Source: a virus
Taxonomy: Duplodnaviria > Caudoviricetes
Virus record (IMG/VR): IMGVR_UViG_3300005095_000141
Span: 1 to 60,538 of that record
Strand: one strand, 5' to 3'
Length of the DNA: 60,538 nt
Shown in pieces: positions 1 through 60,538 of the stretch (the stretch's first letter is position 1; each line of letters starts with the position of its first letter). A model generated the notes under the pieces. The model did not search any database, was not told where the DNA came from, and worked only from the letters and a program-made list of their open reading frames with translations. The position numbers and the translations under genes were made by a program.

Positions 1-91
1 TAAGAACTCGTATATTATACCGTTGTATGCCCGTCTTACCGGTGCTGGTAGCATACGTGTTGCTGGCTATGCTTTTCTTGATAGGTGGAGT
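1..91. repeat. Terminal direct repeat (assembly overlap), copy 1
   Basis: Bases 1-91 are identical to 60448-60538, and the E2 ORF reads through the junction, so the genome is circular or permuted. Confidence 0.97.
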
Positions 92-1078
92 AATGCGTTG
101 ATTGAGAGGTTGTTGAGGGAGTATGATGTTGTGGCGTTTGCGTATGGGTATGGTAATGGCCCGGTTGTATGTAGTGTTGCTTCGCAGGTATATGGCGGCG
201 GCACCGGTGTTCCGGCTGTGCTTGTACGGTCGCCTAGTACTGAGGCTTCGAATGTAGTGGATGCACTTACCGGTTTCCGCGGTGTATGCTATGTTGATGA
301 TGACACGTTCTTCTGCAGTGTTACCGATAGCGATGGCCGTATGCATGTGTTTGGCAGTACGAATTTCTTCGAGTACCGGTCTAGCCGTGCCGCCGGCGTT
401 ATGGTGGTGCTTAGAAGGTATTTCGGCAGTGACAGGGTTGAGGACGCCTATGTGATGGAGACCCTGCGCGACCTGTTCGGCGCTGTGCAGAACACTGTTG
501 TTGCTGAGACCCGTCTTGTAAGCTACCGTGTTAACGCTGTGTTCGACGTTGTGCCGGGGCGTGAAAAGCTGTATATGGGCAGGTACTGTACCGACTATAC
601 CGGTGATGAGTGCCTGTTTGGACTGGAGCGCCTTGTTGATTTTACAGGTAACCGTGTAGTGCTTAGATATGATAGTAGGCGTGGCATGGAGTACGTTGTG
701 TTGCCGGAGCCGTTCCGTGTTACCGGTAAGCTTGTAGTGTACGCTGTTGGCAGTTCCAGTAGATTGAGCGATGAGGGCATACCGCTTAGCCTATACGGAG
801 ACCTGTGGATAAGGTTTGACAACCAGTTGTTCAGGCACCCGAACAACAGTGACAGCGGCTCGGTGTGTCTGGGAGGCTATGAGTTGCCACGCTATACTGG
901 TAGGGGTGATACTGTGGATGAGCTTAGACGTGTGCTTGACACCGCCGTGTCTATACTGAGCATGCCGACCAGTAATGCGTTTAACAGCTCGTTTATTGAC
1001 TATGTGCGTGAATACTGTGATACGCATAGGTGCGAGGAAGGAGTGTTCAGGATGGATGAGGCGTGGGGCACCGGGTAG
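1..1078 (+). CDS. E2/UBC-like ubiquitin-conjugating protein, 3' part (gene starts at ATG 60269 and spans the junction; 418 aa in total)
   Basis: FRHPNNSDSGSVCLG matches the UBC signature HPN-x-G-x-[IV]-C-L (Cys codon 866-868), followed by the UBC-like helix VLDTAVSILSMPTSNAFN. Confidence 0.8.
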   Translation, partial: KNSYIIPLYARLTGAGSIRVAGYAFLDRWSNALIERLLREYDVVAFAYGYGNGPVVCSVASQVYGGGTGVPAVLVRSPSTEASNVVDALTGFRGVCYVDDDTFFCSVTDSDGRMHVFGSTNFFEYRSSRAAGVMVVLRRYFGSDRVEDAYVMETLRDLFGAVQNTVVAETRLVSYRVNAVFDVVPGREKLYMGRYCTDYTGDECLFGLERLVDFTGNRVVLRYDSRRGMEYVVLPEPFRVTGKLVVYAVGSSSRLSDEGIPLSLYGDLWIRFDNQLFRHPNNSDSGSVCLGGYELPRYTGRGDTVDELRRVLDTAVSILSMPTSNAFNSSFIDYVREYCDTHRCEEGVFRMDEAWGTG

Positions 1079-1080
1079 TA

Positions 1081-1099
1081 TGTGCTCTGCATATACTGG
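1081..1099 (+). promoter_or_regulatory. 19-bp viral motif copy (upstream of Ubl)
   Basis: TGTGCTCTG-CATAT-ACTGG. Confidence 0.7.
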
Positions 1100-1126
1100 A
1101 ATATGGAACAGTAGGAGGTGTATGGG

Positions 1127-1333
1127 TTGCCTAAAGTAGTAATAGCCGGGAACGAGTACGAGGTAACAGGTACTGGCGAGGAGATAGTTAAGTTTATACT
1201 GGAGAAGGCGGCTGAGCTTGGCTGGGCAAGTGTACGCATATTTGCCGATGGGAAGGTTGTACCCGAGGGCGATGTACAGGCGCTTGAGCAGGCTTCGACG
1301 ATTGAGGTTGTTAAGGCGGACGTAGCGGCTTAG
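1127..1333 (+). CDS. Small ubiquitin-like (beta-grasp) protein with C-terminus DVAA
   Basis: About 68 aa with a beta-beta-alpha-beta-beta pattern (KVVIAG-NEYEV-helix-VRIFADGKVV-TIEVVK) and a free small-residue tail; directly follows E2; GGAGGTG RBS before TTG 1127 (track start 1118). Confidence 0.7.
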   Translation: MPKVVIAGNEYEVTGTGEEIVKFILEKAAELGWASVRIFADGKVVPEGDVQALEQASTIEVVKADVAA

Positions 1334-1424
1334 CCGTGTATGTGGCGTAGGGCTTAGCTTAAAGGGTTTTTTCCACGTGCCTGTAATACCGGGAAAGCCG
1401 TGCACTGGGGGTGTCTGAGGCGGT

Positions 1425-1685
1425 GTGCCGCTGATGTATATGCCCCCGGTGTTCGGCCCCGACGGGTTGGAGGTGTATGCGTGTATGGATGGGGAGAAAA
1501 AGGTTATTGTCTGTGACCTGATTGAGAAGAGTGTTAAGGAGAAGGGAGCCGTTATTGATACTGAGTGGTGGGCTGAGCACGCTGTTTTTACGAAGAAGGA
1601 GCACGACGCAGTAGCTGTTGTAGCCGATAACGGGCTGATGCTTGTGATTATTGATGGGAAGGCTCGTGTCGGAAGGATACAGTAG
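1425..1685 (+). CDS. Hypothetical protein
   Basis: ORF with GAGGCGGTG RBS-like site and genome-typical codon usage. Confidence 0.65.
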   Translation: MPLMYMPPVFGPDGLEVYACMDGEKKVIVCDLIEKSVKEKGAVIDTEWWAEHAVFTKKEHDAVAVVADNGLMLVIIDGKARVGRIQ

Positions 1686-1763
1686 TATGTGTGGAGGGAA
1701 AGGCTTTTTTATTTGTCGTGCAGATTATTACCCAAACAAAAAGGTTAGGTCGGGTGGTAAGTT

Positions 1764-2003
1764 ATGAATTGGGTAGATGAGCTGTGTAAGATTAGGCGTA
1801 TAGCCCAGATGATGGTGGATGCGATAGACCGTGTAATGGATGATGATATGGATTGTTTGGATGAGCTACGGTATTTCCTGCACATGGCTGGTACCGATAT
1901 TGCGGATGCGATGAAGAGCGAGGGAGCGATACCGATTGCCGTGATGTTTGTGAACAGGAACTACGAGCACGTGATTAGATGTGTTGAGGGGCGTTTAGAG
2001 TAA
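1764..2003 (+). CDS. Hypothetical helical protein
   Basis: ORF with GGTGG RBS downstream of a BRE/TATA-like element (GAAAGGCTTTTTTATT, about 1698-1713). Confidence 0.7.
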   Translation: MNWVDELCKIRRIAQMMVDAIDRVMDDDMDCLDELRYFLHMAGTDIADAMKSEGAIPIAVMFVNRNYEHVIRCVEGRLE

Positions 2004-2045
2004 TGTGTTTTTTACTGTGCATCGGGTTCGAGTGGGGTGTGTGTA

Positions 2046-2870
2046 ATGGTTAGTCTGGCCGAGTTTGTACCGGAGCTGAAAAAGGTTCGTACAGGCAGTA
2101 CTGGTGGTGAAGAGAAGCTGGCCAAGGGAAGCGAGATATGCTTGTGGTTGCCCGGTAAGAAGGGCTGGTTTAAGACGAAGTATTGCTACAAGAGGAGTGT
2201 TGTGACGAGCTGGTTGCAGAAGGCGATACGTCGTGGTGACTGGATACGGGCGGCTTGGGCTGGTCTGATACTGGGGCAGAATGAGCCGTGGTATTTCTGG
2301 CACCGTGCACGTATTATTGCTGTTGAGGACTGCCTTGGTAGCCCGGAGCTGTTCGGCCTTGTGTATGGTATGATGCGTGAATTCGAGGCGCTTACCGGTT
2401 ACCGTATGTCGAAGGAGGATAAGAGGCAGTTGTTGAAGCTGGTTGACCTGGTATGTGCCAGTACCGGTGATGCCGACCTGTGCGATGGGTTGCACGAGTA
2501 TGTGAATAATTTGACCGGGTTTAAGGGGCCGGTGAAGAACTGGGATGCGCTGAGACTGATTGTTGCCGTTAGTGTGTTGCTGGCTAGGGCGAAACATGAC
2601 CGTAGTTCTGATGCGTTCCTTGACCTGATAACGGAGATTGTGAACCGTTTGAGCGATGGACGTGTGGATGAGGATAACGAGGCTGTTAGGTGGTTGGAGG
2701 AGCTGAGTAGGCCGCCTGAGTATGTGTTTGATATGCATGTGCTTGGTAAGGCGGCCCGTGTTAGCTGGGTTGAGAGTAGCCGTACCGTGAATAATACTGA
2801 GGAGTACGAGGAGTTCCGTGGGCTGTGGGAGCGGCTGTACCGTGCTGTTGGTGCGGCTGATGATTACTAG
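2046..2870 (+). CDS. Stand-alone MgsA/RarA C-terminal-like helical domain protein (no ATPase domain)
   Basis: SWLQKAIRRGD...A...FWHRARIIAVED and PEYVFDMH resemble the RarA/MgsA post-AAA domain; no Walker motifs. Confidence 0.6.
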   Translation: MVSLAEFVPELKKVRTGSTGGEEKLAKGSEICLWLPGKKGWFKTKYCYKRSVVTSWLQKAIRRGDWIRAAWAGLILGQNEPWYFWHRARIIAVEDCLGSPELFGLVYGMMREFEALTGYRMSKEDKRQLLKLVDLVCASTGDADLCDGLHEYVNNLTGFKGPVKNWDALRLIVAVSVLLARAKHDRSSDAFLDLITEIVNRLSDGRVDEDNEAVRWLEELSRPPEYVFDMHVLGKAARVSWVESSRTVNNTEEYEEFRGLWERLYRAVGAADDY

Positions 2871-3165
2871 GCTTGTTTTTCCCGTTGTGTGTATGTGTTT
2901 GTGGTTTGCCCCGGTACTGGGTGTTCTGGCCGGTGCTGGTGTTTTTTGTACGGTTTCTGTCTTTGTTATACTGTATATTGTACGGTATGGTATGGTATGG
3001 TTTCCGTATATTGTACGGTTGTTTCTGTTCTGTGCTGGTTTGCGATGTGTTTGTGATGGTGTTTTTTCGTGGGCCGGACGTTTTTTGTGGGGGTGTGTTT
3101 CTGGTGTTTGACTTAGGTGTTTTACCGGTTGGCTGTGTCTGTACTGGTTATTTGAGTGGTGTGGA
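2871..3165. repeat. T-rich non-coding region with (TATGG)3 and TATATTGTACGG direct repeats
   Basis: Repeats are visible at about 2945-3020; the track ORFs here are low-complexity. Confidence 0.6.
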
Positions 3166-3182
3166 TAAGAAACTTTTTAAAC
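3165..3182 (+). promoter_or_regulatory. Canonical archaeal BRE-TATA promoter
   Basis: ATAAGAAACTTTTTAAA upstream of an operon start. Confidence 0.6.
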
Positions 3183-3235
3183 CGTCACGAGAACATTTAC
3201 ACAACAAACAAAATGTAACGGGTAGGTGTATAGGA

Positions 3236-3547
3236 TTGGGTAGGAGGAAGAGTAGGCGGGTTGTCCCCGCACCTGTACCGTACTGGAAAAGAATAGCTTT
3301 TTTAGAAGACCGTGCTACGCAGATAAGGTTTGTCCGGTTCAGCCTGATAAGGAAGGATGAGAAGGCTGGACGTTACCGCTACAGTGTACAGGTGTTCGAT
3401 GCCGATAATGGCAGGCCCGGACGGGTGTACGTTGTTAGTGACCGTAGGCTGGACAGGTTCGGCCTGTGGAACGCGGTGCAGTGCTATTTCAGATTCGGCG
3501 ATACCGAGATGGATGGGGTAAGGGTTGAGAAGGAGGTGTGGAAGTAA
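3236..3547 (+). CDS. Hypothetical basic protein
   Basis: Coding-like 3' half of track ORF 2873..3547; probable TTG start after GGTAGGTG; stop overlaps the next start (TAATG). Confidence 0.65.
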   Translation: MGRRKSRRVVPAPVPYWKRIAFLEDRATQIRFVRFSLIRKDEKAGRYRYSVQVFDADNGRPGRVYVVSDRRLDRFGLWNAVQCYFRFGDTEMDGVRVEKEVWK

Positions 3548-4179
3548 TGATTGGGACTGAGGAGATTAGGTCGTCGGTTGAGAGCGGTGGGTACTGGAGT
3601 TTTACCGAGGATGAGCGCTGGGGTAGATGCCGTGAAGTAGTTGTTACCGAGTATGGGGAGGCGGTGTGTAAGGATACTGGTGAGGTGCTTGGGTATGCTT
3701 GGGATGGTAGTCCGTCTGCGGTTGGGGATGATACTGGTGTTGTGTTTAGTGATGTGAAGCCGATTAGCGGTAAGACTGTCTGGTATAGTGTGTCTGCTGA
3801 GCTGAAGAAGAAGGTTGGTGTTGCCGAGGAACTGCTTGGGGAGAGGCTGGACTGGTTTGTACCGGTGCTTGCAGAGTATGGTGGCTGGGCACGCCGTAAT
3901 AGTGGTGGGCTTGGCATGTTTGCCCGTGTTGTGTCTGGGAAGACGGTAGCGTTGTTCAGCCTGTACTACCGGTACCTTGAGGGTAAGATGTCGTACAGCG
4001 AGTTTAGGGAGAAGGCACGCAGTATCGGGTTCCTCTATATTGATAAGAGGTTGCTGTACAAGTTTAGGCTGTGGCATGACGGTGTCAGCCCCGATGATGC
4101 TGTATTGTTTGATAAGAAGGCCGGCGTGTATAGGCGTGTGTCTGAGATAAGGTTTGAGGACGTGTTTCCCCGTAAGTAG
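3547..4179 (+). CDS. TFIIB/TFB-type zinc-ribbon protein
   Basis: CREVVVTEYGEAVCKDTGEVLG resembles the crenarchaeal TFB ribbon (GE-x-[IV]-C-x-x-TGEVL); no recognisable cyclin repeats. Confidence 0.55.
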   Translation: MIGTEEIRSSVESGGYWSFTEDERWGRCREVVVTEYGEAVCKDTGEVLGYAWDGSPSAVGDDTGVVFSDVKPISGKTVWYSVSAELKKKVGVAEELLGERLDWFVPVLAEYGGWARRNSGGLGMFARVVSGKTVALFSLYYRYLEGKMSYSEFREKARSIGFLYIDKRLLYKFRLWHDGVSPDDAVLFDKKAGVYRRVSEIRFEDVFPRK

Positions 4180-4246
4180 AGTGTGTTTTTCCGGCTGTGT
4201 TTCTGTGCTTTGCTTATACTGGACTTGTACTGTACCGGGTGGTTGT

Positions 4247-4726
4247 ATGGTGGCTAGGTCTTCTGTACTGGAGTATGAGGGTATTGTGGGCGGCGGTGTT
4301 ATTAATGCTGTTTTTAGCCCTAGGAAGGGACGGTTTGCGAAGCCGTTCGATGCCGTGCCGAGCTATAACGGTGCTGTTGTGCTGAAGTACCGGTTGTTGC
4401 CGGGCAAGTATGTTGTTGTTAATGCCCGTGTTGAGGGTGACCCGTTTGTAAGTGGTGGTGCCATAGAGATTGTGTTTGAGGGTATGCGTGTACTGGGTGC
4501 TGGAGTGTTAGAGAATGGTGGCACCGTGTCTGTTGTGTATGATACTGGTGTGAAGCAGGTGTTTCTACGGCATATTGTAAGGGCGGCTACCCGTACCTAT
4601 AGTTCGCTGGAGCATGTGTTCCGCTGGCTGTGCAGACGATACGATACCGATAGCTGGCAGTGGCTGGTTGACCTTGTATTCGACAATACCGGTAAGAAGG
4701 TTGTTGTAGAGATTAGAGAGGAGTGA
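4247..4726 (+). CDS. Hypothetical protein
   Basis: ATG after GGTGG and a copy of the 19-bp motif. Confidence 0.7.
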   Translation: MVARSSVLEYEGIVGGGVINAVFSPRKGRFAKPFDAVPSYNGAVVLKYRLLPGKYVVVNARVEGDPFVSGGAIEIVFEGMRVLGAGVLENGGTVSVVYDTGVKQVFLRHIVRAATRTYSSLEHVFRWLCRRYDTDSWQWLVDLVFDNTGKKVVVEIREE

Positions 4727-4732
4727 CTTGTT

Positions 4733-5161
4733 ATGGATAAGAAGGACAGGGAGCGTATTAGGCGTGTACTGGGTGTTGAACCCGGTGATAGGAGCCGTGT
4801 GTTCACGCCTAGGGCTAGACAGTATGTGCTGAACAGGTTTGGCCGTGGTACGCCGCTTAGCCTTGACCGTGAAGGGATATGTGACCTGTGCGGCCGTAAG
4901 GATGTTGTGTTCCCGAATACCGGGGAGATACCGGTGTGCCGTAGGCATCTGGGCAAGTTTGTACGTATTGGGCAGTTGAAGGCGCTTGGACGTGTGCAGG
5001 TGGTTACGAATTTCTATGGGCGGATACGGTGTTTTTTCTGTGGCAGGGCTGATCCGGTGATGTATTTTGTTAGGCCGAGGAAGCTGTGTATTAGGTGTAT
5101 GTGGTATGTGCTTGGCAGGCAGAGCAAGAGGCTTAGTATTGACGGTACCCGTATAACGTAG
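4733..5161 (+). CDS. Zinc-finger protein
   Basis: CDLC..CRRH and CFFC..CIRC pairs. Confidence 0.7.
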   Translation: MDKKDRERIRRVLGVEPGDRSRVFTPRARQYVLNRFGRGTPLSLDREGICDLCGRKDVVFPNTGEIPVCRRHLGKFVRIGQLKALGRVQVVTNFYGRIRCFFCGRADPVMYFVRPRKLCIRCMWYVLGRQSKRLSIDGTRIT

Positions 5162-5166
5162 CCGGG

Positions 5167-5544
5167 GTGGTGTGCTTGACTGATGCGTATAGTCTTGACA
5201 GGGATGATACTGAGCATTTGAAGAGTAAGGTTGCGGAGTACTGCGGTAAGCTGTGTAGTGGGCTGGTTGACCCGGCTGGTTTTGCCTTGTACCGGTGGTT
5301 TGCTGGTTTGCTTGGGACTAGGTGTGCCTGTATTGACGATGTTGTGCATGCCTATGTTGTTGTTTTGTGTGGCGATACCTATGTCTTTGTTGACAGTGAC
5401 TGTGATACCGATTTTGATGTTGCTGTGCGTTCTGCTATTGATAAGTGTGGGTGTGCGTATGAATGTTTTGCGGACGAGATGCGTTCTGCAGGCTTTATAC
5501 CGGTTCGTGTGCTGGATGTTGTGCGTGTAGATGCTGGGCGGTAG
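5167..5544 (+). CDS. Hypothetical Cys-rich protein
   Basis: ORF within an operon. Confidence 0.6.
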   Translation: MVCLTDAYSLDRDDTEHLKSKVAEYCGKLCSGLVDPAGFALYRWFAGLLGTRCACIDDVVHAYVVVLCGDTYVFVDSDCDTDFDVAVRSAIDKCGCAYECFADEMRSAGFIPVRVLDVVRVDAGR

Positions 5545-5577
5545 GGTGTCTGTGCTTTGATTCTAACGGTGAATAAA

Positions 5578-5949
5578 ATGTCGGGTAAGAGCCTGTACCG
5601 TAGGGTTGCGGAGTATATTGTTCGTGATAGTTTTTTACAGGTTGGCCCTGAAAGCAGTATGAGAAAAGTAGCTGAGTGGCTTGAGAACGACGGCAAGGTC
5701 GTCCATACCGGTGCATGGGTGGCTGGAGAGATTGCTGTGCTGGTGCATGAGTGCGGTAAGAAGATGGGTGTTATTACCGAGGAGGGCGGAGAGGCTGTTA
5801 CTGTTACGTTTCCGAACAAGGGGTTAGCAGAGATACCGGTGTATGACAGTGACAGGCTGGTGGATTTTGTTGAGCGCATACTGATGGTTGTGAAGCTGTT
5901 CTATGGTGACGAGATGATTAAGTGTATTGAGAAGGAGGTGAACATGTGA
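5578..5949 (+). CDS. Hypothetical protein
   Basis: ATG 27 nt after the start of the motif at 5551. Confidence 0.7.
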   Translation: MSGKSLYRRVAEYIVRDSFLQVGPESSMRKVAEWLENDGKVVHTGAWVAGEIAVLVHECGKKMGVITEEGGEAVTVTFPNKGLAEIPVYDSDRLVDFVERILMVVKLFYGDEMIKCIEKEVNM

Positions 5950-6263
5950 TGGCTGGTCTGTTCGTACCGGAGGATGTTGTGTTTGAAACTGTTGTTGTAG
6001 AGCACGGTGTTGCTGACGTGTACGGTGTTGTCCATACCGATAAGGGAGTGTTTAAGCTACATATTGAGGGGTGTGCGGACGACTTTGTGGCTGACAGGGA
6101 TTCGATAAAGGTGTTACTGGAGCTTGCGGCTGAGAGGGCTGAGACGGAGGTTGACGGCATATACAGGTACTGTGCCGGCAGGTTTGATGTGAAGATTACT
6201 ATGCTTGAAGGTGTTGATTGGCGTATAAGAATTGCTGAGTCTTGTAAGGGAGGTGGTAAGTGA
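5949..6263 (+). CDS. Hypothetical protein
   Basis: GGAGGTG RBS and TGATG coupling. Confidence 0.7.
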   Translation: MAGLFVPEDVVFETVVVEHGVADVYGVVHTDKGVFKLHIEGCADDFVADRDSIKVLLELAAERAETEVDGIYRYCAGRFDVKITMLEGVDWRIRIAESCKGGGK

Positions 6264-6463
6264 TGGGTAGGGCGTGTCCTGTGTGTGGCCGTGGAATGTT
6301 TAGCAGGAAGAAGCTGTTGGAGCATATTAAGAGGGAGCACCCGGCGTACTACCATAAGTGGATAGCGAATAGCCCGAGATACAGTGTCTGCCATTCACTA
6401 ATGATTGCGAAGAAGCGTGGCAGGGATGTTAAGATTCCGTCGCAGTGCAGGGGTGGTGCTTGA
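6263..6463 (+). CDS. C2H2 zinc-finger protein
   Basis: CPVCGRGMFSRKKLLEHIKREH. Confidence 0.8.
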   Translation: MGRACPVCGRGMFSRKKLLEHIKREHPAYYHKWIANSPRYSVCHSLMIAKKRGRDVKIPSQCRGGA

Positions 6464-6639
6464 TGAAGAGTGTTATTGGAATTGTACCGTATGTGAAGCT
6501 TGAGGATATGCTTAGGAAGAGGGACTTCGAGGTTGCCAAGTACGTTGTCGAGGTGATGTGTAGGGGTAGTGTTAGTGTAGAAGGGGGCAATATTGTGTGT
6601 AAGGAGAAGGACAGGGTTGTTACGATAGAGCTGTACTAG
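6463..6639 (+). CDS. Hypothetical protein
   Basis: TGATG coupling. Confidence 0.6.
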   Translation: MKSVIGIVPYVKLEDMLRKRDFEVAKYVVEVMCRGSVSVEGGNIVCKEKDRVVTIELY

Positions 6640-6645
6640 TGGTGG

Positions 6646-6894
6646 TTGTGGATGAGTATTAGGGCTTACGATATACTGTCTAGGATTGACTTGGAGGGCG
6701 TTGGTAAGGCTAAGCAGGTTATTGACGCTATTAGGGAGTTGCTTAGGGCTAGCTGTGCCAGTGTAGAGGAGTTTGACAATGGCTTTGACTGCCTGATACC
6801 GGATGAGGAGACTGTGCTTGATAATGGCGATGTTGTTGTTGCCCGGTGGGTTGTACTGCGTGTAATGTATGGTGTTGAGAAGAAGGAGGTGTAG
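6646..6894 (+). CDS. Hypothetical protein
   Basis: ORF within an operon. Confidence 0.6.
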   Translation: MWMSIRAYDILSRIDLEGVGKAKQVIDAIRELLRASCASVEEFDNGFDCLIPDEETVLDNGDVVVARWVVLRVMYGVEKKEV

Positions 6895-6898
6895 CTGT

Positions 6899-7219
6899 GT
6901 GTCTAAGACTAGGATTGTGTGCTGGGCAGGCGGTAGGGAGACCGTTGTTGATGATGCTGAGAACTGTATATGGGAGATTGCCAGGCTCGGTAACGGCAGG
7001 ATGTACGTTGTGGTAGGCGATGTGAAGCTACCGGTTGATGTTAACGAGGCTGTTAAGAAGATGATGGTTGAGAAGGGCTTGGTCATACAGTCCCGTATGT
7101 GGCTGGCGCACCGCTACAGCAATGATATTGAGGATGAGGAGTGGAGAAGCGAGGTGTTCAGCAGGATTATGAGGGCGCTTAGAGAGTACGAGATGATGTG
7201 GTTCGACGGGAAGAGATGA
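6899..7219 (+). CDS. Hypothetical protein
   Basis: GGAGGTG RBS and GTG start. Confidence 0.6.
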   Translation: MSKTRIVCWAGGRETVVDDAENCIWEIARLGNGRMYVVVGDVKLPVDVNEAVKKMMVEKGLVIQSRMWLAHRYSNDIEDEEWRSEVFSRIMRALREYEMMWFDGKR

Positions 7220-7410
7220 CCGTGTATTTTTGTTTTTGTTACTGTGGTGATAAGGAGTTTTTGGGTCTTGAAGCTGTTAGTGCTGATACCGATTCTGACG
7301 CTGTTAGCAGGGCTGTTGAGAAGGTTCGTGGATACGGCGATGTATGTGATGAACGTATTGTGTGCGAGTGTGTTGATAAGGACTATTTTGTTGTGACGGC
7401 TAGGCTTTGA
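7216..7410 (+). CDS. Hypothetical protein
   Basis: ATGA overlap with the previous gene. Confidence 0.55.
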   Translation: MTVYFCFCYCGDKEFLGLEAVSADTDSDAVSRAVEKVRGYGDVCDERIVCECVDKDYFVVTARL

Positions 7411-7440
7411 TGTGCTTTGATTTTACCGGGGGTGGTTGTT

Positions 7441-7632
7441 ATGGATGGTGTTGATTCACGGTGTGTGGAGGAGTGTTGTTCTGCCGGGTTCGGGCTTAGT
7501 GACTGTGTTTTTATGTGTGCTGGTGTATTAGAGTATTTGGGTACGGACTGGTATGGAACGGTGCATTACCGGGTTGGTGTTGCCCGTATTAGTCTTAGGC
7601 GAGACGTGTTTGCAGGTGGTGGTACGTGGTGA
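7441..7632 (+). CDS. Small Cys-rich protein (twin Cx3C-like)
   Basis: CVEEC..CVFMC; follows the motif at 7411. Confidence 0.55.
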   Translation: MDGVDSRCVEECCSAGFGLSDCVFMCAGVLEYLGTDWYGTVHYRVGVARISLRRDVFAGGGTW

Positions 7633-8018
7633 ACGTGGGTAAGGCTGTGTGTGTGTATAGGAGTTTGTATGAGATGTGGCGTTGTATAGGAGAGGAGCTG
7701 TGTGGTTTGTTTGCAGATGCGCTACGCAGTGTTGTACCGGATATTAAGTGTGCGGATGACAGTTATGGAGATATTATGCTGGATAGTGATGCTAGGAGTG
7801 CCTTTGTAATGCTTGAGCATAACGGAGAGATTGTCAGTATTGAGGATGTTATTAAGAAGGTGTTCCCCGAGCTTAGAGGCTATGAGGGGATAATGTGCGA
7901 CGTGTTCTTTACCGAGGAGGAGGCCGAGAAGGCTGTGCAGGTGCTTGAAAGGATTAGGAACGAGGAGTTCGACCGTGTTATTGCTAAGTGTGTTGAGCGT
8001 GCAGGGAATGTGCTTTGA
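7626..8018 (+). CDS. Hypothetical protein
   Basis: ORF within an operon. Confidence 0.65.
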   Translation: MVNVGKAVCVYRSLYEMWRCIGEELCGLFADALRSVVPDIKCADDSYGDIMLDSDARSAFVMLEHNGEIVSIEDVIKKVFPELRGYEGIMCDVFFTEEEAEKAVQVLERIRNEEFDRVIAKCVERAGNVL

Positions 8019-8027
8019 ATAATACGG
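8009..8027 (+). promoter_or_regulatory. 19-bp viral motif copy (upstream of PCNA); other copies at 4204, 5551, 7411, 10615, 15228, 21438, 22462, 34995, 36361 and 50935
   Basis: TGTGCTTTG-AATAA-TACGG; fixed spacing in all copies. Confidence 0.75.
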
Positions 8028-8038
8028 AGGTGTACTGG

Positions 8039-8779
8039 ATGCCTGGTCTGAGTATTGCAGGGGATGAGCTTAAGGGTTTGTTCAAGCTGTTAAAGGAGCT
8101 TGGTGTTAGTGTGGCTGAGTTCAGGTTTGAGAATGGCCGTGTGTCGCTGTTCGGTATGGATGCCAGTAGGGTGTCTGCTGTTAAGTGGTATGCTGACGGT
8201 GTTGACGGCGAGGGTGTCTTTGCGATACCGATTGACCGTGTTGTTAAGTGGCTTGGACGCGTAGGTAAGAGCGAGGTGTCAGTGGAGTTTAAGGAGAACC
8301 GTGCTGTATTCCGTAGCGGTAGGCGGAGACTGTATGTGCCGTACAGTGCATCTAGCAATGAGTTCGAGGATGTTGCGCTGGAGCAGATTATTGAGAGCGT
8401 TGATAATGCGGCGCTCAGGGTTACCGGTAAGGAGTATAAGCAGGTTGTTGACACAGTGGTTGACTACCCGGAGGCGACGTTCGAGTTCCATACCGGTACT
8501 GATGAGAGGCTTGGCATTGTTGCTGACCAGTACAAGGGATACGTGATTGTTAGGGGAGAGGACGAGAGCGGCGTTAAGGAGGAAGCTGTGTTTGGATTGG
8601 AAGAGATTAACGACGAGTTCAGCATTAAGTTTTCGCCGGAGTACCTGAAGATGGGTAAGTACGTTGTTGATGCATGCAGTGTTGTTGATATAAGGTTTGA
8701 CGAGAACAAGCCGCTGGTAATGGTAGGCAGTACCGTTGGAGATAACAAGCTGTTCTACGTGGTGGCGCCCCGTGCCTGA
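8039..8779 (+). CDS. pcn: PCNA sliding clamp
   Basis: About 246 aa; GMDASRV, FSPEYL, ENKPL and the C-terminal VAPR are archaeal PCNA hallmarks. Confidence 0.9.
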   Translation: MPGLSIAGDELKGLFKLLKELGVSVAEFRFENGRVSLFGMDASRVSAVKWYADGVDGEGVFAIPIDRVVKWLGRVGKSEVSVEFKENRAVFRSGRRRLYVPYSASSNEFEDVALEQIIESVDNAALRVTGKEYKQVVDTVVDYPEATFEFHTGTDERLGIVADQYKGYVIVRGEDESGVKEEAVFGLEEINDEFSIKFSPEYLKMGKYVVDACSVVDIRFDENKPLVMVGSTVGDNKLFYVVAPRA

Positions 8780-9002
8780 TACCGGTGTTAAGCTTTTGAA
8801 TGCTAAGTGTTTTTCTGATAAGAAAGGGCGTAAAGTGTATGTTGCTGTGGCTGTTAAGGGAGAAGAGTTCAGCATTGTAATTGCAGGTGATAAGGGCGAT
8901 ATGGATGTCGGCGAGTGTATGGTTGTTGATGATATTGGGGAAGCTGTTATAAGGTATGTTGTTGATACGTATAAACATGGTGTTGGTGGTGCGGGTGCTT
9001 AA
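8772..9002 (+). CDS. Hypothetical protein
   Basis: Coupled ORF. Confidence 0.5.
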   Translation: MPDTGVKLLNAKCFSDKKGRKVYVAVAVKGEEFSIVIAGDKGDMDVGECMVVDDIGEAVIRYVVDTYKHGVGGAGA

Positions 9003-9222
9003 CAAGTACGACGTGCTTATAGTTGTGATTATAGCTGTTACCGTTATTGCGGCGCTTCTAATAGTGTTTAAGGGCAACGATGAGCTGGCGGCTGGATTGA
9101 TAACGGGTATTATTGGTACTGTGCTTGGGTATCTTACCGGTAAGAACAGCGGGGAGGAGACGGCTAGGCGCTTGCTAATGGGTTCTGGAGGTAAGGATGA
9201 GAAGAGAGGTGATGATAAGTGA
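8989..9222 (+). CDS. Small 2-TM membrane protein (holin-like)
   Basis: Two hydrophobic helices (VLIVVIIAVTVIAALLIVF; LAAGLITGIIGTVLGYL) and a charged tail. Confidence 0.6.
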   Translation: MRVLNKYDVLIVVIIAVTVIAALLIVFKGNDELAAGLITGIIGTVLGYLTGKNSGEETARRLLMGSGGKDEKRGDDK

Positions 9223-9809
9223 AAGACCGTGCTATGATTAACCACCGTGTTTTGACCCGTATATACAAGATGCTTAGGCAGAGACGTGGTGTTGACGCTG
9301 TAGAGTTTGCCCGTTCGCTGTGGTTTGCCTATGCACGTTTTACTGTGTTGAGGCAGTCTGCACGTATGCAGTTGAAACGTATGCTTGACGCTATTAGTGG
9401 CGGTAAGCCTGTTGTTAGCAAGGTTCTGCGTGAAGCGCTTAGTATTGTTACTGCGCCTGAGCTACCGAGCGGTGCCGTATCGTATGTTCAGAAGAAGTTT
9501 AACGAGGAGCCGACGCTTAGTAATTTAGCGGCTATTGTACTGGCAGGTCAGAGGCCGGACGTGGAGTTTAAGCTGTACAGGGACGCTGTTGACACTGTTA
9601 TTGAGAAGTACGGTGCGCCTGCACGTTATTTGCTTGGAGACGATACTGTTCCGACTGATGTTGTTATAGCTACGCCGGAGACATGGGTGCTTGTACGGAA
9701 CTGGAAGTATGTTGTGGTTGAAAGACCTCGCAAGAAGAAGAGTAGGAAGAAGAAGAAAAAGACCGGCAGTACCGGTGCTGAGGAGGTGACTGATAGTGGC
9801 TCTGCCTAA
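9219..9809 (+). CDS. Hypothetical protein with a Lys-rich tail
   Basis: GAGGTG RBS; PRKKKSRKKKKK. Confidence 0.7.
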   Translation: MKDRAMINHRVLTRIYKMLRQRRGVDAVEFARSLWFAYARFTVLRQSARMQLKRMLDAISGGKPVVSKVLREALSIVTAPELPSGAVSYVQKKFNEEPTLSNLAAIVLAGQRPDVEFKLYRDAVDTVIEKYGAPARYLLGDDTVPTDVVIATPETWVLVRNWKYVVVERPRKKKSRKKKKKTGSTGAEEVTDSGSA

Positions 9810-9913
9810 GGATAAGGTTGTTGTTGTGGGGGAGGGTAAGAGGATTGTTTTTATACGTGGGTGTCCCGACGGTTCTTGTAGGCGGGACGGTAAGCGGGTG
9901 TTTTTTGTTTCTG

Positions 9914-10612
9914 ATGTTTTTGCTTGTTGAACTGTATGGTGGAGTGCCTGTTGTAGGTTCTGGTCTTGGGACGCTAGGGGTTGTAGTACCGTTTAGTGAT
10001 GGTTTCTACGGTGTTTCTGCCGGGCATGTATTGGCAGATGTTTTTACCGGTAGTTCGTATGACGTGTATTTGCCGGGAGATGGACGTGTAGGATATACCG
10101 TGTACTATACTGGTTTGAGACGGGAGAAGCGTTTTCTTGGAGTGTTTTACCGGTTCTTTGCATGGCTGTGCAATGTGTTTGGGAGTGGAGACCCTATAAG
10201 CCTTGGAAATACCGTTGATTACGGAGTGTTTAGGATTGACGGCAGGGTTGGTGTTAGGCCGTTCGTTGTTGGTGATGGAAGGCGGTTCTACGACCTTAGA
10301 GAGAGACGTATTGTAGGCATGGTGTTTGCAGGGGCTGTTGGTTTGTCTGGCAAGGTGTTTTTCTACGTGCCTTACCGGAGGTTTGCCGATATGTATGGCG
10401 GTGTGCTTAGTGGTTTTGAAGAATATGTGCCTGTATCTGGAGATGTTGTAAGGTTCTGCGGTGTTAGTGGTTGTCACGAGGGAGTTGTGCTTGATACTGA
10501 TGTATGGGTTAGGATACGTTTTTACGGCGGTGTGTCTGCATTGTTTAGCGGTGTAGGGGCTGTTAGCGGGGAGTTCGAGATAGGTGATAGTGGGGCGATT
10601 GTTTTTACCTAG
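9914..10612 (+). CDS. Trypsin-like serine protease (the true 5' end may be the small ORF 9796..9930 via a frameshift)
   Basis: GTLG...SAGHVL...DYGVF...GDSG catalytic triad motifs. Confidence 0.75.
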   Translation: MFLLVELYGGVPVVGSGLGTLGVVVPFSDGFYGVSAGHVLADVFTGSSYDVYLPGDGRVGYTVYYTGLRREKRFLGVFYRFFAWLCNVFGSGDPISLGNTVDYGVFRIDGRVGVRPFVVGDGRRFYDLRERRIVGMVFAGAVGLSGKVFFYVPYRRFADMYGGVLSGFEEYVPVSGDVVRFCGVSGCHEGVVLDTDVWVRIRFYGGVSALFSGVGAVSGEFEIGDSGAIVFT

Positions 10613-10664
10613 TATGTGCTTTGTATATAACGGAGGTACTAGTAACTAGTATGGGCGCTAGGAA

Positions 10665-10856
10665 ATGATTGACCCCGTTGCGTTTCTTGTTGTTATACTG
10701 GCCGTTATTCTTGGTGCAGGTGCAGGAGTGTTGATAATGGTTGAGTCTGTGCGTGTTATGCTTAAATGCATGTTTACCGGTGACTGCTATGACGATAAAG
10801 AGTATGATGAGCAGGAAGACGATGAGGGATGGCTTGCTTCTGAGAGCAATGCTTAA
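10665..10856 (+). CDS. Small membrane protein with an acidic tail
   Basis: N-terminal TM helix. Confidence 0.55.
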   Translation: MIDPVAFLVVILAVILGAGAGVLIMVESVRVMLKCMFTGDCYDDKEYDEQEDDEGWLASESNA

Positions 10857-10895
10857 GACCTGTTCTTGCAATACCGTTATTTAGGTGCGTGTATT

Positions 10896-11753
10896 ATGCT
10901 GTCGGCTTCTGCATCAGCCTGTATAAACGATGTATGCACGGAGCACCACAGCCCGACCAGTACGTTATTGGGTAAGATAGCAAGCGAGCTTGGAAGCGAT
11001 GGAAGTACCGCTATTGTAGGCACGATTGACAAGATTGTGCTTGCATACTATGACAGTAGCAGTGGCAATACTACCGAGTACAGTGATTTGAGCTGGAGCG
11101 TTGCTACGTCTGACTGGACAACAGGTACTGGGATACAGTGTACCGATACGAATAGTGATGGCTTGGCAGATACATGTACCGTTGGTACGAACTACGTGTG
11201 TAAAACAGCTACTGTAAGCGGTGCAAAGACAGTTAATAGGCTGAGAGCATATAGCGGAACAGACCTGTACTTCGAGATAAGCTTTACCGATACGTCGCTT
11301 GCAGACCAGCAAGAGGTAAAGGTATGCTTCTATGTAGGTGCTAAGATGGTTGTTGACGGAGCTAATACCACGTTCAGCAAGGTAGCTATTAATGACCATG
11401 TATATACGCAGGCGCTTAGGGACAGGCTTACAGTAGGAAGCAGTACGAAGCTGGCAGTTGTTACAGCCAAGTTCTTTGACAGCGGTGGAAACGCTATTAG
11501 TGGCTCGTTAACGATTAACAGGAGTGTAAGCGGTACGACTGCTACTGTGAACCTGTTGTTTACGCCTGACGGTACTACTGGAAATACGACAGCAGTATTT
11601 AGTGTGAACGTGTTCCCGGACACTACGAATACGACGAGTAGCGATGGGCTTGAATTCAGCCTTGTTGACCCCAGCACGAATACGAGCGAGTACAACGTTG
11701 TACAGGGAGTTACGAACCAGCTAGACATAGTGTTTGAGGTGAGTAGCTCGTGA
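10896..11753 (+). CDS. Putative virion structural protein (S/T-rich, beta)
   Basis: Composition and position at the start of the tail module. Confidence 0.6.
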   Translation: MLSASASACINDVCTEHHSPTSTLLGKIASELGSDGSTAIVGTIDKIVLAYYDSSSGNTTEYSDLSWSVATSDWTTGTGIQCTDTNSDGLADTCTVGTNYVCKTATVSGAKTVNRLRAYSGTDLYFEISFTDTSLADQQEVKVCFYVGAKMVVDGANTTFSKVAINDHVYTQALRDRLTVGSSTKLAVVTAKFFDSGGNAISGSLTINRSVSGTTATVNLLFTPDGTTGNTTAVFSVNVFPDTTNTTSSDGLEFSLVDPSTNTSEYNVVQGVTNQLDIVFEVSSS

Positions 11754-12475
11754 CGGTGGTTAAGCCGGAGATAACGGTTACTGTTGGAGATGAGACTGTA
11801 GGTGCTTTGCACCAGAGCTTTACAAGTACGTTTCAGAGTGACTTTATAGGTGAACTGGTGAATGCTACGAAGACGCTTGGCGTTATTGATACTGTTGTTC
11901 TTAACGGGAGCGATACGATAAGCAGTGTTACGTGGTCGCTTGTTGATAGTGGAAGCGGTTATGCCACGTTTAGAACCAGTGTTACGACCAGTATTAACGG
12001 GCAGATAACGAGTATTGAGCTGAAAAGCGGTACTAAGAGCTATGCTTCTGCAACTATTACTGGGCCGAACGTTAAGTCTGGGTGGAAAATAGTTATTGAC
12101 GTAAAGGTTAGCTGGTCTGAAAGCGCTAGTGTAGGCCCTGGAGGTAGCATTACCGGTGTTGGTGACTGGATGCTTCAGAGTCTGCAGGAGATATTTGGCA
12201 CTGCTACCCGTACGGGTATATGGTTTAGTGCGGCGGCGGCATACCAGCTTGTAAACGATACGCCGACCAAGATAGCAGATATGAGCATAAGCAGGTCGAA
12301 CCCGGCAAGCGATACTGCTGAATATGTGTTTTCGACTACGACCGGCGGTAGCATTAACTATATTGAGATTACGACGTATAATGGGAAGAAGATTGACATT
12401 AACTTTACCAGTGCACAGGAATTCGTTAGTGGTTTGACGAACAAGGTAGTGTTTGACGTTAAGCTGAGTGTGTAA
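11750..12475 (+). CDS. Putative virion structural protein, probable paralogue of the preceding gene
   Basis: Shared motifs G.ID.[IV]VL, WS and G[VL]TN...[IV]. Confidence 0.6.
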   Translation: MTVVKPEITVTVGDETVGALHQSFTSTFQSDFIGELVNATKTLGVIDTVVLNGSDTISSVTWSLVDSGSGYATFRTSVTTSINGQITSIELKSGTKSYASATITGPNVKSGWKIVIDVKVSWSESASVGPGGSITGVGDWMLQSLQEIFGTATRTGIWFSAAAAYQLVNDTPTKIADMSISRSNPASDTAEYVFSTTTGGSINYIEITTYNGKKIDINFTSAQEFVSGLTNKVVFDVKLSV

Positions 12476-12497
12476 GCATTGTAGATAGTGACTTGCA

Positions 12498-13745
12498 TTG
12501 ACGCTGTATTACTGGACGAGCAATACCGGTACTGTGAACGGTATAAGTGCGTATTTGCTTAGCACGACGAACAGCAGTAGTTCTGTAGAGGTTTATGGTG
12601 CGGCTGTTACCGTTGAGTTTGTAATAGTTGCTAGTGACGGTACTGTTACGAGTGTGGAGAGCAAGACTGTTTCTACGACTAGTGTGACGCCGGTGCAGAA
12701 CACATATACGTTTGCTGTTAGCGGTAAAGTAGTTAAGTCTGGGGAGGCATGGGGTTTTAAGGTAAGCGGGGACAGTGGTACTGCATATATTTTGTCGAGT
12801 GCCGCTACTGCTGACTTTGGATTTACTGCTGATGCCGACCTTCACGTATGGGTTAGCTATGACAGTTACAGTGGCAACACGTATGTTATGTGGGGAGACA
12901 GCACCTACGATACTAGTGTTGACGTAAGCATTGGGTACCCGGCAAACATTAGCTGTAGCGATACGATAACGGTGTCTGACGCATATACTGTTACGAGCGG
13001 TAGATACGGTAAATGCGCTGTTAAGCCGATACCTACCGACAGCCATGGATTGACAAAGAGCTATATTTCTAGGTGTTCAGACAGCATTAGCATTAGTGAT
13101 GCATACAGTTTTACAGCAGGTAAGTACGGAAAATGCACAGTTAAACCGATGCCGACGGACAGCTACGGCATTACGACCGCATACATTACTAGATGCTCTG
13201 ATACTGTAAGCATTGCAGACAGCTATAGCTTTAAGACTGGAATATATGGGAAGTGCGCAGTTAAGCCGGTGCCGACAGATGACTACCGGATACTGTTCCC
13301 TGCGAATATAAAGACGAGCGACGAGATAACGATTACAGACAGCTACAGCTTCGGAGTAGGTAAGTACAGCAAGTGTGCCGTGACGTTTGCACCTACAGAC
13401 AGCTACAAGATGTTGTTTCCGGCGAACATTAGTGTGACAGACACAATAAGCATTAGCGACGCATACAGCTTCATAATAGGTAGGGCAGGGGCACTGTACT
13501 TAGACCTGAGCCTTACAGATACATGCACAGTACGTGGAGCAGTAACGATAATAGCAAGTGACGAGATAAGCCTTTCAGACCAGTACCTGATATATGCGGG
13601 CCAGTACCGTATAGCACTGTGGTTTGCACCGACAGACCTGATAACAGGTGATTTTCTAGCAAATGCAATAGCTGTTGTGTTTACGCCGTTCGAGTTCCAG
13701 AAGAACAATATGAGGAAGTTCGGGTGTGGAAGATTATTATCTTGA
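12498..13745 (+). CDS. Fibre-like structural protein with six 40-aa tandem repeats
   Basis: SD.I.[IV]SD.Y....G.Y.KC.V...PTD repeats with an exact 120-bp period from about 12942 to 13660. Confidence 0.75.
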   Translation: MTLYYWTSNTGTVNGISAYLLSTTNSSSSVEVYGAAVTVEFVIVASDGTVTSVESKTVSTTSVTPVQNTYTFAVSGKVVKSGEAWGFKVSGDSGTAYILSSAATADFGFTADADLHVWVSYDSYSGNTYVMWGDSTYDTSVDVSIGYPANISCSDTITVSDAYTVTSGRYGKCAVKPIPTDSHGLTKSYISRCSDSISISDAYSFTAGKYGKCTVKPMPTDSYGITTAYITRCSDTVSIADSYSFKTGIYGKCAVKPVPTDDYRILFPANIKTSDEITITDSYSFGVGKYSKCAVTFAPTDSYKMLFPANISVTDTISISDAYSFIIGRAGALYLDLSLTDTCTVRGAVTIIASDEISLSDQYLIYAGQYRIALWFAPTDLITGDFLANAIAVVFTPFEFQKNNMRKFGCGRLLS

Positions 13746-13774
13746 TGAAGCATAGTATGTAGTGGTGGATAAAA

Positions 13775-14212
13775 GTGCTTGGAGTACTTGAAGCGCTTAG
13801 GGAACGCATTGATGGACTGCTGAGCAGATACGGTATTGACCACGAAATAGTGGAGTACGGTGCGTTTAAGCAGTTGAACCCTACCCGTGAAGTAACGGTT
13901 GTTATTAGAGCTAGGGATGAACGTGTGTCCCCTGCTGGTATTGGTTTTAAACTGTTTGAGCGTGAAGGAACTGTTGAGCTGGTAGTGTATGTCCAGAGGA
14001 CGATGCCCGGAGCAACGAATGCTAGTCTGGAAGAATGTAGTGACAGGCTTGACTATATTATTGCTTTGATAATGAATGATTTTTCCCGTAACGCCGTTAT
14101 TGGCAAATATGTTATTTCGTATATTGACAGGGTTGCACCGAACTATAGTGAATTCGGATACTGTGTGGAGGTGCTTGAAATAAGCTTAAAGAGGTATGAC
14201 GCTATACAATGA
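13775..14212 (+). CDS. Putative tail terminator / neck protein
   Basis: About 145 aa immediately before the tail tube; typical synteny. Confidence 0.55.
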   Translation: MLGVLEALRERIDGLLSRYGIDHEIVEYGAFKQLNPTREVTVVIRARDERVSPAGIGFKLFEREGTVELVVYVQRTMPGATNASLEECSDRLDYIIALIMNDFSRNAVIGKYVISYIDRVAPNYSEFGYCVEVLEISLKRYDAIQ

Positions 14213-14229
14213 CATGGAGAGGTGGTTAG

Positions 14230-15225
14230 ATGAGTGCTACAGGTGGATTTGTCCCGATAACAGGCAATGTAGTTGACATGGAGTACTGGTACGAGGATAC
14301 GTTTGCCGGTGGGGGCACTGTAAAGAGGAGATTTGGGCATGCACAGAGAATAGACAGGATAAGCATAAGCAGAGAGTATGAGCGCATATACAAGCTTGGA
14401 AGCAGGCAGTACGTTGCGAACATACCGATGAGATGGGGGATAGACTTTTCTGTTGCAGGGATACTGAGCGACCCGTACATACTGGAGTTCTTTCTGAAGC
14501 CGAACGTAGATACGAGTTCTACGCCAGCAACGCTTAACGGATACGTATTTGATAACGAATGGATTAGGAGTGGAGTAGTTGATTTATGGGTTAAAGGAGC
14601 GAGTGCAATAGAAAAAGTAGAGATAGCAGGCTTTGTGCCTAGGACGCTTAGTCTTAACATAAGGAACGGCGAGACCGTAGAGTTTACACTTGACGGTGTA
14701 GCGGCTAAGATAAGCAAGACGACCGATACTGCGTTACCGTCTGTAACGGTTGACAGTAGCAGTGGATTGGGAGACACTAGTGACGTGATACATACATACT
14801 GGGGTGCAAGCATAGGGTTTGGCAGTGATTCCAGCCTTAGCGAGGGAAGCAACATAATAGTAAGCAGTATGACGATGAGGATAAACCAGAACCCGAACAT
14901 GGTATTTGTAGTTGGAAGCGATGTAGCTAAGACCGTGTTTCTACGCCAGTTCGTAGTTACCGGTAGTGTGACTGCATATATTACTGATTTGAAGACGCTT
15001 GACAAGATACTGAACAACGAGAACATAGCTGAGATAGATGTGACGCTTACAGGCATAGGACTGGATGGGAGCACGTCCAGCAAGACAATAACGATTAAGC
15101 TGACAGATATTGTGAAGATTGAGAACCTGAGCTATACGATACAGCCGAACAACGCAGTTACAGTAAGCTTTGACTATGCGGCCAGCAACATAAGTGTGAC
15201 GACAAGCGGATACCTGTACTACTAG
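14230..15225 (+). CDS. Major tail tube protein
   Basis: E.TF.G, IYKLGSR, FVVGS and VTGSVT motifs; precedes the chaperones and tape measure. Confidence 0.75.
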   Translation: MSATGGFVPITGNVVDMEYWYEDTFAGGGTVKRRFGHAQRIDRISISREYERIYKLGSRQYVANIPMRWGIDFSVAGILSDPYILEFFLKPNVDTSSTPATLNGYVFDNEWIRSGVVDLWVKGASAIEKVEIAGFVPRTLSLNIRNGETVEFTLDGVAAKISKTTDTALPSVTVDSSSGLGDTSDVIHTYWGASIGFGSDSSLSEGSNIIVSSMTMRINQNPNMVFVVGSDVAKTVFLRQFVVTGSVTAYITDLKTLDKILNNENIAEIDVTLTGIGLDGSTSSKTITIKLTDIVKIENLSYTIQPNNAVTVSFDYAASNISVTTSGYLYY

Positions 15226-15249
15226 TCTGTGCTTTGACAATAATGGTGT

Positions 15250-15543
15250 ATGGAAATGAGGCAGGCAGAAGTAGAGATTGAATGGGAAGGCAGAAAGGAG
15301 ACAGTAGTGGTTAGGGAGCTGACGTTCGGAGAGCATAACGAGGTACTGAGCAAGTCGCTGAAAGTACGGAATGTAGGCGGTCTTTCACAGGTTGACTTCG
15401 ATATAGCGACATACCGGAAAGAAGTTATGAAGAAGGCGATTGTGAAGGCGCCGTTCGATAAGAACAGGATTGACGATATACCGCTTAGCGTTGCCAATAA
15501 GATATGGGAGAAGATTGCAGAGCTGAACCCTTTGATGGAGTAA
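15250..15543 (+). CDS. Tail assembly chaperone (gpG-like)
   Basis: VRELTFGE motif; lies between tube and tape measure; slippery site at its 3' end. Confidence 0.8.
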   Translation: MEMRQAEVEIEWEGRKETVVVRELTFGEHNEVLSKSLKVRNVGGLSQVDFDIATYRKEVMKKAIVKAPFDKNRIDDIPLSVANKIWEKIAELNPLME

Positions 15544-15707
15544 CGCTTAACGAGAGGGAGAGAGCTAGGTATGAGGCATACTATGTTTTTGCACGGGAAT
15601 TCGGATGGACGCCGGAGCAAGTTGATGATTTGCCGGTGACTGTACTGGTGTTTCTGCTGAACAAGATACGGGAGGAGCGTGAACGGATAAAGAGGATTTC
15701 CGGGTAG
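15528..15707 (+). CDS. Tail assembly chaperone extension (gpGT-like, -1 frameshift product)
   Basis: -1 frame after C CCT TTG (15528-15534); FGWTPEQVDDLP is a typical gpT motif. Confidence 0.8.
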   Translation, partial: PFDGVTLNERERARYEAYYVFAREFGWTPEQVDDLPVTVLVFLLNKIREERERIKRISG

Positions 15708-15753
15708 AAAAATATATGGTGTTTGAAGCCAATATTTTTATGCAGGTGGTTAA

Positions 15754-17100
15754 ATGCCGGTAAGAGCACGTTTGCCTAATTTGTCCAGCCGGGATATACC
15801 GGAGCTACGGACTGTTATGCGTGTTTTGGAGAACGGACGTGTGTTTCTGCGTATGGAGAGGATACTGGAGTTTATGAAGCGTATAAGCATTAGGCTTAGT
15901 CGTAGAGAGGAGACGGAGATTAGACGTAGGGGTCTGCTTCTTATTGCTATTGACAAGATTGTTAAGACTGTGGGTGATATTAGCCGTACTATGGACAGCT
16001 ATATGCAGACTACACGGCGTTTGCCCCGTATGTTTGTTGATATGATGCTTGCACGTAGCAGTGCGTTTCTGCACGGCATGACATACGGCATTACCAGTAT
16101 AGCCAGAGCACAGGAGAAAATAGCGTTTATGATTGGCGGAGTGTTTAACCTGCTTGCACCGATTGCACCGTACGCTATTTACTTTGTGTATTTGACCGAT
16201 AGTGTTGCCATGATATACAAGCAGGTAACGGCGATAACGGAGAGCGTTAGGCTGTTCTTCGGCGTACTTAGACGTGTGTATAGTGTGTTCGGTAAGCCGG
16301 TCATTGCGTTTCTGCGTAGAATACTGTTGGCGATACTGAGTATTGAAACATTGCAAAAAATTAAGCTTGTAAGAGATTTATTTAGTAAAGGTGTTGGAAA
16401 GATAGCTTCTGCTATTGGTGCTGGTACTGGTGTTGCTATTCTTTCCCGGATAAGTACAACACTTGCTGGTATTGCTTCGTCTTTAGGGGGGTTATTGCTG
16501 ATTATTACTATGATTGTTACTGCTGGTGGTAAGATAGCTGAGGCTATGGGTGTTACTGCGTCTGGACTGGAGCGTGAAAGCAGGCAGTTGCTTGTAAAGG
16601 GTAACTGGTTTGCGGCTGGAGTAGCTAATCTTGCTTATACTGTATGGGTATGGGGAGACCAGGCTAAACAGTATTTGGAGAAGAACGTACCGGTTATTGG
16701 GTGGTTGCTTGGTAATTTTGCACAGGGACTAGCGCATGGAGTCAGTATGATACTGAATGCGTTTGCAGGGCTGTTCGACCTGTTTGGATGGATACGTGAT
16801 AAGATAGTGTCCGGAGTTATGTCTGTGTGGAACGCAATACTGGGGCTTAGCAAGATTGTTATGAACGCTATTAATTCGTTGATTGCACCGCTTAGGGGAT
16901 TAGCAGATGCTATACGTGGTGTTGCTACTGGTGGAACTGATGTGTGGGGTGCTATTGCTGGTCTTGGAAAGGAGATAGCTGATGCGGTGTCTAGGGCTGT
17001 TCGTGGCATAGGCATAACGGTTAATGTAAGCGGGGGAGGAAGCGCTACTGGGTCTGCTACGTTGGGCGCTGGAATACTTGATTTGTTTGGTGTGCCTTGA
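15754..17100 (+). CDS. Tape measure protein (short, 448 aa)
   Basis: Amphipathic helical, G/A/I-rich with periodic W/F; follows the chaperones. Confidence 0.75.
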   Translation: MPVRARLPNLSSRDIPELRTVMRVLENGRVFLRMERILEFMKRISIRLSRREETEIRRRGLLLIAIDKIVKTVGDISRTMDSYMQTTRRLPRMFVDMMLARSSAFLHGMTYGITSIARAQEKIAFMIGGVFNLLAPIAPYAIYFVYLTDSVAMIYKQVTAITESVRLFFGVLRRVYSVFGKPVIAFLRRILLAILSIETLQKIKLVRDLFSKGVGKIASAIGAGTGVAILSRISTTLAGIASSLGGLLLIITMIVTAGGKIAEAMGVTASGLERESRQLLVKGNWFAAGVANLAYTVWVWGDQAKQYLEKNVPVIGWLLGNFAQGLAHGVSMILNAFAGLFDLFGWIRDKIVSGVMSVWNAILGLSKIVMNAINSLIAPLRGLADAIRGVATGGTDVWGAIAGLGKEIADAVSRAVRGIGITVNVSGGGSATGSATLGAGILDLFGVP

Positions 17101-17111
17101 GGTGGTAAGAC

Positions 17112-17546
17112 ATGTTTGTACGCATAGTTAAGGGGAAAAGCACGGATACGAACGTGTGTACCGACACTAGTACGTACCCGACGTTCGAGATAAAGAATAC
17201 TGTAGGGCTTGAAGTGGAGAACAAGGTGAACTTCGCCGTTAATATAGGGATGCCGGGGGCTGTGCCGGAGAACAGGATACTGATTAACCTTGGAGGAGGC
17301 GAGATGCAACTTAGAGTTACAGGCGTTGTTACCGGTGTTGCGGCTAACCTGCAGACAATACTGGGTAAGGTGCATGATTTTGTAAGCTATGGAGTTAACG
17401 ATGACCGTGTTCTCTGCATACTGAGTGATGATGGCAGTACTGTTATTGCTAAGTACCCCGGACGTGTAAGCACGATACGTGCGACTGTTAAGGGCGGAGA
17501 GGACGTTATTGACTTGGCTGTGTCGTTTATTGTTGCGGCTGACTAG
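17112..17546 (+). CDS. Putative distal tail protein
   Basis: Synteny after the tape measure; beta-rich. Confidence 0.5.
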   Translation: MFVRIVKGKSTDTNVCTDTSTYPTFEIKNTVGLEVENKVNFAVNIGMPGAVPENRILINLGGGEMQLRVTGVVTGVAANLQTILGKVHDFVSYGVNDDRVLCILSDDGSTVIAKYPGRVSTIRATVKGGEDVIDLAVSFIVAAD

Positions 17547-17548
17547 CG

Positions 17549-18937
17549 GTGGTGCTTATGGTTTACAGTATTAGTGTTGCTGGGAGCACTGTTACAGGTG
17601 TGCTAGACCGTATTGAATGCGTTGCTAATAAGCCCTGTATAGCCGTGTTTTACACTACGCAGAGCGTTAGTCAGGGAAGCAGTGTAGCCATAACAGTTAG
17701 TACTGGAAATGTGTCTTCGCCTACACAGATACCGGTGTTTGCAGGTTATGTTTACCGTGCGGTTGACAGGAGTAAAGGTACTGGTAAGTGGTACGAAGTA
17801 AACGCTGTTAGCCGTATAGACCTGATACTGCATGGATTTATAGATGCTAGTTTTAACGAGACGCTTGACAATTTTATGAATAATTTGCTTAGCAAGTACT
17901 TGAACAACGGTAGCATACCGGGTGGAATGAGCTATTTTCTGAACGATGAGCTGACAAGCTATAATGCTAGTGGCAGGTACTATGGAGAGCTTGATGCGTT
18001 TTTTGATGCCTTGTACGCTAAGGGCTTTGTACTTGTGTCTATACCGCATAGTGATGGTACGGAGGGGATTACTCTTAGTGGCAGGGGACGTGTTGCGTAT
18101 GAGGTTACAGAGAAGGTTGACGCTGTTACGAATATTGGTGGTGCTACTGGTGTAAGGCATTACAACTGCCTGTATGTTAAGGCGTGGAGCGTGGTAGAGC
18201 AGTACCAAGACCAGATAGACGGCAACGACAATAACGGCACTGTGCAGTTATCTGCGATACCGGTAGGGGAGATAAAAGTATATGTTACAGACGACCAGTA
18301 CACGCCGCAGTTCGAGCTATGCAAGGACGTTGACTATACGATACAGGTTGACGACCCCGAGACGCCGCCCAGCATTGTTCTTAACGACGAGTATAGTGGG
18401 CAGTACCTGTTGATAACGTATAGTGGAAGGACGCTGTATAAGAAGAAGTACACTTCCAGCACAGGAGTACCGACTAGGTGTTATGCTGTTGAAATAAAGG
18501 ATGTTGCGACCAGCGATAATTTACAGACAGCAGTTGACGATTTTGCGAATAAATGGCTTGCCACACATACCGGTAGTAAGGAGAGGCACATTTACCAGCC
18601 GACGATAATTGATGGTCAGTACTTTAAGATGCTTGGAGCCGGGACTGTGTTTTACCAGAGTGGAAGCGCTGTTACTGTGCATGGCCTGTTTAACCTGACG
18701 ATACGTAGATGGCTTGATGCGGCGCACACTAGTAACGAGCTACTGTATGTTAAGAAGATAGTGCTTAGACCTACCGGTATAGACGTGTATGCGTTGCCGC
18801 CTAGCGCAGTAAGTGATGTTGCAGAGGCTATAGGAGATATAGGAGTGGCGATAACGGCGTTGAAGACCCGTGTAACAGGATTCAGACCAGCATTACCGGT
18901 ACAGAATGATAGTGGGTCGGGATTAGTACCTATATAA
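17549..18937 (+). CDS. Putative baseplate hub / tail tip protein
   Basis: VFAGYV motif and synteny. Confidence 0.55.
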   Translation: MVLMVYSISVAGSTVTGVLDRIECVANKPCIAVFYTTQSVSQGSSVAITVSTGNVSSPTQIPVFAGYVYRAVDRSKGTGKWYEVNAVSRIDLILHGFIDASFNETLDNFMNNLLSKYLNNGSIPGGMSYFLNDELTSYNASGRYYGELDAFFDALYAKGFVLVSIPHSDGTEGITLSGRGRVAYEVTEKVDAVTNIGGATGVRHYNCLYVKAWSVVEQYQDQIDGNDNNGTVQLSAIPVGEIKVYVTDDQYTPQFELCKDVDYTIQVDDPETPPSIVLNDEYSGQYLLITYSGRTLYKKKYTSSTGVPTRCYAVEIKDVATSDNLQTAVDDFANKWLATHTGSKERHIYQPTIIDGQYFKMLGAGTVFYQSGSAVTVHGLFNLTIRRWLDAAHTSNELLYVKKIVLRPTGIDVYALPPSAVSDVAEAIGDIGVAITALKTRVTGFRPALPVQNDSGSGLVPI

Positions 18938-18972
18938 GCCATGAGAAAGATACATAAGAAGGAGTGATATGC

Positions 18973-19752
18973 ATGGAGCTGGAACCGAAAGAGGCGGTTG
19001 CGGTTCTTCTGGTATCGGATACACATGTAGGTAGGAAGACCGAGACGTATGATACCGACGTGTTTCAGCACAGGATGTCCATGCTTACTAGGTGCGTTAG
19101 AAGGCATAAGAGACTGCTTAGCAGAGGACGTGTAAGCCTTACCGATACGTATGTTGTGTTTTTAGGAGACATTGTTGATGGAGAAGCGATATACCGTAGG
19201 CAGAGATATGAGCAGGAGATAAATATTGATGACCAGATAGACATAGCGGTTGACGAGTTCGAGAAGCTATTACTGGAAGTAGGCGCTACGAAGGCGTACT
19301 GTGTGCCCGGAAACCACGGAAGAAGCAGGCTGGACGGTACTGGGAACTGGGACTACGTGTTCTACCGGTTGCTGAAAGAGAAGACAGGAATAGATATGGA
19401 GATAGGGCATCCAGACCTGTACATAGATATAGATGGATTGACAGCGTATGCTTTTCACGGCGACCAGATACGTATGTACCAGCAGATACCGTTCTACGGG
19501 ATAATGAAGTATGTGGGGCGCCAGTACATGATAAGGCCGTTTGATGCGGCGTTCCTAGGGCATTTCCACGTTAACGCTAAGTACGTGTATAATGGTGTGC
19601 GGATATACTTTAACGGCACGTTGCTTACCGATGACGAGCTTAGCAAGAGGTATGCATTGCGTAGCATACCGGAGTATTGGTTTTTAGCTGTTAGTGGAAA
19701 AAGCATAATTTATGAGGCAAGCATAGGTATGGATGGTGGTGGTTGTATTTGA
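18973..19752 (+). CDS. Calcineurin-like metallophosphoesterase
   Basis: SDTHVG, GDIVDG, GNHG, FHGD and GHFH motifs. Confidence 0.9.
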   Translation: MELEPKEAVAVLLVSDTHVGRKTETYDTDVFQHRMSMLTRCVRRHKRLLSRGRVSLTDTYVVFLGDIVDGEAIYRRQRYEQEINIDDQIDIAVDEFEKLLLEVGATKAYCVPGNHGRSRLDGTGNWDYVFYRLLKEKTGIDMEIGHPDLYIDIDGLTAYAFHGDQIRMYQQIPFYGIMKYVGRQYMIRPFDAAFLGHFHVNAKYVYNGVRIYFNGTLLTDDELSKRYALRSIPEYWFLAVSGKSIIYEASIGMDGGGCI

Positions 19753-21425
19753 GCTTTCTGCGGAGACTGTTCGGAAGAAAAATAGAGAAGCAGGAAAGCA
19801 AGGACTATTCGGCAGTACTGAACCCGTCTATGGTAGCTAACTTTGACAGCGACCGACCAGTAGGTAGCCAGATACCGCTTATGGGGTACGGAACAGCCAG
19901 ACTGCCAGTGCTTCCGCTACCGTTTAAATGGGCGTACAACCTAGCATACAGTAGTGACATACTGAGAACAGTGATACGTGCACTAGTAACAGAAACGTTT
20001 AGGAACGGCATAGCGATAAAACAGAGATACGTTATGAAATGCAAAGTATGCGGAGCAGAATTTCACCACAAAGTAGATAGATGCCCGATATGCGGTTCTA
20101 CCAAGTTCTACGTACCGAACCCGCAGAACAAGCAGTACTTAGAGAAGGTACTGAGGGATGCTAACCTGAACGACGAGGCACTGGTGGATGTATTGATGGC
20201 TATTGACTGGGACTTAAATGTTGTAGATAACGCTTACTTGGTAGTGATTAAGAAGTATTTCTTCGACGACGAAGGCAATATTGTTGGTGCAGAGCCTGTT
20301 GAGGTACTGCGTGCAGACCCCCGGTATATGCAGTTAGTTATGAGTAAGGATGGAAGGCCCGGATATACTGATGATGGTAAGGTAGTTGTGTTTTGCCCGG
20401 AGCATAGGGACGAGTTCGATACCGTTGACCCGGACGAGGTTGGGAAGAAGAAATGTCCCGTATGCGGTAAGACGATGTTGCCTGCGTATTTCAGGTTCTA
20501 CCGTAAGGGCAATTACGTGTTTTATACTGGCGGAGAGGTTCTGCATATTAAGAAGTTCACGTATGGAATAGGGTATGGGTACCCGCCGATAATGTCTATA
20601 CTGTTTAAGGTGCTGATACTGCTTAGGCAGGACTACTTTATGCTGTTAGCATATACGTTGCAGAGAAGTCCCCGTGGAATACTGGTTATTAAGACGCTGA
20701 ACCGTGAAAGCGTGGAGCGTGCATGGAGCTATTTGGAGGAAAGAGCTAGGAATAACCCGTGGATGATATACCCGCTGATAGTTGAGGGAGACCCGAAGGC
20801 TAGGAATATTATTGAGTGGCTAGACCTGAGCTTTAGGCCGCAGGAGTTTAACCTTATGGAGTACAGGCAGGAGCTACGCAGAAGCATAAGTGCGTTGTAC
20901 GGTGTTACGCCGATATGGGTTGGAGAACCCGGTGGGAGTGGACGTGATACGATGCAGGTGCTTGTAACGAACCGTGCGGTTGAAATGGAGCAGAGGCTGT
21001 TTAACGAGAAAGTGTTGCCTTGGCTTACGAAACAGCTAGGAGTGGATGACTGGACGTACCAGCTAATACCGAATGAGATGCGTGATGTTGAGAAGAAGCT
21101 TAAGATACTTGAGGATAAGCTACGGCTTGCAGAGAAGCTTAAGGAGCTTGGATATGTACCGAAGGTTATTAGCAATGAGCTTGGAGAAATAGATATTACA
21201 TGGGAGCCTGCTAAGAAACAGGAGGAAAACGTTGTAGCGAATGTTCTTTCCACCGATACTGATAAGAATAGACGTAGTGCTGAGAGATACTATGAGCGGT
21301 TTGAGACAGGTGGGTTGGAAGGGGAGAACAGGGATGTTAATGCTAAGCCGAGGAAATACGACCAGCGCTTTACCGGGGAGCCGACTGCACCACAGGAAGA
21401 ACTAGAAGGGGAGGATAGGCCGTAG
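19743..21425 (+). CDS. Portal protein with zinc-ribbon insertions
   Basis: DNAYL, EVLHIK, GYGYPPI and ALYGVTP HK97-type portal motifs; CKVC/CPIC and CPEH/CPVC pairs. Confidence 0.88.
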   Translation: MYLSFLRRLFGRKIEKQESKDYSAVLNPSMVANFDSDRPVGSQIPLMGYGTARLPVLPLPFKWAYNLAYSSDILRTVIRALVTETFRNGIAIKQRYVMKCKVCGAEFHHKVDRCPICGSTKFYVPNPQNKQYLEKVLRDANLNDEALVDVLMAIDWDLNVVDNAYLVVIKKYFFDDEGNIVGAEPVEVLRADPRYMQLVMSKDGRPGYTDDGKVVVFCPEHRDEFDTVDPDEVGKKKCPVCGKTMLPAYFRFYRKGNYVFYTGGEVLHIKKFTYGIGYGYPPIMSILFKVLILLRQDYFMLLAYTLQRSPRGILVIKTLNRESVERAWSYLEERARNNPWMIYPLIVEGDPKARNIIEWLDLSFRPQEFNLMEYRQELRRSISALYGVTPIWVGEPGGSGRDTMQVLVTNRAVEMEQRLFNEKVLPWLTKQLGVDDWTYQLIPNEMRDVEKKLKILEDKLRLAEKLKELGYVPKVISNELGEIDITWEPAKKQEENVVANVLSTDTDKNRRSAERYYERFETGGLEGENRDVNAKPRKYDQRFTGEPTAPQEELEGEDRP

Positions 21426-21472
21426 CTTAGTTTTTATTGTGCTTTGATAATACTGGAACATGGTGGAAAGAT

Positions 21473-21793
21473 ATGGATGAGCTTAGGAAGAAGATTCTTG
21501 AGGTAAAAAAGAAGGTAATGAGAAAAGCACTGGAATATATTGGTACGGTTAGAGTGCCTGCTTTAAGCGCTAGTGAAGTAAAAGCGCTGATTGACAATAA
21601 TGTTGACATAGGAGAACTAGTACTGGATGTTAATAATGATGCTTCAAGAAGTCTTTCCAGAACAGTGGAGCTGACGGTTTCTGGAATAAATGCTGATGGG
21701 ACTGTAGATGTGTATGTTAGAGTTGATACCGATGAGATGACAAGAATAATACGGAGAGCGTTTGCTCAGAATCTAAGACGATATGATATTTAG
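21473..21793 (+). CDS. Hypothetical head-module protein
   Basis: Follows the motif at 21438. Confidence 0.6.
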   Translation: MDELRKKILEVKKKVMRKALEYIGTVRVPALSASEVKALIDNNVDIGELVLDVNNDASRSLSRTVELTVSGINADGTVDVYVRVDTDEMTRIIRRAFAQNLRRYDI

Positions 21794-21837
21794 ATGCGGC
21801 AAATGATAATTGCAGAGGTGTTAGAAGACTGATTGAA

Positions 21838-22059
21838 TTGAAGAAAAGGCTGGAAAAAATAAGAAAGGAGTTGGTAGAAAAACAGGGTGCTGGCATACTG
21901 GGAATAAGAGATGAACTTTCTGATATTATGGATAGGCTTTCTAGGATTGCAACTGCAGTTAGGAATGAAGGCTTAGAAGATGTTGCTCAGTATATTGATG
22001 ATGCAATGGTAAGATTGGCTAGAGCTAGACTTAAGTTGAGAGAATTAGGTCAGAAGTGA
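21838..22059 (+). CDS. Small coiled-coil protein, possible internal head protein
   Basis: N-terminal LEKIRKELVEKQ. Confidence 0.6.
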   Translation: MKKRLEKIRKELVEKQGAGILGIRDELSDIMDRLSRIATAVRNEGLEDVAQYIDDAMVRLARARLKLRELGQK

Positions 22060-22376
22060 TGATGATGGATATGGATGATTTTATTGCTCGCATTGAGAGG
22101 ATAAAGAAGGAGCTTAAGAAGCAGGAAATAGATGTTGCGACCGCTGTTAACGAGCTTAAAGCTATATATGACAGGCTCGACGCTATTATGGATGAAGTTA
22201 GACGTGCATACCGTAGAGTAGAGGAGCTTGTTACTGGTGGCCCGGTGTACCAGATAGTATCGTTTGCCAGTATAAGGCAGTTAAGAGAAAGCTATAATGA
22301 TGCTATTACGCAGTTAGAGGAATTAAAGGACACAGTGTATGATATGCTTATAGACCTTATGGATTCTGGCAAGTAG
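22056..22376 (+). CDS. Small coiled-coil protein, possible internal head protein
   Basis: N-terminal IERIKKELKKQ, similar to the preceding gene. Confidence 0.6.
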   Translation: MMMMDMDDFIARIERIKKELKKQEIDVATAVNELKAIYDRLDAIMDEVRRAYRRVEELVTGGPVYQIVSFASIRQLRESYNDAITQLEELKDTVYDMLIDLMDSGK

Positions 22377-22502
22377 TTTGGTAACGGCTAGATTATTATA
22401 AGTTGACTGTGTTTTTCCGTGTACTTTTCTAGTTGTTGATGATGTGCGAACAGTATATTTTTGTGCTTTGTATATACTAGCAAACAGGAGTGGTGATACT
22501 GG

Positions 22503-22775
22503 ATGGAGAAAGCAGAGGATGTCTTTCATGCAATGCTTAAAGTATATAAGTTCATAGCGATACTGATGGAGCATGCCAAGCCGGACGATGAACGTGCAAA
22601 AAAGGCTAAGGAGATTATTGCAGAGATGGAGAAGATTGCCAAGCAGATAGAGGAGCTGTATGGTCAGTACCTAGTACTGTATGCTGAGCTTAGGAAACTG
22701 ATACTTGACGCTATGTCCCTATACCTAGACTTTAAGAAAGAGTTTGATGATGGAGACGGGAAAGGTAAAAAATAA
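22503..22775 (+). CDS. Coiled-coil hypothetical protein
   Basis: RBS GGAGTGGTG and motif copy at 22462. Confidence 0.7.
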   Translation: MEKAEDVFHAMLKVYKFIAILMEHAKPDDERAKKAKEIIAEMEKIAKQIEELYGQYLVLYAELRKLILDAMSLYLDFKKEFDDGDGKGKK

Positions 22776-23073
22776 CTTTTTTGGCGATGCCCTTATGCCT
22801 ACCGGTAATAACGGACGGATATACGATGCTGAATGCATAAGGAGTGGTAACGGCAGGAAGATATGTGTGCTTATAGGTGACGGTAAGACCTATGTTGGAA
22901 GTGCGGCTGACCGTATAATACTGCATATAGGGGATGACTGCACGTCTGCATGGGACATTGTGTATGCTCTTCTAGTGGGAGGTATAGGATTAGATGGTGA
23001 TAGTGCGGGTTTTCTGGTTGATTTTATGAGGAGGCATATTAATGTGGATGAGGAAAAGAAATATTTGATTTAA
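22744..23073 (+). CDS. Hypothetical protein
   Basis: Overlapping operonic ORF. Confidence 0.55.
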   Translation: MMMETGKVKNNFFGDALMPTGNNGRIYDAECIRSGNGRKICVLIGDGKTYVGSAADRIILHIGDDCTSAWDIVYALLVGGIGLDGDSAGFLVDFMRRHINVDEEKKYLI

Positions 23074-23099
23074 GCCATACTTGTTTACAGGTGGTTTAG

Positions 23100-23531
23100 A
23101 TGCCAGTGATTGGTAAGCACATAATAGCAGATATGCATGACATTGCATGGATACCGAGTCTTGACGAGCTTGAAAGCATTGTTGTGGAAGCGGCTAAGAG
23201 TGCCGGTATGCATGTTGTTAGTACCGCCAAGTTTCTAGAGGGGAAGCCTGGGGACGAGTTCTATGGGCCGAGCGTGATAGTTATTGTTGTTGAGAGCCAT
23301 ATTGCTGTGCATATATGGGCTTCTTACAGGTTTGCAACTGTTGATGTATATACGTGTGGAGAGAAGAGTGACCCGTACAGGGCGTTTGCATACATACTGA
23401 GCGTGCTGAAGCCCGGTAAGGTTGAAATGTACTATTTGAACCGCAGTAGCGATAAGAAGCTATGTCCGATGCGTATGTCGTGGATGCACAGATATACCGA
23501 CGCCAAAACAGTTACCGGTGGCTGTGAATGA
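23100..23531 (+). CDS. speH: Pyruvoyl-dependent S-adenosylmethionine decarboxylase family (may act as arginine decarboxylase)
   Basis: GKHIIAD, ES/HIAVHIW autocleavage site and VDVYTCG. Confidence 0.88.
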   Translation: MPVIGKHIIADMHDIAWIPSLDELESIVVEAAKSAGMHVVSTAKFLEGKPGDEFYGPSVIVIVVESHIAVHIWASYRFATVDVYTCGEKSDPYRAFAYILSVLKPGKVEMYYLNRSSDKKLCPMRMSWMHRYTDAKTVTGGCE

Positions 23532-24772
23532 GAGTCTTAGTTGTTGATACCGGCTATTTTATGGAGATACCGCTTGAGATAGCATGGCGTGGAGACGCAG
23601 TATTCTACCATGTAGAGTGGCGCAAGGATTTCCCCGACATAGAGAGCTGGGCGCCCGGATACGGGTTTAAAGACATTGTGAAGATAAAGGACTATATGGT
23701 GGAGGTTGACGAGGCAGACCTTATAGTGTTTCCAGACGTTGGTTTTGGTGGAGTAGCTGATTATTTGAGGAGCAAAGGCTATACTGTGTATGGAGCTAGT
23801 TATGCGGGACAGTTACTGGAGCTTAACAGGGAGTTTATGCATAGGACGGCGGTTGAGCTTGGAATAGGCAGGCCGAGAACAGCTATTGCAAAAGGAGTTG
23901 ACGGTATTAAGGCGGTGTTTCGATACGGTGATAACGGGGAGAAGTATGTGAAGATTAGTACTTGGCGTGGAAACATGGAGACGCTTAAAGTGTCTAGCGA
24001 GAAAGAAGTTGATGCATTGATTTCTGGCACGAGGCTAGGCCCCCTTGCAGACGATATAGAGTTTATAGTAGAGGATAAGGTTGGCAATGGAGAAAAAGCG
24101 GTTGAGATAGGTGCTGATTTCTTCTTTAATGGAAGAGAGTTTGTTAGGCCGTACCTGTTTAGCCCCGAAGTGAAGGATACAATAACGGTTGCTAGGTGGG
24201 TTAACAGCAGTGTGCTTGACGAGGAATTCATTGATAAGATAGAGGGCTGGCTTGCAGATACCGGCTATAGAGGACAGATAAGTATTGAGGGGTTCTTGAC
24301 GGAGAGCGGAAGGTTCTACCTGTTAGACGTTACTGCTAGACAGCCGTTTCCCGCTGGCGGGATACTGTGTAAGAGCATAGAGAATTACAGCGAGGTATTG
24401 TACCAGATTGCCAGAGGAGAAGACGTTAGGATTGTGCCGAGGAAAGAGTTTGGAGTGGAGATTGTTATTGGTACTGAGAACACGAAGATGTGGATACCGG
24501 TGCATATAGATGGCGGTATGGATACTGTTAAGCAGGGGATTACGCCGAAGATGATGATATATAAGGACGACGTGTTCTGGCATATACCGGCGCCGACTGT
24601 TGCTGGTGCTGTAGGGCTTGGAGACAGTATTGAGGAGGCGTACCGTAACGCTGTTGCGTTTGTTGACAAGGTGCATGCACAGTTCCTGTATGACGGTAGA
24701 TACGGTATAGAGGAGTTTGAGAAGAGGAAGAAGTTATTAGAAGAGATGGGTTATAATGTTTTTAGTGGATAA
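23528..24772 (+). CDS. PurD-like ATP-grasp amine ligase
   Basis: LELNREF, YVK, IVEDKV, GYRGQISI and LDVTAR follow the PurD-like ATP-grasp layout. Confidence 0.75.
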   Translation: MRVLVVDTGYFMEIPLEIAWRGDAVFYHVEWRKDFPDIESWAPGYGFKDIVKIKDYMVEVDEADLIVFPDVGFGGVADYLRSKGYTVYGASYAGQLLELNREFMHRTAVELGIGRPRTAIAKGVDGIKAVFRYGDNGEKYVKISTWRGNMETLKVSSEKEVDALISGTRLGPLADDIEFIVEDKVGNGEKAVEIGADFFFNGREFVRPYLFSPEVKDTITVARWVNSSVLDEEFIDKIEGWLADTGYRGQISIEGFLTESGRFYLLDVTARQPFPAGGILCKSIENYSEVLYQIARGEDVRIVPRKEFGVEIVIGTENTKMWIPVHIDGGMDTVKQGITPKMMIYKDDVFWHIPAPTVAGAVGLGDSIEEAYRNAVAFVDKVHAQFLYDGRYGIEEFEKRKKLLEEMGYNVFSG

Positions 24773-24778
24773 AGAATA

Positions 24779-27148
24779 TTGAGGAGTGATGCGTTGAGCC
24801 GCCCAGAACAGTTTAAGATAACAGACCCTGACGAACGAATAGTTGCTGGATGGGCAAGCGTAGAAATAGTTGATTTACAGAAAGACATTATACCGGTCAA
24901 AGTGCTTGAAAGAGCAATGTACAAGTACATGGACAGAGGAGGGCACATACTGTATCATCACAGCAATGTACCGGTAGGCAAGGTGCTTAGATGGGAGGTT
25001 AAGAAGCACCCGGAGACAGGTAAGTACGGTGTTTGGATAGAGGCGAAGATTTTCAACGAGTATGAGACAGACAATATTGTATGGAACGCCATTAAGCAGG
25101 GCAAGATAAAGGGGTTCAGCATAGGCGGTGTGGGTAAGGAGAAGAAAGTTAAGATAAAGGATGCAGATGGAAAGGAACAGGAAGTTGACCTTGTAACCGA
25201 TATTGAGCTTAACGAGATAAGCTTGGTAGAGGAGCCTGCTAACCCGCTGGCTAAGATTGAGCAGATAAACTGGTATGCTAAAAGCAATGATGCTGTAAAA
25301 AAGAGTGTGAACAGGATAACCTCTGACTATAGTGTTGTTGACGATGATATTGTTAGGATAGTGTTTGTCATTGAAGGAGATAATGTAGGAGAGCTTGAGG
25401 ATAAGGTCAGGGACATACTGGTGGCTGTTTCTAGGGCTGGAGACTATGGCGGTAGAGAAGTGTTTGTTACCGCTTCTGGCAATAAGATAATGGCTGACAT
25501 ACTGGTGAAGAAGGATTTCTTTGATATTGCGAAGAGATATGCTGACGAGCTGTTTAGACGTGATTTCGGCGTTGATATAGACTGGACTGTAAAGGGTATT
25601 GTGAAGGAAGCTACTGATATTGAGAAGGCGTGTAAGGACAGGTATTTAGTATGCAGTGGTGACGAGTGCCACTTTAAAGAGATGACGTGCCCCGATAACC
25701 CGAACCATAAGAGCAGGTTCTGTGGATGTGTACGGTACATGATGACCTGTAACGGTAAGAGCTTGGAGAGTGCTAAGAAAATATGTGCGAAGATATACCA
25801 TGAGAAGTACGGTAAGAGCCTTAGCAAGGATATTGACTGGTACGAGGACATTATTAGCGGTAAGAAGTACATTGTTGAGATAGAGACCGTAGAGGGAGAG
25901 GATGGGGAGAACCTGTTTATTGCTAGGATACGCAACCCGGACAATGGAGACATAATTGTGGAGACAGAGCCGCTTTATACCGAGGAGGAAGCTATTGATG
26001 TTGCGTATGACTTGCTTGAGAGCAAGGAGGGTATGGTTAAGGCGCTTGTACCGATTATGAAGCCGTTTGCAGGGTTTAAGAACTTTGACGAATGTGTTGA
26101 TACGATGCGTAAGCGTGGATACGATAAGGACAGTGCACGCAGAATATGTGGATGGCTGTACTGGAGATATGAGCGTGGAGACAAGAACAAGAGTGTTGAC
26201 GACATGCTTAAAGAATTTATGGATAAGAAGAAGAGACTGCTACGCACGTTCAAGATAGACCTGTACAACATACCGAGCGCTATAGCACGCAGGATAGAGA
26301 ACGTGGTTGACTCTGTGTTTGTAACGCCGGTATGGAAGTTTTATATACCTATAACGAGATACGTTAAGACGGGTGCAGAAAGTATGGCTGACGAAGAACC
26401 TAAGACCGAGAAGAAGCCAGTCAAGGAAGAAGAAGTCACAATTACAGTTACAGACCCGACTACTGATGAGAAGAAGAAAGAGAATGACGAGGAAGGAGGA
26501 AAGGGTGTGAAGGAAGAACTAGCGGAGATAAAGGCGCTTCTTACACAGCTTATAGAGACGCTTGGGCGTAGGGAGACTTCTGTACAGGACGCAGAGAAGA
26601 GCATTGAGGAAACAAGCGGGAGACAGCCCGGAATTGCTAAGGGCAGGATAGACAAGCTTGAAAAAGCGGTTCTAGAGCTTACCGATATTGTGGAGAAGAT
26701 AGCCGAGAAGGTAAACGAAATTGAAAAGAAGATTACCAAGCAGGCAGTAACTACTGACAGCACTGCAAACGATAACCCGACCTATGGAGGGACACCGATT
26801 AAGCCCGGCGATACGGTAACGATTGTCGAAGCACCGTTTAACAGGCCGGACGCTAAGGGTAAGACCGGGACTGTTGTAAGCGTTGACCTTGACAAGAACA
26901 CCGCTGTTATTAGGCTTGAAGACGGTACCGAGCTGGTAGTAGGTCTTGACAAGCTAGAGCTTGCAAAGAGCATTGAGCCTGCACCTGCTGTTACAAAGGT
27001 AGCTAAAGGAGTAGTTGCGCCTAGACCGTTCGTTGCCAATACCGATGTTAATACCGGCGGGGACGAGAGACTAGAGATTATACAGAAGATACTTCGTGGA
27101 GAGCTGAAGCCAATAGATATTTTAAAGCAGAAGAAAGATATTATTTAG
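24779..27148 (+). CDS. Prohead protease fused to accessory domains and scaffold
   Basis: GWASVEIVD, HHSNVPVG, KGFSIGG and EISLVEEPANP; coiled-coil/acidic C-terminal half; precedes the major capsid gene. Confidence 0.9.
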   Translation: MRSDALSRPEQFKITDPDERIVAGWASVEIVDLQKDIIPVKVLERAMYKYMDRGGHILYHHSNVPVGKVLRWEVKKHPETGKYGVWIEAKIFNEYETDNIVWNAIKQGKIKGFSIGGVGKEKKVKIKDADGKEQEVDLVTDIELNEISLVEEPANPLAKIEQINWYAKSNDAVKKSVNRITSDYSVVDDDIVRIVFVIEGDNVGELEDKVRDILVAVSRAGDYGGREVFVTASGNKIMADILVKKDFFDIAKRYADELFRRDFGVDIDWTVKGIVKEATDIEKACKDRYLVCSGDECHFKEMTCPDNPNHKSRFCGCVRYMMTCNGKSLESAKKICAKIYHEKYGKSLSKDIDWYEDIISGKKYIVEIETVEGEDGENLFIARIRNPDNGDIIVETEPLYTEEEAIDVAYDLLESKEGMVKALVPIMKPFAGFKNFDECVDTMRKRGYDKDSARRICGWLYWRYERGDKNKSVDDMLKEFMDKKKRLLRTFKIDLYNIPSAIARRIENVVDSVFVTPVWKFYIPITRYVKTGAESMADEEPKTEKKPVKEEEVTITVTDPTTDEKKKENDEEGGKGVKEELAEIKALLTQLIETLGRRETSVQDAEKSIEETSGRQPGIAKGRIDKLEKAVLELTDIVEKIAEKVNEIEKKITKQAVTTDSTANDNPTYGGTPIKPGDTVTIVEAPFNRPDAKGKTGTVVSVDLDKNTAVIRLEDGTELVVGLDKLELAKSIEPAPAVTKVAKGVVAPRPFVANTDVNTGGDERLEIIQKILRGELKPIDILKQKKDII

Positions 27149-27169
27149 ATGGTGAGGTGAATAGGAAGA

Positions 27170-28369
27170 ATGCCAAGAATACTTACAGCAAAAGACATAG
27201 AGTTATTCTACGCAGGAGCACCGGGACACCCGTTCCTAGCACTGGGAGACGTAGCCTACATTACAAAGGCGGCAGGAGCGGTTACAACTGACCTTTCACC
27301 GCAGTTTATGAACTACGTATATGGAGCGCAGGTCTGGTACCAGATAAACATGGAGGCTAATGCGTTTGCCGCACTGCCGAAGACTACATGGCCGAGAAGC
27401 GGATGGCGTGTAATTACCAGCCTAAGCACTACGCCGGACAACATTGCCATTGCACAGACAGGTGCTTTACCGGACAGTGTAAGACCTAATGTTGAGACCG
27501 TTAAGACACCGCCAAAAGTAGAGGCGCTGACATTCGAGGTAAGCGAAGTAATAGAAGCACTTGCAAACATGAGCCAGGACGATATTTACGGCAGTGTTGA
27601 CCAGCTAAGAACATATTACGGCACAGAGTTTGCAAAGCTACTGAACATGCAGTTACTGCACAAGGCAATAGGAAACAGTGGAAGCACTTCAGAGGCAAGC
27701 GCAGGATATAAGCTTGAGAGCCTTGACAGGATAGTGTCTAGCTACAGCGAGAGCCAGATTGGAAGTTCGCTTTCAACGCCAGACCCTGTGGGTGCGGCTG
27801 TAGATGTATATGGTATTGACAGGCACAGTGCTGAGAGCTGGGCTGACAGCGTAGTACTGCATAATAACGGACAGCTACGTGCGCTTACAGACGACCTTAT
27901 ACGTGAACTGATACAGGCTACTACGACAAAGGGAGCACACCCGACAATGTTCATTACCGGTTACGACACGTATGCTACAATGCTTGGACTGTACATGACA
28001 TACGTAAGATACATACCGATGAGCGAGAAGCAGGTGCAGTTTGGACTAGAAGGCGTTAAGACCGCCAAGGGCATTAATGCCGGTGTAAAGGTAGCCAGCC
28101 TATACGACATACCGGTTATACAGGCTGTGAACACGCCGAACGACGGAGACGGAAGCATAAGCAGAATATACCTGCTAGACACCAGCGACTACGAGGGCAA
28201 CGGACTACCGAGACTAGGAATAGGAGTAGTAAGACCGATAGAGTACTTCGAGAGCCGTGACTTCGTACTGCTAAACAAGTTCGTGATAAAAGGAGTATAT
28301 AGATTCGTAGGAGAAACAATAGCAAGAGGACTAGCATACCAGGGCAAACTCCGCGATCTCTCTGCTTAA
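27170..28369 (+). CDS. Major capsid protein (HK97 fold)
   Basis: YGAQVWYQINMEANAF.ALPK..W..SGWRVIT, LESLDRIV and QGKLRDL as in archaeal tailed-virus capsids; synteny. Confidence 0.88.
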   Translation: MPRILTAKDIELFYAGAPGHPFLALGDVAYITKAAGAVTTDLSPQFMNYVYGAQVWYQINMEANAFAALPKTTWPRSGWRVITSLSTTPDNIAIAQTGALPDSVRPNVETVKTPPKVEALTFEVSEVIEALANMSQDDIYGSVDQLRTYYGTEFAKLLNMQLLHKAIGNSGSTSEASAGYKLESLDRIVSSYSESQIGSSLSTPDPVGAAVDVYGIDRHSAESWADSVVLHNNGQLRALTDDLIRELIQATTTKGAHPTMFITGYDTYATMLGLYMTYVRYIPMSEKQVQFGLEGVKTAKGINAGVKVASLYDIPVIQAVNTPNDGDGSISRIYLLDTSDYEGNGLPRLGIGVVRPIEYFESRDFVLLNKFVIKGVYRFVGETIARGLAYQGKLRDLSA

Positions 28370-28444
28370 TGATATAGAGTAAGTAGAGTGTTTTTTAGAA
28401 TAAGCCTTATTATTTGCTTTTTGCATACTTTATATAGGGAACAA

Positions 28445-29253
28445 ATGTCACATGATAATAGATGGAATGCGTATGTTGCTGGATATTTTGATGGTGATGG
28501 TTCTGTTTGGATAGCACGTCATAAGTGTAAGCAGTGCAGGAGTGGTTATACGTATTTTTGGTGGTTGAGATTGTTTCTGTTGATAGGGATGTTCTTGACT
28601 TTATTGCTGGTGTTTATGGTGGCAAGGTTTATCCGAAGAGGAAAGTTGGTGCGTGGAAGTGGGTTGCATATAGTAATGTGGCGTATAATTTTTTGCTGAA
28701 CGTGTATAGGTATTTACAGATTAAGAGGAGACAGGCAGACCTAGCTATGATGTTTCAAGAAAGGATGATTAAGGGAAATAATTATATTTCTGATGATGAA
28801 ATGAAATGGCGTGAATGGGTTAGAAAAGAGATATCTGTGTTAAAGAAAATGTATGATGTTTTTGATTTTGCTGAGTTCGATACTGATGAAGAAGCTAGAC
28901 AATATATTGCTGGTTTGTTTGATGCGGAAGGATATGTAGGTGTATCTGAACGGAACAGAGGAAGTATGTATTTGCGAGTGGAAATTGGAAATAGATGTCT
29001 TAAATTACTTGAGTGGTTGAAAAGCATATATGGAGGGTCAATATACTGGAGCAGGAGGGCATACGTTTTTGAATTGGTATCGTTTGGTGCTAAGAGGTTG
29101 TTGGATGATGTTTTACCGTATTTGCATGTTAAGAAGGAGAGAGCTAAGATTGCACTTGAGTATCAGTCTATTACTAAGAAGGGGAGACAAGATTATGCTA
29201 TATTGAAAAGAAGAAAGAAGCTTGCTCGCTTATTGAAAGAACTTAATTATTAG
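28445..29253 (+). pseudogene. Free-standing double-motif LAGLIDADG homing endonuclease, split by a 1-nt frameshift
   Basis: YVAGYFDGDG lies in the frame from ATG 28445 and YIAGLFDAEG in the -1 frame; the junction is the T5 run at 28555-28559; AT-richer than flanks. Confidence 0.82.
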
Positions 29254-29322
29254 TATGGAAGATAATTTTTATATGTGGTGCTTGTGTATTGATATTATAG
29301 TTGTTGTTTCTGGTGGTTTTCT

Positions 29323-29451
29323 ATGCGTGAAAAGGGAGTGTTTGGAGAGCGTGTGGAGATAGTTGTTGTTAAGAATGGTAGGCGGATGCGTGTTTCTGGC
29401 AATGTTTTTTACCGCTTGAAGAGATACTTACTAAGATGGTGGAAGAAATGA
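29323..29451 (+). CDS. Small ORF (42 aa) resembling the N-terminus of the next gene
   Basis: MREKGVFGERVEIVVVKNGR; GGTGG RBS; ATGA overlap. Confidence 0.35.
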   Translation: MREKGVFGERVEIVVVKNGRRMRVSGNVFYRLKRYLLRWWKK

Positions 29452-29930
29452 AGTTTAAGGTTAAAGGCTACGTAGTGCTTAGAGTATATAGGAACGGACG
29501 CCTTACCGATACGATTGAAGTGCCGAACGTGATAACGAATGTTGGTCTGAAACAGCTTTCTGGACTGATAAACGGGCTTGTGACCACGCCGTTCAAGTAC
29601 ATTGCCATAGGAGACGGTAGTAGCACTTCTGCCGGTAGCTGTACCGATGCCGCCGCTACTGATACGGCGCTTGGGCATGAGCTTAAACGTAAGGAGGCGA
29701 CCGCTAGCCAGGTAACGACAAGTGTTACTGATGATACTGCACAGTTGGTTGCTACGTTCAGCAGTGCAGACGGTCTTACAGGAAGCGCTAGCCTATGTGA
29801 AGCAGGAGTATTCGACGCCAGTACCGGTGGAAACATGCTTGCCCGCAGGACGTTCCCGGTGATAAACCTGAACTGGGATAACGGAGACAGCATACAGATA
29901 ACGTGGAAGATACAGGTCTCGACGTCATAA
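29436..29930 (+). CDS. Tail-collar/fibre-type structural protein
   Basis: NVITNVGL..YIAIGDG..DTALGHE..EAGVF..GNMLAR motif set. Confidence 0.75.
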   Translation: MVEEMKFKVKGYVVLRVYRNGRLTDTIEVPNVITNVGLKQLSGLINGLVTTPFKYIAIGDGSSTSAGSCTDAAATDTALGHELKRKEATASQVTTSVTDDTAQLVATFSSADGLTGSASLCEAGVFDASTGGNMLARRTFPVINLNWDNGDSIQITWKIQVSTS

Positions 29931-29943
29931 GGTTGATACAGGG

Positions 29944-31026
29944 ATGCCGGAGCTAGCAGAAGTAAGCAGTAGCAATACTGGATATTTTTCCCCGATACAG
30001 ATAACGAATGCTTCTGGTGCAGGAGACTACTATGATTTTACAGTTGAGATAAAGCTTGACAGTACGTGGGGCGGATGGAACTACCTAGCCAGTACAGATG
30101 GGAGCGACATATACTTTGTAGATGATGGTGGAGACCCCCTGTATTTCTACCTAGAAGAATTTGATGCGTCGAGCAAAATAGGCATAGCATGGGTCAAGAT
30201 ACCGAAGATAGCTGACGGGGAGACGAAGACAATATACATGATGTATGGCGCTGAAAACCCGTACAGTAACTATAACGACCCGACCAAGGCGTTCCTGTTC
30301 TACGATGGATTCGATACCGATACCGTGAACAGTGGGTTGTGGAAGAAATACTATGATGCGACCGACTTTACGTATTCGTACAGTATTTCGGCGTCAGTAT
30401 TGAATTTGACGATGACTGGTGCTGGGCTTAACCCGAGTGGATGGAGGCACTGGGGTATATGGACTACTGTGTCGCTGAGCAATTCTATACAGGGAATACG
30501 TGTGGTTTCTAAGGCGTTTGACAATGATGGTGTTAACACGTATTTGCATGTGTTTGTGTTTGGAGAAATAGATGGTTTGACAACTGTTGGGCAGGGATAC
30601 AATATTACGAAGAAGAACGGGCAGAGGTTTCTTGTAAGCACGTACCATACTGATTTGTGGAACGGAGACATTGAGTGTGGAGACGGCACGACAGCATATA
30701 GTACTGGACAGCTAACAGTAAATGTTACAGGATGGCTTGTGCATGATGCTAAGATGACAAATAGTAGCTGGTCATGGTATGCTTATTCCGACTTGATTGA
30801 TGATACCGGCACGAAGTTTGTTGATATTGACAGCAGTAGTTTCTCGTGTACGCCGAGCCTTGACACTGTTAGTAGTTTGACGATACTGCTTTTGCAGGTG
30901 CAGAACGATACAGCTAGCCATACCGTTAGGATTGACGATATACGTGTTATGAACTGGGGGCCGAACCCGCCTACGTATAGTATTGGCGGGGTATTTAGTA
31001 TGAAGAGAGATATTGATTTTATGTAG
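29944..31026 (+). CDS. DUF2341-domain virion protein (putative adhesin)
   Basis: DGSDIYF..LYFYLE..AWVKIPKI..IYMMYG..FLFYDGF. Confidence 0.8.
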   Translation: MPELAEVSSSNTGYFSPIQITNASGAGDYYDFTVEIKLDSTWGGWNYLASTDGSDIYFVDDGGDPLYFYLEEFDASSKIGIAWVKIPKIADGETKTIYMMYGAENPYSNYNDPTKAFLFYDGFDTDTVNSGLWKKYYDATDFTYSYSISASVLNLTMTGAGLNPSGWRHWGIWTTVSLSNSIQGIRVVSKAFDNDGVNTYLHVFVFGEIDGLTTVGQGYNITKKNGQRFLVSTYHTDLWNGDIECGDGTTAYSTGQLTVNVTGWLVHDAKMTNSSWSWYAYSDLIDDTGTKFVDIDSSSFSCTPSLDTVSSLTILLLQVQNDTASHTVRIDDIRVMNWGPNPPTYSIGGVFSMKRDIDFM

Positions 31027-31036
31027 GTGGTGCTAT

Positions 31037-32029
31037 ATGCCGAATATTTCGACGGTGCTTAGTAAGGTAAACAAGTATGCTTTACCGATAACGCTTACGG
31101 AGAACAGCGGAAGCACGCTTACCGACCAGCAGGTACTGATAAAGCTTGACAGCAGTTTTACAGGATGGGACATGATAAACAGTGATGGTAGCAATATATG
31201 GTTTGAAACAGAGGACTGGGAGCCTATATATTTCTGGATAGAGAAGATTGATACGGCGAACAAGATAGCGTATATATGGGTGAAAGTGCCGAGCATACCG
31301 GCTAGTTCGCAGACCGTTATTAATATGTGCTGGGGAGAGACGAACTCGTACAAGGCGTACCACAGTGGAAGCGGAGTATTTCTGTTCTTTGACGACCTGA
31401 ATAGCTGGAGTGGATGGAGCAACTACGGTACTGGTGCTGTAAGCCATGATACGAGCACGTATTTCTACGGTACCGGTAGCTTGGAGAAGATAACGAACTG
31501 TGACCCGAACGGAGGCTATAAGGCGCTTGGCATAACGATTGATAGGACGAGTGGTAGCTATGCATTGATGTACAGGGCTAGGCGTGGTAACGGCAGTGGT
31601 ACCGATTGTTATGCAGACCGTGTAGGGCTGGAGGCAAGCAGTAACTGGAACGGGTACAGCTTTAACTTGGGACACAGTACTGGCGGTACTGCACAGTTGT
31701 CTATAGATAAGAGGACAAGTGGAAGCGCTACTGTGCAGGGAAGCACTTCGTTGCCGAGCGGTAACAACGCTACCGATATATGGTATGTGGCGGAGCTTGT
31801 TCTTACCAGCAGTAGTGTTATAGCGACGCTGTACGATGAAAACTACAACAAGATTGTTAGTACGAGCAGTACCGATACTGCTTATACTACGTTTGACACG
31901 TTTGTTGTGCGCGGTGGAAGACCGTATAATGTTGATGTGCCCCGTGTTATGAAGTATGTTAGCAGTCCGCCCGGTGTTAGTTTTGGTAGCTGGGAATATA
32001 TAGGTAAGATACGAATAGGTTTTTACTAG
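31037..32029 (+). CDS. DUF2341-domain virion protein (paralogue)
   Basis: DGSNIWF..IYFWIE..IWVKVPSIP..VFLFFDD. Confidence 0.8.
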   Translation: MPNISTVLSKVNKYALPITLTENSGSTLTDQQVLIKLDSSFTGWDMINSDGSNIWFETEDWEPIYFWIEKIDTANKIAYIWVKVPSIPASSQTVINMCWGETNSYKAYHSGSGVFLFFDDLNSWSGWSNYGTGAVSHDTSTYFYGTGSLEKITNCDPNGGYKALGITIDRTSGSYALMYRARRGNGSGTDCYADRVGLEASSNWNGYSFNLGHSTGGTAQLSIDKRTSGSATVQGSTSLPSGNNATDIWYVAELVLTSSSVIATLYDENYNKIVSTSSTDTAYTTFDTFVVRGGRPYNVDVPRVMKYVSSPPGVSFGSWEYIGKIRIGFY

Positions 32030-32040
32030 GGGTGTTTTAT

Positions 32041-32412
32041 ATGGGCGTGCAAATAGCCAGTAAGACCGATTATACAGGCAGTGTTACGCCGTCGGCGCTT
32101 AATACCGAGACGGATGTTGTTAGTATTTCTGCACAGACCGATGACTATATTGTTGAGGGATATATTGATTTGTCTGCTATGCAGGACGGGGACACGATTG
32201 TTGTTACCGAGTACATTAGTGTTGACGGGCAGAACTACCGTGTGTTTCTGCAGGCGACGTTTAACGGTGCACAGGCACAGCCGATACTGAGGTTTCACAG
32301 CAAGATGCTGTATAAGAACATGCTGTACAAGGTAACGATTAACCAGACAGCAGGTACTGTTAGGACGATACCGTATGCGTTTATACTGCAGGTACTGAAG
32401 ACTACTACGTGA
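32041..32412 (+). CDS. Putative structural protein
   Basis: Beta-rich, within the fibre module. Confidence 0.6.
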   Translation: MGVQIASKTDYTGSVTPSALNTETDVVSISAQTDDYIVEGYIDLSAMQDGDTIVVTEYISVDGQNYRVFLQATFNGAQAQPILRFHSKMLYKNMLYKVTINQTAGTVRTIPYAFILQVLKTTT

Positions 32413-32418
32413 TGAGCA

Positions 32419-33948
32419 TTGAGCTTTGTAGCTGTTTACCCCGGATACGAGCCAGTATATACTGTTGGCACGAAGTACGAGGAGGCATGGTCGGAGACAC
32501 TGTATGGTTCTGAGTCAGCACCAGTACTGCCCCAGATACCGGTTGCTAGTGCTGTGGCTGTTGCTGGTGGTATTGTTTCTACTGTTGCGAGCGTGCTTAA
32601 GACTGTAGCTGTTTTTGCCAGTACAGTGTATGGTGCTGTAACGAGTGTTGCTAGGTCTGTAGCCGGCATTGTAGGAGCTATTGCAAATGCAGTGGCGAGT
32701 ACTGGAAAAGACAGAGTGGTTGTATCTGATTCTGGTGCAAGGTACGGTGTTGGTAAGAAGATAGAGTCTGTGTTAGCATATATTGGTGCTACGGTGCACG
32801 GTATTGTTAAGGGAATTGCTTCGGCGGCTGGTTACGCTGGTGTTGTTGCGAAGAAATACGCTACTGCTTTTACCGGAAAAGCAGGTGTTACGGGAACAGT
32901 TATTGCTGGTGCTGTGAAGAGTGTTCTTGATACTGTTAGGACTGCTGGTCTGCATATAGCCGGTACTGTTAAGAAAATAGGGGAAGTGTTTGGAGTTGCT
33001 GGTAGTAAGTTGGTGTTTCTAGTTGTTACCGGTAGGGAAAGCATAGGGTTATCTGAAGCGGTAAAGAACGGTGTTGCCGCTGTATGTTCACGGATACTGG
33101 GCGTTACTGGAAGAATTGGGAATGCTGTTGCCACTGTATTGGTTGATAGTGGTGGTTTGACAGAGTATTTCTCTGCGTTTAGACTGTATGTGGAAGTGCT
33201 TGTTGAAAAGATAGTTGTAGGTACGTCTGCCCTGTACGGCATTGTTAAGGGTGTGTTCGAGAAGCTTGTTTACTACGTGATTACTGGTACTAGGCATACC
33301 GTGTTGTTTGAAGACATAGTGTATGGTGCGGGGATGATAGCGGTGTACGTGGCAGAAACGATAAAGGATATTGTTAAGACTGCTGGGAGAGAGTTTCTCG
33401 ATGCATTGGCAGTGTTTGATATTGCGGTAAGAGTGGTTGCTAGGACTGTTGATGCTGTTACGTCTGTACTGCTGGAAGATATTGTAGCTACTGGTAGGAT
33501 AGTTAAGACTGCTGTCCGCAAAATAATTGACACTGTAGAGGTTGTGGTTGGAAAGATAATGAATAGTGTAGGGTCTGTGCACTGTGCTTTTACAGGGTTT
33601 GCTGATGCTATTGTCACGAACAAGTGGATATACAGGTTGTTTGTGGAGAACGTAGTTGTTACCGGTGCTGTGAAGTTTATACGTGGTAAGATGATGGTGT
33701 TTGTTGATTCTGTGAAATACGCTGTTAGTGCTGTGTCTGTGTTTGGCAAGACATTTATTGACGCTGTAGTGTACGGCGTAGCTGTTAAGGTATGGAAGAC
33801 TATTAAGAGGCTGGCAGTGTATGGTGCTAGGTCTGTCGTGCTTGTCTATACCGGTGTTAGGACTGCGTTCTACGGTATTAGGAAGCTTGTGGTACGTGCT
33901 CTGAGAACGAGAAAGGATGTGTTTTTTGAGGATGAAAAAGATAAGTAG
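32419..33948 (+). CDS. V/A/G/T-rich repetitive fibre-like protein
   Basis: Degenerate short repeats; module context. Confidence 0.6.
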   Translation: MSFVAVYPGYEPVYTVGTKYEEAWSETLYGSESAPVLPQIPVASAVAVAGGIVSTVASVLKTVAVFASTVYGAVTSVARSVAGIVGAIANAVASTGKDRVVVSDSGARYGVGKKIESVLAYIGATVHGIVKGIASAAGYAGVVAKKYATAFTGKAGVTGTVIAGAVKSVLDTVRTAGLHIAGTVKKIGEVFGVAGSKLVFLVVTGRESIGLSEAVKNGVAAVCSRILGVTGRIGNAVATVLVDSGGLTEYFSAFRLYVEVLVEKIVVGTSALYGIVKGVFEKLVYYVITGTRHTVLFEDIVYGAGMIAVYVAETIKDIVKTAGREFLDALAVFDIAVRVVARTVDAVTSVLLEDIVATGRIVKTAVRKIIDTVEVVVGKIMNSVGSVHCAFTGFADAIVTNKWIYRLFVENVVVTGAVKFIRGKMMVFVDSVKYAVSAVSVFGKTFIDAVVYGVAVKVWKTIKRLAVYGARSVVLVYTGVRTAFYGIRKLVVRALRTRKDVFFEDEKDK

Positions 33949-33960
33949 TAGTGGTGGTGC

Positions 33961-34269
33961 ATGGTGCTTGCGTGTATAAGTGTGCATAAGGGGGATTACG
34001 GGTTTTCGCTTACGTTTACGCTGGTGCGTGAAGACGGTAGTGCGGTGGAGATACCGGATGGCGCTACGATAAGCTTTGTGCTTACAGATTTTACCGGCAA
34101 GCAGGTGAACAGCATTACCGGTACAAAGATAGCTGATAATGACGTGATGTTTAACATACCGAGCGGTTTCTTCGATGTTGACGCTGGAAGATACTATGGA
34201 TACGTTGTGCTTGAGACAGATTCATATCGGGAGACAAGCAATAAGATATGTATAGATGTATGGGAGTGA
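33961..34269 (+). CDS. BppU-N-like Ig-fold structural protein
   Basis: KGDYGFSLTFTL...GRYYGYV. Confidence 0.55.
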   Translation: MVLACISVHKGDYGFSLTFTLVREDGSAVEIPDGATISFVLTDFTGKQVNSITGTKIADNDVMFNIPSGFFDVDAGRYYGYVVLETDSYRETSNKICIDVWE

Positions 34270-34276
34270 TGAGAGA

Positions 34277-34987
34277 ATGTATGTAGAGCCAGACGAGATA
34301 CGCATGTTTCTGAATATTGATTCAACCGCTTTACCGGATGCTGTGCTTAGCAAGTATATTAGCATGGCCGAGGGATATGTTGACCGTCTTACCGATACGT
34401 GCTGGAACGGGAAGTGGAAGGATACGCTGAAGTATTTGCAGGATAACGGATTTGTTGACGATAACGGTGTGCTTACTGTTGACCCCGCTAGTCTGGCCGA
34501 TAAGCAGTGCTTTGACTATGAAGTGCATGACCTGACAAAGTATAAGGGCGGAGTCTGGTGGGGTGCAGGCATACCGGTTTATTTGGGGCACAGGTTTGTC
34601 AGGAAGCTTGTAAGCCTTAAACTGTTCAACGGTAGCGAGTACGAGGAATGGATAGGGGAGAAGACCGAGGCACGGAATATTGGTGACTACTGGGTTGACT
34701 ACTGGAACGGAGTAGTGTACATAAACGTGTTCTGGTACTACCAAGGAGGTAAGGAAGTGACTGTTGCGTACCTGTATGGAAGAGATGATTTGCCGTGGTA
34801 TATTAAGGAGCTGACGATGCTGTATGCGATTAAGTATGTACTGATGTTTGAGCGCAGGTTTGCCGCAATACTGGAGACCAGTGATTCGCCGAGGATTACA
34901 GATATGCTTGGATATATTGATGAGAGACTGGAGTATTTGGAGAGCATGGCTAGGAGTATTAAGGTGCCGAGAACCCGTGTAATGTAG
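34277..34987 (+). CDS. Head-tail adaptor protein
   Basis: Y.....IR.FL, I..AE.YVDRLT and V.YLYG..LP..IKE gp6/gp15-like motifs. Confidence 0.7.
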   Translation: MYVEPDEIRMFLNIDSTALPDAVLSKYISMAEGYVDRLTDTCWNGKWKDTLKYLQDNGFVDDNGVLTVDPASLADKQCFDYEVHDLTKYKGGVWWGAGIPVYLGHRFVRKLVSLKLFNGSEYEEWIGEKTEARNIGDYWVDYWNGVVYINVFWYYQGGKEVTVAYLYGRDDLPWYIKELTMLYAIKYVLMFERRFAAILETSDSPRITDMLGYIDERLEYLESMARSIKVPRTRVM

Positions 34988-35022
34988 TTTTTTCTGTGCT
35001 TTGCATATATCGGTGCAACAGT

Positions 35023-35370
35023 ATGGATGGAAACGACAGTAATGAAATAGATGCATTACTGGTTCTTAGGCCGAATGTAAGGGTTACTGAGCGAGGGATT
35101 TATGTCACGTACTATATGTATGTGCCGTTTGTAGTTGCGAAGAAAATACTGGAGAAGGCCGGTGCGCCGATGATTATTGGCAAGGTCAAAGGAGATACTG
35201 TGGTGTATGTGCATGTTAGGGCGAAGCTAGAGCCTGTAAGCTATGTTGTAGCTGTCATTGACCGGAATACTGAGAAAGAGGATGGAAGTGAAGAAGAGAT
35301 TGATGAGAAGGAAAAGGAGTTTGCCAAGACGATACTGGAGTACTTGGTTAGAATGGGAGGTGAGCAGTAA
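35023..35370 (+). CDS. Hypothetical protein
   Basis: ATG 28 nt after the start of the motif at 34995. Confidence 0.65.
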   Translation: MDGNDSNEIDALLVLRPNVRVTERGIYVTYYMYVPFVVAKKILEKAGAPMIIGKVKGDTVVYVHVRAKLEPVSYVVAVIDRNTEKEDGSEEEIDEKEKEFAKTILEYLVRMGGEQ

Positions 35371-35735
35371 TGTTTGTTGAGGCAGGAATAGTTCTGCATG
35401 ATAAACAGTACTTGCTATACAGGAGTGTTAATAACGACGTTGTGTGTGTATGGTTTCCAGCAGGGTTTGCCGGGCCGGGGGACGTTATAGGTGCGGATAG
35501 GGGATATGAAGGAGTGGGGCTGTGTTTTCACGATGACAAGTACAGCATGGAGATATGCATAGAGGGTAAGTGTACGAAGGTAGTGCCAGATACCGATTTT
35601 CTGAAGGCTGTTAGAGATATACTGGAGAATATTTCGAGGATTGGAGAGGACGAGATAGCTATTACGAGCATTGCTGACGAGCTTAGATATAAGATAGACA
35701 TGGTTTGTGCAAGAGGTGGTAGGAATGAGGCTTAA
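35370..35735 (+). CDS. Hypothetical protein
   Basis: TAATG coupling. Confidence 0.65.
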   Translation: MFVEAGIVLHDKQYLLYRSVNNDVVCVWFPAGFAGPGDVIGADRGYEGVGLCFHDDKYSMEICIEGKCTKVVPDTDFLKAVRDILENISRIGEDEIAITSIADELRYKIDMVCARGGRNEA

Positions 35736-36024
35736 GAGTGGTAGGAACATTTACAGGGTTGTCCATGTACGTAGGATAGGAAGGAAGAAGGGAATGAGTA
35801 AATTAGAGGTTGACGTAGCATATAGGGACGGAAAGCCGTATTTCTACTTCAAGATAACGGATTTTAGGATGAGCACTGTTGTTATACGGCTTAGTGGTAA
35901 CGAGGTACTGGCGCTTATTAGTTCGTTGCTTACCGGCTTTATGAATGAGGAGAAAAACAGTAAAAGAGCCGGGCGAGATACTGGTTCTGACGAAGAGATA
36001 AGCACCGATGTTGAGGCGCTGTAG
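35725..36024 (+). CDS. Hypothetical protein (PC4/whirly-like pattern possible)
   Basis: Beta strands followed by the helix IRLSGNEVLALI. Confidence 0.55.
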   Translation: MRLKSGRNIYRVVHVRRIGRKKGMSKLEVDVAYRDGKPYFYFKITDFRMSTVVIRLSGNEVLALISSLLTGFMNEEKNSKRAGRDTGSDEEISTDVEAL

Positions 36025-36025
36025 C

Positions 36026-36370
36026 ATGATTGTTGATTCTGGTTTTGAGTACCGTAGATTTTTGATGAAGAGCGAGAAAGACGAGATGCGTAGGACGTCG
36101 TTGCACATGCCTGTACGGTTGCTGGAGGAGGTTACCCGTATAGCGCAGATAGAGAGAATTAGCCGTGCAGAGGTCATACGGTATGCTGTGTTTAAGCTTG
36201 TGGAGGAAGTGAATACGTCTGGCCGTATAGGTGTTATAGTGCTTGTTAGGAATGGCAAGCCGTTTAAGGTAACGTTTGACTGGACAGAGCTTAGCAGGAG
36301 GGACTGTTATTTTGTTCCCGGCACGAATGAGTATGAGTGTGCAGAGGGTGTGCATGCGTATGTGCTTTGA
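36026..36370 (+). CDS. Ribbon-helix-helix DNA-binding protein
   Basis: RRTSLHMPVRLLEEVTRIAQIERISRAEVIRYAV. Confidence 0.8.
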   Translation: MIVDSGFEYRRFLMKSEKDEMRRTSLHMPVRLLEEVTRIAQIERISRAEVIRYAVFKLVEEVNTSGRIGVIVLVRNGKPFKVTFDWTELSRRDCYFVPGTNEYECAEGVHAYVL

Positions 36371-37497
36371 CTATACCGGATTCTGGTGTAATAGAGTTGA
36401 AGGTGCATGAGTATGCCCGTGTACAGACTAGGACGTATATGCACTTATACGCACTTGTTACCGGGAGCACTGGCACGCATACTGCTGATGTGCTTTGGTA
36501 TTACGGGGGCAGGACAGATGAATACTGTAGCTGTAAAGGGTTTAGAACCCGTAAAAACTGTAGTCATTTGAGGTGGGTGAAGGGATTGCCCGGCAAGAAC
36601 TTGCTTGGAGATATTCTGCCTATTGACGACTTTATAGAGAGAGAGGTGAAGCTGTACAAGAGTAGTTTGAATGCCCTTAACGAATTGTTTGACGGTGCGC
36701 CTTACAGTAACGATGCGATAACGGTTTTCTACGGTAAGCCGAAGGTTGGCAAGAGCCTTCTTGTATTACAGGAGGCGGCGTATTTAGAGTCTGAGGGGTA
36801 CAGAGTACTGATTATTGATACTGAGGGCAGTCTTAGGGAGAGCGCTAGGTACTGGTTGCCGATACTGCGTAACAGGTTTAACAGCAAGAATAAGGGCATA
36901 TATGTTGTTAAGAAGCTGACGCTACAGGTGCTGGGGGATTTTATGGGGAAGAAAGTAACTGTTGTCACGAAGGGTAATGAGAGGAAAGGTGGTAAGACGG
37001 AGTTCTATGTTATTGGTGATACTGTTGATTTGCTTGGCGAGGCGATTAAGAAGTATAAGATTGACGTTGTAATAGTGGACAGTATTACTGCGCCGATACG
37101 CACGGCGATTACCGCTACACAGCAGAACTTACCGGCTAAGAGTGATGCCGAGGCGTTTCTTATGGGGAGACTGCTACGCTATATTGACGTGTACGGGGTA
37201 GCTGTTATTGTTACGGCGCATGCAAGCTTTAACCCTGCTAACCCGTATGAGACGATGGCAAGTATTCGTGGAGGAGTAAGCATACTGCATTTCGCCAAGA
37301 ACGTAGTATATATTGACAGGCGTGAAAAGAAAGAGATACGTGATATACGTAGGTTCTGGCTTGTACGGCACGGAAGTAACGCAGAGGAGTTCAGCAAGGT
37401 GTCTGTTGCCCGCATTACCGATATAGGCTATGTTGACGTGGAGGGTGACCCGACAGATTATTTGACTGATGCGGAGATTAAGAGGCTTGGAAAGTAG
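36367..37497 (+). CDS. SWIM zinc finger fused to a RadA/RadB-like RecA-family ATPase
   Basis: CSCKGFRTRKNCSH; Walker A GKPKVGKS; IDTEG; Walker B VVIVDS. Confidence 0.85.
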   Translation: MTIPDSGVIELKVHEYARVQTRTYMHLYALVTGSTGTHTADVLWYYGGRTDEYCSCKGFRTRKNCSHLRWVKGLPGKNLLGDILPIDDFIEREVKLYKSSLNALNELFDGAPYSNDAITVFYGKPKVGKSLLVLQEAAYLESEGYRVLIIDTEGSLRESARYWLPILRNRFNSKNKGIYVVKKLTLQVLGDFMGKKVTVVTKGNERKGGKTEFYVIGDTVDLLGEAIKKYKIDVVIVDSITAPIRTAITATQQNLPAKSDAEAFLMGRLLRYIDVYGVAVIVTAHASFNPANPYETMASIRGGVSILHFAKNVVYIDRREKKEIRDIRRFWLVRHGSNAEEFSKVSVARITDIGYVDVEGDPTDYLTDAEIKRLGK

Positions 37498-37499
37498 GT

Positions 37500-38552
37500 T
37501 TGAATAGAGGTGGTTTTTTGGAGCTTGACGGTTTCTACGAGAAGTTCTATAAGGGAAGGTTTTACCGAGAGGTAGGCATTAGGGAGAACGACAGGTTTAG
37601 CAGGTTTGTAGTGCGTAACAAGGTGCAGTTCTACCGGTTTCTGCGTGCTAATAGGTCTGAGAATAAGGACGTATATGCTGGACTGTACGATGTGCCCAGC
37701 ATTAACTCGATGGTTATTGACAGGATAATGCTTGATGTTGACTGGCATGATGGAAGCATTAACACACAGCTAGAGATGTCATACCGGTATATGAGGAAGG
37801 TTGCCGACAGGCTTGACGATGTAGGTATAGAGTATATGCTGTTCTTTACGGGGCGTGGATACCACTTCTATATTGATTTTGAACCTGTGCATATTAACAA
37901 CGTTGGAGATGCACTGCTTGGCTTTGTACAGATGCTTGGAATAGAAGAGTATGTAGATAAGAAAGTGTTTGACATACGGAGACTTGCCCGTGTGCCGTTC
38001 ACGTACAACACAGCTACCGGTCTTATGATGGTACCGGTAAGGAAGAATATGGAGCTTGAAGAGATAGTTAGACGTGCACGAAGCAGTAACGTGTTTGAAA
38101 CAATAGATTTGCCCGATAACGACTGGATAGCGGATGTACTGAAACAGCTAGACGTTGCGAAGACTGTAAGTGGAGACGTTAAGGACAGAGTGCCGTTCTT
38201 CAAGAAGTACAGGGAGTACAGATGGTTTCCGAGATGCGTTAGGAATGCATTGAACCAGTTGCTTGTTACCGGAGAGCTTGACCATTACCAGAGATTGTTT
38301 CTTGCATGGTTTCTGCTACGCATATACCCGGTAGAAGAAGTAGAGAAGATATTTAGGCTGGCGAAAGACTATAAGCCATACTATACCCGGTACCAGCTAG
38401 AATACATTAAGAGCAGGAAGCACAAGATATACAAGTGTGCCCGTATAAAAGACGAGCTTGGGCTTTGCCCGTACCAGAACATGCATGAGTGCCCGTTCTA
38501 CCCGTGGCTGGAAGCATGGTTGCCTAGGTGGGAGGATGCGCCTGTCCAGTAA
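37500..38552 (+). CDS. Archaeo-eukaryotic primase, PriS-PriL fusion
   Basis: LDVD, FTGRGYH and RLARVP (AEP) plus FPRCV..LDHYQR..TRYQ..C..C (PriL Fe-S C-terminal domain). Confidence 0.88.
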   Translation: MNRGGFLELDGFYEKFYKGRFYREVGIRENDRFSRFVVRNKVQFYRFLRANRSENKDVYAGLYDVPSINSMVIDRIMLDVDWHDGSINTQLEMSYRYMRKVADRLDDVGIEYMLFFTGRGYHFYIDFEPVHINNVGDALLGFVQMLGIEEYVDKKVFDIRRLARVPFTYNTATGLMMVPVRKNMELEEIVRRARSSNVFETIDLPDNDWIADVLKQLDVAKTVSGDVKDRVPFFKKYREYRWFPRCVRNALNQLLVTGELDHYQRLFLAWFLLRIYPVEEVEKIFRLAKDYKPYYTRYQLEYIKSRKHKIYKCARIKDELGLCPYQNMHECPFYPWLEAWLPRWEDAPVQ

Positions 38553-40593
38553 GTTAGCTTATGTGCCCGGAAGAAAGCTTAGGATGTACGGTCTTATTGA
38601 CGGAGAGTACAGGGAGTTTGTACCGCCGAGGCCGTATATGTTTAGTGTTGTGGAGCCGAGGAATATTGATGCTGAGGTCGAGAAGACCGATTTAGTGGAC
38701 AAGATTACCGGTAGGAAGGTGTGGAAGATTAGTGCTGAGAGACCCAGCCTTATACCGAGGCTTAGGAACAAGATTGGCTATAATAATACGAGGGAAGCAG
38801 ATGTACGGTTCGACGTAGTGCTTATGAAAGACTATGTGCTTGAGTCTGCATTTAGTGCAGGTAATGTGTGCTTCTTAGACATTGAGGTGTGGGATGAAAA
38901 CGGTTTTCCTAGGTCTGACAGAGACAGAATAGTTGCTGTGTCTGTGACCAGCTATAACGGTAGCGATACGATGTTTTTCTACGTGGGCAACTATGGGGAT
39001 AGCGAGGCAGAGATGCTTCGTGCCCTTACCGATTATATGATGCGTAAGAAGTACAGTGTGGTTGTAGGCTGGAATATAGGGTTTGACGCCGAGTACTTGC
39101 TTGACAGGATGAAGATTAACGGTATTGATACGCTGTTCTATGATACGTTGCAGTTTATTGATTTGCGTGACGAGTACAAGGCGAGTGTTAAAGGGCTTGG
39201 GATTTATACGTTGTTGAACGTTGCGAAGCATGAGGGATTGTCTGGCTATGAGATTAAGAAGAAGTACGAGGATAAGCGGATATACCAGATGAGCGAGAAG
39301 GAGCTTGAGGAGTACAATGTTAACGATGTGAAGATGCTTGTTGATATTGAGCGTAAATACGGGTTTGTGAACGTGCTTGTGGAGTTTGCTAACCGGTTTA
39401 ACGTTACCGTTGAGCATGCTATGAAGCCCATAGTACGTAGCGACGTGATTATACTGAGGCGTATAAGGGAGCTTGGATACGTTGCTAAGAATGTGGATAG
39501 GAATAAGAAGAAGCATGGATACGAGGGAGCAATTGTTCTTCAGCCGCCGCTACCGGGGCTGTACAGAAATGTTGTTGAGTACGACTTCGATGCGATGTAC
39601 CCGAACATTATACGGATAAAGAAGATAGATATTGACGGTTTTAACGGAGAGGTTCTGCCGCACATTATTGACCGTTTGTATGCTGAGAGGCTGGAGGCTA
39701 AGCGCAAGTACAAGCTTACAGGAGATGTTAGATACGATGTTAAGCAGAAGGCGCTGAAAGTAGCTATGAACACATTGTACGGTGTATTTGGCAACAAGCA
39801 TTTCCGGTACTTTGACGAGAGGAAAGCAGAGATGGTAACGGCGAACGGAAGGAAACTGATACGGGGAGTGAAAGAGTTTGTGGAGAAGAACGGGTACTTT
39901 GTGGTGTATGGCGATACGGATAGTTTGTTCATTCAGAACCCGTATGTTGACGGGGAGAAGCTTGTGGAGTGGGCGAGGGCTACTGAGAGGCTGTTGAACG
40001 TGTTGATTAGGCCGTTTTCGCTTAAGCTTGAGGCTGTTGGAGACATACTGTTTCCGGCGGCGGCTACTAAGAAGAATGAGGCGCCGAAGAAGCGCTATAT
40101 TTTCAGGACGATAGACGGTAACTGGATTATACGTGGTATAGAGATACGTCGTGGTGACTGGGACGAGTTTACGAAGATGGTGGTGTGGAACGTGATACAG
40201 ATGATTTTTGAGGGTAAGTCGGAGAAGGAGATACGGGAGTATTTGAAGCAGGAGAAAGAAATGCTGTATATGGGCGTGTATGACCGTATGTTGATTATTA
40301 GCAAGGGGATTGACCCGGAGAAAAACTATAAGCAGTTGAACGCAGAGCATTTACGTGCATACCGGAAGCTGTGTCAGAGGCTTGGTGTTGATAGGCTGAA
40401 CATTGATACTGTGATGTACGTGTATGCTGGGAACGACGTGTACCCGGTTCTTACCGAGAAGGATGTTGACGCTATACGTGGTAAGCTGAACTATACCCGG
40501 TACTGGAACAGGCTGATGCGGTCTGTGCTTCGATACTTAATGGCTATAACTACACAGAATGCGCATACCTTGGAGGAGTGGTCTCGTGTCTGA
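38536..40593 (+). CDS. polB: Family B DNA polymerase with 3'-5' exonuclease
   Basis: DIE, GWN..FD, YN..D, DFDAMYP, K...NTLYG and YGDTDS. Confidence 0.96.
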   Translation: MRLSSKLAYVPGRKLRMYGLIDGEYREFVPPRPYMFSVVEPRNIDAEVEKTDLVDKITGRKVWKISAERPSLIPRLRNKIGYNNTREADVRFDVVLMKDYVLESAFSAGNVCFLDIEVWDENGFPRSDRDRIVAVSVTSYNGSDTMFFYVGNYGDSEAEMLRALTDYMMRKKYSVVVGWNIGFDAEYLLDRMKINGIDTLFYDTLQFIDLRDEYKASVKGLGIYTLLNVAKHEGLSGYEIKKKYEDKRIYQMSEKELEEYNVNDVKMLVDIERKYGFVNVLVEFANRFNVTVEHAMKPIVRSDVIILRRIRELGYVAKNVDRNKKKHGYEGAIVLQPPLPGLYRNVVEYDFDAMYPNIIRIKKIDIDGFNGEVLPHIIDRLYAERLEAKRKYKLTGDVRYDVKQKALKVAMNTLYGVFGNKHFRYFDERKAEMVTANGRKLIRGVKEFVEKNGYFVVYGDTDSLFIQNPYVDGEKLVEWARATERLLNVLIRPFSLKLEAVGDILFPAAATKKNEAPKKRYIFRTIDGNWIIRGIEIRRGDWDEFTKMVVWNVIQMIFEGKSEKEIREYLKQEKEMLYMGVYDRMLIISKGIDPEKNYKQLNAEHLRAYRKLCQRLGVDRLNIDTVMYVYAGNDVYPVLTEKDVDAIRGKLNYTRYWNRLMRSVLRYLMAITTQNAHTLEEWSRV

Positions 40594-41344
40594 AGTAGAG
40601 CCTAGTGAAGAGGAGATTAGAAGGTTTATGCAGAAGTATTACCCGGAGTACGCAGGTAATTTGGAGCTTGGCAGGATACTGTACAAGAGGTTTATGAAGA
40701 AGAAGTATGGTAGAAAGGGTGGCGGGGGAAGATATGCTAGAAAAAATATTGGTGATATAAGTGCTAGGGAGCGTGTAGAGGTTGAAGGGGTAATTGCGGA
40801 TGTTTACCGTGAATACGAGTATGTTGGCTGTGCTGTTTGCCGTAGGAAGAACTGTAATAACCCTAGGCATAGGGGTAGGAGGACGTATGTTGTAAAGAGC
40901 TTTGTGCTTGGAGATAATACCGGTACTGTGCATGTGTCGTATATTGTGCCGAAGGAGGAGAATGGCTCTGAGATAGAGGTTGGATGCAAGGTTGTTGTGC
41001 GTGGATATGTGAAGAACTACAGGGGCAATAACGAGATTGTTGCTGATAGTGTTGAGGTGAAGAAAAAAGTAAATATACGTGATGTGCAGAATGATAGTGT
41101 TGAAGGAGAGGAAGCTGATGAGCCAAGTTCTAGTTCTGAACCTGTACATGAGGATACGGAGGATACTGATAAGAAGAGCAGGATTGACGACCTATTGTCT
41201 GCACTTGGAGTGTTTGGTAAGCTTAAGAAAGAGTTGTTCCCGGTTGTTCTTGACAGGTATGGTCTTAGCTGGGATGATGTTAAACCGTATGTTGAAGTTG
41301 TGGAGGAGGGAGGAGAGGAATGGGTAGTGGTGAAGAAACAATAG
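40586..41344 (+). CDS. OB-fold ssDNA-binding protein (RPA-like) with Zn finger
   Basis: VEGVI..CAVC..C..H..LGDNTG..VVVRGYV. Confidence 0.7.
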   Translation: MSEVEPSEEEIRRFMQKYYPEYAGNLELGRILYKRFMKKKYGRKGGGGRYARKNIGDISARERVEVEGVIADVYREYEYVGCAVCRRKNCNNPRHRGRRTYVVKSFVLGDNTGTVHVSYIVPKEENGSEIEVGCKVVVRGYVKNYRGNNEIVADSVEVKKKVNIRDVQNDSVEGEEADEPSSSSEPVHEDTEDTDKKSRIDDLLSALGVFGKLKKELFPVVLDRYGLSWDDVKPYVEVVEEGGEEWVVVKKQ

Positions 41345-41985
41345 CGCAGGAGATTAAGACCAAGTTTTACCGGGCTGTGCTTGACGAGATAGCCGAGGAT
41401 AGGAGTAATGAGGTGCATGTTACTGATTTGGTGTATGATTGTTTGAGGCGTGCGTATTTTGAGAAGAAATATGGGGAGACGCCGTCTGATGAGAGCGGGG
41501 CGCTTGTACTGTGGATTGGCAAGAAACTGCATGAGACACCTGTTTGTGACGGGCATGAAGTACCGCTTGAATACTCTGTCAATACCGATAATGGGATGGT
41601 GGCGGTGAAGGGAAGTATTGATGAGCTTTGCACTGTTGACGATAAGATTGTTATTGTGGATAAGAAGAGCACTAGGTCTGCACCGAGCAAACCGCATGAG
41701 CACCATGTTAAGCAGGTAATGTTTTATGCGGCGATGCTGTACAAGACGAAGGGGATAAAGGCTGACTATGGTGCGATACTGTATATTGATGTTGCGAACC
41801 TGTACAGCAGAGTGCATGTATTCCCGATAACGCTGGCGGATATAGAGTTGCATGCCGATGAGCTTGAGAAAAAGGCGGCTGAGCTTTGGAATTCGATGCA
41901 AACAGGTGTTTTGCCGAGGAAGAAGGCCGGGTGGCTGTGTAAGTATTGTCCGTACTGGAGGAAATGCATACGTGATACTGCTTAG
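41320..41985 (+). CDS. cas4: Solo Cas4-like PD-(D/E)xK exonuclease
   Basis: VTDL..C.RR, G..LH, GSID, VDKK, QVMFY and C..CPY...C. Confidence 0.88.
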   Translation: MGSGEETIAQEIKTKFYRAVLDEIAEDRSNEVHVTDLVYDCLRRAYFEKKYGETPSDESGALVLWIGKKLHETPVCDGHEVPLEYSVNTDNGMVAVKGSIDELCTVDDKIVIVDKKSTRSAPSKPHEHHVKQVMFYAAMLYKTKGIKADYGAILYIDVANLYSRVHVFPITLADIELHADELEKKAAELWNSMQTGVLPRKKAGWLCKYCPYWRKCIRDTA

Positions 41986-41996
41986 AGGTGGTCTGC

Positions 41997-42827
41997 ATGG
42001 AGCTTAAGATATTCATTCTGTGTGCAGGATATGGGAAGCGTGTTAGACCGGTTACTGGTGGTAAGCAGAAGTGTGCAGAGACCGTTAGGGTTGATTATGA
42101 GGAGTTGCCGATGTTTATGCATCAGATGAGAGTTATTAGTAAAGCTATGGATGACATTGCCCGTATTATTGGTGGGATTGAGTATGGCTTTTACCTAGTG
42201 GTGGGATACCGGGCGGACGATATTATTGATGCTATTGCAGAGTATGGTAGTGAAGTTGGACGAATACATGGTGTTCTGTATCAGCACGCTATTGACGGCA
42301 TAGGTGGTGCTTGGAACAGGATACGTGCGTTTCTGGACGGCGAGATGGTTGACGATGAAGATATGGTTGTTATTGTTAACTGCGACGACCATATAGGAGT
42401 TGATGATGCATACCGGTTTCTGCTTAGGACGATTCTGTTCTGGAGCGATACTAGTGTAGGGGCAGTGCTTGCCGCTAAGAATATTGTTGACGAATGCTCT
42501 GATGACGGTGACTGTAGAATAGTGTATGATGTTGAGAGATACGTGAATAAGACGATACTTGTGACTAGACGTGGGTGGAACGTGGCCGTTGACATTATAC
42601 CGAGGCTGGCAAGTGCCGATGAGCTACCGGATATTGACAGGTATGACCTGTACCTTGGAGTAGGATGGTATGCTGTGCGTAAACGATATGTTAACGCTGT
42701 ACGGTGCTGTGCCGAGTTTGAACCAGACGTGCAGGCGATTGTTAGTAGTAGGCTTGTACTGTTGAGCAGAGTTAATAAGTGGATAGACATGGGTAACCCG
42801 GAGATACTTGCTAAGTACCGTGCTTAG
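41997..42827 (+). CDS. Sugar-phosphate nucleotidyltransferase
   Basis: ILCAGYGKRV....K, NCDD and WIDMG. Confidence 0.8.
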   Translation: MELKIFILCAGYGKRVRPVTGGKQKCAETVRVDYEELPMFMHQMRVISKAMDDIARIIGGIEYGFYLVVGYRADDIIDAIAEYGSEVGRIHGVLYQHAIDGIGGAWNRIRAFLDGEMVDDEDMVVIVNCDDHIGVDDAYRFLLRTILFWSDTSVGAVLAAKNIVDECSDDGDCRIVYDVERYVNKTILVTRRGWNVAVDIIPRLASADELPDIDRYDLYLGVGWYAVRKRYVNAVRCCAEFEPDVQAIVSSRLVLLSRVNKWIDMGNPEILAKYRA

Positions 42828-42835
42828 GTGGTAGC

Positions 42836-43927
42836 ATGTATGTTCCTGCATGGAGACCGGTTATGAGTGCTGATAGGAAGAAAAGATTTCTTGCGTATGT
42901 AAAGGACATACTTGGCGGTACTGTGTTTAGGAATGGAAAATACGTTGCAGAGCTTGAAAAGACATTTGCGAAGAGACATGGATATAGGCATGGAATAGCT
43001 GTTAGTAGTGGAGGAGCAGGTATTGAGGCGTTACTGTATTATTACCGTGTGCGTGGATATAGGAACGTTGTTGTGCCTGCGGTTAGTTTTTCCGCCGACT
43101 ATACGATACCGAGCGAGCTTGGATACAATGTTGTTGTAGTTGATACGTTGAAGGATAAGCCGTTGATAGACCCGGATAAGGTACGGAAGGCAGTGCTGTA
43201 CTATGGCAGGAGCGTTGTGATAGCGATACCGTATTTTGGATATGTTGACCGTGAATGGGTTAAGGCACTGCTTGAGGTGAAAGAGGAGAACCCCGGCATG
43301 GAGATTATATGGGATACTGCGCACTGCTATGGTGTGGAGCTTGGCCGATACGGTATTGACCCCGCAGTTATAAGCATGTACACGACCAAGATAAGCAGTG
43401 GAGACAATGCGGGCATGGTTCTTACCGATAATATGATGCTTAGGGATAAGCTGTTACTGATACGCAGGTACGGTATTGACGGTGACGGCAGAACCGTGTA
43501 TGTTGGGAACAACTTTGGTCTTAGCGAGTTTAGTGCGGCGTTCATACTGGCTGGAATGGATGATGCTGAGAAAAGAATAGAGTCTGGACGTGCAGGATAT
43601 GATGTGATTAAGGACGAGTTGCCCGTGTACCCGGAGAACGCTACTGATGACTACAACTACTATGTGGTTGCAGTTCGCGTTAACGATAGGAAGGAGGCTG
43701 AGAAGGCGCTGATTGAGAACGGTATAGAGCCTTGGACACACTATGTACCGGATACTGTTGATAGGGAGAAGGTGCGTGTGCTTCTACGTGTATTTGTGTT
43801 TCCCGGCAAAACAGTTAATGCGCACAGGTTTGTAGAGCAGAACGTGTTTTTGTCCCCCGGCATACTGTATGAGTACCGTGTGCTTGAAAAAGTAGTGGAT
43901 ATTCTTAGACCGTATGCGAGGTGGTAG
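42836..43927 (+). CDS. DegT/DnrJ/EryC1 PLP-dependent sugar aminotransferase
   Basis: G.YV.ELE..F, AVSSG, VVVPAVSF, DTAH and S.YTTK. Confidence 0.88.
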   Translation: MYVPAWRPVMSADRKKRFLAYVKDILGGTVFRNGKYVAELEKTFAKRHGYRHGIAVSSGGAGIEALLYYYRVRGYRNVVVPAVSFSADYTIPSELGYNVVVVDTLKDKPLIDPDKVRKAVLYYGRSVVIAIPYFGYVDREWVKALLEVKEENPGMEIIWDTAHCYGVELGRYGIDPAVISMYTTKISSGDNAGMVLTDNMMLRDKLLLIRRYGIDGDGRTVYVGNNFGLSEFSAAFILAGMDDAEKRIESGRAGYDVIKDELPVYPENATDDYNYYVVAVRVNDRKEAEKALIENGIEPWTHYVPDTVDREKVRVLLRVFVFPGKTVNAHRFVEQNVFLSPGILYEYRVLEKVVDILRPYARW

Positions 43928-44898
43928 ATGTGGAGAACGTGCTTGTAACAGGAGGTTCTGGACAGATAGCTTCGTATATAGTTGAGGAGTTCGTTAGGCG
44001 TGGATACAGGGTATTTGTACTTGACCCTGCACCGCCGCTTAGGGAATGGGCTGGCCTGATACATGATGATAAGATAGTGTATAAGCATGGTACAAGCTAT
44101 GATGTGCACCAGATATTCGACCTTGCAACATACCGGTTTAAGTATATTGTTGACTGCGGTGCATTGCTTGGAAGCGAGGAGCTAACGCCTAGGCTTGACA
44201 GTGCCGCCGCATACGACTTTATTGGTAGCAGGAACGTGTTCGAGCTTGCCAGATACATTGGTGCGAAAGTATTCCATATAAGCATAGAGTTTGCAGGGTA
44301 TGGCTTTACCGACGGCTATAGTGTGACGAAGATGGCGGCGCTTAGGACGGCACAGGAATACGCTAAGAAGTACGGAGTAAATATTGTTGCGGCGACCGTG
44401 CACCACATATTTAGCCCTAGGCAGAAACTGTTACCGGCTAGAAAGATTATGCCGACACTGATATCGTATGCAATGACAGGTGCTAAGTTCAGAATATTTG
44501 GAAGCCCGGACAAGATGATGGATTTACTGTATGCCGGCGACTTTGCAAAGGTTGTAGTGGAGCTTCTGGAGTCTGATAATACGAAGACGGCCGATAAGCA
44601 CGTATATGATATTGGGAGTGGAGAAGGAATACGGCTTGAAGACCTTGTGATTCGCACATACTATGAATGCGGGCATGAGCCGAACTATACTGTGACCGAA
44701 GACTTTAGATTCCAGAGGCCAGACCCGTACCGTGTAGCTAGGAATGACTGGGTTGACGATGTTGAACATGTACCGATGCTTAGGAGCATAGATAAGATGC
44801 TGAACTGGCTTGTACGACAGTATAAGAAGAAATATAGTATGGAGGACTTTGAGCTAGCAGTAGAGGTTTACGAGCAGAGGCATAGATGGGGTGTATAA
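43921..44898 (+). CDS. NAD-dependent sugar epimerase/dehydratase
   Basis: VTGGSGQIA and YSVTK. Confidence 0.88.
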   Translation: MVDVENVLVTGGSGQIASYIVEEFVRRGYRVFVLDPAPPLREWAGLIHDDKIVYKHGTSYDVHQIFDLATYRFKYIVDCGALLGSEELTPRLDSAAAYDFIGSRNVFELARYIGAKVFHISIEFAGYGFTDGYSVTKMAALRTAQEYAKKYGVNIVAATVHHIFSPRQKLLPARKIMPTLISYAMTGAKFRIFGSPDKMMDLLYAGDFAKVVVELLESDNTKTADKHVYDIGSGEGIRLEDLVIRTYYECGHEPNYTVTEDFRFQRPDPYRVARNDWVDDVEHVPMLRSIDKMLNWLVRQYKKKYSMEDFELAVEVYEQRHRWGV

Positions 44899-45601
44899 CG
44901 TGAAGTGGTGCCACGGAGACCCTAGATGCCCGTATTATTTTGAGCAACTGGTGAAGATAGCCAAGTACATGGTGGATACTGTTGGAAGGGATGAGGGTAA
45001 GTCAATACTGGATGTTGGTGCGGGGGATGGTTTGCTTGGTCATCTGCTACGCATATATGGGTTTAGAGGACGCATAGACGCTGTTGAGATAGATAATAAG
45101 AAAGCCTATGTGCTGAAGCAGAGCGGTATATACGGCCGTGTGTTTGAGAATGATTTTCTGGAGATGCGGTATTTGGAGTACGTTAACTACCATAACAGCT
45201 ATGATGCTGTTGCGATGATAAACTTTCTGTATGCATTTGGAGGAGTACTGGTGAACCTTGTGCTTGACACGGCTAGTTTGCTTGTGAAGAGACGTGGACA
45301 CGTGTTTTTTACGTTTACGAACAGGGAGTCGCCGATAACGAAGTTTCTGGCAGAGCGTGGTATTAAGAAGTCGCATACGCAGAGCAGAGAAGAAATAATT
45401 GATGCGTGTTTTAGGGCAGGTCTAGACCCTAGGTTTGTGCACGACCTTAGCATGTGGATAGTGCCGTTCAGTACCGGAGATAAGTGGACTGGAGAGCTAT
45501 ATACTGGTGCGAAGGCTATGCTGAAATGGATTAAGTTGGCTGTTAAGTATAGGAAGTTCGGGCCGATAGAGTATTTTGTCGACGCAGTACCGTATTACTG
45601 A
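44891..45601 (+). CDS. Class I SAM-dependent methyltransferase
   Basis: ILDVGAGDG, AVEID and YDAV. Confidence 0.88.
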   Translation: MYNVKWCHGDPRCPYYFEQLVKIAKYMVDTVGRDEGKSILDVGAGDGLLGHLLRIYGFRGRIDAVEIDNKKAYVLKQSGIYGRVFENDFLEMRYLEYVNYHNSYDAVAMINFLYAFGGVLVNLVLDTASLLVKRRGHVFFTFTNRESPITKFLAERGIKKSHTQSREEIIDACFRAGLDPRFVHDLSMWIVPFSTGDKWTGELYTGAKAMLKWIKLAVKYRKFGPIEYFVDAVPYY

Positions 45602-45611
45602 GGCGGTGTGC

Positions 45612-47138
45612 ATGGATGACCTTGGAAAACTGAGAGTACTTGTGACACAGTATTATTATTCAGCGAGAGACCTTACCGGGGTAAGCATGTTTAACTGGTA
45701 TAGGGCGCTGTATAAGGCGAATGAAGATAGGATGATTATGTATTTGGAGGTGCCGAGGGAATGGTGGAAGGAATGGGGAAAAGCATTTGTGGAGTATGAT
45801 ATTGATGATGATGAACTTGAAAAATACAGGAAAATGATTGGAGATAATGTAAGGTTTATACGTCTTGCCAGAGCTAGGGAGATGAAGGAGTGGGAGACAT
45901 ACATACCGACTGAGGATGAGCACAGGTTTGTAAGGAACATTCGTTCTATGCCGATTGATGTTATACTGAGCGGTACGTATGGCTATACGTGGTTGCCTGT
46001 TATTTCACAGCTTGAAAGGAAGAGTGCATATTATAGTGAGGTACGTGTACCGGTTATTCATTTTCAGCACGAGACGTGGAGAGACTATATTAGCATGCAG
46101 ATGCTTGGAACTAGGCAGTTAAAGACCATAATACTGATGAACATGGTGTTGTCTGATATGGTGTTTGTATTTAACGAGCCTGACAAGATAGCTGTGCTTG
46201 AGGAAGCTAAGAAACTTCTGTCGCATTCTGTCTATAACGATTTGAAGAAGAAGATAGAGATTGTGCACCCGATATACCCGTACTACGAGATTGACGATAA
46301 GACCGAGAGCTATATTGAGAGTAGGAAGGAACGGATTAGAAGAGAGAAGAAGGTTGTGTTTTACCATGCTGGCACGCCTGAAAAGAAGAGAAGGTTGCAC
46401 GTATTTGCCGATATATTGAAGAAACTGGTTGATGATGGTAGTGTAGATGCTAAGTTTAAGATGATAATAAGTAGTGCTGGTACGTATGAGAAAGAGCTAA
46501 AGAAGTTTTTTGGGCATGAAAGCATTGAAATGCTGTTTGCATTGCCTAGGCATAGGTTGATTGAAGAGATGCGTACTGCTGATATTGCTGTGTGTCTGAG
46601 CATTTACTACGGTACTGGTCTTGCGTGTCTAGAGGCTAGTGCTAGTGGTATGCTACCAATATACTGGAGGATACCGGATACTGTTGATAGGGTTCCGCCG
46701 AAGTACCCGTACCGTGTGGTTGATGAGAAGGAGCTGGAAGAGGTTGTTAAACAGCTTGGTGACCCGGCAGAGTTTCTTAAGGTGTATGATGAGTGGGCGC
46801 ACAAGGTTGCTAGGCATGTACAGAAGAATTTCGGTAGGGAAGAGGCTAGAAGGATATTTGACTTGATAGTGAAGCTGAGGAAACGATTTGTTGATGATTA
46901 CAGCGAGAAAAAGATACTGTTGTGGGATGCGTTTAAAGACGCAGTTGACAGCATACCGAGTGGATGGAAGGTTGACCATGAAAGGCTGATTTCGATTGTT
47001 TCTGCTATGACGAAGAAGGGCAAGAGGCCGAAAGAGATTAGGTCGCTTATTACCGAGATTGGACTGCGTATTCTTGCACATAAGTATGGACTGCGTGATA
47101 TAGGGGATATAGACAAGATTGTGTGGTGGAAGCCATGA
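45612..47138 (+). CDS. GT-B (GT4-like) glycosyltransferase
   Basis: AG...KKR and ADIAVCLS..YGTGLACLEA..SG. Confidence 0.75.
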   Translation: MDDLGKLRVLVTQYYYSARDLTGVSMFNWYRALYKANEDRMIMYLEVPREWWKEWGKAFVEYDIDDDELEKYRKMIGDNVRFIRLARAREMKEWETYIPTEDEHRFVRNIRSMPIDVILSGTYGYTWLPVISQLERKSAYYSEVRVPVIHFQHETWRDYISMQMLGTRQLKTIILMNMVLSDMVFVFNEPDKIAVLEEAKKLLSHSVYNDLKKKIEIVHPIYPYYEIDDKTESYIESRKERIRREKKVVFYHAGTPEKKRRLHVFADILKKLVDDGSVDAKFKMIISSAGTYEKELKKFFGHESIEMLFALPRHRLIEEMRTADIAVCLSIYYGTGLACLEASASGMLPIYWRIPDTVDRVPPKYPYRVVDEKELEEVVKQLGDPAEFLKVYDEWAHKVARHVQKNFGREEARRIFDLIVKLRKRFVDDYSEKKILLWDAFKDAVDSIPSGWKVDHERLISIVSAMTKKGKRPKEIRSLITEIGLRILAHKYGLRDIGDIDKIVWWKP

Positions 47139-48619
47139 GGATACTTGTAATACCGCATGTGGCGAGCAAGAACCTTGAAGGAGAGAGTGTGGCGCTGGTG
47201 TTTGCAGAGTATATGAAGAGCATTAAGAAATATGCTGAGAAAAACGGTGAAAAAGTATGGTTTTACGTTGTGTTGCCCAGAGGAGTTACCGGAGAGAAGA
47301 TATATGAGGATGTAGGGAACACTACGGTTGTGTTTGAGAACAGACGCCTTAAGCAGTTCTATACCGAGATTGACGCTGTGGATGTTGATACGCTTGAACT
47401 GTTCGGTGCACGTACCGGTATTTACCCTGTTGACGCAGTTATAACGAGTAAGACTGGATTTGCATTGATGATGACGAAGTACCTTAGTGATTTTAGGTAT
47501 GCGCAGGAGAGTCTTGACTACCTTAGGATACCGGTAGTGATAATTGAGGACAGGGCATTTGGAAGGAAGAACACGCATAACCTTGTAGATGGAGTGGAGT
47601 TTATGCTTAGAGCGATGAGCTATGCAACGCATTATACCGTGTTTATGGATGAGTTCGAGTTCGAGGAAGCGTATGATGCCAGCAAGCAGTACTTGTCTAA
47701 GGCGATGCTACGACGCTTTATGAAGCACGCAATAATGTACCCCGGTGTACGGTGCAGAGAGATAGACAGGATAATACATGGTGTGAAAAAACGGGAGAAG
47801 TTCACGCTGTTCTGGGGAGGAAGGATTTCTGCACAGAAGAGACCCGGCTTTGTACTGGACGTGTACAATAGGTTTTACGAGCTTGGATACGATGTCGACA
47901 TAATTGTTACTACACCGCACGAGGCAGACGTGAAAACCGATGTAATACCGAAAGCACTGAGGAGAAACAGCAAGATAAAAGTACTGTATAACGTAAGCAG
48001 AGAAGAATACCTTAAGCTACTGGCTAGTAGCCATGTGTTTCTGAGTGGTAGCTTGTACGAGGGCTTCACGATTGGTCATACCGAGGCTGGCTATACTGGT
48101 GTGCCTGTGATTGTACCGAATAGGCCGTGGAGCAGATTGATATTTGGCAGTGACTATAAGCTGATGTATGACCCTAGGAGCGAGAAGGAGGCACTGGCAG
48201 TACTGATATGGTGTTATGAGAACTATGATGAGTGCGTGGAGATTAGTAGGAAGACTAGGGAGAGGATAAGGGAATTGTTTGATGCGGAGAAGACGCATGA
48301 GATACTGTATAATGTGGTGAAGAAAGCATATACTGAGACCGTGCTTGACAATATTGACCAGCTAATAATAGGCAGAGGGATAAAAGAGGTGCTTGACACA
48401 GTGATTTCAGAGGCTAGGAGCAGAGGATACGATAAGATTTCGCTTAGGATGCTGATAATGCTGATGAAGAAGTATATGCGTGTAAGCAACAGATGGACTG
48501 ACCCCCGCCTAGGAATGCCTAGTATGTGGGCGCTGTACCAGTACATTAAGAACGTGCTTGGATACCGTGACACATGTGATTCAGAAGAGCCTGTTTTTAA
48601 TATTGAAGTAGATAATTAA
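47135..48619 (+). CDS. GT-B (GT4-like) glycosyltransferase, paralogue
   Basis: GGRISAQKRP and VFLSGSLYEGFTIGHTEA..GVPVI. Confidence 0.82.
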   Translation: MRILVIPHVASKNLEGESVALVFAEYMKSIKKYAEKNGEKVWFYVVLPRGVTGEKIYEDVGNTTVVFENRRLKQFYTEIDAVDVDTLELFGARTGIYPVDAVITSKTGFALMMTKYLSDFRYAQESLDYLRIPVVIIEDRAFGRKNTHNLVDGVEFMLRAMSYATHYTVFMDEFEFEEAYDASKQYLSKAMLRRFMKHAIMYPGVRCREIDRIIHGVKKREKFTLFWGGRISAQKRPGFVLDVYNRFYELGYDVDIIVTTPHEADVKTDVIPKALRRNSKIKVLYNVSREEYLKLLASSHVFLSGSLYEGFTIGHTEAGYTGVPVIVPNRPWSRLIFGSDYKLMYDPRSEKEALAVLIWCYENYDECVEISRKTRERIRELFDAEKTHEILYNVVKKAYTETVLDNIDQLIIGRGIKEVLDTVISEARSRGYDKISLRMLIMLMKKYMRVSNRWTDPRLGMPSMWALYQYIKNVLGYRDTCDSEEPVFNIEVDN

Positions 48620-48638
48620 ACGTGTATGGGTGGTCTGC

Positions 48639-49424
48639 ATGCAAGACATAAAACGTGAAATAAAAGAAGTTCCTGTGTCCCAGATTATACCGCTTGAAGA
48701 GAACATTAGAGAGATGAGTGACGAGGAATTTAATGCGCTGTGCAAGAGCATAGAGGAAAACGGGTATGCGGAGCCGATACAGGTTGTTGAGACGCCTGAC
48801 GGTAAATACCGTATAGTGAACGGCCAGCACAGGTATGAAGCACTTGTAAATGTGTTTGGAGTTGATACCGTAACAGTTATAGTGCTTGGCAGGATGTGTA
48901 AGGAAGGAGAGGACCCTGAGAAGGATGGTTGCTGGGACGAGTACCGTTACTGGGCGGAGGTGATAAGGCTTAACAACATACGTGGTGACTGGAAGAAGCC
49001 GGCGCTTGCAAAGAAGATATTTGAGCTGTGGGAGTACTATAAGAAGAAAGGATATGACAGGCTTGACCTGAAGGAGCGTCTAGGTTTTACCGGGGCTAAG
49101 ACGTTCTTTGACAAGTTGTTTGAGGATGTGAAGAAGTCGTTACCGAAGGATATTGCAGAGGAGCTTGAGAAGAAAAAGGACAAGATAGATACTGTGGAGG
49201 ATTTGAGCAGGATAATAAACGAGATAATGAGGAAAAGCGGGAACACCGTGAAGTACGGATACCTGATATTCAGCCTTGGAGGAAAACAGCACATACTGGT
49301 ACGTGCGTTGCCGGAGCTGTTCTCGGTGGTGCGGGATATACTGGACTACTGCAAGTATAATGGGAGGAATGCGTCTGAAGTACTGTATGAACTGCTTAGT
49401 GGATGGGAGGAGAAACTGCAATGA
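48639..49424 (+). CDS. ParB-N/sulfiredoxin-domain protein
   Basis: N.R.MS..EF..L..SIEENG..EPI.V...YRIVNGQHR. Confidence 0.85.
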   Translation: MQDIKREIKEVPVSQIIPLEENIREMSDEEFNALCKSIEENGYAEPIQVVETPDGKYRIVNGQHRYEALVNVFGVDTVTVIVLGRMCKEGEDPEKDGCWDEYRYWAEVIRLNNIRGDWKKPALAKKIFELWEYYKKKGYDRLDLKERLGFTGAKTFFDKLFEDVKKSLPKDIAEELEKKKDKIDTVEDLSRIINEIMRKSGNTVKYGYLIFSLGGKQHILVRALPELFSVVRDILDYCKYNGRNASEVLYELLSGWEEKLQ

Positions 49425-50314
49425 CGCTGACCGTGCTTCTTACCGGTAGCGAGGGTGTTCTTGGGAAGAGAATAAAGGAACTGTTGCCGAAGATGATTGA
49501 TGCGAGGATAATAGGTCTTGACATAAAGGAGACTGCCGATATTGTGGGTGATATACGGAACTATGATGTACTTGTGTCCGCTATGAAAACATATAGACCG
49601 GATGTTGTACTGCATTTTGCGGCTTTGACAAGCCCGATAGAGAGTACGTACCGTGAAATAGAGTATTATGACGTGAACATGATTGGTACTGCGAAGCTTG
49701 TGAAGATAGTGCCGAGGGATGCCCTGTTTATATTTGCGAGTAGCTGTGCAGTATATGGGAATGCGTACGATGTTCTTAAGAGACCGGTGATTCTTAGCGA
49801 TGCATGGAGGTTTACGCCGCTAAGCCCGTATGGTCTGAGCAAGCTGTTTGCAGAGAAAATAATACGTAGCCATAGAGACGATGCGGTTATACTGAGGTTT
49901 GGAAACGTGTATAGCCCGTATGACGATAAGTATGTGTTCTGGAAGATGTTTAGCAACAAGGTGTTCGTTCTTAACGACCCTGATGCTGTAAGGGATTTTG
50001 TAAGTGTGGATGACCTGATACGGCTGATTGTGAAGATAATACGTAGATGGGATGCGGGCGAATACGTTGGAGGTACGTATAATGTTGGTGGTGAACCGCT
50101 TAAGATGGCTGATGTGGTAGAGATTGCTAGGAAAAAGGCTGGATGGCCGGAGAAAGTGGTTATTGGCAATGGTTTGAAGCCTGGAGAGTTTAAGCGCATG
50201 GTTCTGAACATTACAGCTACTAGGGATGCATTTGACTGGTCGCCTATTGACAGGCTGGAAAACTATATAGATGTTCTAGACCGATACTTTAGAATGAGGT
50301 CTGCGGGGAGATAA
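49421..50314 (+). CDS. NAD-dependent epimerase (GalE-like)
   Basis: LTGSEGVLG, HFAA, ASSCAVYG, YGLSK, RFGNVY and RDFV. Confidence 0.9.
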   Translation: MTLTVLLTGSEGVLGKRIKELLPKMIDARIIGLDIKETADIVGDIRNYDVLVSAMKTYRPDVVLHFAALTSPIESTYREIEYYDVNMIGTAKLVKIVPRDALFIFASSCAVYGNAYDVLKRPVILSDAWRFTPLSPYGLSKLFAEKIIRSHRDDAVILRFGNVYSPYDDKYVFWKMFSNKVFVLNDPDAVRDFVSVDDLIRLIVKIIRRWDAGEYVGGTYNVGGEPLKMADVVEIARKKAGWPEKVVIGNGLKPGEFKRMVLNITATRDAFDWSPIDRLENYIDVLDRYFRMRSAGR

Positions 50315-50317
50315 ATT

Positions 50318-50668
50318 ATGGCGCTTGAAGACCTTGTACGTGAATGTAACCCGGAGCATGCAAAGGAGATTGTGCGTGCTATAAGGAAGCTTGAACGATA
50401 CGCTAATGGCATGGATGTGAATGCTGTGTATGACAGGTATTCGTTACTGGTGTTTAAGGAGCCGTTGTTTACGATAGAGTATGAACTGTACGGTGCCGCA
50501 TACGGTGGAAGCTTTAAGTGTCAGGAAATGATAGGCAAGATACAGGATGCTATAAGCCAGATAAAGGACATACTGGTTGAGATGGAGGACAGATACCGTA
50601 GGAACGAGTCGCAGAGCGACCTGATAGTTAAGCTACAGAGCCTTGTAAACAGCCTTAACGAGATATGA
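50318..50668 (+). CDS. Hypothetical protein
   Basis: ORF within an operon. Confidence 0.65.
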   Translation: MALEDLVRECNPEHAKEIVRAIRKLERYANGMDVNAVYDRYSLLVFKEPLFTIEYELYGAAYGGSFKCQEMIGKIQDAISQIKDILVEMEDRYRRNESQSDLIVKLQSLVNSLNEI

Positions 50669-50677
50669 TGATGAGGT

Positions 50678-50944
50678 ATGAGTAAGAGGCGTTTTTTCAC
50701 ACGCTATATAGATGAGAAGTGGCTTAGGACAGCGCATTTTCTGCATGGTTTTTTGACAGCACTTGCAATGCATTTCTACGGGATAGGAGTAGCTTTGTTT
50801 ATGTTTGTACAGTTTATGAGCTATGAGGCAATAGAGTATATGAAGATACGTGATACGTTTTACCCCGAAGTACTGGAATGGGATATGGGGTTTGCGCTTG
50901 GAATAGTTGTGCTGATTATACTGAGGCTGTTTTCTGTGCTTTGA
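50678..50944 (+). CDS. Small membrane protein
   Basis: 2-3 hydrophobic segments. Confidence 0.65.
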   Translation: MSKRRFFTRYIDEKWLRTAHFLHGFLTALAMHFYGIGVALFMFVQFMSYEAIEYMKIRDTFYPEVLEWDMGFALGIVVLIILRLFSVL

Positions 50945-50961
50945 ATTAACCGGTGGATAAA

Positions 50962-51348
50962 ATGGCTTGGAACGTAGGAAAATGGTCGACCCGTAGTGTA
51001 ATACTGGAAAAGGTTAAAAAGAGCGTTGACATTGACGCTATTAAGCAGAAGATTGAGAAGATAGAGATGCCCAGCTTCAATGTCTATATAGACAAGGAGA
51101 ATGACAATGAACTGAAAGTAGAGGGCGGAGTTAAGACGGTCTATAGGCTTGTATTCGACATTAACGGTCTTGACTATACGATAATAGCAGATACTGAGGA
51201 CGCTGTTATTGAGAAGCTTATTGACAAGCTTGTAGAAGTAGTATGGATGAAGATTATGGAGAGAGAGTCTGAGATAAGCGATGAGGAAGACGATGAATAT
51301 ACTGATGACGAATACGATGATTGGGAAGACGATGACGATGACTGGTGA
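50962..51348 (+). CDS. Hypothetical protein with a highly acidic tail
   Basis: DEEDDEYTDDEYDDWEDDDDDW; follows the motif at 50935. Confidence 0.7.
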   Translation: MAWNVGKWSTRSVILEKVKKSVDIDAIKQKIEKIEMPSFNVYIDKENDNELKVEGGVKTVYRLVFDINGLDYTIIADTEDAVIEKLIDKLVEVVWMKIMERESEISDEEDDEYTDDEYDDWEDDDDDW

Positions 51349-51366
51349 ATAGGTGGGGGATAAAGA

Positions 51367-52677
51367 TTGGGTTTCCCCCGTATGCCATTAGAAATTGTTT
51401 TTTCACGCCCCGATACTGTTCTTGCACATAGATTAGTAGGAGCTACAGATACCGATGATTATGAGAGGAAGATGCATAAGATTTTCGATATTTACGCCAG
51501 TAAGCAGTGTGTGGAAGGAAAGGAATGGTGTGAATGTGTGTACCGTTACACAGAGCTTGGCACGATAAAGTATTTCAGATACCCGATACTGAGTGTTCTG
51601 CGTGGAAGTGTTGTGCGGTTCTACAGCAATGGAGAAGCAAGGCAGGTTAGCTTTCCGTTTGCCAAGTTCTTTAACGAGGGAGAAGTTAGGGCGGACAGGC
51701 TGGAGAAATACGGTATTGTTGCTAGGGATACCGAGAACGTTGACAAGTATGCTGGGAAGAATGCCCTTGCTACCGAGAAGATTGACGGAACGCTTATAGT
51801 GGTTTGGAGAGACCCGGATACCGGTGTACTGCGTGCTAATACTAGAGGACGACTGGATGTTGGTAAGAGGAACTGGTTTGTAGAGATTTTCTTTGGAACG
51901 ATTGAGAGACGTGGTATGTGGAATGACTTAGAGGAACTGGTAGGAGACAACGAGACTGTTATGTTTGAGCTTAGAAGCAGTGATTACCCTGGAAGCACTA
52001 TGCCGTTCAAGTATGTTGAGTGGTCTGCAGACAATATTGATGGTTGCTGGGAGAAGTGGACGCCGTACCTGCTTGCCCGTAGAAGACATGATACGCTTGA
52101 GATAGAGTACTACCGTGACAGTGTGTTTGATATGCCCGTAACGATTGATGCTAGGAGATTTGATGATGTGATGGAGTTTGTTAGGACGCACCCGGAGAAA
52201 GAAGGTGTTGTACTGTGGTTTCCCGGCATGCGGTATATGGATGAGTTTGTGTGGTGGGATTACCTTGTGAAGATGAAGAACTTCGCCTATTTACTAAAGA
52301 CGGTGTTTACTGGCAGGAAGCCGTACAGGAAGATAATGAAGTATATTGGGAACGGACGCATAGATGACCTGTACCCGTTCTTACCGGATGATATGAAGGA
52401 GTTTGTTGATACTGTTAGGGAGAAATATGATAAGTTGATGGAGATTGTGAACGAGATACGGTATTTGTACGATACTGCTGATGAGGAGACGAGGAAGAAA
52501 ATATATGGTGTGCTTAGACGAAAGATATGGTTTGCCCGTGATATTGTTACTGGACGGCTTGGGAGGATGATGTCTGTTCTGGTGAAAGACGATAATGAGA
52601 AGACGTTTAAGGCTGTTGATAGACTGCTTAGGAGAATGAAGGATGTATATAGTGCTGTGCTGGAAGTGGTTGATTAA
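51367..52677 (+). CDS. T4 Rnl1-like RNA ligase
   Basis: PFAKFFN.GE, EKIDGT (motif I), FEL, EGVVL and KMK. Confidence 0.85.
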   Translation: MGFPRMPLEIVFSRPDTVLAHRLVGATDTDDYERKMHKIFDIYASKQCVEGKEWCECVYRYTELGTIKYFRYPILSVLRGSVVRFYSNGEARQVSFPFAKFFNEGEVRADRLEKYGIVARDTENVDKYAGKNALATEKIDGTLIVVWRDPDTGVLRANTRGRLDVGKRNWFVEIFFGTIERRGMWNDLEELVGDNETVMFELRSSDYPGSTMPFKYVEWSADNIDGCWEKWTPYLLARRRHDTLEIEYYRDSVFDMPVTIDARRFDDVMEFVRTHPEKEGVVLWFPGMRYMDEFVWWDYLVKMKNFAYLLKTVFTGRKPYRKIMKYIGNGRIDDLYPFLPDDMKEFVDTVREKYDKLMEIVNEIRYLYDTADEETRKKIYGVLRRKIWFARDIVTGRLGRMMSVLVKDDNEKTFKAVDRLLRRMKDVYSAVLEVVD

Positions 52678-52762
52678 ATAGGTTTTTGACTAGGCTTTTA
52701 TGCGGTGATGATTATTTTGTTTAAATGGGAATACCGACATACAAACAGCATGGTGTGCAGGG

Positions 52763-52975
52763 ATGTCTGCGAGGGCAAGTGCCTTTGTGGAGATGCTACT
52801 GGTTATACTGGCGTTGGTAGGCGGTATTCTATGGCTTGTGTTTCCGTTGATAGTGTTTCTAGCTATTGGATATAGTGATGGGAGTCTGAGTGTTAAGGAT
52901 GTTGCTGTTGCTGTTGGATGCGAGGTGGCTTACCTGTTGTTCCTGTACATTGTTTATTACCGGCGACGCAGATAA
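52763..52975 (+). CDS. Small 2-TM membrane protein (holin-like)
   Basis: Two TM helices and a basic C-terminus RRRR. Confidence 0.55.
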   Translation: MSARASAFVEMLLVILALVGGILWLVFPLIVFLAIGYSDGSLSVKDVAVAVGCEVAYLLFLYIVYYRRRR

Positions 52976-52981
52976 GATATT

Positions 52982-53188
52982 GTGGTGGTAGCTGTGCCCG
53001 AAGACCTTAACACGCTAGCCGAGAAGCTGAACATGATTGTGAAGCTATTGGCTGGTAAGAAATGTGAATGCTACTGTGACGAGGAGCTTGATAACCTTGT
53101 TAAGGAGTTGCAGGAGACTGTTAACCTGCTTATTGACTGGGCAACAAAGGCTGGTATGGGGGTGATTGGCAGAGATGTTGAAGGCTGA
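52982..53188 (+). CDS. Small coiled-coil protein
   Basis: ORF within an operon. Confidence 0.55.
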   Translation: MVVAVPEDLNTLAEKLNMIVKLLAGKKCECYCDEELDNLVKELQETVNLLIDWATKAGMGVIGRDVEG

Positions 53189-53663
53189 TATTGGTACGAT
53201 TGCACAGTATGTGAAGCAACTGTATGACTGGTATGTGCCGCCGTTTAAGCCAAAGACCGTCAATATTGGTTGGCAGGGAATGTATAAGGTGCTTAGCAAG
53301 TTACCGAACTTTAGCCCTGCAAAGGTGCTTCGTACTGATGGTAATTACTATGCTACTGATTATGAGACGTTTAAGAAGATTATTGCTTGGGACTGGACGA
53401 ACACTAGGCAGTACATTGTTGATACGTTTGACTGTGACAAGTTTGCTCTGTACTTTAAGGTTAGGATGGCGATAAACTTCGGCATTAACGCTGTACCGGC
53501 TGTGTTTGACTATGACGGTGGACACGCATATAATGTTGTAGTGTTTACCGATAAGGATGAGCCGTACCTGTACGAGCCGCAGAACGACAGGCTGTTCTTA
53601 CCGACTAAGGAGAACCTTAAGAAGCCGTATGTTCTTGGACAGCACTACATACTGATTGTGTGA
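53166..53663 (+). CDS. Papain/transglutaminase-like cysteine protease
   Basis: FDCDKFA...HAYN...EPQ catalytic motif set. Confidence 0.75.
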   Translation: MAEMLKADIGTIAQYVKQLYDWYVPPFKPKTVNIGWQGMYKVLSKLPNFSPAKVLRTDGNYYATDYETFKKIIAWDWTNTRQYIVDTFDCDKFALYFKVRMAINFGINAVPAVFDYDGGHAYNVVVFTDKDEPYLYEPQNDRLFLPTKENLKKPYVLGQHYILIV

Positions 53664-53669
53664 TGCTGT

Positions 53670-53933
53670 ATGGGAGAGACGAAGTGTTTTGAAGTAGAGC
53701 TTGTTTTTACGGGCAGTCTTTCCTACACGTATGTTTTGCCGATAACGGGGTATGCTGTAGGATACGGTAATTTGTTTGGTCTTGACGGCACTGTTTATGC
53801 CTATGTAAAGGAGAATAGCTGTGGAGATACCGGTGTATGCAGTAGAAACCTTATATACAGGATTGTGCTTAATGAAGTACCTGAGAAGATAGGAGACAAG
53901 TTCACCGTGTTTCTATGTTATACAGAGTTTTGA
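53670..53933 (+). CDS. Hypothetical protein
   Basis: ORF within an operon. Confidence 0.55.
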   Translation: MGETKCFEVELVFTGSLSYTYVLPITGYAVGYGNLFGLDGTVYAYVKENSCGDTGVCSRNLIYRIVLNEVPEKIGDKFTVFLCYTEF

Positions 53934-53945
53934 GCGTGATATGGT

Positions 53946-54398
53946 TTGAAGACCCCGCTTGATGATGTTAAGGATACGGCTAAACGTGTTATTGCTGAAG
54001 GCGTCGCGTCTGGAAAGAAGTTTGAAGAGATAGCGCAGGAGCTTAGCGAGATGCTAGGTAAGAAGATAACGCCTAGTATGGTGCGGTATTTCTACTACAG
54101 AGAGTTTGGGGATGTTGTTTCTGATACGCCTAGAAGCAGTACCGATGTTGTTGACGATGAAGGAGAATTTGATTTGGAGAAGGAATTGATATGGCTGTAC
54201 CGTGTGCAGAAGAAACGTATTAGACGGCTGGTTAGACTGGAGGAAGAAGCTGGACTGCCACTGCCTGATACGAGCAAGAACATTGATATTGCAAGCAGGA
54301 TACTGGAGAAGCTTGGAAAAATAGGAAGTGCAGAGGATGAGAACATTATTGAGAAGGTGCTTGAGGCGCTGGAGTCTGATACTGGTACTGAGCAGTAG
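53946..54398 (+). CDS. terS: Putative terminase small subunit
   Basis: N-terminal HTH-like segment; coupled to the large subunit. Confidence 0.6.
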   Translation: MKTPLDDVKDTAKRVIAEGVASGKKFEEIAQELSEMLGKKITPSMVRYFYYREFGDVVSDTPRSSTDVVDDEGEFDLEKELIWLYRVQKKRIRRLVRLEEEAGLPLPDTSKNIDIASRILEKLGKIGSAEDENIIEKVLEALESDTGTEQ

Positions 54399-55831
54399 TG
54401 GTGTTTGTTTTGAACAAGCTTGTTGAGAAGGCGCTTAGGAATTTCGACAAGTTTGTAGCGGCTTTGTTTGTAGGGCCGGACGGCAAGCCGTTGCGGCTGA
54501 CGTATTACCAGAAAGAGTTTATTATGAAGGCGCTTACGAGGAAGCCGGGCAAGTTTATTTTCTTGGCGGCGACCCGTAGCGGTAAGACGACCAGTACAGC
54601 CGTGCTTGCAATACTGTATGGATTGCTGTACCCGAGAGAAGAGATTGTTGTTGTTGCGCCCACGTTTAGACAGGCAAACATACTGTTTGGAAGGATACGA
54701 GAATTCATTATGTCCAGCCCGATACTGATGCGCATGATAGACAGGGAGAAGAGCTTTAGGCACGACCTGATACACTTTAAGAACAAGACTGTACTGAGAG
54801 CGTTGTCTGCAGGTAACCCTGAGGCGTTGCTTGGCTTCGGTGCTACTGTGCTGATTGTTGATGAGGCTGGTAGCATACCGGACAATATTTTCAGAACCCG
54901 TATATTGAGGATGATTATGAGTAACCCGCTTGGAAGGAAGCCTGTGCTGATACTGCTTGGTACGCCGCACGTACACAACTATATGTGGAGGCTGTGGGTA
55001 GAAGGTGATGAGAAAGAAGTGTTTAAGATGCGTGTTACTTGGAGGGACGCTGTTAAGGCTGGAATAATGAGGAAGGATGAGGTGGAGTTTGCCCGTAAGA
55101 TGCTTAGCGAGACAGAGTTTAGGATGTGGTATGAGGCGGAGTTCGTGAATACTGAGGGCAAGTTCTTCGATATTGATGATATTAGGAAGTGTGCTGTTGC
55201 CCGTGGAATAGTTGGTGCGAAGCCTTTGCCTAGGAGACCGGGGCATATACGGATACTGAGTGTTGATGTTGCACGGCTGGGGGATGACGAGACAGCCGCT
55301 GTTATTGTTGAGGTGCCGAAGAACTTTACGCCGGAGGAAGGCATAGTAGAAGTGCTTGGAGTGTACCGGCGCAAGAAGATGTACTTGAATGAGACAATAG
55401 GCTGGGTACTGCACTTGGCAGAGGAATGGCTGGTAGATTATGTAGCTGTTGACGCTATAGGAATGGGCGTCGGGGTCTGCGACGTGCTTAGGGAGAAGCT
55501 TGGTTTTTACCGTGTTGTTGATGTTTCGGCGGCTGGTAGGGAGCGTATTGATATGTTTATGCTGTTTAGGCGTCTTGCTAGGGAGAGGCGTATTATTTTG
55601 CCTGAGAATGAAGATATAGTTAGGCAGTTCTGGTCTTATGAGGTTCGCTATGGCGGTAATGGTGATGTGCGCATTATTAAGAAGGCCGGGTACCGTGATG
55701 ATGTTGCCGATGCTATTATTTATGGTGTTTGGGTGGGCTACAAGTACAGTAACTACGCTGGCTATACCGTGCATGTGTCTGACAAGATAGCCAATATTGT
55801 TGAGCGCATGTCTGCTAGTGGAAGCCTGTGA
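54398..55831 (+). CDS. terL: Terminase large subunit
   Basis: YQ, RSGKTT, VAPTFRQA, IVDEAG, GTP, YEAEF, VDVARLGDD and DDVADA. Confidence 0.95.
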   Translation: MVFVLNKLVEKALRNFDKFVAALFVGPDGKPLRLTYYQKEFIMKALTRKPGKFIFLAATRSGKTTSTAVLAILYGLLYPREEIVVVAPTFRQANILFGRIREFIMSSPILMRMIDREKSFRHDLIHFKNKTVLRALSAGNPEALLGFGATVLIVDEAGSIPDNIFRTRILRMIMSNPLGRKPVLILLGTPHVHNYMWRLWVEGDEKEVFKMRVTWRDAVKAGIMRKDEVEFARKMLSETEFRMWYEAEFVNTEGKFFDIDDIRKCAVARGIVGAKPLPRRPGHIRILSVDVARLGDDETAAVIVEVPKNFTPEEGIVEVLGVYRRKKMYLNETIGWVLHLAEEWLVDYVAVDAIGMGVGVCDVLREKLGFYRVVDVSAAGRERIDMFMLFRRLARERRIILPENEDIVRQFWSYEVRYGGNGDVRIIKKAGYRDDVADAIIYGVWVGYKYSNYAGYTVHVSDKIANIVERMSASGSL

Positions 55832-55835
55832 CGGC

Positions 55836-55854
55836 TGTGCTTTGAGAATACCGG
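55836..55854 (+). promoter_or_regulatory. 19-bp viral motif copy (upstream of JAB)
   Basis: TGTGCTTTG-AGAAT-ACCGG. Confidence 0.75.
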
Positions 55855-55878
55855 ATAAACTGCATTGGGCTGGTAGGT

Positions 55879-56598
55879 ATGCGTGTTAAGAAAATACGTG
55901 CTAGTTCGTCTAAATGGAGTACTGGGTATAAGCCTGTAACTGAATGCCCGTATATGAAGATTGGTAAGCTGATAGTGCTTGTTGATTTTTCGTTGTTCGA
56001 GAAGATAAGCAGGCTTGCAGACGAGATTGATACCGAGTTCCTGATGTATGCTAAGTACAAGAAGCTTGGTGAAAATGAAATATACGTTGTTGATGACGTG
56101 TTTGTACCGAAACAGAAAGCTAGTGCTACGTTTGTAGAGGTAGAGGACAAGATACCGGAGAAGTTTGCTACTGAGACTGTTGTTATACATAAGCACCCGC
56201 CGAATATAGAGTCGTTCAGCAGAACAGATTATGAGTACATTAATGCGAATAACGATGTTAGTCTGCTGTGGTGTGATGGAGAGTTTACTGATGCTACTGT
56301 AAGGCGCAAGCTACCGTGTGGTAAGACTGCTATTGCGAGTGCAGATACTGTTAAGATGTATGTTGTTCTGCCTACTGGTAAGAAGGTTGATAAGCTGATA
56401 GATGGTATTAAGAAATGGGTTGAGGAGGCGAAGAAGAAGATAAAGCAGGAATATGTGCATGTGGCGAATGGCAAGACTATTCTTGACTATAGCGATTATG
56501 GTGGGTGGAGGACTAGCCTGTACGACATACCGGATTATGATGATGAGATAGAGGAGCTGTATAATGGAGAGATTAGTAGGATGATGCGTAGAAGGTGA
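55879..56598 (+). CDS. JAB/MPN+ metallo-isopeptidase (Ubl deconjugase)
   Basis: TEF (catalytic Glu), VPKQ and VIHKHP....FS.TD (JAMM HxH-x7-S-x2-D). Confidence 0.85.
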   Translation: MRVKKIRASSSKWSTGYKPVTECPYMKIGKLIVLVDFSLFEKISRLADEIDTEFLMYAKYKKLGENEIYVVDDVFVPKQKASATFVEVEDKIPEKFATETVVIHKHPPNIESFSRTDYEYINANNDVSLLWCDGEFTDATVRRKLPCGKTAIASADTVKMYVVLPTGKKVDKLIDGIKKWVEEAKKKIKQEYVHVANGKTILDYSDYGGWRTSLYDIPDYDDEIEELYNGEISRMMRRR

Positions 56599-56939
56599 TG
56601 TTTGTGGATAGATGGGACTTTGTGTATTGGTTTAGGAGACCGGTTGGAAGTACTGCTGATGTTGTAGAGGCGGTTGCTAGTGACGGTGATAAATGGTATG
56701 TTGTAACTATGGGTGGAAGGATTAACGAGAGAGGGGAATACGAGATTATGGGAGAACCGATACCGATTGATGGGCCGAAGGATGACCCTGTAGATATGCT
56801 GTGTAGTCACCTAGAGTTTTACAGGGAGATTGGTATTGTTGGGAAATGGGATAAGCAGGTTGAGAAGTTCTGTAGCGATACCGGTGTAGATGATGAGATT
56901 GTGTTTATGAAGCACTTGAGGATAAGGAGGTCTAGGTGA
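56595..56939 (+). CDS. Hypothetical protein
   Basis: Coupled to the JAB gene. Confidence 0.65.
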   Translation: MMFVDRWDFVYWFRRPVGSTADVVEAVASDGDKWYVVTMGGRINERGEYEIMGEPIPIDGPKDDPVDMLCSHLEFYREIGIVGKWDKQVEKFCSDTGVDDEIVFMKHLRIRRSR

Positions 56940-56946
56940 TAGTGGA

Positions 56947-57144
56947 ATGAGTGGAAACGATAGTGCTGTTATAGAGGATTGGTGTGGAGAAAAATACGAT
57001 GTGAACGAGATACTTGTAGAAGTAGATAGCGTAGAGGATATACTGAGGAGACTGTGCAATCCATATAAGAGAATAGGTGATGTGCATGTGTGTGTAATAG
57101 AATGTAGTGCGTTTGCATTTAGAGTTAGAGGTGATAGTGCTTGA
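56947..57144 (+). CDS. Hypothetical protein
   Basis: AGGTGA RBS. Confidence 0.55.
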   Translation: MSGNDSAVIEDWCGEKYDVNEILVEVDSVEDILRRLCNPYKRIGDVHVCVIECSAFAFRVRGDSA

Positions 57145-57260
57145 TAACGGTTCCGATGGATGAATGTGTTAAGAAGTGCTTGGAGAAGAATGGCTGGACA
57201 CAGGAGAACATGATACGGTGTATGCATAAGTGTGCGGAGGAGGTGAAGTCTGCATGGTGA
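57141..57260 (+). CDS. Tiny twin-Cx3C protein (below the track cutoff)
   Basis: MITVPMDECVKKCLEKNGWTQENMIRCMHKCAEEVKSAW; GAGGTGA RBS; TTGA overlap. Confidence 0.45.
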   Translation: MITVPMDECVKKCLEKNGWTQENMIRCMHKCAEEVKSAW

Positions 57261-57646
57261 AATGGCGTGTTGACGATATGGATGATTTGGGAGACAAGGT
57301 CTGGGTGACCGTTATATTTGAGATAGATAAGGATGACTGGGTTGAGAGGTCTGTGTCTAGGTATAGTGAACTGCGTGATAAATGGACGAAGCTGTACCGT
57401 AAGGAGCTTGACATATATAGGAAGCTTGGTGGAAGAACTGGAGATGTTGTTGAGGTGTATAAGGACGGCACGGTTGTTATTGAGTATGGTGGTTTGCTGG
57501 GGAGGAAGCGTGTGAAGAAAGTGGTGTCTGCTGAGCTTAAACGCATTATTGATGAGAGAGCTGTGGTTGAGAAGGCTGTTAGCAATATTGTTGACAGGCT
57601 TGCTGAGAGGATTTTCGAGGAACTGTGCGGTGATAATGGTTATTAG
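57254..57646 (+). CDS. Hypothetical protein
   Basis: GGAGGTGA RBS. Confidence 0.65.
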   Translation: MVKWRVDDMDDLGDKVWVTVIFEIDKDDWVERSVSRYSELRDKWTKLYRKELDIYRKLGGRTGDVVEVYKDGTVVIEYGGLLGRKRVKKVVSAELKRIIDERAVVEKAVSNIVDRLAERIFEELCGDNGY

Positions 57647-57679
57647 TTGTTTGTTGTATAGTTTGTAGTGGTGGTAGGT

Positions 57680-58066
57680 ATGCCGTTTACTGGTAGGAGT
57701 GCGTTGAACCGTATTGTTGGTTTGCTTGAGGGTGTGCTTCGTGTTGCTAGTGATGTTGTAAGCGGTAGTTCTGGCAGTGTTTCTACTGGTGATGCTGAGG
57801 CTGTTGTTGCTAGTGTTGATTTGTCTGGCTGTGTGCGTGGCGTTGTGTTGGTTGCTAATACTGGTGGTAATGGTGTGGATGTTGTTGTGTCTGCTGTTGT
57901 TCCCGGCGGTAGTGTTTCGTACCAGTTGTTTAGCGGTAGTGTTGCGGCTGGTGCTGTACAGCGTGTGGATGTTGATTTTCCCTGTAAGGTCAGTGTGTTT
58001 GCTAAGAATAGTACGAGTGGTGCGGGCAGTACTGTTGTTGTTGACTGGGTTGGCTGGAAAGCCTAG
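57680..58066 (+). CDS. Small beta-rich protein (possibly structural)
   Basis: ATG after GGTGG; G/V/S-rich. Confidence 0.5.
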   Translation: MPFTGRSALNRIVGLLEGVLRVASDVVSGSSGSVSTGDAEAVVASVDLSGCVRGVVLVANTGGNGVDVVVSAVVPGGSVSYQLFSGSVAAGAVQRVDVDFPCKVSVFAKNSTSGAGSTVVVDWVGWKA

Positions 58067-58160
58067 CACTGTTTTTTAGCCTGTACTGAACAATGTGTGC
58101 CGGGCAATGTACAGGCGCCGGACACAGACCACCATATAGAATACAGGAGAGGAGAACACA

Positions 58161-58511
58161 ATGCCCAGACACATACACACAATAATAACAGAGAAACTAT
58201 ACTGGGTAATAGACAGTATTAGGGGCCGGTACGGTGTTAGTAGTGGTGCTTTGCTAGAGTTTGTTTTCTGGGCTTGCTGGGAGGATAGTGGTTGTAGGCG
58301 GCGTGTTTTGGACTGGCTTGCTGGCCGTGGTGTTCGTACTGGTAGTACTGGTGGTGCTGGCGATACTGGTTCTGGTTCGGCTGGTTCTGCTGGTGGTGTG
58401 GATAGTACCGGTAATGCTGGTGGTGGTGGTGCTTCGTCTTTTGCTGAGTGGTTGGTGCGTGGGTGGGGTGACCCGTTGAACCAGTTGTTGTTTGAGCTTG
58501 GCGGTGACTAG
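58161..58511 (+). CDS. Putative RHH-like regulator
   Basis: MPRHIHTIITEKLYWVIDSIRGRYGVSSGALLE has a beta-alpha-alpha pattern; GGAGAGGAG RBS. Confidence 0.5.
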   Translation: MPRHIHTIITEKLYWVIDSIRGRYGVSSGALLEFVFWACWEDSGCRRRVLDWLAGRGVRTGSTGGAGDTGSGSAGSAGGVDSTGNAGGGGASSFAEWLVRGWGDPLNQLLFELGGD

Positions 58512-58523
58512 GCTGGTTTGTGC

Positions 58524-58542
58524 TGTGCTTTGTTTTTACTGG
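58524..58542 (+). promoter_or_regulatory. 19-bp viral motif copy (upstream of E1)
   Basis: TGTGCTTTG-TTTTT-ACTGG. Confidence 0.75.
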
Positions 58543-58570
58543 TATTTACTGGGTTTGTGGGTGGTGTGTT

Positions 58571-59416
58571 GTGTCTGGTCGGGATTTGCTGTGGTTTCTT
58601 AGGCGGGCGGCGGCTGGAGGGTCTGTTTCTGGCAGTACTGGTTCTGTGGCTGGTGATTCTAGGTCTGCTGGTGCAGACGATGCTGGCGTTGCTGTTAATA
58701 CTGGTACTGGTGGTTCTGGTGCTGGGTTTGTGTTTCCTGGTGTGCGTGCTGTTGTGTTTGGGTTGGGTGGTGTTGGTTCGTGGCTTGTGTTTCTTGCTGG
58801 TGGTTACCGGTTGTTTGGTGGTTTTGTATTGGTTGATGGTGATGTGTGGGAGCCGGTGAATAGTAATAGGTTGTGGTTGTACCCGTTTGGGGGGTTGTTG
58901 GGCCGGTGTGTTGCTGGTGGCCGGTGTTTTAAGGCTGGTTTGGCTGGTGGGTGGCTTGTGCGGCGTGCTGGCTATACTGGTGGCCGGGTAAGGGTTGTTC
59001 CCCGGTATGTGCGTGGGGTGGATGATGTGCGTGCTGTTTTGTCCCGTTACTGTACCGGTACCGGCGGTGACGGTGCTGGTTATCGTTACCCGTGTGTTGT
59101 GTTTGACTGTGTTGATTCGCCGCGTGTGTCTGCTGATGTTCGGTATGCTGGTGTTGGTGCTGGGTTGCCTGTTGTTAGTCTTCATTTTGACGGTGGTAGT
59201 GTTACTGGTGAGGTGTTTTTGCCGGGGTCTGGGGCTGGTGTTTTTAGTGTTGGTGGTGCTCGTGGTGGGTATGTGGCTGGTAGTGTTGCGGGGTCTAGTG
59301 TGTTGGCGGCTTGGCTTGGCGTGGTGCTTGCTTACCGTGTTCTTACTGGGGCTGTTGGTGGCTATGTGTTGGTTGGTGGTGATACTGGGTCTGGGCTTCG
59401 TGTTTTTGGCTTGTAG
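58571..59416 (+). CDS. E1/ThiF-family ubiquitin-like activating enzyme
   Basis: VFGLGGVGS (GxGxxG), VDGDVWEPVNSNR (D-x-D..NxNR), the conserved K and FDCVD. Confidence 0.85.
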   Translation: MSGRDLLWFLRRAAAGGSVSGSTGSVAGDSRSAGADDAGVAVNTGTGGSGAGFVFPGVRAVVFGLGGVGSWLVFLAGGYRLFGGFVLVDGDVWEPVNSNRLWLYPFGGLLGRCVAGGRCFKAGLAGGWLVRRAGYTGGRVRVVPRYVRGVDDVRAVLSRYCTGTGGDGAGYRYPCVVFDCVDSPRVSADVRYAGVGAGLPVVSLHFDGGSVTGEVFLPGSGAGVFSVGGARGGYVAGSVAGSSVLAAWLGVVLAYRVLTGAVGGYVLVGGDTGSGLRVFGL

Positions 59417-59417
59417 T

Positions 59418-59436
59418 TGTGCTTTGTTTTTACCGG
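59418..59436 (+). promoter_or_regulatory. 19-bp viral motif copy (upstream of the unknown ORF-E2 pair)
   Basis: TGTGCTTTG-TTTTT-ACCGG. Confidence 0.75.
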
Positions 59437-59437
59437 T

Positions 59438-59501
59438 ATCTGTACTGTATCTGTAACTGTACTGTATTGTATCTGTATTGGTATGGTATGTATTGGTATG
59501 T
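59438..59501. repeat. Short (TGTAY)/(TATGG)-type repeats
   Basis: tgtactgtatctgtaactgtactgtattgtatctgtattggtatggtatg; similar to 2970-3020. Confidence 0.55.
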
Positions 59502-60262
59502 GTTTGGGGGTGTTGGTTGGGTTGTTTGTGCGGAGTGTGGATGTTGGTGGTGTTAGGCGGGCTGGTTCTGGGCGTGTTCCTGGTCGTTACCGGGTTGGTG
59601 ATTGGGGTGTTGAGTGGTTGTTTGTTCTTGATGGTGCTGGTGGGTTCGGTGTTGTTGCCGGGTTTTTGCTTGGTTTGGGGGGTTCTGGTGTTGTTGTTGT
59701 TGGTAGTGGTGGTGTGCCGGGTGTTGTTGCGCCTTGTTATGGTGTGCCGGGGGGTGCTGGGCTTGGTGGTTGGCCGTCTTGTTTTGCTGGTTTGGGCGGT
59801 GTTGTTTCTTACCGGGTTGTTGCTGAGTGGTTGTCTTCCGGTGTTGTGTTTCAGGGTGTTGGGGATGTGTTTGTTGTTGATGTTGGGCTTGGGTTGCCGG
59901 TTTCTTCTTGGCTTTACCGGGGCGGTGTGGGGCTTGTCTTTACCGGTGTTGATGGGGGTGTGTATGTGTTTGTTGCTAGGAGGCTGTATCTTTCTGATTT
60001 GCGCAGGATAGGCCGTGTGTCTGGCGGTGGTGATGGATGGTTTGTGCGTGGGGAGGAGTGCGGTGCGCTGTGCTCTGGTTTAAACGTACCCGGTGCCCTT
60101 ACCGGTGATGAGGGCTTGTTCGGGGGGTATGGCTTGGCTGGATGGGTTAGCAATGTGTTGCTGGAGGGTATTGTTACTGTGCTGAGGCGTACTAGTGATA
60201 GGGCGGTGATGTACCGGCTTGACACTGGTTCTGGCGGTGTTGAGAGACGTGTTTGGAGGTGA
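59498..60262 (+). CDS. Unknown lysine-free protein between E1 and E2
   Basis: Open frame 59417..60262 whose stop overlaps the E2 RBS; start uncertain. Confidence 0.55.
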   Translation: MCLGVLVGLFVRSVDVGGVRRAGSGRVPGRYRVGDWGVEWLFVLDGAGGFGVVAGFLLGLGGSGVVVVGSGGVPGVVAPCYGVPGGAGLGGWPSCFAGLGGVVSYRVVAEWLSSGVVFQGVGDVFVVDVGLGLPVSSWLYRGGVGLVFTGVDGGVYVFVARRLYLSDLRRIGRVSGGGDGWFVRGEECGALCSGLNVPGALTGDEGLFGGYGLAGWVSNVLLEGIVTVLRRTSDRAVMYRLDTGSGGVERRVWR

Positions 60263-60268
60263 CCGTGT

Positions 60269-60538
60269 ATGAGCTGGAGTGTTGAGAGCTGGTATGCATG
60301 GTTTTCCCGCCGGGATACCGGTGCTGGGCGTGGTACTGGTGGTGATGCGGGGTCTGGGCCTGTTAGGACGCTGAGCTTTAGGCGTGCTGGTGCGGACGTT
60401 GTGTTTGACCTGTACGGTGATGTTAACGACAGGTTTGTGCGTGCTGTTAAGAACTCGTATATTATACCGTTGTATGCCCGTCTTACCGGTGCTGGTAGCA
60501 TACGTGTTGCTGGCTATGCTTTTCTTGATAGGTGGAGT
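60269..60538 (+). CDS. E2/UBC-like protein, 5' part (continues at base 92)
   Basis: ATG 60269 follows RBS GGAGGTGA; the frame MSWSVESWYAWFSRR...RAVKNSYIIPLYARLT is open and continuous with ORF 23..1078. Confidence 0.85.
   Translation, partial: MSWSVESWYAWFSRRDTGAGRGTGGDAGSGPVRTLSFRRAGADVVFDLYGDVNDRFVRAVKNSYIIPLYARLTGAGSIRVAGYAFLDRWS
60448..60538. repeat. Terminal direct repeat (assembly overlap), copy 2
   Basis: Identical to bases 1-91. Confidence 0.97.

Follow-up and report, generated by a model that had tools for sequence, protein, structure and literature searches.

Three adjacent ORFs of a tailed-virus genome, encoding candidate E1-like and E2-like enzymes of a Ubl conjugation cascade and a further protein between them, form lysine deserts. 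There is about an even chance that the three deserts have two separate causes, with nucleotide composition acting on the E1-like and middle ORFs and Lys-specific depletion on the E2-like ORF. Positions refer to the window, which is the whole stretch of DNA analysed (IMG/VR record IMGVR_UViG_3300005095_000141; 60,538 nucleotides), and all features described lie on its plus strand.

Layout and lysine content of the locus

The first 91 bases of the window are identical to the last 91, indicating a circular or terminally redundant genome of 60,447 bp; IMG/VR classes the record as carrying direct terminal repeats and as 100% complete. On the circular contig, whose ends share these 91 bp, the E2-like ORF spans the window end. 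Its first part (residues 1–90) lies at 60269..60538 and continues at window base 1 via the overlap, with the remainder at 1..1078 (residues 61–418 correspond to 2..1075), so that the full 418-aa ORF is 60269..60447 joined to 1..1078. It is adjacent to, and in one frame with, the E1-like (ThiF-like) ORF (58520..59416; 298 aa) and the middle ORF (59417..60262; 281 aa). Database forms of the latter two are shorter, at 281 aa from a GTG at 58571 and 259 aa from an ATG at 59483, respectively. A 22-nt repeat, TGTGCTTTGTTTTTACYGGTAT, marks the 5' ends of both the E1-like ORF (58524..58545) and the middle ORF (59418..59439), and two matches to it were reached in 0/100 shuffles. The string GGAGGTGA (60255..60262), Shine-Dalgarno-like by eye, stands 6 nt before the E2-like ATG and, on direct reading of the sequence, overlaps the TGA stop codon of the middle ORF. 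Comparisons within the genome used 88 plus-strand ORFs from a crude longest-ORF call; their stop codons (35 TGA, 33 TAG and 20 TAA) show all three stops in use genome-wide, an observation made in considering whether reassigned or read-through stops link the three same-frame ORFs. A terminase search of viral contigs for sister viruses returned none.

The lysine counts given in the original prediction were borne out: one in the 298 residues of the E1-like ORF (codon at 58931–58933; still one in 281 with the start at 58571), none in the 281 of the middle ORF and three in the 418 of the E2-like ORF (K61, K249 and K303; codons at 2–4, 566–568 and 728–730). The Lys-rich contrasts drawn there also held. 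The small Ubl candidate (1118..1333; 71 aa), recognised by eye only, has 5 lysines, and the JAB/JAMM candidate (55879..56598; 239 aa) has 28 (11.7%). The plus strand has a single copy of the latter's HxHx7SxxD motif, which also arose in 27/500 shuffles, and the JAB and Prok-JAB HMMs found no match in the genome. Nor did the Ubl candidate match ThiS or the other families compared, or a ThiS search match anything in the genome.

The K-free runs of the middle (281 aa), E2-like (187 aa) and E1-like (160 aa) ORFs are the three longest among the 88 ORFs, the next longest being 111. All three ORFs thus qualify as lysine deserts under the operational definition stated in the available text of Szulc et al. 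2023 (PMC10665810), which requires 150 aa or more, or 50% or more of the protein, to be free of K. Outside the Ubl module there is a further Lys-poor ORF (9818..10612; 2 lysines in 264 aa), in which a GDSG motif resembling that of serine proteases can be seen by eye.

The A-poor island and its two ORFs

The E1-like and middle ORFs lie within an A-poor, G+T-rich compositional island of ~2.3 kb (58201..60500), in which A falls to 3–9% in 300-nt windows and averages ~7.6% over 58201–60000. The left edge of the island, near 58200, is sharp; rightward, A climbs gradually through the E2-like gene, reaching 0.24–0.26 by ~900. At four-fold sites, A makes up 0.02 of bases in the E1-like ORF and 0.04 in the middle ORF, compared with 0.10 in the 1.1–9.8 kb arm and 0.18–0.23 elsewhere, while T at such sites in the island is 0.61–0.63. 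No RNA family or tRNA that could account for the island was found in a search for them. Since A is lost at synonymous sites too, the bias acts on DNA (or RNA) and not on protein.

Lysine numbers were compared with two nulls. A simple null took the expected number from each ORF's own nucleotide frequencies by codon position, and an overdispersed regression null, fitted without the three focal ORFs, used the A content of non-K/R codons. Under the simple null, 0.90 lysines are expected in the E1-like ORF and 1 is observed (Poisson P=0.77), and 1.18 are expected in the middle ORF and 0 observed (Poisson P=0.31). The A-rich codon families have all collapsed in the island (Lys, Glu, Ile, Met, Gln and Asn): the E1-like ORF retains 2 Glu, 1 Ile, no internal Met and no Gln. 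Its I:V and E:G ratios are shifted against the rest of the genome (p=2e-9 and p=2e-15, respectively), and its K:E ratio is not (p=1.0), so that the loss of Lys is no greater than that of Glu. The deserts of the E1-like and middle ORFs are therefore very probably by-products of composition, uninformative on self-modification.

The original prediction had read all three deserts as selection against auto-conjugation, with the middle ORF as a candidate non-canonical E3 or adaptor; that the system would be active and would target lysines, which it took to follow, is still an inference. Several observations fit such a reading: all three ORFs qualify formally as deserts; they are adjacent in the same frame, with the middle-ORF stop overlapping the ribosome-binding-like site of the E2-like ORF; K:E in the middle ORF is 0:7 (p=0.016 against the rest of the genome); and the regression null gives marginally low values for the E1-like (P=0.06) and middle (P=0.018) ORFs, both extrapolated beyond its data range. 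However, composition alone predicts about one lysine in each of these two proteins, and protein-level selection cannot cause loss of A at synonymous sites. Selection on all three proteins is thus most unlikely; for the E1-like and middle ORFs, where local A-poverty predicts the Lys loss, it is largely refuted by the composition null. The proposed role of the middle ORF in turn found no backing from family, homologue, motif or fold. Searches of Pfam, PHROGs, PADLOC and NCBIfam placed it in no family and detected no RING, HECT, RBR or other E3 or adaptor domain, and no homologue was found. Its product is 23% Gly and 19% Val. Paralogy with the E1-like ORF, suggested by the common 22-nt start and a GxGGxG string, was considered and is unsupported: without the common 5' repeat the local alignment score has z=1.2 and was reached by 54/500 shuffles, and BLASTP gives E=0.45.

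It might also be asked whether the island ORFs are decaying pseudogenes, kept open by nothing more than the scarcity of A, which every stop codon contains. At 7.6% A stops are rare, and other plus-strand frames are open for 113–177 aa and minus-strand frames for 195–225 aa; the probability of an open frame under position-specific composition is 0.055 and 0.030 (the latter for the middle ORF), which is not extreme, and the island proteins are 22–23% Gly. Under plain island composition, however, that probability drops to 0.0004–0.0006. Moreover, codon positions 1 and 2 carry ~3- to 8-fold more A than position 3 (26/33/4 in the E1-like ORF, p=2e-5; 31/30/10 in the middle ORF, p=0.003), and G at position 1 of the middle ORF is 0.52, both coding-like for that ORF. 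With what A is left placed at codon positions 1 and 2, both look like genes that are constrained to some degree, their frames having been under amino-acid constraint. The E1-like ORF also retains a ThiF nucleotide-binding motif. Decay is accordingly a very unlikely account of the island.

The motif consists of a Gly-rich nucleotide-binding loop followed by D-x-D and N-x-x-R (FGLGGVGS...LVDGDVWEPVNSNR) and aligns to that of ThiF and PaaA. Pfam ThiF matched residues 76–122 at E=3.7e-4 and 20.2 bits (cut-off 28.1); the main match covers profile positions 22–67, and the curated cut-off of PF00899 was not reached. In the per-genome search ThiF scored E=3.7e-5 and 18.2 bits, with a collinear second fragment at 59096–59179 (E=8, 0.8 bits). 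A PDB search returned the PaaA Rossmann motif at E=0.99, and hhalign against 13 bacterial ThiF proteins gave P=0.072. The claim in the original prediction that the single E1-like lysine is the conserved nucleotide-binding one found no confirmation, as neither hhalign nor pairwise alignment to these 13 proteins could place it. The invariant ThiF lysine column was covered by 0/13 of the pairwise alignments at default gap costs; with laxer costs the placements scatter, and the viral lysine was reached in 2/13. A search for E1-like homologues returned none beyond the protein itself.

Lysine depletion in the E2-like ORF

The catalytic Cys of UBC enzymes lies within a (H)PN-x-G-x-[VI]-C loop. In the E2-like ORF, residues 339–351 (836..874) form a putative catalytic loop, HPNNSDSGSVCLG, of the form HPN-x7-C-L-G (His339, Cys349). 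The plus strand has no second copy of this motif; HPNx7C arose in 15/500 block shuffles and HPNx7CL in 0/500. With hhalign, the loop aligns to the N-x4-G-x-V-C-x-G loop of Prok-E2_D (P=0.0021, probability 13%). A language-model search placed 28 of the 30 nearest clusters in Prok-E2_D (score 0.93), and an ESM Atlas model gave TM 0.42 to a UQ_con cluster; both serve as leads only. Neither PF00179 (UQ_con) nor PF14460 (Prok-E2_D) matched the genome at E up to 10, nor did the C-terminal part match either model in an hmmscan, and a PDB sequence search returned no match. AlphaFold2 run without an alignment gave models of pLDDT 36 and 48, the better of which, itself of low pLDDT, had no Foldseek match at E<=0.001. 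Homologues were absent from viral contigs, from a word-indexed search of 5.8 billion proteins and from an exhaustive phmmer search of 1.84 billion representatives, while tblastn of the C-terminal part against phages found chance capsid matches only (E>=2). Across Pfam, PHROGs, PADLOC and NCBIfam, the sub-threshold ThiF match was the only match. The assignments of the putative E1 and E2 enzymes thus rest on motifs and weak profile matches.

In contrast to the two island ORFs, local A-poverty does not fully predict the Lys loss of the E2-like ORF, to which the refutation by composition does not extend (3 lysines against 8.9 expected). As had been claimed, the protein still bears Asn and Glu (14 and 20 residues). 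The expected number of lysines is ~9–19 depending on the null, and significance varies likewise: the simple null expects 8.87 and gives the weakest value (Poisson P=0.023, before correction for 88 ORFs), and the regression null expects 19.5 (P=1.1e-4), ranking the ORF first of the 88. Of the 76 ORFs for which 3 or more lysines are expected, it has the lowest observed-to-expected ratio (0.34; median 1.16). When set beside ORFs of similar non-K/R A content and at least 100 codons (24 in all), the E2-like ORF stands out at 0.72% Lys, the other 23 having 3.6–9.5%.

Comparison with the neighbouring ORFs points to lysine in particular. K:R is 3:42 in the E2-like ORF against 170:228 in 22 neighbours (p=4.7e-7), K:N is 3:14 against 170:60 (p=5e-6) and K:E is also shifted (p=0.004), whereas N:D (p=0.36), T:A (p=0.08) and D:G (p=0.80) are not. 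Counting against it, the comparison of AAR with AAY codons within the ORF gives P=0.076. K:R is uniform over four segments (0:8, 1:6, 1:14 and 1:14) despite the rise of A from 0.13 to 0.22, and the depletion stops at the gene boundary, with K:R of 5:1 and 8:2 in the next two ORFs. Four-fold-site composition and codon usage match those of the neighbours (synonymous usage correlation 0.92). Recent import of the gene from a Lys-poor donor was considered and rejected on this correlation; in Ala, Asn, Phe and Tyr, moreover, the protein does not have the content of a GC-rich donor. The Lys depletion of the E2-like ORF is probably real, specific to lysine and at the level of the protein.

A competing possibility, which we put at less than even, is that all three deserts, that of the E2-like ORF included, reflect nucleotide bias acting under weak constraint, with the most conservative exchanges, Lys to Arg and Ile to Val, going first in a fast-evolving orphan; lysine would not have to be selected against as an acceptor. 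The gene sits on the shoulder of the island, the simple null for it yields P=0.023 only, and its lack of detectable relatives is consistent with fast evolution. Alongside K:R, I:V is shifted (8:51; p=0.04 against neighbours, p=4e-5 against the rest of the genome), and N:D, T:A and D:G are not; as no exchanges of the A-to-G type are more conservative than K-to-R and I-to-V, mutation bias could yield much of the pattern if the protein is loosely constrained. The Lys-poor ORF at 9818..10612 shows that low lysine occurs outside the Ubl module, and published reviews, in their available text, stress that composition, above all else, confounds the reading of lysine deserts (PMC13696103). Against this, neighbouring ORFs with the same or lower four-fold A (0.03–0.14) keep 3.2–7.7% Lys; relative to neighbours the K:R shift is ~six-fold and that of I:V only ~two-fold; the K:R step tracks the gene boundary and not the composition gradient; and the ORF is the top outlier of 88 in a regression that allows for overdispersion.

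If the depletion is indeed Lys-specific, avoidance of self-conjugation is a plausible though unproven reason for it, the likeliest in our view but one we put at less than even. In a cascade lacking an E3, the charged E2 would pass Ubl straight to lysine amino groups, and its own surface lysines would be the nearest acceptors. The E2-like gene, on the island shoulder, has had its Lys almost wholly swapped for Arg, an exchange that would retain the charge and remove the acceptor. The fuller picture, in which a tailed prokaryotic virus carries its own minimal and highly diverged Ubl–E1–E2–JAB cascade with an E3-less, Cys-type E2 purged of Lys against self-tagging, is rather unlikely. Lys loss could also have been selected for another reason, such as escape from a host Lys-directed modification or a Lys-specific protease, or a preference for Arg in stability or nucleic-acid binding. 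Loss specific to Lys with charge conserved (K+R 45/418) is equally expected from such pressures, and the Lys-poor ORF at 9818..10612 has its GDSG motif; but the JAB and Ubl candidates and other viral proteins are Lys-rich, which makes a general host-directed pressure unlikely, and we consider these alternatives quite improbable. With regard to self-conjugation, the lysine content of the nearest candidate family points the other way. In 16 Prok-E2_D domains the median is 7.9% Lys, K/(K+R) is 0.67 and lysine content is at or above that of the flanks in 14/16, which would go against a selected desert at family level, the relationship being too remote to decide the matter. A Prok-E2_D search in E. 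coli K-12 found none.

Significance and comparison with known systems

Lysine deserts are used to recognise, from sequence, proteins that have to avoid their own ubiquitin machinery, and the main open problem of the field is to separate selected deserts from compositional ones. The present operon appears to show both, as two deserts vanish under a composition null and one persists. It also carries a caution: where strand bias is strong and local, the tally of any one amino acid needs a local null before it is read functionally. If the E2 case is true, no lysine desert would have been recognised earlier in a viral conjugating enzyme of prokaryotic type, and a principle drawn from E3s and shuttle factors of eukaryotes would extend to the E2 of a virus-encoded cascade of that type.

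The compositional deserts have a counterpart in GC-rich Actinobacteria and haloarchaea, where, according to the available text of PMC13696103, composition drives loss of Lys (AAR) and gain of Arg; the E1-like and middle ORFs share this composition-driven Lys loss. Unlike in those organisms, the viral bias is local (2.3 kb), strand-specific and directed toward G+T rather than G+C, with 61–63% T at third codon positions in the island.

In bacterial operons that pair PF14460 with PF00899, an E2-like gene with the N-x4-G-x-V-C-x-G loop adjoins a small ThiF-type E1. Prok-E2_D is the family nearest to the viral E2-like protein by language-model features and hhalign (P=0.002), its Pfam model itself being unmatched. 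Whereas the bacterial members are ~240 aa long and Lys-rich, the viral protein has an additional N-terminal ~250 aa and the HPN triad.

Lysine deserts of the eukaryotic ubiquitin-proteasome system include those of San1, Slx5, RAD23A, UBQLN1 and BAG6 (available portions of PMC10169902, PMC10665810 and PMC13696103), for which avoidance of unwanted self-modification is the role proposed. As far as these portions describe them, the viral candidate resembles them in its long K-free stretches, in keeping Arg and in belonging to proteins that work near activated ubiquitin. It differs in that most eukaryotic cases are E3s, receptors or shuttle factors, which are often disordered and are conserved among orthologues, while the viral one is an orphan E2-like protein encoded by a prokaryotic virus whose genome is strongly nucleotide-biased.

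A closer parallel is BubB, the E2-like protein of the Citrobacter Bub system, whose only lysine, K358, is needed for an ATP-dependent Ubl–E2 product in vitro (PMC11601596, in its available text, where scarcity of Lys as a trait goes undiscussed). Like the viral protein, BubB as described there has few lysines (one) in an E3-less prokaryotic cascade, and it shows that self-conjugation of such E2s occurs. The likeness is by description and not by sequence, as BubB has a catalytic Ser and the viral E2-like protein an HPN...Cys loop. If the viral case is true, it and the Bub E2 with its lone lysine would suggest that cascades lacking an E3 generally pay a price in self-conjugation.

Three lysine-poor reading frames across the genome ends

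The window is an entire viral genome: its first 91 bases recur as its last 91, giving a unique length of 60,447 bases, and IMG/VR lists the record as 100% complete with direct terminal repeats. Among the encoded proteins are a large terminase, a portal, a prohead protease, a family B DNA polymerase and two glycosyltransferases. As a crude gene set, we took the longest non-overlapping plus-strand frames of 60 aa or more, 88 in number; every called ORF lies on this strand. Throughout the genome G is commoner than C, and all three stop codons are in use.

Three consecutive ORFs share a single plus-strand reading frame across the terminal overlap (58520-60538 and 1-1078): an E1-like (ThiF-like) ORF at 58520..59416 (298 aa), a middle ORF at 59417..60262 (281 aa) and an E2-like ORF of 418 aa, which starts at 60269 and runs via the overlap to base 1078. 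The first two are separated by a TAG at 59414-59416, and the second and third by a TGA at 60260-60262 plus two codons. The lysine counts of the original prediction were exact, at one in the E1-like ORF, none in the middle ORF and three in the E2-like ORF (K61, K249 and K303). Its description of the Asn and Glu content of the latter (14 and 20 residues) holds. The contrast it drew with the candidate ubiquitin-like protein (Ubl; 1118..1333, 5 Lys in 71 aa) and the candidate JAB protein (55879..56598, 28 Lys in 239 aa) also holds. Lysine-free runs of 281, 187 and 160 aa exceed all others in the 88-ORF proteome, where the next longest is 111 aa, and all three are lysine deserts under the operational definition of PMC10665810.

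Base composition and the E1-like and middle ORFs

The E1-like and middle ORFs lie in an A-poor island (58201-60000), in which A makes up 3-9% of each 300-nt window and G and T about 40% each (G+T ~80%). Its left edge is sharp, while to the right A climbs gradually from 0.13 to 0.22 across the E2-like gene. At four-fold sites, the E1-like ORF has an A frequency of 0.02 and the middle ORF one of 0.04, versus 0.10 in the arm (22 neighbouring ORFs at 1.1-9.8 kb) and 0.18-0.23 elsewhere. Since A is also lost at synonymous sites, protein-level selection cannot be the cause of this loss. The synonymous shift is mainly toward T (0.61-0.63 at four-fold sites of both ORFs), so that simple A-to-G pressure is not a full account of the island. 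Searches of the island for RNA families and tRNAs found none. Across the genome, the non-structural arms have a four-fold-site A of ~0.1, as against 0.18-0.23 for the blocks at 10.8-35 kb and 36-57 kb; smaller A-poor patches occur at 57601-58100, 2701-3200 and 5251-5550.

Under a position-specific null, in which codons are drawn using the base frequencies that the gene itself has at each codon position, 0.90 Lys were expected and 1 observed in the E1-like ORF (Poisson P 0.77), and 1.18 expected and none observed in the middle ORF (P 0.31). Of other residues with A-rich codons, the E1-like ORF contains 2 Glu and 1 Ile, while Gln and internal Met are absent. Its K:E ratio matches that of the remaining genome (p=1.0), whereas I:V differs at 2e-9 and E:G at 2e-15. 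Lysine is not singled out in either ORF. The middle ORF is slightly poorer in Lys than in Glu (K:E 0:7, p=0.016) and deviates from the extrapolated regression described below (P=0.018), signals that weigh little because only about one Lys is expected. Selection against auto-conjugation, beyond composition, had been proposed for all three proteins. For the E1-like and middle ORFs this proposal is largely refuted, because local A-depletion predicts their Lys content: local composition suffices, and their deserts are ordinary compositional effects. For the E2-like ORF, local A-depletion does not fully predict the Lys deficit.

Long open frames are cheap in the island because stop codons require A, and ORFs of 113-225 aa are also open in its other frames or on its opposite strand. 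Under position-specific composition, the probability of remaining open is 0.055 for the E1-like and 0.030 for the middle ORF. The residual A is nevertheless placed by codon position (26/33/4 at positions 1/2/3 in the E1-like ORF, p=2e-5; 31/30/10 in the middle ORF, p=0.003), which points to amino-acid constraint in both frames, and G at the first position (0.52-0.54) matches the rest of the genome. The E1-like ORF retains the ThiF nucleotide-binding motif, with a Pfam score of 20.2 bits that lies under the 28.1-bit cut-off (per-genome E 3.7e-5); a PDB match, to PaaA, covers the same stretch. Its single Lys had been proposed to be the conserved nucleotide-binding residue. An hhalign alignment of the E1-like ORF to 13 bacterial ThiF proteins (P=0.072) ends short of the ATP-binding Lys column, and pairwise alignments do not place that column either.

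For the middle ORF, family-library and homologue searches returned no family and no homologue; nothing speaks for its proposed role as an E3 or adaptor. Outside a 22-nt repeat common to their 5' ends, it does not significantly resemble the E1-like ORF. Its sole link to the E2-like gene is positional, GGAGGTGA overlapping the middle ORF stop 6 nt upstream of the E2 ATG. The 22-nt repeat, TGTGCTTTGTTTTTACYGGTAT, lies at the extreme 5' end of the E1-like ORF (58524-58545) and of the middle ORF (59418-59439) and encodes the peptide LCFVFTGI in both. As the database forms of the two proteins begin 3' of it (at 58571 and 59483), the repeat may serve as a promoter or in some other form of control instead of as coding sequence. 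A second repeated element is a peptide, TGSTG or GSTG, present in five ORFs (starting at 2037, 9219, 36337, 58161 and 58520), often after an R or K and mostly within linkers rich in Gly, Ser and Thr; its coding DNA (ACTGGTAGTACTGG-like) also forms a repeat family at 58.3-58.7 kb.

Lysine depletion in the E2-like protein

The E2-like ORF and the arm are alike at four-fold sites (A/C/G/T 0.08/0.20/0.31/0.42 and 0.10/0.13/0.33/0.43, respectively), and their synonymous codon usage correlates at 0.92, yet Lys content is 0.7% in the former versus 6.0% in the latter. Under the position-specific null, 8.87 Lys were expected and 3 observed, at a Poisson P of only 0.023; the observed/expected ratio of 0.34 is the lowest for any of the 76 ORFs in which 3 or more Lys are expected (median 1.16). 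Relative to the 22 arm ORFs, Lys is depleted against Arg (3:42 versus 170:228, p=4.7e-7), Asn (3:14 versus 170:60, p=5e-6) and Glu (p=0.004), while N:D (p=0.36), T:A (p=0.08) and D:G (p=0.80) are normal. When K/(K+R) was regressed (beta-binomial) on the A content of the remaining codons, leaving the three focal ORFs out of the fit, 19.5 Lys were predicted (P=1.1e-4); with all ORFs in the fit, the E2-like ORF ranked first of 88. Of 24 ORFs that are comparable in non-K/R A content and 100 codons or longer, the 23 besides the E2-like one hold 3.6-9.5% Lys. The deficit is even over the length of the protein and does not extend past the end of the gene: K:R is 5:1 and 8:2 in the two ORFs that follow. 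The deficit is thus Lys-specific and exceeds several local nulls, and replacement of Lys by Arg is probably a real, protein-level feature.

Mild shifts relative to the arm were also seen in I:V (p=0.04) and E:G (p=0.02). Ile-to-Val and Lys-to-Arg are the two most conservative exchanges under an anti-A bias, so that nucleotide bias combined with weak constraint stays a serious rival explanation. A further Lys-poor, Gly/Val-rich ORF lies at 9818-10612 (2 Lys in 264 aa, K/(K+R) 0.09). Two motifs were noted in it by eye, AGHV and a serine-protease-like GDSG; family searches gave no match, and its A is equal across codon positions (0.17, 0.17, 0.16), in contrast to the island genes.

The E2-like protein passes no formal test of E2 membership: the UQ_con (PF00179) and Prok-E2_D (PF14460) models gave no match at E up to 10, a PDB sequence search gave none, and AlphaFold2 models built without an alignment were unusable. 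Residues 339-351 form the loop HPNNSDSGSVCLG, of the HPNx7C type, which we take to be the UBC signature; HPNx7C occurred in 15/500 plus-strand shuffles and HPNx7CL in 0/500. In a language-model feature search with the C-terminal 169 aa, 28 of the 30 nearest named clusters were Prok-E2_D (score 0.93, 195/256 features in common), and the Atlas structure model reached TM 0.42 to a UQ_con cluster. Alignment of the viral C-terminal part by hhalign to 16 bacterial Prok-E2_D domains (P=0.0021, probability 13%) pairs the viral loop with their invariant N-x4-G-x-V-C-x-G. Taken together, these data make an E2-fold conjugating enzyme quite likely.

Were the protein to work as a Cys-type E2, transferring the neighbouring small protein onto lysines without an E3, the replacement of Lys by Arg would shield it from tagging itself. 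We regard such protection as a tentative explanation, about as likely as bias combined with weak constraint and well short of even odds; other protein-level reasons, or chance, take up what the two accounts leave. The small protein (1118-1333) is a candidate modifier identified by eye only, with a C-terminus of ...KADVAA, not Gly-Gly, and no match to ThiS or ubiquitin models. Small Cys-rich ORFs at 4733-5161 and 6260-6463 carry paired CxxC or CxxC...HxxxxH and, judged from these motifs, may be zinc fingers; they would be the first candidates for any RING-like E3 in the genome.

Comparison with known E2 systems

Prok-E2_D was sampled in bacterial genomes (401 each of Pseudomonadota, Bacteroidota and Bacillota) and was present in 5, 9 and 1, respectively, at 17 places in total, 16 of which were aligned. 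The bacterial gene order alpha-hel2 / Prok-E2_D / ThiF is echoed by the viral E1-like neighbour. In two bacterial loci (L126 and L129) the trio is conserved as a ~400-aa protein, then Prok-E2_D, then a ~270-aa ThiF-type E1, the first gene matching Pfam alpha-hel2 in L126 and no family in L129. Searches of viral contigs and large protein collections for true homologues of the E2-like protein found none. Unlike the viral protein, the Prok-E2_D family is Lys-rich: the 16 domains hold 3.7-9.8% Lys (median 7.9%), with K/(K+R) of 0.35-0.88 (median 0.67), which at 14/16 loci equals or exceeds that of the pooled flanking ORFs, these being crude stop-to-stop frames that are least reliable in five GC-rich loci. 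Lys avoidance is therefore not general to this kind of E2.

A case pointing the other way is BubB, the E2-like protein of the Citrobacter Bub pathway, for which PMC11601596 describes 'its only lysine residue (K358)' and reports that mutation of K358 abolished the ATP-dependent Ubl-E2 product. On this account, E2 self-conjugation occurs in prokaryotic cascades lacking an E3, where at least one E2 is almost devoid of Lys. Lysine deserts, and base composition as their confounder, are established subjects of study (PMC13696103, PMC10169902 and PMC10665810). Among the matches listed for lysine deserts, no title or abstract concerned a viral or prokaryotic E2, and those listed for Bil/Cap2 and lysine-free proteins likewise included no such paper. 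If real, the desert of the E2-like protein would add a new case to this known class.
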